A stretch of 64,000 bases of DNA from Octopus bimaculoides (Eukaryota), in assembly GCF_001194135.2 (NCBI RefSeq), contig NC_068990.1, positions 66,761,956 to 66,825,955 on the forward strand, written 5' to 3'. This document shows, piece by piece, positions 1 to 64,000 of the stretch. The notes beneath the pieces are model-generated. The model made no database searches. It was not told the DNA's origin and was given only the letters and a program-made list of their open reading frames with translations. The position numbers and the translations under genes are program-made. How positions within the stretch are numbered: position 1 is the stretch's first letter; every line of letters begins with the position of its first letter.

Positions 1-10
1 TAAAACAAGG

Positions 11-181
11 TGTAGGTCAAAATCAGTTAGTCGGCATGATGGATTAAATGCTTTGGTTGAGCAGAATCCAAGAACAAAAGTTCGAAAAATTTTAGCAGAA
101 TTCCAAACACTTCGGACAACTGCTTTTGGACCCCTATAAAAAATTGGAAAAGGCAAGAAAACGGATAGGTTTGTTGCACAC
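11..181 (+). mobile_element. Mariner transposase N-terminal fragment (pseudogene)
   Basis: Manual translation CRSKSVSRHDGLNALVEQNPRTKVRKILAEFQTLRTTAFGPL*KIGKGKKTDRFVAH matches the mariner HTH/linker pattern GRP..D...L.ALVE.NPR.T.RELAE...KIGKVKKL.KWVPH. It has one in-frame stop and ends in a (GT)n tract. Confidence 0.75.
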
Positions 182-220
182 TGTGTGTGTGTGTGTGCGT
201 GCGTGTAAATTAACGACATC

Positions 221-1099
221 TTAAGGGATGCTTGAACGATCCAAAAGGTTGTAGTCGGAAGGGTCGTGATCTAGACTGTATGCAGGGCGTTCCTGCAGCA
301 CGAAGCCCAGTTTTTCAGTGTTTTCAATGGTGTGGACGACCGTATGTGGGGTTGAATTTTCTTGCAACAATAACACTTGCTTTGACCAAAAGCAATGACG
401 TCCGATGTGATTTGTATATTTTTGTTTATTGGCCAGCGTTTCAGTGTAGCCTATACTGGTGACTGTAGACTCCTTTTCCAGGTACTGTTTCAATATAAGC
501 TGTTTTGCGTCCCCCCCCCCCAAAAAAAAAACGATTAGCGGTTAGCATCACTTCTTCTAGGGAAGATTGACCCTTGAATTTCTTTCTTGCTGGCGATTCC
601 GCGTCTATCTGCTCTATACTCTACTCTGTGGACTCAAGCCCATAGTGACAAACCAAGACCTCATTTCCTGTGTCTATTCTTTCCAAAACGTTTTGCTTTC
701 ATCGTTTTAGTGGTCAAGATGACAGATCTCCATAGGATTACACTTATGTGCTTCGGTTAGATCTCTAGGCACCTGTCTCGCACATACTTTATCAAACCAT
801 AAGCTTGTCGTGGATGATTTCGTATGCAGAACCATGGTTAATTTGCAGAGAACATGCTACCTTATTCATGGCCACTCGTTGCTTCACTAGACCATCTTCA
901 TTCCAGTGGTGGAAGTTGATGACCATCCTGACCCTCTTTGTGCTTCACGCTTGCCCGGCCACATTTAAATTTCTCAGTCCACTCATACACATTTCTAATC
1001 GTCAGAGCGCTGTCTGTACTGAAAGCCTCCATTGAATTTCAGCCCCTGATTCACCTTCATGCCAGAGAAATCAGATTACATTGCAGGTGGAGCGGCCAT
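221..1099 (-). mobile_element. Degraded near-full-length mariner transposase
   Basis: Minus-strand pieces across frameshifts: MAAP (ATG 1099), FLWHEGESGAEI, YEWTEKFKCGRASV, SLQINHGSAYEIIHDKL, KVCARQVPRDLTE (WVPxxLT motif), KRIDTGNE (TGDE), QENSTPHT (HDNARPH), PAYSLDHDPSDYNL (YSPDLAPSD). Confidence 0.85.
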
Positions 1100-1233
1100 G
1101 AAAACTGGTGCGATCAAGGTCAGACATCGATTACGTAACCACGGTAGTACGACCATTTAGAACATGAGCGCTGAAGGCAATGCGGCCAGCATAAAGGGAG
1201 TTTTGACGAAAGCACGAATAATTTTTTACTTAC

Positions 1234-1234
<1 letters not shown>

Positions 1235-1269
<35 letters not shown>

Positions 1270-1374
1270 NNNNNNNNNNNNNNNNNNNNNNNNNNNNNNN
1301 NNNNNNNNNNNNNNNNNNNNNNNNNNNNNNNNNNNNNNGTGTGTGTGTGTGTGCTTGTGTGTGTGCGTGCGTGC

Positions 1375-1447
<73 letters not shown>

Positions 1448-1470
1448 CCTGTATGTATGCATATATAGTC
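1235..1470. repeat. (GT)n microsatellite interrupted by an assembly gap
   Basis: Read directly; N-run 1270-1338. Confidence 0.95.
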
Positions 1471-1974
1471 ACACTCACACCCGGACTACAGCTCATTAGT
1501 TAAGAAGTTCATTTCGCATTCATGAGTTCGGTCCAGCTGTGTAGCATCTGGGGTAATATATTTTTAGCACTGCCTCGATTCGTGTGAATGAAATTGGATA
1601 AACAGAAACTATGAGCTTCTAATTGAATGTTTTAGCTTTCTCACTTTCTGTGCCGCACTGATTCCGCCCAGGAATGACTGTAACAAGTACATGCGTGCGT
1701 CGAATACTCAGCTACTTACACACTAATTCAGGAGCAGAAAATTCAGTTGATCGTACAACTAAACTCTCATCGCTGAAACCGATGAAAATCCATTACCATT
1801 ACGTCGTAAATAGATATACTTTACATAAGCATATATGTAAATATACATGCATGTGTGAATGTATATTCATATGTTTATGTGTGTACAGATATGCACTATA
1901 TATACATATATATTTATACACATACACACATACATACATACATACGCATTAAGGTGCCTATATAAAGGTAAATA

Positions 1975-2285
1975 TCCTTTACATACGCCTAGAAAGTTCC
2001 CCTCCGAGGAACAAATCCGGGCAAGGTTGTTTTTATGGAAGACCAGCAGTCGCTCATGCATATCAGCCTTCCTTCACCTCGCCACGGATGTTTTCCAAGA
2101 GAAAGGCAAAGTCGATACAGCTTGGCACCAGTGACGTCGCAACTCATTTCTACAACTGAGCGAACTGGAGCAATGTGAAATAGTGATTTGCTCAAGGACA
2201 CAACACACAGCTCGGTCCTGGAATCGAATTCACTACCTTATGATTGTGAGTCCAAAGCTCTAAACACTAAGCCATGTGCCTTCAT
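1975..2285 (-). mobile_element. tRNA-headed SINE, family 3 (related copies about 16885-17150 -, 24890-25060 +, 45590-45775 -, 55100-55360 -)
   Basis: Minus strand reads GGCACATGGCTTAGTG..(A-box-like)..GAATTCGATTCC (B-box-like) then TGTGTGTTGTGTCCTTGAGCAA...TTGCTCCAGTT. Recognisably similar blocks recur at the other listed positions. Confidence 0.75.
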
Positions 2286-2329
<44 letters not shown>

Positions 2330-3202
2330 NNNNNNNNNNNNNNNNNNNNNNNNNNNNNNNNNNNNNNNNNNNNNNNNNNNNNNNNNNNNNNNNNNNNNNN
2401 NNNNNNNNNNNNNNNNNNNNNNNNNNNNNNNNNNNNNNNNNNNNNNNNNNNNNNNNNNNNNNNNNNNNNNNNNNNNNNNNNNNNNNNNNNNNNNNNNNNN
2501 NNNNNNNNNNNNNNNNNNNNNNNNNNNNNNNNNNNNNNNNNNNNNNNNNNNNNNNNNNNNNNNNNNNNNNNNNNNNNNNNNNNNNNNNNNNNNNNNNNNN
2601 NNNNNNNNNNNNNNNNNNNNNNNNNNNNNNNNNNNNNNNNNNNNNNNNNNNNNNNNNNNNNNNNNNNNNNNNNNNNNNNNNNNNNNNNNNNNNNNNNNNN
2701 NNNNNNNNNNNNNNNNNNNNNNNNNNNNNNNNNNNNNNNNNNNNNNNNNNNNNNNNNNNNNNNNNNNNNNNNNNNNNNNNNNNNNNNNNNNNNNNNNNNN
2801 NNNNNNNNNNNNNNNNNNNNNNNNNNNNNNNNNNNNNNNNNNNTTATTTATAGTTATATGTATACCTTAATGGATTTTTCTATCTCCTCTGTTCTAAAGT
2901 TTCCACCAATCGATTATTGTTTACTTAAGTTATTTACTTACGTTATCAGAAACTGGGGGTTACCGACGCAAACTACTTCAAACCCCGAAGCTCTATACTT
3001 GTAGAAAAGATACAACTTTGATATAGTCTTTCTCAGTTTTACACAGACTGACTGTCACCTAAAACTCAATAAACTCAAGTTGTCCTATTGTTTATTTTTC
3101 AGTGAGTTTAAACTTCTAACCTCGGGGTATGGAACCAGCTGTCCAAGAGAATAAGAAAATATTAGATATTACAAAGCATAATACATACATGTATTCTTGT
3201 AT

Positions 3203-3233
<31 letters not shown>

Positions 3234-3524
3234 TAAATAGTACATANNNNNNNNNNTATATATATGTGTGTGTGTGTGTGTATGGAGTTGTGTATTGTCG
3301 ATTGAATGCAAGAATACATATGCACATATTTACATACGTATATGCATGTATAAAAAGGGTATGTATATTTGTATATAGTTCGTGTGTGTGTATGCATGTG
3401 TGTATCCGTGTGTAAACCACGCATTTCCGAGAATGCGCACACTCTCATGCATAACCATATAGAAACACATTATGTGTCGTTGCACATATATTATAGTCAT
3501 GTGAATGCTAATACCATTCTTATA

Positions 3525-3600
3525 GTTGCTGCTGCTGCTGCTGTTGTTGTTGTTGTTGTTGTTGTTGTTAATGTTGGTGGTGGTGGTGGTGGTGGGGGGC
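3525..3600. repeat. Compound trinucleotide repeat (GCT)n(GTT)n(GGT)n
   Basis: Read directly. Confidence 0.95.
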
Positions 3601-3899
3601 GGGTTTAATGACGAAGTCGTATTTATTTTTGTTCCATTTGTTGTTCTTGCTTTTCGTAGTGTATGTAACTTCCAGAAAAAAAAAAACATTTTTATATATA
3701 AACAAACATTGAATTGCCAAATGAGTTGGTTTTTTTTGAAATGAAGGAAATCTCGAATGTAGGAGAATAACTGTGAAAATAGCTTAGAGAATCGGCTAAA
3801 ACACCCTTTTAGACCGAAAAAATAATCAGCAAGCCTGCAATAAAGAATAATGTTGCTGCTGCTGCTGCTGCTACTACTACTAATAAAAATAATGATAAG

Positions 3900-4116
3900 A
3901 AGCCTTTCTACTGGAAGCACAAGGCCTCAAATTTGCGGGAAGGGATTAAGTCGATTACATCGACACCAGTGCGTAACTGGTACTTAATTTATCGACCCCG
4001 AAAGTTTGAATGACAAAGTCGACCATAGAAGTATTTGAACTCAGAACATAATGACAAGCGAAATACCGCTAAGCATTTCGCCTGGCGTGCTGACGATTCT
4101 GCCAGCCCGCCGCCTT
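3900..4116 (-). mobile_element. tRNA-headed SINE, family 1, full-length copy
   Basis: Minus strand GGCGGCGGGCTGGCAGAATCG...AAATGCTTAGCGGTATTTCG...GTTCTGAGTTCAAAT...GTCGACTTTG...CTTTCGGGGTCGATAAATTAAGTACCAGTT...GGTGTCGATGTAATCGACTT. The same motifs recur in more than 10 places in the window. Confidence 0.85.
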
Positions 4117-4119
4117 AAC

Positions 4120-4120
4120 T

Positions 4121-4157
<37 letters not shown>

Positions 4158-4188
4158 CTACTTGTGGTGGTGGTGGTGGTGGTGGTGT

Positions 4189-4220
<32 letters not shown>

Positions 4221-4260
4221 ACAGCGACAGTAACAATAGCAATAATAATAGTGATGTAAT
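4120..4260. repeat. Compound (TAA)n(GGT)n(AGT)n trinucleotide repeat
   Basis: Read directly. Confidence 0.95.
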
Positions 4261-5699
4261 AGTGATGTTGACTGTTCATTTGTTGCGGGCCTGTTGAAGG
4301 GAACATTGAAGTTTTTTCCCAGAATCGTGTGAAGAGAAAAAGGGAAAGATAAGTTATCCTTATGGCCAGGAACTTTTGAGTACCCCTTCGTGCATACAAG
4401 ATTAACCCGACCACACAAGGCATGTGCCATCTTCTAACCGTGTCTGATCTACAGGTGTATGCATAGAATAGTTCCTTTCACTTTAACCGCAGTCACCCAC
4501 TTTTTGACAGTTTTCCTGGATGAAAGAGCACTTTCTTCATTATCCTCAGTCGCCTTTCCAAGTGGAAATCGTTAAGGTTGATGGGGCTTGAGCAAAGGTG
4601 CAGATGTCCGTCTGCAACCATTTCAGCCTCGTCCACTACATGCTCTCTTTTGTCATAGCCAACAGACATCGAAAAACAATCTACCCAGTCCTACCGAACG
4701 GGGGCAGTAAGGCAATGTTCACGATCGACTAGCCTGATAGCTGGATTCATTCTACGACATAATTCCACAAGTATGTTCCATTACCGCATGAGTGCATGAA
4801 AATCTATTTCATCGTTCTGCTCACATTTTGGACTGTCCTACGTGATTGGACTTTCGTGCCTGTAGAGCGTCATCAACCGGTAATTCGGAAATTTCCAAGG
4901 TTGCATTGCTAAGCTAAGGATTTCTGGAATTATGCATGGTAGTCACTGATACAAAATTTTCTCAAAAAGGCCAGCTTGTTTGTTCTCGTAAACGCCGACA
5001 TTTTCCCCAAAAGTGTCATCATTTTTACCTACAACTAGTTCTCTGTATGTAGTTAAAGTGGAACATCTGCCGACTGCACTGCCTAATTTTTCTTGTCACT
5101 GTGGCAACAAATGAAATGGGCATCGCAATGACAGGTTACATAAAGGTGACATGTCTGCTAGGACGAATGAATGAATCAAACACAGTCAAGTCTCTTTACC
5201 TGCCAAAGGCACTCTTCTCGCATAGCTATTGGTTTCAATCTACGGGTGCATTCTTAACACCATCTCTCATCATCATTACTTCCTTTTCTAAGTGATACTT
5301 GAAAAACTCAATGAGAAATGGTCCGAAAAGGAAAATGGCTTTCCTCAATTTTTACAGTCTTGTCCACCACATATCCTCTTGCGCTATAATTAATGGACAG
5401 AGGAAAACTACCTACGTTACCCTCTTGAATGAAAGCGGTGGAACAATAACAACTTTTAATTTTTGAGATTTTGAAGAACATAAATATATTTATATTTGAA
5501 AAATTAGGAAAAACAAATATGATATTTAGAAATGAAGAATACTGATCTATAATCAAATGGGTAACAACATAGTAGCCATAAAAGATGAAGGTTTATATTT
5601 GTGGAAAAATTAGACAAATGAAAGTGGGAAAGTGTAAGAGGATAGAGGTTACCTGGTAAAGAGAAGAAAATCTAATATGCACCAATTTCAAATATCCGT

Positions 5700-6700
5700 G
5701 CAGTTGTGTAGCATTCCTTTTTTTGAAGTTGGCGTTTTCTATTCTGAAAATAAATGCCTTTCAAAGTGTTTACATTTGCCGAATATTTCTGATTTGGTGT
5801 TTGAAAAGAAGTTTTGATAATGTAGATTTTTTAGGTTACCCCTTTCTTCTGATGTCATCTGATCTCACCTTTTGCTTCCATTTTTGTACGGTTAAAATAT
5901 TACGATTTCATTTGATATTCATTTAATTTTCAATCTGAAGTTTTTGTTTGTAATTTCCAGATGTGGTCGACTCTTCTTCAAAAGAGCAATAACTCCAAAT
6001 TATGAGCAAAAAAGAATGTACGACAAAAAAATGGTTAAATTGTATATGCTCTTCGCTTGTGTAACTTCTTTGTACTAATCCTTGGTTGGGTTTAATGCAG
6101 GTGATCTTTTCCTCATTCCCGGCTTTGCGGGTCAGGACCTATCGAGAGTATATGTGTTTGTGTTTGTGTTCCTGCAGTAGTATATGGATTCAGTCTTCAT
6201 GTCATTTAACAGGAAAAATGTAATCAGTTCCTCTGGGTTAATTAGTTCCATGATTTTGCTAACGTGTAAATTTAAAACAGTAGGTCTGTAATTTTAAGCG
6301 TCGGTTCTTCCTATTCTTTTGACATTTGGAAGAACTTACCACTTGCTAGAATCTTATAAAAAGTATCTAAAGTGGTTTTGAAAAAACCTTTTTTACGAAT
6401 TACTAAGAGAATATTAAGAAGCCCTCAATTTTGCTGACTTTCGATTCATTATGACTTCGGCTAATATTTCATCTTCTTTCCTTATATCAATGTAATCGAT
6501 GTAAAACTGTTGTGTTGAAGAATTCACTTGGCACCTTTATTTGCATGTGAAAAAACCTTTGCATTATTCATTCAGTAATAAACTTACTCTTCTGCTGTCT
6601 GCAGCTAGTGATCTATTTCCTTGCAATAATAGTACTATATTATAATCCACTGAAGCTAATTCTTTCTCGAATTTATAGACAACTTTAGCATTCGTTTTTT
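5700..6700 (-). mobile_element. Highly degraded CR1/L2-type LINE reverse transcriptase relic
   Basis: Minus strand about 6335-6200 translates VLPNVKRIGRTDA*NYRPTVLNLHVSKIMELINPEELITFFLLND, matching the RT pattern P..K.G.....NYRPISLTS.VSKIME.II...L..FL. Flanks are too decayed to bound exactly. Confidence 0.5.
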
Positions 6701-6974
6701 ATGTTGTCTACAGCCATGTTATATCTTCGTACTGTCTCATTTTCATAGAAGTCATTTATTTTATTCGAGAATTCGTGCTGTGTTCTTTTATATCGGACAT
6801 TCTGCTGTCCATACTTTGTTTATTTACACAATCTGTGATGTTTATTCTTTCTTTCAACAAACTTTTCTTGTCACTGAGAATTATATATTTGTGAAAGTTA
6901 CCCTTTCTCTCTAGGACATTTTAAATACATTATTGCTTGCATTTATACCAGTGAGCAGGCAGAATAGTCAAGAC

Positions 6975-7130
6975 ACGGGACATTTCTTCCGGTTCTACGT
7001 TTTGAGTTCAAGTTATACCAAAGAATTCCACCCTTTCAGGGTCGACAAGATGGTGCCAACTGAGCACTGGATTCATTGGAATCGCCTTTTCCTTTTCAAA
7101 ATTTCAGGCCTACCGCCAGATATCATAAAA
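6975..7130 (+). mobile_element. SINE family 1, degraded copy
   Basis: CTACGTTTTGAGTTCAAG...CCCTTTCAGGGTCGACAAG...GAGCACTGG...AAATTTCAGGCC. Confidence 0.6.
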
Positions 7131-7712
7131 AATAAAACTAGCATCAATTGTTTCAGCTTCAAGTAACTGTGTTGGATAGAGAGATTTTCGAATAAGTTGT
7201 GCTTCAAAACATTTTAGGGAATTGTACGCTCGAAGAACTCAGGTTCCCACGAGTAAGAATGAACGTAGTCTTAACTGCTTAATCTAAAGAGTTGACACCT
7301 TATCCATCCAACTTCGACGATTCTGCAGATTTTTTTTTTTTTCATTTTTTATTCTTAGCCAGGAAATATAAATGACGTTCACGACTAAATGTCAGTGATA
7401 TAATAAGAGAAAGAGAGTAACAATTTGAAGTATGGTTTCGAAATTGGATTTGCTTCTCTTAACATCAGAATCCTCATTGTATGTCATCTCGATTCGTGCT
7501 AGAGGTAAAAAGTAAATATAGTATATACAAATAAGATGTCTAAGTCTGCTGAAGCACGCATGCGCACACAGACCTATATGCATGTACAGATACACATGTA
7601 CATATGCACGCATGCACTTTTACGCGCGCGTGCACACGCCCTCGCACACACACACACACACACAAACACAAACACACACACAAAGAAAACACACACACAC
7701 AAACACACACGC

Positions 7713-7755
<43 letters not shown>

Positions 7756-8920
7756 TGCTGATAAAAGCTGCCTCAGTAACGATTTCAAGATAGCAATAAA
7801 GAAAGAGATTCTTGAGTTAAATGAATAGTTTTAGAAAACTAGGCTTCTCACGATAAATTTGGCAATGACAACCATGCCTGGAAGTAACGTTAAATATAAC
7901 TGTCTTTTTTTCTATGAATAGAGAGCTGAATTCAATAATAATAAAAAGTGCACATAACTTCTCATGAATAAATGTATCTTAATCAAATTTACAGAAAATT
8001 GGCTTAGTGACCAACTTTTTGAGGAGAAAACAAGAGTCACTTTAATTAACAAAACTGCTACTCAGGGCTTGCGAGCAGCGTTGCTGTAAATAGATAATGA
8101 TAAAGTCTGGGTCACTTATGAGATCTCTTAAATAAAATATTTTGATCTGATAAGACAGACAAAGTAAAAGGGTAGGAGTGTGAGGAGAAATTACTTGGAA
8201 TGAAGAAACGGGGGTGCGGTGGAGAGGATGCTTGAAAACAATAAAAATAGAAACGTGAGATGAGGGAAAGGTGAAAATGTTAAAAGATAAAAAGAGAGAA
8301 CTGATGAATAATAAAGGAAAAAACAACGAAGTAAAAGAAATAAATGTAAGAAATAACTTTGTTTATTTCTTTGAAGGTAGAAAAACACCTGAAGAAAGTT
8401 GTCTTCAAAGCATTCTATAATTAATTATGACTACTTGAAGCTTGTTTCATTTTCAGAACATGTTTGAAACAATACAGAGATGTGATATGCTACGGTTACA
8501 CACATTTGCAGTCATGTTTCATGCACTAACGGAAACTGGATAGCTTTTTAAGGAAAACAACTCAGGTGATCGCATGCGAGTGTTTTGGTTGGTTGTTGCT
8601 GTTATTGCCGTTGATGTTGTTGCTGCTGCTGGTGCTGCTGTTGTGGTTGCTGTTGCTGCTGTGGTTGCTGTGATTAGTATTGTTGTTGTTTGTACTTTGA
8701 CTCGATGGGTTAATTGCAATCTGTCACCGTTGCTAGGAATGGCAAATAAGGAAAGAAGTAAAAACATAATCACCGATTAGTTTTGAAAAACAATGATTAA
8801 TTATTTTTTGAAAATCCGCTAAAGTATGTATAAATGCAAGCATCGCAGGGAGATTCAGAGTTAGGTCCGTATAATGGCATGGTCCGAGTTCCAATGTGAG
8901 GCACATACATGCATACAACG

Positions 8921-8962
<42 letters not shown>

Positions 8963-8973
8963 CACACACACAC

Positions 8974-8984
<11 letters not shown>

Positions 8985-9054
<70 letters not shown>

Positions 9055-9056
9055 TA
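8985..9056. repeat. (GATA)n/(GACA)n tetranucleotide microsatellite after (TA)n(CA)n
   Basis: Read directly. Confidence 0.95.
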
Positions 9057-9599
9057 CAGGGTGCAGCAGAGAAATCTCCCGTGTTTTACACGGTCATTAG
9101 TGTGGCACTAATTTAGATAGTAATAATGTTATGTTTACATGTTGTTAATGTTTCATCGTTTTTTTCACTTGCCATTTTTGTTTACGTTGGTGGACGCCGG
9201 GCATGCGTTTCCTATTGAAACGTCTAATAACATTGGTGAACCTACGAGGTCTTTTTTGTTGTTGTTGTACCCTATAATATGTGTCTACGTCTGTATATAA
9301 CAGTGTAAAGTGCAGTTGGTATGACTTAACAATGTAACAAAAACCTAAGTACCCCGTTTAAGTAAGTAGAAGGGTGACTGTAATCGACTAAATCATTTAG
9401 AGCGGTACCCAGCATGGGCTCAATCCAATCACTGGAAGTAATTATAGAGTATCCCGATATATTTTATATTGTGCTAATTGTAATTTTATCTGTTTCCACT
9501 ACCTAAACCTGAAAATTATACCACTCCCAAAACATTAATTTTGCATTAAATCAATTGATAGTGGAAAACTTTATTTAAAGCATTTGACGAAATCTCAAA

Positions 9600-9980
9600 T
9601 TCTTTTATTCTTTTACTTGTTTCAGTCATTTGACTGTGGCCATGCTGCAGCTCCCCGTTGAGGAGATTTAGTCGAAAAAATCGACGCCAGGGTTTATTTT
9701 TTAAAGCCTGGTCTCGCCAAGTTACGGGGACATAAACACACCAATACCGGTTGTCAAGCAGTGAACAGGGGACAAACACAGACACAGAGACATAGATATA
9801 TACATAAATATATATGCCACGGGCTTCTTTTAGTTTCCGCCTACCAAATCTGCTCACAAGTCTTTGGTCGTTGCGAGGCCATAGTAGAAGACACTTGCCC
9901 AATGTGCCACGCTGTGGAACTAAACCCGGAACCATGTAGTTGGGAAGTAAGCTTCTTACCATACAGCCATCCCTGCGCGG
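9600..9980 (-). mobile_element. tRNA-headed SINE, family 2, full-length (half copies about 9300-9440 +, 17155-17448 -, 22845-23080 +, 34640-34875 -, 52940-53100 -, 54037-54240 -, 55400-55560 +)
   Basis: Minus strand head GCGCAGGGATGGCTGTATGGTAAGAAGC...GGTTCCGGGTTTAGTTCC, body GGCACATTGGGCAAGTGTCTTCTACTAT...GGAAACTAAAAGAAGCCCG, an internal (TA/CA) tract, and 3' end CAGCATGGCCACAGTCAAATGACTGAAACAAGTAAAAGAATAAAAGAA. Confidence 0.85.
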
Positions 9981-10016
9981 CAATCTTTCCTTTATTTTAA
10001 AATTACTACGAAGTCT

Positions 10017-10335
10017 AGGGCGGCAAACTGGCAGACTCGTTACCACGCGGGACAAAATGCTTAGCGGCATTTCGACAGTCTGATTTTCAATTCCGTCATC
10101 GTTGACATTGCTTTTCAGCCTTTCGGGATCGATTAAATAAGTACCAGTTGAATTCTGGGAGTCGATGTAATCGACTTAAGCTTCCACGACATTACAGACC
10201 TTGTGCCAAAATTTGAAACCAAAACTACTCAAAAGTCTCAGGTGACGAGCAGTATCGACTTTGCCTTTCATCCTTTCGGGCTCGATAAAGTAAGTACCAG
10301 TTGAACACTGGCCTTGTAACAAAATTTGAAGCAAA
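10017..10335 (+). mobile_element. SINE family 1, full copy plus a tandem partial copy
   Basis: GGGCGGCAAACTGGCAGACTCG head; the block TTGC(C)TTT(T)CA(G/T)CCTTTCGGG..CGAT.AA..AAGTACCAGTTGAA occurs twice. Confidence 0.75.
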
Positions 10336-10959
10336 TATTACTGAAAAGTCTAAGATAGTGACAGGCAGAATTGTTAGATCGTTAGGGAAAGACTGAGCGG
10401 CCCAAGTGCATAAGTAACACTTAATTTATCGACTCCAGATTTGTGAAAAACAAAATTATTCCTTGTGCAATTTGAGCTGGAAAGTTAGATAAACGATACT
10501 GAACGCTGTAATGCACACAGTCTGCTGTTATACCCTTCGTGTCAACTAGGGAGAGCACTAAGTAGGACAGGGGACTAGGCAATAATCCGGGACGCTAAAA
10601 TTGGGACACCACAGTTAACTTATGTAAAAAAATGTTAAGCCAATTAAAAACACGAGAGCTTCAGAAATAAAGAAAAATAAATGACATGAGCTGGGTGAGA
10701 GGCTGGTGTGTCACATGATTTGACATGGAATATTTCAGATTTAGTCGCTGAGAAAATTACTCAGTCATATACATACGGTAGTTGACGGGGTAGAAGAAGT
10801 GTAGGCATATTAGACGTATCCCAACTTCAGCAGCGCATATTCAGGAAAGTAATGTTTTTAGTGCATTAAAGCTTATGGGAAGCCTAACTTCACATATATG
10901 AACTGGGGTGCTTTTTGAGATTTTTGGAAAAAAAGTGCGTCTTATATGCATTCAAATAC

Positions 10960-12840
10960 TCCACTCACTCCTTCATTCTGTTGCACTCGATTCCACTACA
11001 CCCACCCTCTCCACCCCTCCTTCCCCGATACACATCCCCTCATCCTCACCCAAACCCGTCCGTTACTTCAACCCACGCACTTACTCCTCCGCTCTATCCA
11101 CCCAGCCTTCCACTACCCCTCCCACCACCCCTCCAACATCTAACTCATCCACCCCTCCACTCTTCAGTCTGTTACCATTCCTCCTGATCTTCCCCTCTCT
11201 GAGGCAGAGCGCTCTCTTCTCAGTAAGGGTCTGCACTTCATTCCCCTCACTCCATCCAGCAACGAATTTCAGACCCGTGCTGACATTCATAGCTTTGTGC
11301 GCTGCGTCAGGCTATATGCACTATTCCATAGCACTCTACTTGCATCTAATGAAGAGGACTGCTTCACCGACCTGGGCCGCCGACCATCTCCTGGCCAGTT
11401 CCAAGTAGTCGATCATTTTGCAAGCATCTGCCATCGTGTTGTGGACCGGTTTGACTTTCGCAAGCGTCCCCGGCATTTTAACGTCTCCCCGGCCCAACTC
11501 TCGACCCTTCGATGTTTCAGACGCCGCAAAGACATCTTCATAAACCGACTGACAATGGTGGAGCCGTAGTGGTGTGGCGTGCAGACCATTGCAGGCTGAA
11601 GCTTTTAGCCAACATCAAGACACCTCCTTCTATTGCCCTTGCCCTCCAACCCCACGCCTAACTACCAACAGACTGTGCTAACTACTATCCATGACCTCAT
11701 CTCCTCCTCCCGTATCCCTCTGACCTCTTCCAACCTCATTGTCCGCACTCCTCACACCCTTACCATTTACTTCCTTTCCAAAATCCACAAGCCCAACAAC
11801 CCTGGCCGTCCCACCGTCTCCGCCTGGAACTGCCCCACGGAATTTATCTCAAAATACCTCGACCATGTCCTTGCCCCTAGTTACTTCCCTCCCCTTCCAC
11901 ATCCAGGACACTAACCATGCTCTCCGTCTCTTCAACTCTTTCTCTTTCCCACCTGGCCCATCTAAACTTCCCCTCACTCTTGATTATCTAGAGTCTATAT
12001 ACGGTGATCTTACACAACGAAGGACTTCTTGCACTCAAACACTTCCTAGAACTTCGATCCAACCTCCCAATTGACATCCCCACACTTCTTCGTCTGGCCG
12101 AACTTTGTTCACTCCTTCAATTGATTCTCGTTCGCAGGGGATTTTTACCAACATTCCTCGGGAGTGGCCATGGGAATGAGAATGGGCCCCAACTATGCGA
12201 ACCTGTTCGTTGCGTACGATGAGGCCCAAATATTCTCACGATTCACTGGTCCCACTCCCGAACTATACGGTCGTTATATTGACGGCCGTATCGGTGTGAC
12301 CTCACTCTCCCGCGAACAAATAGACTCCTTCCTCTCTTTTGTCCAATCCTTCCATCCTGCCCTCGAATTCTCTTGTACTATTTTCAATACTTCCGTTGCA
12401 ATTCTCGACATTTGGGTCAACATACACCACTCCGCTTTCACTACCTCTATCCACTACAAACACACCGACTCACACTCATACATTAAGTTCTCCTCCCACC
12501 GTACCCACACCAGGCTCTCTATCCCTTGCTCCCAATTCCTACGTCAGCGCAGGCTCTGCAGTGACAACCATGACTTTGAGACTCAGTCTCAACTAATAGC
12601 TCGCCACTTCACCCTTCAGGATATCCCCGGACTCCCGCCTTCGCCGTAGACAAGAACATGGGCTCAACTCCACACCTCTTTTCATCTGACACCCCTCCTC
12701 TCCTCTCTTCATTCCTAACCACCTCTCTTTGTTGATACCAAACTTCAGCCACCCCATCCACAGCCACCCCACTCCTACATACCTCACGCCCACACCCACA
12801 TTCACCCCACACACCACCCACACCACACCATCATCTGCAG
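10960..12840 (+). mobile_element. Penelope-like element (PLE) reverse transcriptase pseudogene, 3'-truncated
   Basis: Frameshifted segments: LSEAERSLLSKGLHFIPLTPSSNEFQTRADIHSFVRCVRL, KDIFIKPTDNGGAVVVW, IYFLSKIHKPNNPGRPTVSAWNCPTEFISKYLD, AMGMRMGPNYANLFV, YGRYIDG (YIDD), FVQSFHPALEF, HYKHTDSHSYIKF, SIPCSQFLRQRRLCSD. All are typical PLE RT motifs. No GIY-YIG domain follows. Confidence 0.9.
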
Positions 12841-12899
12841 AATATAAATATATATTTATGTACTGGAAAACGTGTGAAATCCTTCGTACAGATAGGTAT

Positions 12900-13418
12900 A
12901 TTTGAAAGAGGAAAAGAATGACTTCACTGGTAGTTCTAATCAATTCAATTTTCTAATAGTTACAGTTCGGTTTATAGATTTAAGTTCTTGGTTAACTTCG
13001 GTGGGGAGATTTTTTAAAGATTCCTTGTGAACTTTTCAGGAGAACTCTCTCGCATTCGTCGGTGGTGATCATCATCCTGAGCTCAGATTGTGTTGTGCTG
13101 TATAATTCTATATATAAGAAATCCGAGTGTGTCTGGGGTGGGATTGTGGTTTGTTAATAAATATGGGAGTGGAGGAGTGTTGATGAACAAGAGCTGAAAT
13201 GAAATAGTGAATGGTAAAAACAAGATAATTGATCGAGAGTGGAGTTGGGAGGTGGTGAAGTGTTTTATGAAGGGATTGTGAAAGTGCCTTCCTGCTGGTT
13301 CCATTTGAATAGTTGACCTTTGGCGAAAAATATGATGGTCAGATGTTTGTCAAATTCTCTTATGGCTGAATCAACTATCTTAATTTCATAAAGAGAAGCT
13401 CCAGTAATTTTCTATGTT
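12900..13418 (-). repeat. Left arm of a ~500-bp inverted repeat (partner 15354-15838)
   Basis: The reverse complement matches 15354-15838 in long blocks, e.g. AACATAGAAAATTACTG, CTTCTCTTTATGAAATTAAGATAGTTGATTCAGCCATAAG, CACCGACGAATGCGAGA.AGTTCTCCTGAAAAGTTC.CAAGGAATCTTTA, CTACCAGTGAA. Confidence 0.9.
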
Positions 13419-13616
13419 AAATATGAGTTTAGGTGTGTGTTTTGGTGGGGGTAGTTAACGAGATGTAAGATACATGACTTCTGATAAAAAGGGGATAGTA
13501 GCAGAGAGAGAAAAATATAAGGTTAGTTCTGGAATGTTTGTTCATAGAGATGTAATTGTTATAATTGTTTGAAAGGGAAGGTGGGGGAGATCATGCTAGC
13601 CCACATATTTACTTCC

Positions 13617-14180
13617 CTACATATAAATAATCAAAAAGTATACATACATATATGCACACATACATATACATATATACATACATATACATATATATATATA
13701 CATATATATCTGTATGTATACATATATGTGTATGTATATATGTATGTATATATGCATATATGTATATATATGTGTGTATGTATGCATATGTGTGTATATA
13801 TGTATGTATATATGTGTGTATCTATATGAATGCATATATGTGTGTATATATATATATATATATAGATATATATATATATATATATACATATATATATACA
13901 CGCACATATACATATATATATACAGATATACACATACATATATACACACACATATGCATACATACACACATATACCCATATATACATGCATATATACTTA
14001 CACATGTATACTTATATATATATATATATATATACGTATATATCTACACACATACACACACATTTTTTTCTAGTTCATACGAACCCATATATTTGCACAT
14101 GTATCCACACCTGTATATTTATATATACCTACATATATATACATACGTACACACACACACATATGTATACGTATCTACAT
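13617..14180. repeat. Degenerate (TA)/(CA)/(TG) low-complexity tract
   Basis: Read directly; it is the source of several YI/HT-rich ORFs. Confidence 0.95.
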
Positions 14181-14399
14181 TACCCAAGTATTTAAGTTCA
14201 CAGGTACATCGGAGAGAGGGAGATTACTGAAATGGTAGTGTACCTTCGATGGTTGTTCTTCTCTTCAACGCTCGAATGATTGAAAGTATGATCATCCACT
14301 TCTATTTGGATATATGCATCTTTGCTTTTTTAAAAAAAAAAAAAAAAAGCAAAATACGAATCCCGTTATTGTGGAGTAGATTATCATTTTTTTTTTTTA

Positions 14400-15326
14400 A
14401 ATTCTAGTACTGGTTTGTACTTTCTAATGAAGAATTCTTCTTTATATTTCCGGAAATATTCGTTGTCCGACCATAACTTAAAGAAGGGGAAAATTATGAA
14501 TTTTCACTTTCCCCATGATGCGAAGTTTTCACTGTAAGTGGTGTCTCTGACAGAGGGATCTCTAATTTGTTGTTTATATACACGAACTCTGTCATGTAGT
14601 TCCGTTCCGGTTTCCCAAATGTCGTATTCTTGACATTGTGGGCGAGTTGCACTTGTTTTGCAATTCATGTTTGCATTAAATTTGAAAATCTCATTGTTTT
14701 TAAAGGAGATTTGTTAACCCCTCTTCAATGTATCCGCAAATTCTGCATCGAGGGTCCCTGCATTTCTTAACTTACATCGTTTCAATGTTAGGCGTAAATT
14801 TCGCTTTGGTGAGCAACTTCTTTTTTTGGCTGGGTGCATGGTGTCTGCTGTATATTATTTTTGAGTCGTTTATGAATGCACTCATTTTGGGGGATTGCTC
14901 GAGAATTCGGAGATATTGTTTGGCGGCTTTCACAATGTTGAGATTCCTTGGGTTCCTTTTTATTTTGTTGGTTTGTTTTTCTCAGTGTTGTCACTGGAAT
15001 GTTCTGGGTCTTGGAGATGGTCGTATTGATGAGGTTCACGGAAAATTCTTGTCTTTTAAGGAACCATTAAAGTTCATATAATCTGCTTTCCTGTAGTATG
15101 TTACTATGGTGCAGATGCATCTTGCCATGTTAAAGGGACTGTCTCGTTTAGTATGTGAGGGGTGTGCTGATCGGAAATTTAAATATTGGTGTGTGTCTGA
15201 TAGTTTATGAAATAGGTCTCTCACGATATTTTCCCCTTCTTTAATGATAAGGATATCCAGAAACGGTAGTTCCTTTCTATCACATTTCATGTTAAACTGC
15301 ATTGCTTCCTGTTTATGATGGAATGG
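14400..15326 (-). mobile_element. 5'-truncated Penelope-like element: RT thumb plus GIY-YIG endonuclease (pseudogene)
   Basis: QFNMKCDRKELPFLDILIIKEGENIVRDLFHKLSDTHQYLNFRSAHPSHTKRDSPFNMARCICTIV (RT C-terminus). Then minus 14740-14400 reads IFKFNANMNCKT..CQEYDIWETGTELHDRVRVYKQQIRDPSVRDTTYSENF..PFFKL, a decayed YIGET..L..R GIY-YIG domain. Confidence 0.85.
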
Positions 15327-15353
15327 AAAATTACTGAACATAGAAAATTACTG

Positions 15354-15838
15354 AACATAGAAAATTACTGAAACTTCTCTTTATGAAATTAAGATAGTTG
15401 ATTCAGCCATAAGGGAATCTGAAAAACATTTTTCACAAGCCCTTCATAAAACACTCCTTAAACACCCCACCACCTTCCAATTCAGTTCAACCCTGAAACA
15501 GTTACCTTGTTTTTACCATTCACTATTTTCTTTCACATCTTGTTCATCGAAACCATTCACTCCCACACTTATTAACAAACTCCAACCTCACCCCAGACAC
15601 ACCCAAATCTCTTATATATAGAATCACACAGCACAACACAACATGAGATCAGTTTGACAATCTCCACCGACGAATGCGAGAAAGTTCTCCTGAAAAGTTC
15701 GCAAGGAATCTTTACAGAATCTCCTCACCAAATTTAACCAAGAACTTACTACATATAAAATCTAAACTGTAAATTTATATTGTTAGAAAATTAAATTTAT
15801 TAGAGCTACCAGTGAAACCATTCTTTTGTTTTTCAAAT
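15354..15838 (+). repeat. Right arm of the inverted repeat (runs into gap 15839-16204)
   Basis: Matches 12900-13418 in reverse and lacks about 60 bp present in the left arm. Confidence 0.9.
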
Positions 15839-16243
15839 NNNNNNNNNNNNNNNNNNNNNNNNNNNNNNNNNNNNNNNNNNNNNNNNNNNNNNNNNNNNNN
15901 NNNNNNNNNNNNNNNNNNNNNNNNNNNNNNNNNNNNNNNNNNNNNNNNNNNNNNNNNNNNNNNNNNNNNNNNNNNNNNNNNNNNNNNNNNNNNNNNNNNN
16001 NNNNNNNNNNNNNNNNNNNNNNNNNNNNNNNNNNNNNNNNNNNNNNNNNNNNNNNNNNNNNNNNNNNNNNNNNNNNNNNNNNNNNNNNNNNNNNNNNNNN
16101 NNNNNNNNNNNNNNNNNNNNNNNNNNNNNNNNNNNNNNNNNNNNNNNNNNNNNNNNNNNNNNNNNNNNNNNNNNNNNNNNNNNNNNNNNNNNNNNNNNNN
16201 NNNNTATAGGCTTGTGAGTGAATTTGTGGTAGCCCCTCTCCTT

Positions 16244-16346
16244 TAACCTCTTTTTCACTCTTACCACACTATCCCTCACTGACGTACCTCTTTCTCTCTC
16301 TCTCCCTACACCCTCTTTCCTCTCTCTCTCTCTCTCTCTCTCTCCC

Positions 16347-16407
<61 letters not shown>

Positions 16408-16599
16408 CTATACATGTGTTTGTGTGTGTGTTTGTGTCTGTATAAAAGGAATCTATCAATGTCTTTCTTTCTCTGTGTTACACAAAGAGAGAGAGAGAAA
16501 GAGAGAGAAGAGGTGAAAAGTATTTGAGATAGAGAAGTCTCTATAACAATATGACTGTAAATGTGTATACACGTATTTATTCAGAAATATACACATACA
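16244..16599 (+). repeat. Local direct duplication, copy 1 (copy 2 at 17949-18339)
   Basis: Shared non-microsatellite blocks CACTCTTACCACACT.TCCCTCACTGACGTACCTC, TATAAAAGGAATCTATCAATGTCTTTCTTTC and ATGTGTATACAC.TATTTATTCAGAAATATACACATACA. Confidence 0.85.
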
Positions 16600-17244
16600 C
16601 TTAATGACAGCGGATGATGATACTCGCAAAAATTTTGAAGTTGCAGGAAGTGCATATATGCATAATTGACTCGCTGTCGAGTCATGCGTGTGAAAGAAGT
16701 TGCGTGTACGTGTGTCAGCTTGTGGCTACATACATTAATGTATATATACGTATATGCACATATCCTTTACTTGTTTCAATAGACTGCGACCACGCTGATT
16801 CATTGCCTTCAGGAATTTTAGTCGAACTTATCGACCCGAGTAAGTCAAGTAAAGAATGACCATGGGATTGCACCTACAAAGTTCTCCTCACAGGCACAAG
16901 TCCAGACAAGGTTGTTTACAGAAGACCAGCAGTCGACCATTCATACCAGCTTCCCCTCTCCATGCTACCGATATGATCCAAGGGAAAGGCAAAGGCCGAT
17001 ACAGCTTGACACCAGTGACGTCGTAACTCATTTCTACAGCTGAGTGAACTGGAGTAACGTAAAATAAAGTGTCTTGCTCAAGAACACAGCATACACACAA
17101 CCCGGTCTGGGAATCAAACTTACTACTTCATGATTGTGGGCCCGACGCTCTAGCCTGGTACTTAATCTGTAGGTCTCTTGCCGAACCACTAAGTTACGGG
17201 GACCTAAACACACCAACACCGGTCGTCAAGCGACGGGGGGCGAG

Positions 17245-17275
<31 letters not shown>

Positions 17276-18033
17276 TTATAAACGACGGCTTTCTTTCAGT
17301 TTCCGACTACCAAACCCACTCTCGAGGCTTTGGTCGGCCCGAGACTAAAGGACAAGACACTCAGTCAAGGTGCTACACAATAGGACTGAACCCAGAACCA
17401 TGTGGTTGTAAAGCAAAACATCTTACCACGCAGTCAAGCTTGCGCCTATGAGGAAATTTTGATATGATACTGATACGAATACATTTTAAGAAAAAAAGAT
17501 GCTGGGTTCTTTACTATCATTCCACTCCCGTCTCCGTTCAACTGCAAAAGTTTCATTTCCATCATACTGTCGAAAAAACATAAACATATAAGCACGGGGT
17601 ATGTAGGTTAGAACAGCATAACGGCTCATATAATACGCTGCGACATGTTCGAAACAAACTCTTTTGAATTCAAATTTAGCTCCGATCAACATTGTCTTTC
17701 ATCACTTTGTAATCGATAATGTAAGTGCTAATAATACACCGGGTTCTATTCAATTGACTGTATAACCTACCAATAGGAAGAATTGACCTTGTGACTGCTG
17801 TAAAGAAATTCAATACATACGTATATACATATACGTGTGTGTGTATGTGCGTATGTAGGTTCGTGAATGTGAATTTCCGCTTTGTACGTAACACTAATGA
17901 ATACATAGGTATATAAAGTTGGAAAATTATACAAATTTTTCTCTCTTGTAACCTCTTTCTCACTCTTACCACACTCTCCCTCACTGACGTACCTCTCTCT
18001 CTCCCTAACTTCTCTTTCCTACCCCCTCTCTCA

Positions 18034-18133
<100 letters not shown>

Positions 18134-18199
18134 GTGTATCTATACATGTATGTGTGCATATAAAAGGAATCTATCAATGTCTTTCTTTCGATGTGTTAC

Positions 18200-18248
<49 letters not shown>

Positions 18249-18380
18249 AGAGGGGAAAAGTATTAGAGATAGAAATGTCTCTATAACGATATGACTGTAC
18301 ATGTGTATACACATATTTATTCAGAAATATACACATACAGTTTATGTGAGTATGCACGCATGTCTGCACGGGTGTGTGTT

Positions 18381-18415
<35 letters not shown>

Positions 18416-18454
18416 TTACAAACACGCACACTTATCAGAATATATCTGTATATA

Positions 18455-18500
<46 letters not shown>

Positions 18501-20933
18501 ATTATATTTAGATGAGAAATTTTACATCAATAGATCTACAAAAATTTCACTTTGTACTGAAATAATTTTGAGGTTTAGCAATGAACCATATATGGCGTTG
18601 TATGCAGCTTCACCCGTTTGTAGTCAAGTCTATACAACTTCAAAATTATATGCATACCTATATACATCATGCATTCATATACATGTATGTTTACACACAC
18701 ACTCATATGTATGCATGCATGTATGTATGTATGTATGTATGTATATATGTATGTATGTATGTATGTGTGAATATAAGTTCGCGTGTGCGTCTTTGTGATC
18801 AAGTTGGTATGTCACTGCTTAACTGCACGTGTTTCTATATAGCCTTTACTGAATGGTTCGGCAGGAGGAAAGTGATGCGGTCGATTTGATCGTCTACACC
18901 CAGCAAGAGTCTTCCCAAACATGTTTACAAAGTATATATGTATGTATGTATGCATGTATGTATGTATGTATGTATGTATGAATGTATGTATGTAAGTCAC
19001 CATGAGAAATACACGTCAGCCTATTCTATCGTAATATAAAGTATTACAAAAGCCTTAGAGTGACTTTATTAAATTAGAAGAGGTACACCAAGGGGAGACG
19101 AAAGATGCTAAATCGGCTTTTCATAGATCTTTTTGTATTCTAGTAAAATTATTCAAAAATATCTTATTACATTCAAATGAATTCGAAATACGCTATTATA
19201 TACTTCAACGTACATTATTACATACAGGTTTTGTTCCTCATACATACATACATACATGTACGCATGCATACATACATACATGCATGCATATTTTCCTAAC
19301 ACAAGTCAGAAGAGAAAAAATATGCTCTGTTGTGAAAATCAACTGCCCTTTGAACTCCAGTATGGTCAGAAAAATAGAGAAGAAAGATAACATCTATGAG
19401 TCATTGATAAGGAGTTTGCATTTCCAGTACCCAAGACATACTTTCAGTTTTATTATTATTATTATTATTGGACCAACAGAACACGTACCAATCTGCCTGG
19501 AGCAAAATATGATTGAACTTAGGTTGCCAAATACGAATGCAACAACTTAATTCATACACTACAAGTGATCACAATATCTGGGTCAATAAACATGTACAAG
19601 ACCTTTTTAAAATGTAAAGTGTGATGAACTAAACCACATGCTTTCCATCATGACTTTGCTACCAAGTAGCCAAGTAGGTGGCCGGCAGAGTTTAATTCGA
19701 AATTACGAGAAAAAGAAAACATACTTGCACACACACGCACACGTGCGCGCGCGTGCGTACACACACACAAATGTATCGATGTGCTCGTGTGCATGTGTGT
19801 GTGTATGTATGTATGTTCATATACGTTTATTGTCACAAAACTGAAAGCTTAAAAGCAAAACAACGTATTTTGAACGATTTTTCGCGAGAATCTGAAAATC
19901 GGGCTTCAAAATATTTATCTTCTTTTAAAAGGAATATATTCGAGAAGCTTGCTATATCATGCATTTTCATAATGCTATGATAGAATAACAAATTTAGAAA
20001 AAAAGACAGGTGTTTAAAACAGAGAAACGTAGCTTTTATACTCCTTTTATTATGCTACGGCAGTATAACTATTTTATGGAAAATAAGAGAAAAAGAGGTC
20101 TTAAAAGCATTCATTTATAGCTTAGTTTTAAAGCGCAGCTTATTTCAAAACCAGATTTACGGTTCTTTTTCTTTCTTTTTTATGTTACATCAAACTACTA
20201 AAAGGCAACCAAAATATGGGGAGAATATTTATTGACAAAAAATATTAACAAAAGGGCATTGTAAGGATCGGACGCCGAAGATATAAGCGCAAAGTTAAAT
20301 AGTTAATTTATCGAATAGTTTGTTCTTTAAATCCTCTCCTTATTAAATATTCTCTTTCTTTTTCCTCTCAATAAAAATATAAAAATACGAAACGACTGAT
20401 TTTTGATCCTCTCCTGCTCTTATCTCCCTTCGCCTTCACTCTTTAGCTTCAATATAGTGACATAACATTCAGTCTTCCAGGCATTTGATTTGTTTGTGTT
20501 GGTATTTAATAAAAAAAGAAAAGTTTTAACAGAGAAGGAATTTAAACAACGGAATAATTCCATAAATAAACTATTGCAGTTTGTCGTGTATGTCTTCCAT
20601 ACAACGATCCTACAATTCACTTTCATCACTATCATCATCATCGTCACCGTCGTCGTCGTTGTCGTCAACATCATCATCATCATCATCGGCGAGCGAATAT
20701 CGGCAAAGTTTATCTCGGCGGAATTTAAACTCAGAGCATAAAGACAGACAAAATGCCGCTAAGTATTTTGCTCGATTTGCTAACAATTCTGCCATCATGC
20801 CGCCTTGGAAAAAATATGAAACGCTTCATGCGAATCATTCTTGTGCAAGGACCATGCTATTCATCTCTGTATCGTTCCACTTTTAGAATATGTACTGCCG
20901 AAACTAGTTTAGATTATTATTAATATTACTATA

Positions 20934-21323
20934 GTGGAGGCGCAATGGCCCAGTGGTTAGGGCAGCGGACTCGCGGTCATAGGATCGCGGTTTCGATTCC
21001 TAGATCGGGCGTTGTGAGTGTTTATTGAGCGAAAACACCTAAAGTTTCACGAGGCTCCGGCAGGCGATGGTGACGAACCATGCTGTACTCTTTCACTACA
21101 ACTTTCTCTCACTCTCACTCTTACTTCCTGTTTCTGTTGTGCTTGTAATTCAAAGGGTCAGCCTTGTCACTCTGTGTCACACTGAATATCCCCGAGAACT
21201 ACGTTAAGGGTACACGTATTTGTGGAGTGCTCAGCCACTTGCACGTTAATTTCACAAGCAGGCTGTTCCGTCGATTAGATCAACTGGAACCGTCGACGTC
21301 GTAAGCGACGGAGTGCCAACAAC
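20934..21323 (+). mobile_element. tRNA-headed SINE, family 4, complete with a 12-bp target-site duplication
   Basis: Head GGAGGCGCAATGGCCCAGTGGTTAGG (A-box) and GGTTTCGATTCC (B-box), 3' (AAC)n tail, flanked by AATATTACTATA at 20922-20933 and 21324-21335. Confidence 0.9.
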
Positions 21324-22194
21324 AATATTACTATAATTTGTTCTTGCTGAGACCGGGACCCATGTGAGTGTTTGTGTATGTAGTTGTCTATAATTAACAA
21401 GCGTGTAATTGTTAATATGTTCGTGTGCATGTGTGTGTGAGACTGTTTTCGTGCGCGCGCGCGCGTGTGGAGAGGTGGAGTTGAGGAGAGTTTTATACGG
21501 TAGATGTAATCTTCCGCAATAATCTAACTAGAAATGACTTGACCATGAATGTATAAAAAGAACATCATCTCTTATTAGGATTTGAAACTAGAAGCAATAA
21601 CTGTTAAACATGTGTTTCACTATCTATCGTTATTGATGTTATTATTGTTATTTCGTCAAATAATAGATCTAGTGGAGCAAAACTGTGGTTCCATTCGTGA
21701 CCATCTTGTCCTAACTTTAGACACATTTTACTCATAGATATATCATACAATGTATACTTCATTAAGTGAGTCGTTTGAGGAAGATTTAACGACTATTTCT
21801 AGCAAGGAATTGTAGATGCTTGTGCATGTTTATATATTGTGCCGTATTTTAAATGACAGGTTTGCTAGTTTCATACAACTGTATTATATACATTGCAAAC
21901 AGATGCTGGGACAGAGGTACTAACTTTAGCATTCTATAAAATAATTAAATTTATATATAATATAAAAGTAGTATATAATTTCTCATGTACACAACTAACC
22001 AACACAGATTGTAAATTAACTACATTACACATCGAAAGATACATGTATGAATGTAAGTATATATTAAAGTATATTTATAAGTAAACATATATATTTATAT
22101 TCATATATGTGTGTATAAATGCATACAGACATATTCAAACATATAATATACTCATATATATACATGTATATATGTATATGTATGTATGTATATG

Positions 22195-22289
<95 letters not shown>

Positions 22290-22757
22290 GTGTGTGTGTA
22301 TGTGTGTGTGTGTGTATGTGTGTGTGTGTGTGTGAAACGGATAGAAGTAGAGACATCAAAAGACCGCTCTTATACAATAGAACAGAGTGATGAATTATTA
22401 TTAATACAGAGAAAATTATTAAAATTTCGCACATACACCTATATATTTATAGCTATGGTTGTCTCACTTTCTCGCTCTCACACTCTCACAAACCTCTCTC
22501 CCTCCCCTCTCTCCCCCCTCTCTCTCTATATATATATGTATATACATATATTTTACCATTAATTTATATAACCAATAAGAAAATTTTCTTATTGCTATAT
22601 GAATTAATGGTAAAATAGTTTTTTTACCCGTACGCATTTATTGCACTTGGTAATGCAATGAAAAAACACTAGTGTAATAATAATTGGGTATTCTTCCAGC
22701 AGTGTATTGAATAGATATTATCCCTTAGTGGGTTGGATTAACAAGCCCTAACTTTCT

Positions 22758-22829
<72 letters not shown>

Positions 22830-25131
22830 TATGTAACATATATATGTGCGTAGTGTGTCACTGTGTTTACGTCTAAGCCCTTCGATCGCTTGATAACTGG
22901 TGTCGGTTTTGTTTACGTCCCAGTAACTTAGTTGTTCTACAAAATAGACCGATAGAATTAGTACCAGACTTGAAAACTTTACGTACTGGAGATGATTTAT
23001 TTGATTAAAACATTCAAGTCAGTGCCCCAGCATGGCCACCGTCCAATGGCTGAAACAAGTAAAAGATAAAAGATAAATCGGATTTAATCACCGTAACGCA
23101 GTTTTCAACGAAATCACATACTTGGAATTAATGTGTAATTTCTGCTGTAGATGGTGACGTCGAATGAATTTTTGTTATCGCATTCGTTTCTTTCAATCAT
23201 TTGTAAAGAAATTTATTTGTATTTGATAATATATTTTTTCATTAATTTAAATAAAATTTACTGATGAAATAGCTGCAGAAAATTAGAATATAATTCTATT
23301 TTCCGAACAGTTTTTTTTTTCTCTATTATTTCTTCAAAGTTAACAATCTTAACACATCAATAAGAAATAAACAAACAGCTTAGAATTAAAGATAAATGAT
23401 AGATATGTAAATATATAATAAATAAGCAAACATATAAAGAGGTAAAATAAGTACAAAAATAAGTAAATAAATATCAAAGTAAAGAAACACGAAGATACTT
23501 AAGAATTGTTGAAAGAAAATAAGGAAATATATTTTGAAGATAAATTTAAATGTAAATAAATGCGAAGTACAGCGTAAAATAGGTAAAACCGCCAAGAAAA
23601 TGATTGTCAGCAGAAATAAGGTTAGACAATGTGACATTGTTTTAAAAGGGAAAAGACTGTTTGTAGCTTCATAATCAATATTTCAAGGAGATTTTAAATA
23701 TATGAAACAAATTATTCGCTGAGAATACATTTTATTTGAGTTGATTTTCTTTTGTTCGTTCTTTCATTCTATCATGAGATCACTCTTTTACTTTCGTGCG
23801 CACCATATGTGTTTGTGTGTAACTATGTAAATCTATTTTCTGTATTAATACTTTATGTTTTGCTTGTATGTGTATATATATTTGTGTGTTTACGTTAGTT
23901 GTCGTGTCTTTTGTACACTGTTCTATTTTTGTTGTTGTTTAATTGAAGACAATAACTATTGTTCCTAATCTATGTGTATATGTGCGTGAGCAGCTGTGTA
24001 AGTATGCGTGTAGTATAAAATAATAAAATGTGCGTGTATGCGTGGTATAAAATACCTGTGTTGGTGTAATGTATGTAGCATAAAATGTATGTGCTTGTGT
24101 GTTTTACTTCTCTCAGTCACAATTTCGTCTTGATGTCACTTAAGACCAAGGACAACCCTGACTGAAAAGACCTACAGTAAAAGGTTTTTCAGTTCTGGTC
24201 ATCCACCATTTTAGACCCCAACCAGATGCCACTGTTGCGGTACTGTCTATGACAGACCAAAACGGGTGAGTGATGTCGGATTAAAAGTATATATTCAAAT
24301 TTGAAAACGGGCTCGAAATTGTTTGTTGTTCCCCCCCCCCAAAAAAAAAACCCGGTAATATTCACTATAAAATACCTTTAATTTGATTTAAACTTAGTGG
24401 TGACAGTAAAGACAGGTTTTATTGGCATAAATCTTCCAAGAATTGCAATAGTTTCTCAGAACTTGTTGACGCTACCAAGAGAAATAGATATTCAAATTAC
24501 TAGCTTAGAACAAGAGATCTTTGTAGGAGCAGTTGATACATTTGCGAGAGATGAATTCTTAAGATATTTGTGAATACCGACACAAACAATTATTCTTGGA
24601 TGTTATTACTATTATTAACGATGCAAGCTCTCAGCAGTTTCTTGAAATCAGCATTCTCTACTCTAGAAGTGTGGAGTTGACATCTCTATGGAATTCACAT
24701 CCGTTCACATTACCACATCACTATAAGCGACAAATGATTCTATTATTCCTCTATATGTATTATAAGGCAGGGGAAACAATTGCATCGTTGCATGAATATA
24801 TCAATCAAAATGTGTGAACTGCCAAACTCGACTGACTTCAGATGATCCCGACAGTTTATGGCTTATGATCCAATGCCTAAATAACATCAACTATACCAGT
24901 GTGATCTAATGCTTAGGGTCGTTGTTTGGATACCTAGACCCGACGATGCGTTCTATCATTGAGCAAAAACACTTCATTTCACTTTGCTCCAGTGTAATCA
25001 GCCGGCAACAATGAGTAACACTGCAACGGAGTAGTGTCCTGTTCATGAGGAATGTTGTAGAGTCAGTTACTTATAAACCAGCCTTATGAATTTTGGGACT
25101 CGAGATAGTAATGTCTAAGTTTTGATGATGG

Positions 25132-25174
<43 letters not shown>

Positions 25175-26418
25175 AAGGCGGAGGAAGAGGACGACGACTA
25201 TGACAATGAGGCATCACCTAAAACTATAACCATTGCCAATAGCAACAATATGTAACATCCTGCAAGAATTAGCAATATTTATCTAACAACGCATATAAAA
25301 CTAAGAAATGAAATAATATTTGCAATATATAGCAAGCAGACACTTTGTTTATTTTTCATTCTCTGTTCGAGTTCTGAAAAATAATTATCGATATTTATTT
25401 ACTTACAGCTGTTCTGCTACACGCAATTGGTCACTTATTTAAGTGGAATGCATAGTCGAGAAACCCAACCCTAGTGCCAGATATTACACTAGCTCATATT
25501 TTACCTTGCTGGGAAGGATGAAAGCGCAAGTTAACATTAGCAAGATTTAGACTAAAGGAAATAACTAAGTGTTCCCTATGGAATTATGTTCACTACTTTG
25601 TCTATTAAAAGCAGTAGTTTTATTTAATCTCTAAAACTGTCAGTAGTCCCTTATATATACTGGGGTAGGTTAAAAACTCTCTAGATACTGCGAGATACCG
25701 ACTTCTTTTGTTACAGTCACCTTTTGCAAACTATATATCCGAATTCTCTGTGAATATCTTAGTTCGTGGTTAAACTGCGAAGTCTTCAACATTCTGAAAA
25801 GAGTAGTCTGTTAGCTCTGTAGAAACTTACAGTGTGGATTTGGCTAATAGTCTATCACAGACGTTCTCAGTTGGGGTACTGTGTCACTCTGGGATATCTA
25901 GAATATTAAATACTTTTTCTGTTCTCTATACACAGAAAACACGTATAAGATTAGAAGGAAAAACGAACGTTATAAACTAATTAATCTTTTTCTTTATATT
26001 AAATATTTACTGATCAAATGAATTGAAAGAGTAAAAGTTATCACCTTTGAACTATGATTTCTATGAAATTCTGTTAACATTTTGAAACAATCAATTTAAT
26101 GAATATTTTCTTGGTGTTTTTGTTGTTTGCATTTCATTTTGAAGTTCACTCAAAATGAATAAGTTTGTAAAGGGCGATTCGTAGCTGACGGCAGAACGCA
26201 CAGTCAAAGTGAAGTAATAGTTAACCTATAAAGACTAGTAAATAAATATTATAACTTAGTGGAGAAGAATAATTAGGAGTGTGTCAACGAGAACTGGCAG
26301 TCTCAAGAACTCGAAAACTACACGTACGGCCTGAGAGAGTAGACAGTATTTTGAATCATATATCAGTCGATTTTCCTTTGTATGGACAAAAAAAAATACC
26401 GCGAAAAGGAAGCTAGAA

Positions 26419-26522
26419 ATGGTGAACCGGCACCCTGACGCCGCTTGCTCTTTTTTGCATGCCATCGACGACGACGGCGATACCTATTCATTCTGCCGGT
26501 TGTCATATGCTTCTCTCAAAAC
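26419..26522 (+). CDS. Candidate upstream coding exon of the gene containing 57750-59937
   Basis: ATG-initiated MVNRHPDAACSFLHAIDDDGDTYSFCRLSYASLK(T) ends in a strong donor AC|GTAAGC (phase 2). It sits in a CpG-rich, non-repeat stretch, and the phase matches the acceptor at 57750. No homology evidence. Confidence 0.35.
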
Positions 26523-26849
26523 GTAAGCTATGCGAATGTAAGCTCATATCGTAAAAGAATGTTGAAACCGCGAATAGCTCAGGAACTGGACCTAATCTTC
26601 GTGGCCATATCCCTTGCCATGAGAACTGTGGCTATTATCAATCGTCTGTGTGAAGAAATTGAGTTATGAAGCAAGAGTTCAAAGTGTATTAAAATAGCAG
26701 TTTACTAGTAAACACTTTGCATGTAAATCATGTTGACTGTGTCAAAAATAATGTTCTATTCCAAAAGACGTCAGGAGTAAAGAAAGTGTTCTGGCTGCTG
26801 GCTATGTTGCTTCAGGAAAGATTTCCAGGACTCAAAAAACTCGTGGCGG

Positions 26850-27608
26850 GGGTGTGGACACTCATGTATGGATGAAGAGCTCAGGATTGAAGGCTGAAAC
26901 CGAAGGTTTTATCATAGCAGCACAAGATCAAAGTTTGGCAACCAGGGCTTACCACTACAAAATAATGAACGGTGGCACTGGATGAAACAGTTGACCACAT
27001 CTTAACTGGATGCACAGCGCTTGCAAAAACCGAATATATTCATAGACACAATAGAGTAGCGCAATATATCCATTGGAAGATATGTAAACACTACCAACTT
27101 CCAACTTCAGAAAGATGGTACCAGCATAAACCTGAAACTGTCACCAGAAAAGATGATTTAACAGAACTCTGGGACATGCCAATCAATACTGATAAAGAAA
27201 TCAAGGCAAACACGCCGGACATAATCATCAAAGATGGGAAGAATAAGAAATGCTTAATAATAGATGTGACAGTACCATCAGTGAGAAATGTGTTCATTAA
27301 AGAAGTTGAGAAGTTATTTAAGTACAAAGACCTAGAAATAGAAGTGACTAAGACGTGGGGAATGAAAAGCAGCACAGCACCAGTGGTGATTGGAGAGTTA
27401 ATGCTAATTAAAAAGAGTCTTGATAAGCAGCTCAACAATCTCCCTTGTAGTGTTACCGTGGGAGAACTTTAAAAAATAGTGTTGCTAGGTTCCGCACACA
27501 TTTTACGCCGTGTACTCTCCATCAGATGAGGACCTGCTGTGACCCTAGGGACAAGAGACGACCTCGGTTCTGCAGAAGATAACGGATCATATTTTATTTT
27601 AAAATGGT
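26850..27608 (+). mobile_element. 5'-truncated R4/Dong-type non-LTR retrotransposon 3' end (CCHC remnant plus restriction-like endonuclease)
   Basis: WMKSSGLKAETEGFIIAAQDQSLATR, DETVDHILTGCTALAKTEYIHRHNRVAQYIHW, NTPDIIIKD..CLIIDVTVP..KEVEKLFKYKDLEIE (PD-(D/E)xK), EL*KIVLLGSAHILRRVL. A short 3' UTR then runs into (TAA)n at 27609. Confidence 0.9.
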
Positions 27609-29074
27609 AATAATAATAATAATAATTATAATTATAATTATAATTATAATAATGGTTTCAAATTTTGGCAAAAGGCCAGCAATTTTAAGGTGGTACTAGT
27701 CGATTCCATTGCCCCAGTATTTGGCTGGCACTTATTTTATCGCCCCTTAAATGATGAAAGGCAAAGTTGACCTCGTCAGTAATAATATTTATAACTATAA
27801 TTTCAGATTTAGACACAAGTTCAAAAAGTTGTGAGGCGAAGATGTGAGCAGTCAATGCTATATACTACAGCAGTTAAATGATACTTTATGTTATTAACCC
27901 CAAAAGATATGAAAAGCAAAGATTGCTGCGATGAGATTTGAACTCAGAACGTAGGAACCCGAAACTAATCCACAAATTGCCTTTGTTATTTTCTTTCTGA
28001 CTCTAACAAGTCTATCAATCTACCGACAATCAGACTGTAGTTTCAACCGAATATACAGTTTAGGTTTCTTTAGAATTCTAGTCAGATTTTTAAACACATT
28101 CTTATTCAATTTTCGATAATGTGTGTAATAAATATGACTGCTTGAAAGGTGAGCTAGTTACATTGATGTGTAGTGGTGACCATTTGAGTTGAAATGTAAT
28201 AAATTGGTTTGGGGTTCGATAGTGAACCAGCAGATATGTTTCACTCGTTTATTCCTTACTTTCAACCTTCCTACATTCTTTTTCTCCATTTTTGTCCTCT
28301 TATTCACTCTCTTTATTTAACGTTTTCTCTTTTGAGTTTCAACAAAATTTCTTTTGTAATACGTTTTCTCACTTCGTTATTCTCAATGTTTTGGTCTCTC
28401 CTTCACTTTCTCTCTCTCTTTCTTTCACCTTCTCCTCTTCTCCATCATCCACTTTCTTTCTCTCTCTCTTGTTCTCTCTGCTTCAACGTATCTCCTCTTT
28501 CCTTCTACTTCACTTTGACATCCTCTCTGTCTTTCCACAGTGGATAACCACTCGCACACACATAAACACTCACACATACTCTCTCATACTCTCATATACT
28601 CACATACTCTCTCATATACTCACACAGCATACAACAGAATCCCACGCTTATACATTTAAAAGTACAAATGAAATAAAGAAATACAAGCATAAATGCATGC
28701 ACAAACACTCACACAAACACACATAACACAATATTCCGGTGTTAGAGACACTACTTAAAATACATGTAAAATAAAGAAAATAATAAATCGCCGTTTGCAC
28801 TAATGTATTGTAAAATGTATTAAACTAAGTGGTCTGTTTAAGTCATAATCTCATATAAAGTAATGGAAACTAATTGAGGAAACCCGTGTCCATTATACAG
28901 GAACAAACTATATTTAATATCGACCTATATTAGAAGACATTGTATTTTTTTTAAAGTTTAGTCTTCAGAGAAAGTCGTACCCATAATCCTTTACAGGGCT
29001 TTCAGCCGGGTGAGAAACGGAGAGGAAAGTATTCCCTAGCCAGAAAACTGGCCTTAATAGAAGCACTTAACATA

Positions 29075-29770
29075 TCAGATCGTGATATGAAATGAGACGT
29101 CGTCCGTCTTTACGTTCTGAGTTCAAATGCCGGCGGCTTTGACTTTCATCACTTTCGGGGGAAATAAAACTCCACCGGGGTCGACTTTGCCTTTCATCCT
29201 TTCAAGGTCGATTAAATGAGTCCCAGTTGAGCACTGGGGTCGATGTAATCAACTTACCCACTTCCCCGAAATTGCTCGCCTTGTACCAAAATTTAAAACC
29301 GATATTAAACAAGAGACGAAGGTGGAGATCTGGCAGAATCATTAGCATGCCGGACGAAATGCATAGCGCTTTTTCGCCTGTCTTTACGTTCTGAGTTCTG
29401 AGGTCGACTTTGCCTTTCATCCTTTCGGGTTCGATAAATTAAGTACCAACTGCGCACTGGGGTCGATCTAATCGATTGGCCCCCTTCCCCAAAATGTCTA
29501 GTCTTGTGCCTAGAGTAGAAAAGAATCGTTAACACGCAGGGCAAAATGCGTAGTGGCATTTATTCCGGCTTTACGTTCTGAGTTCAAATGACACCGGGGT
29601 TGACTTCGTCTTCCATCCTTTTCAGGATCGATAAAATTCCACCGAAGTTAACTTTAGCTTTCATCCTTTCAGGGTCTACAAAATAAGTACCGGTTGAACA
29701 CTGAGGTGGATGTGATCAACTTACTCCCTCCCACGAAACTGCCAGCCTTGGGTCAAATTTGAAACTAATA
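29075..29770 (+). mobile_element. Head-to-tail cluster of SINE family 1 full and partial copies
   Basis: TTACGTTCTGAGTTC at about 29110, 29384 and 29571; (T/C)TTCATCCTTT-type block about five times. Confidence 0.85.
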
Positions 29771-30479
29771 TTAAACAAGAGACAGTTTCATATTATGGAT
29801 AACACTCCAGTATATGTATGCACGCGCGTGAGTGCATATGCGCGCACAGTTGTGTATGCAGGATATATATTCATTACTTATTATAGCCAATTTAATAAAC
29901 TGCGTATAAGTCTGGCACAAGTCCATGACTAATATGAGTAGAAAATGTAGTCACTTTAATCGATCCCAGTTCAAGATGGATGTTTGTTCCTTCGATTACA
30001 GCAATATCAAAAGTAAAGATGGCTTCGGTATATGCAGGCAACTAAATACTTTAAGATGTTTTATGATTCTGCCACCCACTGTTATTAGAGTCAATATAAC
30101 TCATAAAAATATCTTTAGAAACAAATGTTATTTGGAACTTAATATATGGATGTATGCGGGGGATATAGCAAGACGTTCAAAGATATTGCGTGGTATCTAA
30201 GAAATTAAAATATTGTGGGAGGTATACAACAAGATAAGGATATGTTTTGTTCTGGTTTTAGTTGGGGTTTTTTTTCCATTTTGAATGCATACTTCGGAGT
30301 CACTGTCACATTAACTACAGCTGGTCTACGTCTTTTAACTACATGATTGATAACATTTAAGAAGATATTAAATGAAAATGCAATCGATATTATAAATGAT
30401 ATTATAATGATAATAGTAATATTAATTTATTATTTTTGCTGTTTTTGTTGTTATCAATATTAATAATAGCAACAACACC

Positions 30480-30750
30480 AGTAGGAGTAAGATATCAAAT
30501 CATAGTATAATATCATTAGTCATAATTATATAAAATGTTATGACGATAGTGAGGAGAGTATTAATGATGACGATGATGTTGATGATGATGGTGAGGAGAA
30601 TAAGAGTGGTGGTAGCTGTGGTGGTGGCAGCGATGATGATGATGATAATGATAATGATGAAAATTGTTGTTGTCGTCATCATCACCATCATCATCATCGT
30701 CGTCGTCGTTGTTGTTGCTGTTGTTATTGTTATTATTATTATTATTTCTA
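30480..30750. repeat. Degenerate trinucleotide low-complexity region (GAT/GGT/CAT/CGT/GTT/ATT)
   Basis: Read directly. Confidence 0.9.
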
Positions 30751-30959
30751 CATATTCGCATTATGTTTTTTCATTATTTGCTTTGTTACTTTTTAAATCG
30801 TATTTTACCTCCCGTTGTATATTATGAACAAATATAATAAGTTGATAAGAATTTGTTTATAATCCAAGAAAGATTAGTGGTTTCTTCATAATTTTTTTGT
30901 TATACCTTCTATGAATATTTCACATTAATCAGTAATGTTTTGTGATTATACAAAACTTA

Positions 30960-31080
30960 GTCATATTTGAAATGACGGTCTGTCTGGTTAAACTGGAAGA
31001 GGCTTTGATAAAAAGAATTAAAGAACATCAACGACGACTCTGGACTCGTGTGTTCTGAATTTTAGATGAAACATTGTTTA
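30960..31080 (+). mobile_element. Possible PLE GIY-YIG fragment
   Basis: G*TGRGFDK / RIKEHQRR across a frameshift resembles YVGQTGR..RIKEH. Very short. Confidence 0.35.
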
Positions 31081-31239
31081 TTTACTTTTTTGTTTGGGTG
31101 GGTAGCAGTAAGATAACCAGACTTGTACTTCTCAAGCAAATGTCTGGTTTGTGATTTATCTGTATATTGTATGTTTACTTGCCTAATATGATGTGTCTGT
31201 ATATACTTGCTAAGCTATTGCAATGCTACGTATTCTACC

Positions 31240-32070
31240 AATGTGTCAAGGTATCGATATGCCAATGAGTCAATGTATCTATATATCTTATGTATCTATT
31301 TGTTGATGTGCCAATGTGTTGATGCGTTGCTGGGTCAGTGTTGATGTGTCAATGTGTTGATATGTCAGTTTGTCTATATGTCCATGTGCCGATGAGTCAA
31401 CGTGTCAACGTGAAAGTGTGTCAATATATCAATATGTCAATGTAATATGTTAGTTTGTCTGTGTATCTATGTGTTGACATGTTACTGTATCTGATTCAAT
31501 ATGAGAGTGTGCTGATGTGTCGATGTGCCAATGTGTCGATATGTCAATGAGTCAATGTGTCTATGTATCTGTGTATGAATTCGCCGTGTTAATGTTTTGA
31601 CGTGTCAGTGTGTCAGTGTGTCAATATGTCAAGTTGTCCATATGCCGATGAGTCAATGTGTCAAAATGTCAACGTGTCAATATATCGACATGTCAGTGCA
31701 TTGATCTGTCAATTCGTCTGTATCAATGTGTTGGCGTGTTACTATGTCTGTTTCAATGTGACACTCTGACGATGTGCTACTGTGTTGATGTGTTAATGTG
31801 TCGATTAGTCAATGTGTCAATGCATTTATATATCTATGTATCAATTTGTCGATGCATCAATGTGTTGATATGTTGGTGGGTCAATGTGTTGTCATGTCAA
31901 TGTATCGATATGTCAGTCTGTGTCTATGTACCGATAAGTCGATTGTCAACGTGGCAAAGTGTCAATATATCGATCTGTCAATTTGTCTATGTCAATGTGT
32001 TGACGTGTCACTGTGTTTCTGTGGCGGTGTGACGATGTGCCAAAATGTCGATTTGTTAATGTGCTAATAT
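31240..32070. repeat. Cryptic minisatellite built on an ~8-bp ATGTGTCA/TGTCAATG unit with higher-order repeats
   Basis: Many TGTCAA/TGTCGA/TGTTGA variants; the anchor GTC(C/T)AT(G/A)T(G/A)CCGAT(G/A)AGTC recurs at about 31380, 31636 and 31922. Confidence 0.8.
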
Positions 32071-32479
32071 TTCTATATGTCAAGGCATTTATATATTAAT
32101 CATTACTGTTTAGTCAGGAATCAGCGGTAACCGAGGACTCGGATCAAAACTTTTTAGCTATGACATCTTTTCAGGTATATATCTAGTACTACATCATAAA
32201 TTATATCTTTCTTTTTTAAAACACATTAGTATGTGTTGTGAAAGATATTTATCTGCTATTGGTTGGGTTATACCTCTGATCAAATATATCCCCACCAATA
32301 TTTCCGGCATGATCTTGCACCTTTGTGCATATATTAGCGTGTTTGTATTTCTGTGCTGTTATTTATGTGTCGATGAGCGCATCTTAGCGTCAGTGGACTC
32401 GTTTTAAAGGACTGATCTAATGTGTGTTTTTGTTAGTCTGTGCACGAGCATATTCTCACATATTCAGGTGTACGTCTAA

Positions 32480-32680
32480 TATTGTTACGGGAGAAATGCT
32501 TAGCAGTATTTCGTCCGTCTTTATGTTCTGAGTTCAAATTCCGCCGAGGTTGACTTTGCTTTTAATCCTTTCGAGATTGATAAAATAAGTATCAGTTGAG
32601 CACTGGAGTCGATGTAATCGATTTACACCCTCCCACCAAATTTCAGGCCTTGTACTTATAACAGAAAAGATTATTGTTGT
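32480..32680 (+). mobile_element. SINE family 1 copy
   Basis: AAATGCTTAGCAGTATTTCGTCCGTCTTTATGTTCTGAGTTCAAATTCCGCCGAGGTTGACTTTGC...GTCGATGTAATCGA...AAATTTCAGGCCTTGT with a (TTG/TTA) tail. Confidence 0.85.
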
Positions 32681-34282
32681 TGTTTTTGTTGTTTTTGTTG
32701 TTATTATTATTAATATTCATTACTATTTCTTACTAAACATGACATGAGGTGATAAAACAAGGATCCTCGCAGATGGACTACAATAGCTCAGTATAAAACC
32801 AGTGAAGAAGAGCATGCTATATTTGATAAAATTCGAAGATTTACATACAGACAATCATAGTCAGCTAATAGGGTACAAAGATGATTTTATTGTCAAACCG
32901 GAAACCTAGAATCGAATGCTTGCGACATGGTAATTCTGCTAAAGATACCCAAGGTACTACGTGATGTATTAAACTTGGTAATGGATTCGGCCTACGTCCA
33001 AAGTAGGTAACAACGGGATATAAATAAAGAACCGGAATAAATACAACCAGGCATCCAGTCCGATGTCCTCAGAATCCTGCTAACCCAATCTCCTAGATTT
33101 GCACATTTTATCAAGTGCGAAACGATGAAACGCGAACTTGACTTCGTCAGCGTTTGAAATCAGAGCGACGAGGGTAAGGAGTCGTGTTGCATGTGGATAT
33201 TAATTTGCGTGTTAGTACATAACATACAAACACACACACATACACGCACGCATGCAAACACAAACACTCTCACACACACATATATAGATATATGTGTATG
33301 CATATATATATATATATATANNNNNNNNNNCCATATATATATATATGTACATACATACATCGATATACATACACACCCACATATATACACATGAATATAT
33401 GCATATATATATATATATATGTGAGAAAGTTGGTATGTGAAAGCACGTGGTTGGATGTATAAAAGATAATAAGAGTGAAAAAACTACAGAAGGCTTGTTA
33501 CATGGTTAAAGTATATATTTAAATTATGTCAGAAAAATGTAAGAAAAATGTTAGAAAAATGTTATAAAATCTTTTTGGTATATAAACATTGTATTTTGAG
33601 AAATAACCGGTTTCGTGTTGTCTTTTCAAATTTCTCTACTTCATTGAATCGTGTTATATATATATATATACATACATACATACATACATACATACATACA
33701 TGCATATATATTTGCATACATATGATAATTAGGGTGCAAACGTCGGTCTGTAGGTGTTTCGTCTAATAAAAGCCCGAAAAATCGGTTATCTAAATTAATC
33801 ACTAATCGTTTCGTTTCCAGTATCCAACAGCGGATTTAGTTGACATAGACTAGAATCAAATTGCATTTCCTATTCTACGAGAAAGAAGAAAAATTCACTT
33901 AACGTTGTTCAGCAATGCATCATCATACTGGTATCTGGAGCGACCACGTCCGAGTAAGATTAGCGTTACCGTGTAAGTGAATGATTAGGTGCACATACAA
34001 TTGAAACCAAGGACCAGTTCATATCAGCAATTAGCCTTCTTCTTGGAGAAGAAAAAATGTAATCCAGTGGAAGAACTGTTTATGTGTTTGATATTGTGTT
34101 GTAATTGGGTGGCATCAGCAGCTTTTGTAATGAGATTGGCTGTATAATTGGAACGAAATTAAACGAAATAGCTTAGTTGTTTGTTATGCAGCAGTTATGG
34201 TAGCTGAAATGCAGTGTGCCGTAAATGGATGACATTCGTGTTATTTATTAATTTATGTATACATACAGGGATAGATACATGT

Positions 34283-34330
<48 letters not shown>

Positions 34331-34556
34331 ATACATACATACATACATACATACATACATGTATATATATATATATACATATATATATACTTACATATAT
34401 ACATATATATATATATATCATATGCGCGATCGACTGAACGCACATTGTATTAGGCTGGATTTAAAAGTATTTAATAACAATATAGCTCGGCTGCACGTTA
34501 TTTACTTAGGGCTACACACACACACACACATGTATGTGTATACGTTTATGTGTTGA

Positions 34557-34600
<44 letters not shown>

Positions 34601-34609
34601 GTATGTATA

Positions 34610-34643
<34 letters not shown>

Positions 34644-36459
34644 GGTGTACAAATCTACATCGGTTGTCAAGAGCTATCCAACAGACATACACACACATGT
34701 GAATACATATAATATACCTATGTCCGGATGGTTTCCACACACTTATCGTCAACAAAATTGACTCAAAAAGTATTTGTCAACCCGGTATTACAACAAAAAG
34801 AAACGTCTCCGAACTGCTACGCCGTTATACTGAACCCAAAACCATGCGTTTGGCCAGTGAACGTCATGACTATACAAGTTAAAATTATGTCATGAAGCTC
34901 ATTAGCGTATGGCTAGCAGAAACAACCGTAGATGCCTATACATGCATGATTCATGTTGATGTGTATAACTATATATGATTCAATTACATTGATTGAATAA
35001 CTTCATTTATGCGTTCGGGAATTTGGTTGACAGCCTAGGATTTGCGTTTTCATTTTCCTCTCCTATATATATATATATATATATATAAAAACAAAAGTAA
35101 ATGAGTATATGCATATATACGTACAGGTATGTGCATACCGACATCCACCTGTATGTATAGGTGCATATCTGGGTACAGGACATTGCAAACAAACGTAGAC
35201 GAGAACACACGAGCCACATAGAGAACATTCTACTTCATCAGCTACCCACGTTTTAACACCGGCGTTTCGACGAGCTTCGGGCAGGACGCAACGTTAAAAC
35301 GGCTCGTCCCATGGATCGCAGATTAAATCTGTATACGCAAATTAAATCTAGCCATGGAGGAATGTAGTGGCGGANNNNNNNNNNNNNNNNNNNNNNNNNN
35401 NNNNNNNNNNNNNNNNNNNNNNNNNNNNNNNNNNNNNNNNNNNNNNNNNNNNNNNNNNNNNNNNNNNNNNNNNNNNNNNNNNNNNNNNNNNNNNNNNNNN
35501 NNNNNNNNNNNNNNNNNNNNNNNNNNNNNNNNNNNNNNNNNNNNNNNNNNNNNNNNNNNNNNNNNNNNNNNNNNNNNNNNNNNNNNNNNNNNNNNNNNNN
35601 NNNNNNNNNNNNNNNNNNNNNNNNNNNNNNNNNNNNNNNNNNNNNNNNNNNNNNNNNNNNNNNNNNNNNNNNNNNNNNNNNNNNNNNNNNNNNNNNNNNN
35701 NNNNNNNNNNNNNNNNNNNNNNNNNNNNNNNNNNNNNNNNNNNNNNNNNNNNNNNNNNNNNNNNNNNNNNNNNNNNNNNNNNNNNNNNNNNNNNNNNNNN
35801 NNNNNNNNNNNNNNNNNNNNNNNNNNNNNNNNNNNNNNNNNNNNNNNNNNNNNNNNNNNNNNNNNNNNNNNNNNNNNNNNNNNNNNNNNNNNNNNNNNNN
35901 NNNNNNNNNNNNNNNNNNNNNNNNNNNNNNNNNNNNNNNNNNNNNNNNNNNNNNNNNNNNNNNNNNNNNNNNNNNNNNNNNNNNNNNNNNNNNNNNNNNN
36001 NNNNNNNNNNNNNNNNNNNNNNNNNNNNNNNNNNNNNNNNNNNNNNNNNNNNNNNNNNNNNNNNNNNNNNNNNNNNNNNNNNNNNNNNNNNNNNNNNNNN
36101 NNNNNNNNNNNNNNNNNNNNNNNNNNNNNNNNNNNNNNNNNNNNNNNNNNNNNNNNNNNNNNNNNNNNNNNNNNNNNNNNNNNNNNNNNNNNNNNNNNNN
36201 NNNNNNNNNNNNTATGTATGTATGTATGTATGTATGTATGTATGTATGTATATATAGTGATGGCTGATAGTCAACTTAATGTGGGAATCCCAGGAAAGGG
36301 ATGAATGCTACTGCTATTTAGCCCCAAGAAACACCGTTTCTAGTTGACTACGCGACACAAACGTTCTGTGTCTTTAAGTTTTCAAACAGAGGAGATAAGC
36401 ACCTCCACCCAACAAAGCCAGCTGTAAATTTTAATTCCTTTTTTTTTTTGCATTAAACC

Positions 36460-36493
<34 letters not shown>

Positions 36494-36814
36494 AGTGTAT
36501 ATGTTCATATGTATCTGTTATTATGTATTATGTTCCGTAAAAGTCGTTGTATATTTAAAAGAGATTTGTAGGATATAACCAATATTTTACTGATATATTT
36601 TTTAATAAATTACATTCAGTACTTCTTGCTTATTCAAATGAATTTACTGAAAACAGATGAATCTTCACGATTAATATTATTACAGATTAATGGTGGGATT
36701 TTGTCTATAATAAGATCAGTTTCTTACTTCCTTATTTACTTATCATTAATTCTAATTACCAATACAGTGATTTTATTAAATTATTTTTGTGTATTATTAT
36801 GCAACTGGAACAAG

Positions 36815-37045
36815 TCAGTGAGCTGGTTGAATCGTTATTGCGCCGGACAAAATGCTTAGTTTCATTTATTCCAGTTATTTAGGTTTTGAGTTCAAATTCC
36901 ACCTATGTTTTTCATACTTCCAGATTCAACATTGCTTTTCATCTCTCCGGGGTCGACAAAATATGTACCAGTTGGGGACAGGGCTCAATGCAATCGACTT
37001 CTCCTCCACTCGAAATTGCAAGCCTTGTGCCAAATTTAGGATGAA
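36815..37045 (+). mobile_element. SINE family 1 copy
   Basis: GTGAGCTGGTTGAATCG..CCGGACAAAATGCTTAG..TTTTGAGTTCAAATTCC..CCGGGGTCGAC..GTACCAGTT..AATCGACT. Confidence 0.75.
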
Positions 37046-37109
37046 GTATGAGAGGTAACTCGGGAAGTATACTGTTGCCACCATGGATATAACATCAGGA
37101 AATAGAATA

Positions 37110-37958
37110 TACAAGGTGCATTCCAGAAGGTTTGGGACTTTTTTCCGGAGAAGCAGTTATAACTGTCGTAGATTTTTGTAATTTTAATACATTATTATAC
37201 AGTTAATAAGCTGACCTACCAACATTTTTATTCCAGATTAAAAGAGGCAGCTGCTGTTACAGCACTTTGAACACGCCTTGCCAAACTCTGCTTGTCACAG
37301 GTGACTAGTTTGCAGAATGAAGTCAAACGTGAAGACAGATTAGAAGCTTGCTATTTAATAAAGTTTTCTGTTAAACTGGGAAAAGACGCTATGAAATGCT
37401 CCATACTGCGTATGGATTTTAACTTGTTCGAGATGAGCATCTGTTTTTTGCTCGCTCGAAAAAACAAGTACGCCGAGAAACTCATGGTGATCCCCTTTTT
37501 CGACAGCAATGCTACATCTACAACCACTAGATTCCCACTGGCCAAGTGGTCAACAAAGAGTACTTTGTGGAAGATTTGAGGGAGTTTATGAAGAGATTGC
37601 GTCGCAAAAGGCTACAATTCTTCCCCTCGATTGGTGGCACCAGCGCTAGGATAATGCAATATCATCTTCGAAACAAATTTCTTAACAGAGATTAGCATGG
37701 AAACGGTCCCTCACTCTCCCTGCAGTCGAGGCCTTGCTACCTGAGACGTTCAGTTATTCTCCAAGCTGAAGGTGAACGTCAAGCGCAGTCGTTTTAAAGG
37801 TATTGAGATGAAGGAGGCTGTGGCAAGATCCGGGACTCCTTCACTTTTGAGGACTTCCTTGGGATCTTCACAAAGTGGTGGTAGCGCTTTAACAAGTACA
37901 TTCTGAGTATCCTAATTTGAAGGCTATAAAAGTCTCAAAACATCTGGAATGCACTATA
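37110..37958 (+). mobile_element. Internally deleted mariner element with both TIRs
   Basis: Left TA+CAAGGTGCATTCCAGAAGGTTTGGGACTTT; right AAAGTCTCAAAACATCTGGAATGCAC+TA (reverse complement GTGCATTCCAGATGTTTTGAGACTTT). Inside: YLIKFSVKLGK joined almost directly to KLMVIPFFDSN, IPTGQVVNKEYFVEDL, RLRRKR, VPHSPCSRGLAT*DVQLFSKLK. Confidence 0.85.
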
Positions 37959-38339
37959 TATATGTGTGTGTGTAGGTGTGTCTATATATATGGTGCGTAT
38001 ACTAAATAATGAACTGAATAGTAATTTTCAAAAGGAAAATATTAATTTCATTAAAATAAAATTAAATGAAACATTATTCAAAAAGTAAGAAAACAAAACT
38101 GAAAATAAATTTTCTGTGTTGACATTATATTAGCGAAGTTTACAAAACGCACAGGCACCCTTCTTTCTTTCTCTCTCTATCTCTGTCTCTGTCTTTCTCA
38201 CTCTGTATATATATATATATNNNNNNNNNNNNNNNATATACATATATGGGAGAATGTACGAAAAAAACAACAACAGACGAGGACAGGTGGTGTAAACAAC
38301 AAAAGGATGTATTAGTTTGACGCTCGGGAATACAGAAAG

Positions 38340-38376
38340 TCTTTAACGTTTCGAGCTAGGCTCTTCAACAGAAAGA
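38340..38376 (-). ncRNA. Minimal type-I hammerhead-ribozyme-like motif (one core substitution)
   Basis: Minus strand TCTTT-CTGTTGA-A-GAGC-CTA-GCTC-GAAA-C-GTT-AAAGA gives a 5-bp stem I, 4-bp stem II, GAAA, palindromic ACGT stem III and a GUU site. The core is CUGUUGA rather than CUGANGA. Confidence 0.55.
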
Positions 38377-38427
38377 ATACGAAGAAAAGAAGGAGAAAAA
38401 CACGGAGAAAAAAAATTGAATGGTCTT

Positions 38428-38458
<31 letters not shown>

Positions 38459-38858
38459 CATTCACACACACACACATTCATATTGTCCCACTATTCCTCC
38501 CCACCTCATCCTCATCTTCTGTCTTTATGATTTTTCTCTCCCAATGATCTCTCTCTCCTGCATGTTTATATGATGCAAAGCGTGACTGTACAATCAACTC
38601 ACAACCAGAATTTATATCGTCCGCAGCATGCTTCATGCTCAGCTAAATAAGGTTTTCTTTCAAAATTATTTTGAAATAGTCGCCACATTTGTAATCTACG
38701 AGTTATATTTGTAATGGAAATATTGTCTTTTCGTGCACACTCACACACACACATGTAAATGTGCGCATATATATGTGTGTGTATGAGTCTATGTAGATGT
38801 ATGTATGCATATGTCTATGTGCATGTGAGGTAGTATTAAAAACTTATTGGGCTTGTTA

Positions 38859-52076: not shown

Positions 52077-53109
52077 NNNNNNNNNNNNNNNNNNNNNNNN
52101 NNNNNNNNNNNNNNNNNNNNNNNNNNNNNNNNNNNNNNNNNNNNNNNNNNNNNNNNNNNNNNNNNNNNNNNNNNNNNNNNNNNNNNNNNNNNNNNNNNNN
52201 NNNNNNNNNNNNNNNNNNNNNNNNNNNNNNNNNNNNNNNNNNNNNNNNNNNNNNNNNNNNNNNNNNNNNNNNNNNNNNNNNNNNNNNNNNNNNNNNNNNN
52301 NNNNNNNNNNNNNNNNNNNNNNNNNNNNNNNNNNNNNNNNNNNNNNNNNNNNNNNNNNNNNNNNNNNNNNNNNNNNNNNNNNNNNNNNNNNNNNNNNNNN
52401 NNNNNNNNNNNNNNNNNNNNNNNNNNNNNNNNNNNNNNNNNNNNNNNNNNNNNNNNNNNNNNNNNNNNNNNNNNNNNNNNNNNNNNNNNNNNNNNNNNNN
52501 NNNNNNNNNNNNNNNNNNNNNNNNNNNNNNNNNNNNNNNNNNNNNNNNNNNNNNNNNNNNNNNNNNNNNNNNNNNNNNNNNNNNNNNNNNNNNNNNNNNN
52601 NNNNNNNNNNNNNNNNNNNNNNNNNNNNNNNNNNNNNNNNNNNNNNNNNNNNNNNNNNNNNNNNNNNNNNNNNNNNNNNNNNNNNNNNNNNNNNNNNNNN
52701 NNNNNNNNNNNNNNNNNNNNNNNNNNNNNNNNNNNNNNNNNNNNNNNNNNNNNNNNNNNNNNNNNNNNNNNNNNNNNNNNNNNNNNNNNNNNNNNNNNNN
52801 NNNNNNNNNNNNNNNNNNNNNNNNNNNNNNNNNNNNNNNNNNNNNNNNNNNNNNNNNNNNNNNNNNNNNNNNNNNNNNNNNNNNNNNNNNNNNNNNNNNN
52901 NNNNNNNNNNNNNNNNNNNNNNNNNNNNNNATATATATATTTAATACGACGGACTTCTCCCAGTTTCCGTCTACCAAATTCTTCACAAGGCTTTGGTCGG
53001 CCCGAGGCTATGGTAGAAGACACTTGGCCAAGGTGCCACGCAGTCAGACAGAAACCGAAACCGCGTGGTTGGGAGGCAAGCGTCTTACCACACTGCCAAG
53101 CTTGTAGTC

Positions 53110-53560
53110 ATCTCGATTTCCTGTGTGGAACTCACAGGGCTGGGTAACTGCCCTCACACATGATGACGATGGCTGACATACTGTTGAGTTTTTCGCCTGT
53201 ATTACTGCTGCAGAGGATATGTGATATGAAGCCTTTATCATATATAGGTTACACCGAGAAACATGCATCAGTCGAGAGTATAGTAATAAAATCACTCTCC
53301 TACAAATCTGTTTCGGTTAAGTGACTGCTAAATCGTATGATTTAGATAGAATATTCCATTCCAAATCAAATTGTTTATTATTGAATATTGTATCTAAATC
53401 TTTTCTGTATGATAAAGATAAATCTTTTTGTTCGCTCTGTAATGATGAAATGTATTTCATACTGTTCTCAGAGAATCCTCTTGTAAACACACGTAAAGAA
53501 CGCGTCTATCGTTGCAAACGTTGGCAAAAATATACCTTTAGTTCCTATAAGTGATTTCTA
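53110..53560 (+). mobile_element. PLE GIY-YIG C-terminal relic
   Basis: TVEFFACITAA, YIGYTEK, and KSFCSLCNDEMYFILFSENPLVNTRKERVYRCKRWQKY resemble the PLE C-terminal C.LC..EK..I.......N.R.E....C.H..K pattern. Confidence 0.5.
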
Positions 53561-54275
53561 CCATTGTATTAAACTCGATCTTTAAATGTCTTCTTACATT
53601 TCACTACCACTAAATATAACTATTTCCATGCCTTTAAACTTTATTTCTATTCATCTATCGTGCTATATTTCTCCACTTTTAATTTTCTGTTAATTTCTTT
53701 CTTCCTCCTCCTTCTCTTTCTATAAATTGTCTTTGATATTATATTTATTAACGGTTTTCTTTTTTAAAATAACGTACAAGCGTTCCATTAATCGTATATG
53801 CAGTAATCACATTCGGTTAAAATGTCTTACTGATGAGTTTTGTTTCTCTTTTTTTCCCCTGCTGAGACGATTGCACTGTTTTACATCATTTTATTCCTTC
53901 TGGAATAATACTAATATTTTCTTCGAAACATATGTTGGAAGTATAAAGATTTGAATAACACCGGCGTTTAACTCCATTTATATANNNNNNNNNNNNNNNN
54001 NNNNNNNNNNNNNNTATATATATATATATATATATATTCTTTTACTTGTTTCATGTCATTTGACTGCGGCCATGATGGAGCAGTGCCTTAAAAGGTTTTA
54101 GACGAAGAAGCGACCCCAGAAACTTATTCTTTGTAAGCCTAGTACTTATTCCACTTGTGTTTTGCCGAACCACTAAGTTACGGGGGCGAAAACAGACCAA
54201 GATCGGTTGTCAAGCGATGGTGGGGGATACAGAGACACATACATACATACATACATACATACATACATACATACA

Positions 54276-54306
<31 letters not shown>

Positions 54307-54691
54307 CTATAATAACTGACACACTTACATATGTAACCAACTGCTGCAGCAGTAACCTAAGAAAATTGTGTCCTCAGAAGTACAAAAGAAAAAGCTAATT
54401 AAAAGACTACGAACAAAACAACCAATGGAACTATAAAATTGTGCAAAACTTTTCGAAAGTATACCATATAAGTACATTGTACATGTTTTAATATGCTATT
54501 ATATGTACGAGTACACATACATAATGCAACTACCAGATTTGCACATGTACTGACACTAAATGCTTGTGCATATGCCCAAATACATGCACAGTTAGTATTG
54601 TTGAAATGCCAATAAAAGATCGTTGGATCAAGATTAAACACCCACTCTTTCTTTATTGGCGATAAATCTAGAAAACAAAACTAAAGAATAG

Positions 54692-54724
<33 letters not shown>

Positions 54725-54729
54725 ATATG

Positions 54730-54761
<32 letters not shown>

Positions 54762-57349
54762 TATATGTATGTATGTATGTACGTATGTATGTATGAATGT
54801 ATGTATGTATGCTTGCATGCATGCATGTATATAAATCATCATCAATTAAAAGTGACGAAGAGAGCAGGGAGCACCAGCTTTGCTAGAGATAAGTTTCAAA
54901 GAACTCCTTAGCCACAGAAGGACATTTTCTACTTATTGACAGGGGAGACACCTCCCCACCGCAACAAGTGGTATTATATTAGCATGCCAGTCTCGCATGG
55001 AATCTAATCCTTACTTTAATACGTGTGGTGAAGCTGAATTCTGCCCTGCTAGTATATATAGACTACACCATAGGAATTTGGTGTAAGCATTAATGATGAG
55101 CATTAAATTCCATGCGAAAATGGCATGGCAATCGAATGTCTTCCCTGCCATAGGCTCATACAGCCGGTTTCCCAGATCTTGTGACACTTGTACCCCGCAC
55201 CCTTGGGCGGGACGCTGGTTCATCGTAAGGTTGCTCATGTTTGCCAGCCAGCTGGTACCGTTACTGGGATTGCCGTTAAACGGAATGTTTTGTTCAAAAA
55301 CACAACGCATCACCTGGTCCAGGAACCGAAGCTACAATCATGGGAATAAAACATTAACCCTTAACTCACGCCTTCCCCCCCCACACATACATACATATAC
55401 ACACAGAAAAGCACACCGTTTGACAACCAGTGTTAGTTTGTTTACATCCTTTAAAGACTAAGTACCACTTTTAACAAGGAAAATAGTACTGCAATCATTT
55501 GTTCATTTGTTCGACTGAAACCCTTTGAGGTGGTACCCCAGCATGACCGCAAAAGTAAAAGTTATACATACATTTATATGTGTGTGTATGTACATACACA
55601 CACGTTTTTAGTTTATTTTCTCGTTTATATCACCCAAACTAAACACACACGCGCGCACTCCCTCCCNNNNNNNNNNNNNNNNNNNNNNNNNNNNNNNNNN
55701 NNNNNNNNNNNNNNNTCACTCACTCACTCACTCTTTCTACCACCTGTCTGTTTCTTTCTCTGCCTTATAAATTTCTATCTCTAAATCTTTTGCTTTTTCT
55801 ATTTTATATTCTCTGTATGATCCACGCTTCTTAAATGGGTGAGTAGCTATTGATGCTGCAATTAATGAAAAGATGTACCGTTTTTAATGGTAAAATAAGA
55901 TGTTATCTTCTTTCGTTTCAACACACGTTCACACTAATGTAAATAATCGTAAACTAACAGCACTACTTTGTCGCTGTGCCATAATTAACCACTTATACAA
56001 CTGCCTCCATCAACCCCATTCACATCACTAAAATCACTGCTAAAAGCATACCATTAGCTCAATGGCCAACGAAGCAGCTTCTATGTGACTGGTCGATCTG
56101 CTGGAATTAGTTAGCTACCAAATGTTCTTGAAATCACACCATGTTTTTGATCCTATGTCTTCTCGACCAGTGGTGACCTCAGCCCAAACAACAAAACCAC
56201 TGATGTAAAACTACTGCTTCTTTATACACCAGAATCTCAAAATTAACCAACTCTGCCATAATTCCAGTGATAATTCTTTCTAATTTTGACACAAGATCAG
56301 CAGTTATGATGGGAGAGGAGATCAATTTCATTGACATCAAATCTAATCTGGTACTAACTCTGCGTCTAACCTGAAAACATGAAAAAGTCGAGTATTTGAA
56401 CTCAGAACATAAAGAGCCAAAACGCATACCACAAAGCGTTTTGTCGTACTTATGGTTCTGTCACCTCAATGTCTTTCTTTCTCCCAGTAAAAATTCTTTC
56501 TAAATTTTGGCCCAAGACCAGTAGTTTTCAGGGGAGGGTTAAATCAATTATATCAACCGTCATACTTTCTCTCAGTAATAATAATAATACCATTACTACC
56601 ATTCAAACTCAATCAAAGCAATACGGTAAGTATTTCTAGTACGTTTAATCCATCCCACCACCACCAGCACCACCATCATTACCTCCACCAATGTCCTAAC
56701 TCTCTTCTCGTTCTCATCTATCAACCCCCAATTATTTGAAACAACTTTTACCTATTACGACTCCCCACGATAGCTGTTATGATAACCGTCATTACACCGA
56801 AACCAACACTATTATTAATCGAACTAAAGCTACCAATATCTCTATCACTGTCCCCCGTTTCTCCTCCACCTCTACTACCAACACCATAACCGTTACCCTA
56901 ATCTAGACCAATATTACCCTACCACTACAACGTCATTTTCAACACCACCTCAAACCCACCAACCGGTAAGGTATCCACCATTATCGTATTTATTGCATCT
57001 CATTTTCTCGACGCCATCTTTAAGTACATTTTCGTTTTAAAGTGTTTCACGGGAGGATCTATTCATAGTCTAATAATTAAAAAGCTTTTATATATTTATT
57101 TGAATATTTTTACAAAATGACTATTTTTCTTTTCGAGGTGTCTGGTAAAAGATTTGAAAATTATTTCTGCACTATTTTTACTTTGATTTTACATAGACCT
57201 TACACACACACACACATACACACATACATACACGCACACACACACACGCGGGCACGCACACGCACACACACACACGCACACACACACACGGTGTGTTTAC
57301 AAGAACTACTGAATAAATACTAGTGTAAGAAATAAAGAAAGAAGAGGAG

Positions 57350-57630
57350 GAGATGATAATGATGATGACGACGACGACGACGATGATGGTGATGATGGTG
57401 ATGACGACGACGACGACGATGACGATGATGATGATCATGAGGATGGTGATGATGACGACGATGATGTGGCAAGTGGTGAAGATGATTGATTTTGTTGGGG
57501 GTTGTGAGATGGTTACGATGATAGTGCTGATGATAATGATGTTGATGATTGTACTGTTGTTTGTGGTGGTGGTGGTGGTGGTGGTAGTAATGGTGGGATC
57601 ATGAAGATGGTAATGATGGTGTTAGTGATG
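57350..57630. repeat. Degenerate (GAT)/(GAC)/(GGT) trinucleotide tract
   Basis: Read directly. Confidence 0.9.
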
Positions 57631-57731
57631 ATGTTTTTTTTGTTTTTTCTTTGTTTTTTTACGAGCACAAGTATGAGAATATTAACGAATCATTATATCA
57701 TCGATCAATACGTTCGTATTTTTATTTCATA

Positions 57732-57749
57732 CTGACTTTTTTTTTTCAG
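57732..57749 (+). promoter_or_regulatory. 3' splice site: branch point CTGAC, poly-T tract and CAG
   Basis: ACTGACTTTTTTTTTTCAG|G directly precedes the long open frame. Confidence 0.75.
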
Positions 57750-59937
57750 GTCCTTCCATGATGTGCTACATAAACTGATCACCTATCATACTTGGACATT
57801 GAACAAACATCATCACGGTACATACCGCTTTCATGACAATGTCCTCCTTATATTCCTGATAATATCTTTGATTATGTTAATTAATTATTTGATGAATCTG
57901 TTGGTACCATTGGAGAAAACCGAAGGAAAAGCATTTACTAATTTAGGTCACAAACTTCCCGCGTATATCTTTGTCGATTTCCTGGTATTTTTCATCCCTC
58001 TTATATTTGAGCATCTCCTTAGAAATATAAATGTGAAAGATGCAATTCTGAAAAATAAAGGTCAGCGTTTTCCACATCAACTTCCACTTGAGGAATATGA
58101 ACATTTTTGTGTAGATGATAAATTTGCCGAATATCTACATCTGATTTTTTGTAACCTAGGAATCCATCGATGTGATAGTAAATATGATACAAGCAGTGAG
58201 GTGGATATTGATGACGTATACATGGAACACATGAAAGAATTTGTTAGGAAGGAAGACATGACTGAAAGTTTGATATCTCATTGGTGGCCTGACCTTGAAC
58301 AGTATAATGGATGCTGTCTGTGTACATTTAATGAACATTTAGACAAAGCAGAAAAGCGCAACTGTTTTGTTTTCAGAGATGAAATAGCTCCCATTGTTAA
58401 TTTAAATGAATATGCGTTTTCCATTTTGATTTTACGTTGTTGTTGTTGTTTGAGGAGTTTAAATGGTAACTACAACGAATTCCCGTCTCTCTCAACTGAC
58501 ACATACAGAGATAAAATAATTAAGAAATTCGTTAATTCTTTATTTCTTCTGTTGCATTTGTGCCGAGAGTTTTATCTGAATTATTCGAAAACAATCAATT
58601 TATCAAGTGTTTACAACACCTACAAGGCCGTCGTGTATGAAATACTTCATTATTATATACATTGCATTCTCCGGTCCAAAAGCAGTCAAGAAAGTAGTGA
58701 ACTTCGTATTGATGAAGTAATAATAATAAACGATGCGAACTCCGTCCAAAAAGATATTTTTCCGGCCAAGCGTAAATTCATTAACATGGTAAATTCATTA
58801 ACATGGTTTTGCAATCGACAGTTTCATGGATCAACACGACATCCCAGTGATTTAAAAGAAACTTCAGAAATCAGTGAATTACCAAACCAATATCTTCCTT
58901 TGTTTAATCATTTAGACAAGGCGTTGGAAATAATAATCGATGCAGTAATTTATGTCGTTTACCAACAGAAATACGCCAGCGAAAATGAAAAATTGAATGC
59001 TAGCATGCTGCAGGAAATATTTTCTTATGCTTCCGATATTCTAGAGACTTGTGTTTATATTGAAAATTCAAGCGAAGAATTGATCAATAAAATAGACACC
59101 AATATATCCCAGCACAAATTTCTGTATATATATACCATTGTACAAGGTGATGACTCACAAAACCCCAACTTTCACGAGCTGCAGTTATATTTCCAGAGGA
59201 GCGTACACGACTACGAAGTTCTGATCAAAAATGCTATTGATACTGTCGAGAATAACATTATCGATTCATTTTTCTCAGAGGCGTTGTTACCTTATTTACA
59301 AGAACAATTCCCAAACGAGAATGTAGAATTTCCAGCAGAAACAGAAATTAAAATGTTATGCAAAAAAGTTATAGCAGAATCTGAAGAGGAAGTCAACAAA
59401 GAAAATATAATCCCGATGTTTATTTTTGCCCGCCTCACTCTATTCTGGGGAATTGCTGTTTATGTTCAAGACAACGAATATGTGTTTAGTGGTAAATTAA
59501 CAGGACAAAGATTATTAAGTAATATACTTTCTGTTGTTAAGACTAACAGTCATCTTTATTATCCACTGAAAATTTGTTTACTTGAAGCTGGAATATGTGA
59601 ATATTGCAGCGAAAAATCCGAATTAAATCACCAATGGTACGCTTATTATATGAAGCTTTTTTCAAGACCATTTTTGAAATGGAGGATAATCTTTAATTTT
59701 TTATTCGAATTGGAAAACAAATTAAAAGCCGCTGTATTTCATTGTGTAGAAAACATCATGACTCATACATTTGAAATGCAGTCACCGCATGTCTCTATAT
59801 ATTATGCATCAGTTGTCATTGACCAGCAGTCATGTGTGGTGGTCAACTTTGTCAAGAGTTTTGTAGCAGATCGGCTCGGTTACCTCGACACGAATCCGTC
59901 AACACCTACTTTCGCAGAGAATCAATACAAAGAACAG
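57750..59937 (+). CDS. Large internal coding exon (~729 aa) of an uncharacterised, probably helical protein with two N-terminal hydrophobic segments
   Basis: 2.2 kb of stop-free, complex sequence in AT-rich DNA. Canonical acceptor at 57749/57750 (phase 2) and donor CAG|GTCAGT at 59937/59938 (phase 0). Beyond the donor the ORF turns into (GT)n-derived CVCV text. No transposon or other family motif recognised. Confidence 0.8.
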
Positions 59938-60577
59938 GTCAGTAATTGTGAAAGATATGTGTGTGCGTGTGTGTGTGCTCGTGTGTGCGTTCGTAGGTGT
60001 GTGTATGTATATATATATCAGAAGCAACAGAGTGACTCAAGGGCCACCACATTACTTAAGTTTCTGTGGGCGTAAAATGCGTCTTCAACATACGGACGCG
60101 TTCTCCAAACATCTCCATGAGGTAGTCTCCTCTTATGTCCGTGAAGTAATGTATTGTTGAGTCAAACTGTTATTCAGTACATAAAACGTCAACAAAACTT
60201 TCGTTCACTCACTCGTCTCTCGTTGACATATACACACTCACACATGCACGGACGCACGCACGCACGCACGCACACACAGACACACACTCACACACACACA
60301 CAAATGATATTATTTGTTCTCTCAGACTTATGTCATGTGTTTAGGTTACAATGTTTCATTAGACTATTTTGGCTAATGTCGAGAAGAAGAAAAGAATGTT
60401 TTGATGTGAACGATATGAATATTGTCACAACATCAACAAATTTTCTCCCATCAAACTGCAAATAATAATCCTATATCATTCCTTTATAGATTTTGAATCC
60501 TAGCTTTTTCAAACTTCGTAGAAATGGGATATATAACGTTGCCCCGTAGAAATATGTGTGTGTGTATGTATGTGTGT

Positions 60578-60620
<43 letters not shown>

Positions 60621-61056
60621 TAACCTATATAGTAGATATATAATAGGGTTAATTCAGCTATATATTATACGAGTAAGTGGACAAATGAAACTAATAGGTC
60701 CTCGACACATTTAGTAGACGTTACGTGTAATATTTAAAACAGTTTGATTCGGCTCCATACGACTTAAAGTTTTCCGGGCGTTTAAGTTATGCACTTGCAG
60801 GCATAGCTTACTGAATCGAAAATCTAAATTTGAGAGCGTCAGGCTTCTGTGAGAGGTCCACGAAATTATATATATATTTACTTATATATGTATATGTATG
60901 TATATATATTTAATTATATACGAATATGTATGTATGTATATNNNNNNNNNNNNNNNNNNNNNNNNNNNNNNNNNNNNNNNNNNNNNNNNNNNNNNNNNNN
61001 NNNNNNNNNNNNNNNNNNNNNNNNNNNNNNNNNNNNNNNNNNNNNNNNNNNNNNNN

Positions 61057-61075
61057 TATATATATATATATATAT

Positions 61076-61129
<54 letters not shown>

Positions 61130-61150
61130 GAGATAGATAGAAAGATATAA
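61057..61150. repeat. (TA)n(GATA)n microsatellite
   Basis: Read directly. Confidence 0.95.
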
Positions 61151-62616
61151 ATACACACATGTTTCTATATTACATTAAGCGATACAAAGTTCAACCACAC
61201 ACGTACAAAAACAACCACAACCACACACACACATACGCACATACACGTGCTATCATTATACACACACACGGACCTGCGCCTATGCACATACCCACACATG
61301 CACACACATAACTTCTTCGCGTGCAATCTCCTGTCTTAGAAAGAAGTTTTTCTTTACCCATTCCCTTCCGATCATTTCAATATGCGATCGCGTGTGTATC
61401 GTTGGCGATTTTCTTTCTCCGTCTTCCCTTCTTTGGACTTTTTCTATATTTCTGATGAAGAGCTTCGCTCGAAATGTGAAATCCTCTTTCTTTTCTTTCC
61501 TTTCCTGGGCGTCCAATAAAACAATATACACAGCACTTTTTCTTTTTTCTTCTTTTTTCTCCTCCTCCTGTTTCCTTTCTCATTGTATACCTATCAACAT
61601 ATTCGCAAATAAACATATTTTCTCACAAGTGCTAATGTCAATTCTAGGGAGTAGGATAAAAAAGATAAGAAAAGGGGTGAAGATGTGATCATCAAGGAAA
61701 AATAAAAATAGAGTTCAAAGAAATGTATATTCCTTTATACATGTATAGTGAAATCCTATATTCTGTGTAATTCCACGTATTGCACGAACAGACATTAAAT
61801 ATTAGTACAACATTCATAAAATAAGAAAATAAAGTCAGAAAATAGAAATATAATTTGAATTCGGTATTTTTTCTAATTCAATCTATTGACTATGTACATT
61901 TAATCAAACAGCATAAATGAGTTTTGTAATAACATGTATATTGTATATTTAGCTAGAAGCCATTCTGCAGGATATAACTTATATAACAAAGCAGGACCTA
62001 CTTAAATGTATTTTTTAGTATCTTTCTTCATTTTGTAGGATTTATTTTTCATTTTCTTGCTTGCTTGGATAACATAATTCAAAAGAGATCTTTTTCACGA
62101 ATATCTGATCATTTTTACTGAAGAATATTACGTTATTAACATTGGAGCAGAATTCAGAAACAACATTAACAGTATAATATAAACGTTTTCTCTTCAACTA
62201 TCATCGTTACTATTTCAAAAATGATAAAATGGTAAAATGACCATGAAGAAGCTTTCTTGACAGACACCATCGATGTCATTTTACATAGTATGTGAATATT
62301 GTTAGACAGCAATATAGCGTTCATTCGAGCATTCATTTGCATTATTTCTCTCTAGTCGTATGAGCTGGCCACAGCGTTTGCGTGAGTTAACCATGTAATG
62401 TTCATAGTATGTTTCATTTGTCTCTGTTGCTCTTTCCGATCTTTTTAACAAAATGTAGTTCCACTGCTTCTCTTTCAAACATTTAATTTTGAAGAGAACT
62501 TTTTTATGAATTGTAGCTTCATTGCTTTTCGGAACTTTGGGTCAGATGCGGGCTCAGTGGAATCTTGCGTAATTCCTCTTGTGTGTGTGTGTGTATGCCA
62601 TCACGCATCACACACA

Positions 62617-62657
<41 letters not shown>

Positions 62658-63939
62658 TTATATTTATTTATTTATATTTATATATTATATATATTTTTTA
62701 TATATAATTTATTGGGTGAATAATATATGTTCATCCTTTAACTGGAATTTTTTCCTATGATTTCTTCATACATTACTTCCGAATTTTCTTATATAAATTC
62801 GTATAGGTATGAAAGCTTGTATAGAAATAATCAGTATATGATAACTTATCAAACAAAGTTCAACAAATTCAATCATATTTAATGTGATTGAGAAGATTAG
62901 ATGTTAAGATAGATTATAGTTTTTATTTTCAATGTTTCCATACAGTTGTTTCATACAAATGTCCTCAGGTATTTATAAATAGAAAATCGTATTAGTCTTA
63001 TTTGTACTCGTCAGTAGCTAATAAAAAAACTAAAAAAGACTATTAAAGTACATAGTCTTTTTTTTTTAGCTATTATTTGGGGATTCTATATTCTTTCTTC
63101 CAGTCATATTTATTTAAATCTAGACTAAACATATATAGTAAGTGGGTGCTAATATATATAATATTAAAACTGACATTCTCTCCATAAAATCCAACACGTG
63201 TCTCTATTTAAAACTTCTTAAATAAATGTTTATACTAGTAAAGCTGTATTTGTATGTACCTTGTGAAATACCAAATAAGGAGATATATGTATTTTCAAAT
63301 ACATGTTTAGTTTTTATTTAACCGTCAGTTCTCCTTTCGACTTAAAATTTTTAGAAAATTGGTGATTAGTACTAATACTAAGCAATAATTTCTGGTTTAT
63401 AAAAATTATAATTTGATATGTATTGTTAATAATAGGTATAATATTCATAGACAAAATAGGAGTTATATGTCTTAATTAATTATCTAGCCACAGCTTGATA
63501 TATTCTACAAGAGATTTAGAAATAAATACTATACGAGTAAAAAGGTCTAAAAAGGGGTATTACTTACGTGATAAACTTATATATAATCAGATATAGAGTC
63601 ATTTAGTATATAAGAAAAGTTTTTTTTGTTAGTGTGTGTCGAAATAGTTGAATTTATTATTATAGTTGTGTATATTTTTGTTGTGCATGTTTTCAGAGTG
63701 AAAAACGAACCAAAAATAAACTGGTGCAATTTATAGTAATGTAGGAAAGACAATAATTAATATACCTTAATATTTATGGATACAACATAGGCGTACATAG
63801 ATTTACATATTCAAAAGGTAAACAAACATACACACTGACATAGAAATATGTACACGCATATTCTTGCGTATACATACCAAGACACATATCCGCATACATA
63901 CCCATACAACAATATATACATATATATACATACATACAC

Positions 63940-64000
<61 letters not shown>

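What the first reader, a model, noticed from the sequence alone, without database searches (positions are those of the whole stretch)
57750..59937. Intact 2.2-kb orphan exon with no family I can recognise
Seen: 729 uninterrupted codons bounded by a branch point/acceptor and a GTCAGT donor, where every neighbouring TE ORF is broken by stops and frameshifts. I see no RT, transposase, Walker A, zinc-finger array or cadherin motif. Inference: it is under purifying selection. An unusually long exon of unknown family could be a lineage-specific gene, or a domesticated retro/viral-derived ORF later joined to a host promoter.
Basis: partly seen in the sequence, partly recalled or inferred. Interest (0 to 1): 0.7.

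Follow-up and report, generated by a model that had tools for sequence, protein, structure and literature searches.

The report
Big exon, cephalopod-only membrane protein gene
This is a genuine 2.2-kb coding exon of an annotated but uncharacterised octopus gene for a five-pass membrane protein; I found the gene only in octopuses and cuttlefish-like cephalopods, it evolves fast but under selection, and it matches no known protein family.

Summary
Window 57750-59937 (+) is one open exon of 729 codons, with a pyrimidine tract and AG acceptor and a GTCAGT donor. An open frame this long is far beyond chance.

The window is Octopus bimaculoides. The exon is 100% identical to RefSeq 'uncharacterized protein LOC106883815', and the O. 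sinensis orthologue is 86% identical. It is an internal exon, not an orphan one. Upstream exons encode TM1 and a beta-rich domain. A terminal exon encodes TM4, TM5 and the stop. The exon itself encodes TM2, TM3 and a helical loop of about 640 residues, predicted to be cytoplasmic.

The same single exon, with the same phase and splice sites, is intact in cuttlefish (Acanthosepion esculentum reads and two relatives) and in one unidentified lineage, at about 25% identity to octopus. Among cuttlefish, dN/dS is 0.27-0.36, with bootstrap intervals below 1.

HMMER against 1.84 billion representative proteins found only these orthologues. Pfam, NCBIfam and PDB gave nothing. AlphaFold models were too poor (pLDDT 33-39) for fold searches to mean anything.

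There is no sign of retroelement or viral origin. The domain order resembles the TM1-PLAT-TM2..TM5 module of polycystin-1, but no test supported that. Verdict: an ordinary, fast-evolving gene restricted to coleoid cephalopods, function unknown, moderate-to-low interest.

The parts
57730..57736 (+). Branch-point-like TACTGAC, 13 nt upstream of the acceptor AG
   Evidence: Read directly from the sequence. That it functions as a branch point is inference.
57737..57749 (+). Polypyrimidine tract (T-run) and CAG acceptor
   Evidence: The orthologous exons in L001, L002, L016 and L017 have the equivalent acceptor tttttcag|N in the same phase.
57750..59937 (+). Internal coding exon of LOC106883815 (2188 nt). 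Its first base completes a codon begun in the upstream exon. It then has 729 codons, which are residues 257-985 of XP_052826930.1.
   Evidence: 100% match to P0001/P0003. The frame is open.
57751..57840 (+). Juxtamembrane segment before TM2, with a high share of invariant residues (Y12, H13, W15, K19, H21, G23, H28, D29, N30 in exon numbering)
   Evidence: Four-sequence alignment A4. 33% of these residues are invariant, against 16% for the whole exon.
57841..57906 (+). TM2 (VLLIFLIISLIMLINYLMNLLV)
   Evidence: Hydropathy peak of 2.47. The segment is also hydrophobic in L001 and L002.
57955..58020 (+). TM3 (LPAYIFVDFLVFFIPLIFEHLL)
   Evidence: Hydropathy peak of 2.0-2.1. A basic flank follows it.
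58021..59937 (+). Loop of about 640 residues between TM3 and TM4, predicted helical and predicted cytoplasmic. Invariant His/Cys at exon residues H130, H139, C141, C188, C191, C233, H300, H304 and C434.
   Evidence: Alignment A4. The secondary structure comes from the low-confidence AF2 model. Flank charges are and residue positions.
59938..59943 (+). Splice donor GTCAGT. The exon ends on a codon boundary.
   Evidence: The orthologues have AAAGAG|GTRAGT at the aligned position.
60490..60549 (+). Short alternative terminal coding exon (ILNPSFFKLRRNGIYNVAP plus stop) used by the newer RefSeq model XP_052826930.1. Its acceptor is ...cctttatag| at 60489.
   Evidence: tblastn match at 100% identity and the sequence itself.

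Best explanation
The region is the main internal coding exon of a single-copy gene, LOC106883815 in Octopus bimaculoides, that so far appears restricted to coleoid cephalopods. The gene encodes a protein of about 1000-1090 residues with five membrane-spanning helices. Upstream exons lie outside the window and encode a short acidic N-tail, TM1 and a beta-rich domain of about 150 residues. This exon encodes a conserved juxtamembrane motif, TM2, TM3 and nearly all of a helical loop of about 640 residues. A distant terminal exon encodes TM4, TM5 and a stop codon a few residues after TM5. These points are shown: exon identity, splice structure, conservation, purifying selection, hydrophobic segments and the absence of any detectable family. 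The following points are inferred. The charge distribution around the helices puts the N-tail outside and both the beta-rich domain and the large loop in the cytoplasm. On that topology the exon would build a membrane-tethered cytoplasmic helical platform. Its most likely role is a protein-interaction or regulatory scaffold. It may be stabilised by a metal site formed by the invariant H139/C141/C188/C191 cluster. The protein evolves fast, at 86% identity between two Octopus species and about 25% between octopus and cuttlefish, but under moderate constraint (omega about 0.3).
For: Identity: 100% match to XP_014790441.1 and XP_052826930.1, and 86% to O. sinensis LOC118764827. Only this exon and a 60-nt alternative last exon lie in the window. 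Chance is excluded. Orthologous single exons are intact, with the same phase and splice sites, in L001, L002, L016 and L017, and align collinearly end to end. L017 comes from run ERR12945500, which the paper bioRxiv 10.1101/2025.04.22.649952 names as Acanthosepion esculentum short reads. dN/dS is 0.36 (0.22-0.60), 0.28 (0.19-0.43) and 0.27 (0.18-0.40) among the cuttlefish sequences, at dS of 0.06-0.11. It is 0.33 between L001 and L002. Exhaustive HMMER against 1.84e9 representative proteins returned only the octopus cluster, P0006, and the two C-terminal exon products P0005 and P0007. Five hydrophobic segments are seen. The terminal exon ends with a stop and a nearby AATAAA just after TM5 in an octopus contig and a cuttlefish-like contig. 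Flank charges (K/R, D/E) are TM1 N-side 1/5 and C-side 4/0, TM3 C-side 3/1, and TM4 N-side 4/2. TM2-TM3 is the most conserved part, at 97.9% between the two octopuses against 84.4% for the loop.
Against: No direct expression data were available here; the RefSeq models are predictions. Both O. bimaculoides models lack the TM4-TM5 exon and end differently, so the five-helix architecture for this species rests on O. sinensis and on contigs from other species. The topology comes from a simple charge count, not a trained predictor. A longer, basic N-tail in one model (P0003) fits an outside N-terminus poorly. The structure models are unusable, with mean pLDDT of 33 and 39, so 'helical' and 'scaffold' are weak statements. 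The metal-site idea rests only on four invariant residues. The terminal exon shows dN/dS of about 1 among close cuttlefish, on very few substitutions. The restriction to cephalopods depends on what the databases hold and on the reach of single-sequence HMMER.
Confidence: 0.8

Rival explanations
1. The gene is a very divergent, truncated relative of the polycystin-1 / receptor-for-egg-jelly (PKD1) family. It would keep only the TM1 - intracellular PLAT domain - TM2..TM5 module. The TM3-TM4 cytoplasmic loop, encoded by this exon, would be greatly expanded. The REJ/GPS ectodomain and the channel-like TM6-TM11 half would be lost.
For: The order of parts is the same: TM1, then a beta-rich domain of about 150 residues, then TM2, TM3, a long loop, TM4 and TM5. 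The charge-based topology puts the beta domain inside the cell, where PLAT always lies in PKD1 proteins (PMC1934368). That paper also records family members with 1, 2 or 6 helices rather than 11. From memory only, the beta domain's pattern of conserved hydrophobic, Gly and Trp positions looks PLAT-like to me.
Against: Pfam, which includes PLAT, GPS, REJ and PKD_channel models, gave no hit at E<=10 for whole proteins or for the isolated domain. phmmer and a profile search against PDB, which holds polycystin-1 chains, gave nothing. HMMER against 1.84e9 proteins reached no PKD1-like protein. The AF2 model of this region has pLDDT of 22-45, and Foldseek gave no hit at E<=0.001. The polycystin-complex chains that do appear have E of 0.4-1.6 and rmsd of about 16 A, which is noise. 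No GPS or REJ precedes TM1, and the protein stops after TM5.
Confidence: 0.25
2. The protein has the opposite membrane orientation. The 640-residue region would be an extracellular or lumenal helical ectodomain, held by disulfides between the conserved cysteines and glycosylated.
For: The loop has invariant cysteines C141, C188, C191, C233 and C434 and five N-x-S/T sequons in the octopus sequence. One gene model (P0003) has a long, very basic N-tail that would prefer the cytoplasm.
Against: The flanks next to TM1, TM3 and TM4 are basic on the side that puts the loop in the cytoplasm. I did not examine whether the sequons are conserved in the other lineages. There is no signal peptide-like start in any model.
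Confidence: 0.15
3. The exon is a domesticated retroelement- or virus-derived ORF captured by a host gene.
For: It is unusually long and uninterrupted, has no recognisable host family, and sits in a repeat-rich region. A reverse-transcriptase ORF lies 3.6 kb downstream of the orthologous exon in L001.
Against: No Pfam domain of any mobile element or virus was found at E<=10. No RT or CCHC motifs were found. No viral or TE protein appeared among the hits in 1.84e9 proteins. The exon begins mid-codon and carries TM2 and TM3 of a polytopic protein. Its splice sites and phase are conserved across lineages that share only about 25% protein identity. The L001 RT has no counterpart in the window.
Confidence: 0.03
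4. The open frame is not a functional coding exon, being either a decaying pseudogene or an annotation artefact.
For: There are no expression data in hand. The O. bimaculoides models disagree at both ends. The terminal exon has dN/dS of about 1 among close cuttlefish.
Against: The chance of a 729-codon open frame is about 2e-23. Frames of 751-757 codons are intact in four further contigs, and omega is significantly below 1.
Confidence: 0.02

Closest known systems
Polycystin-1 / REJ (PKD1) family, membrane-proximal module (TM1 - PLAT - TM2..TM5)
   Same: The order of elements is the same: one helix, a beta-rich domain of roughly PLAT size predicted to be intracellular, two helices, a long predicted cytoplasmic loop, then two helices. 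The family is known to include members with fewer than 11 helices (PMC1934368).
   Different: No sequence or fold test detected PLAT. There is no GPS/REJ ectodomain, TOP domain or channel-like TM6-TM11. The protein ends after TM5. The TM3-TM4 loop is about 640 residues and has no counterpart in any database searched.
Taxonomically restricted ('orphan') genes of coleoid cephalopods
   Same: It was found only in octopus and cuttlefish-like lineages. It has no Pfam domain, is annotated only as 'uncharacterized protein', and evolves fast. From my own knowledge, the octopus genome paper of Albertin et al. 2015 reported many such genes; I did not check that paper here.
   Different: It is large, multi-exon, polytopic and old enough to be shared by lineages with only about 25% identity. 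It is therefore not a young de novo ORF.
Expanded octopus gene families with long single exons (protocadherins, C2H2 zinc-finger genes)
   Same: It is a long uninterrupted coding exon in a repeat-rich octopus region.
   Different: No cadherin or C2H2 motif or Pfam hit was found. The gene is single-copy, with no paralogue found.

Membership tests
Polycystin-1 / REJ (PKD1) family | PLAT/LH2 domain (PF01477) immediately after the first transmembrane helix | tested here: not met
   Pfam gave no hit at E<=10 for P0001-P0004 or for the isolated 153-residue domain. PDB phmmer and profile searches found no PLAT chain. The structural test was inconclusive, because the AF2 model has pLDDT of 22-45 in this domain. 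HMMER's filters hide matches weaker than about E 0.1-0.3, so a very weak similarity is not excluded.
Polycystin-1 / REJ (PKD1) family | GPS/GAIN cleavage domain, and usually a REJ domain, upstream of TM1 | tested here: not met
   Only 39-75 residues precede TM1 in the RefSeq models, and no Pfam hit to GPS or REJ was found.
Polycystin-1 / REJ (PKD1) family | Channel-like last six helices with a TOP domain (PKD_channel / Polycystin_dom) | tested here: not met
   The protein ends a few residues after TM5. The stop is followed by AATAAA in the octopus contig L004 and the cuttlefish-like contig L003. No Pfam hit was found.
Domesticated retroelement / viral gene | A recognisable RT, integrase, gag/capsid, envelope or transposase domain or motif | tested here: not met
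   Pfam found 0 families for the exon and its orthologues above cut-off. The motif scan was negative. One search returned no viral or TE hits.
Domesticated retroelement / viral gene | A self-contained ORF (own start, intronless origin) rather than an integral part of a host reading frame | tested here: not met
   The exon starts with the third base of a codon and has no start of its own. It carries TM2 and TM3 between the exons for TM1 and for TM4-5. The acceptor, donor and phase are conserved in all five lineages or contigs.
Taxonomically restricted (coleoid cephalopod) protein-coding gene | No detectable homologue outside the clade in an exhaustive search | tested here: met
   phmmer of P0002 against 1.84e9 representative proteins gave 4 hits at E<=0.001, all orthologous pieces. 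Three word-indexed searches added only P0013. The limit is that only a single-sequence search could be run exhaustively, not a profile search.
Taxonomically restricted (coleoid cephalopod) protein-coding gene | Orthologues in several species of the clade, under purifying selection | tested here: met
   Orthologues were found in O. bimaculoides, O. sinensis, a further octopus-like source (P0005), Acanthosepion esculentum reads and two close relatives, and the unidentified L001 lineage. Omega is 0.27-0.36.
Octopus expanded families (protocadherin, C2H2 ZNF) | Cadherin repeats or C2H2 finger arrays | tested here: not met

The most novel reading that the evidence does not exclude
The gene founds an undescribed coleoid-specific family. 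In it, a remnant of the polycystin-1 membrane module (TM1, a cryptic PLAT-like domain, TM2-TM5) has lost both the ectodomain and the channel half. It has gained a new 640-residue cytoplasmic His/Cys-bearing helical domain encoded by one giant exon. That would make it a cephalopod-only offshoot of a sensory receptor family.
Probability: 0.2. Interest if true: 0.55.

Novelty: new member of a known kind. Interest (0 to 1): 0.33.

Why it matters
Public annotation already lists the gene as 'uncharacterized', so its existence is not news. Three things are new here. The giant exon is an ancient, spliced, selectively maintained part of a five-pass membrane protein. The protein is shared by octopuses and cuttlefish-like cephalopods. 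It belongs to no family that today's sequence libraries can recognise. Cephalopod-restricted membrane proteins are candidates for the clade's special sensory and neural biology. A solved or confidently predicted structure could show whether this is a truly new fold or a hidden relative of the polycystin receptors. Without expression or structural data it remains one of many lineage-restricted genes of unknown function.

Tried and rejected
1. Pfam on the exon, on four full-length models, on the isolated beta domain, on TM2-3, on the C-terminal exons and on the cuttlefish and L001 orthologues gave nothing above cut-off. The weak hits (Sar8_2, cobW, DUF7476, UPF0122) are far below their cut-offs and not shared between orthologues, so I rejected them.

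2. NCBIfam gave only a 27-residue match of TM2 to a membrane-protein model and one chance match, both below cut-off.

3. PDB sequence searches with phmmer and with a profile gave nothing. The small-conductance mechanosensitive channel hits at E of about 0.1 include the chain's terminal run of His aligned to the query's HHH, and I treated them as artefacts.

4. AlphaFold2 on the full protein (8-row alignment) and on TM1..TM3 (2 rows) gave mean pLDDT of 33 and 39. Foldseek against PDB on both models gave no hit at E<=0.001, so the results are not interpretable. I ran no further search on the viral library, because a negative result from such models says nothing.

5. One word-indexed homology search with alignment A1 returned only the two octopus clusters and was wasted.

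6. I looked for the other exons in the window and in L001. Only the big exon and the 60-nt alternative last exon are present.

7. I tried to name the source organisms through run accessions. ERR3431204, a neighbouring number, is Mytilus coruscus, but I rejected that as a clue because an adjacent accession proves nothing. ERR12945500 is Acanthosepion esculentum, which anchors the cuttlefish assignment. The organism of L001 (ENA ERZ21867824) stays unknown. Non-coding blastn of the loci against the window was uninformative.

8. I looked for published PLAT or PKD1 alignments to use as comparators. The supplement I opened holds only channel-domain alignments, so no targeted profile test was possible.

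9. A literature search for the gene and protein accessions found no paper.

Full report
**1. The observation**

Stop to stop, it spans 57736-60072, which is 779 codons. The part bounded by splice signals is 57750-59937, which is 2188 nt: one base that completes a codon from the previous exon, then 729 codons.

Read directly from the sequence, the signals are:
- TACTGAC at 57730-57736
- a T-run and CAG ending at 57749
- CAG|GTCAGT at 59937/59938

With the window's base composition (about 64% A+T, 6.9% stop probability per codon), 729 open codons have a probability of about 2e-23. The next longest N-free open frame in 64 kb is 209 codons.

Motif scans confirm that the exon has no Walker A, C2H2, CCHC, RT or cadherin signature. 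Pfam finds nothing at E<=10.

None of the 20 longest other open frames carries a Pfam domain above its cut-off, so the claim that neighbouring TE ORFs are broken is not confirmed. Several long 'ORFs' in the listing are only runs of N; the window has 16 gaps totalling 5502 N.

**2. What it is**

The exon peptide is 100% identical to Octopus bimaculoides XP_014790441.1, 'uncharacterized protein LOC106883815'. It is 86% identical to O. sinensis LOC118764827. Newer or longer models are XP_052826930.1 (1004 aa) and XP_036361806.1 (1090 aa). The window is therefore O. bimaculoides, and the exon is already part of an annotated gene.

An exact-word scan shows that only this exon of the older model lies in the window. 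The 19-residue tail of the newer model maps to a short last exon at 60490-60549, behind a good acceptor. The upstream exons are more than 57 kb away or fall in gaps.

The long models give the following architecture:

| Part | Encoded by |
|---|---|
| Short N-tail, TM1, beta-rich stretch of about 150 residues | upstream exons |
| Conserved juxtamembrane segment, TM2, TM3, about 640 further residues | this exon |
| Acidic linker, TM4, TM5 | a further exon, seen in O. sinensis and in Logan contigs |

In an octopus contig (L004) and a cuttlefish-like contig (L003), that last exon has an acceptor. Its stop comes one to nine residues after TM5 and is followed by AATAAA. The protein therefore really ends there and has five helices.

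**3. Relatives elsewhere**

HMMER of the O. sinensis protein against 1.84 billion representative proteins gave four hits:
- the O. bimaculoides cluster
- P0006, 678 aa and 25% identical
- two products of the C-terminal exon, P0005 and P0007

P0006 lies on a 242-kb ENA contig (L001). A word-indexed search with its extended frame added P0013 from a Logan contig (L002).

In L001 and L002 the frame extends upstream of the called start through TM3 and TM2 to an acceptor tttttcag|N. This is in the same phase as in octopus. The frame ends at AAAGAG|GTRAGT, at the position aligned with the octopus donor. The four sequences align collinearly over the whole exon, and 117 of 729 positions are invariant.

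Cluster members of P0013 and P0007 occur in run ERR12945500. A Sepia officinalis genome paper names that run as Acanthosepion esculentum short reads (bioRxiv 10.1101/2025.04.22.649952). The L002/L003/L016/L017 group is therefore cuttlefish. L001 is 56% identical to that group at the protein level, and its organism is unknown.

A neighbouring accession number belongs to a mussel project, but an adjacent number proves nothing, so I did not use it.

**4. Selection**

Octopus against the other lineages is saturated at synonymous sites.

| Comparison | dS | dN/dS (bootstrap 95%) |
|---|---|---|
| Cuttlefish pair 1, 751 codons | 0.06-0.11 | 0.36 (0.22-0.60) |
| Cuttlefish pair 2, 751 codons | 0.06-0.11 | 0.28 (0.19-0.43) |
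| Cuttlefish pair 3, 751 codons | 0.06-0.11 | 0.27 (0.18-0.40) |
| L001 against L002 | 0.94 | 0.33 |

Between the two octopuses, TM2-TM3 is 97.9% identical, the loop 84.4% and the beta domain 90.2%. The exon is therefore under purifying selection of moderate strength, on a fast-evolving protein.

The 140-codon terminal exon shows dN/dS of about 1 among close cuttlefish. This rests on only 1-3 synonymous and 5-11 non-synonymous differences.

**5. Family**

Nothing was found.
- Pfam was run on the exon, on all models, on isolated domains and on orthologues.
- NCBIfam gave nothing above cut-off.
- PDB was searched by phmmer and by profile.
- The literature search returned nothing for the gene or protein accessions.
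- AlphaFold2 on the full protein with all eight available rows gave mean pLDDT of 33. On TM1..TM3 it gave 39, with the beta domain at 22-45.
- Foldseek on both models gave no hit at E<=0.001.

The fold is therefore unknown. Only the secondary-structure picture, a beta-rich domain and an almost entirely helical loop, is worth keeping, and only loosely.

**6. How it probably works**

Counts of K/R and D/E next to the helices are as follows:

| Position | K/R | D/E |
|---|---|---|
| TM1, N-side | 1 | 5 |
| TM1, C-side | 4 | 0 |
| TM3, C-side | 3 | 1 |
| TM4, N-side | 4 | 2 |

By the positive-inside rule, these counts put the N-tail outside and both the beta-rich domain and the 640-residue loop in the cytoplasm.

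My best reading is a membrane-tethered cytoplasmic helical platform that serves protein interaction or regulation. The invariant H139/C141/C188/C191 cluster is a possible structural metal site. All of this is inference. The opposite topology, with an ectodomain held by disulfides, is a live rival.

**7. Comparison with known systems**

The order TM1 - beta domain - TM2 - TM3 - long loop - TM4 - TM5 is the order of the membrane-proximal half of polycystin-1 / REJ proteins. In those proteins a PLAT domain always follows TM1 on the cytoplasmic side, and members with 1, 2, 6 or 11 helices are known (PMC1934368; PMC8846589).

The beta domain also looks PLAT-like to me from memory. Every test I could run failed to support membership:
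- no PLAT, GPS, REJ, TOP or channel domain was detected
- no PDB or database hit to any polycystin was found
- the protein ends after TM5

I therefore do not file it in that family and keep the resemblance as a lead, at about 0.2-0.25.

The retro/viral idea has nothing in its favour beyond the exon's length. There is no mobile-element domain. The exon starts mid-codon and carries two helices of a polytopic protein. Its splice sites are conserved across deep divergence.

**8. Verdict**

This is a real, conserved, selectively maintained internal exon of an annotated but uncharacterised gene for a five-pass membrane protein, so far seen only in coleoid cephalopods.

It is an ordinary example of a cephalopod-restricted gene. 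Its modest extra interest comes from its size, its age and the possible hidden link to polycystins.

Noticed in passing
window 20810-20910 (-): There is a full-length match to U6 spliceosomal RNA (RF00026, 71.5 bits against a gathering score of 44, model positions 1-105 of 105). It ends in a T-run. Just upstream lies what looks to me like an antisense tRNA-like (SINE-type) fragment, although ARAGORN calls no tRNA. It would lie inside the >57-kb intron that precedes the big exon. Whether it is a working U6 gene or a decayed copy was not settled.
   Followed up: partly
window 60490-60549 (+): The newer O. bimaculoides RefSeq model ends in a 19-codon exon 552 nt after the big exon. O. sinensis and contigs from other species instead continue to a distant exon encoding TM4-TM5. 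Either this is a truncated isoform, or the O. bimaculoides models are incomplete.
   Followed up: partly
L003, L008, L011-L015 (terminal exon, 140 codons): Among close cuttlefish sequences the last exon shows dN/dS of about 0.9-1.3 (1-3 synonymous and 5-11 non-synonymous differences). The big exon in the same taxa shows about 0.3. The counts are too small to tell relaxed constraint from noise.
   Followed up: partly
window 57180-57620 (both strands): A trinucleotide repeat tract rich in GAT/GAC/GGT lies just upstream of the acceptor. It gives low-complexity open frames of about 147 codons on both strands, which are not coding.
   Followed up: no
window 59950-60075 (+): A (TG)n-rich stretch directly after the donor keeps the exon's frame open for 45 more codons into the intron. 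This is why ORF finders report 770-779 codons rather than 729.
   Followed up: yes
window, 16 N-runs (for example 35375-36212, 48624-49568, 52077-52930): 8.6% of the window is N. The clusters of 200-370-codon 'ORFs' in several frames at these places are artefacts of translating N.
   Followed up: yes
L001 15593-16375 (-) and 16574-17014 (+): A reverse-transcriptase (RVT_1) ORF lies about 3.6 kb downstream of the orthologous exon in the unidentified lineage. A further ORF beside it looks LINE-like to me. The RVT_1 ORF has no counterpart in the octopus window by tblastn.
   Followed up: partly
window 26969-27469 (+): A 167-codon open frame gives a weak Pfam match to L_protein_N (E 0.0046, 17.4 bits against a cut-off of 27). 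It is below threshold and probably chance.
   Followed up: no
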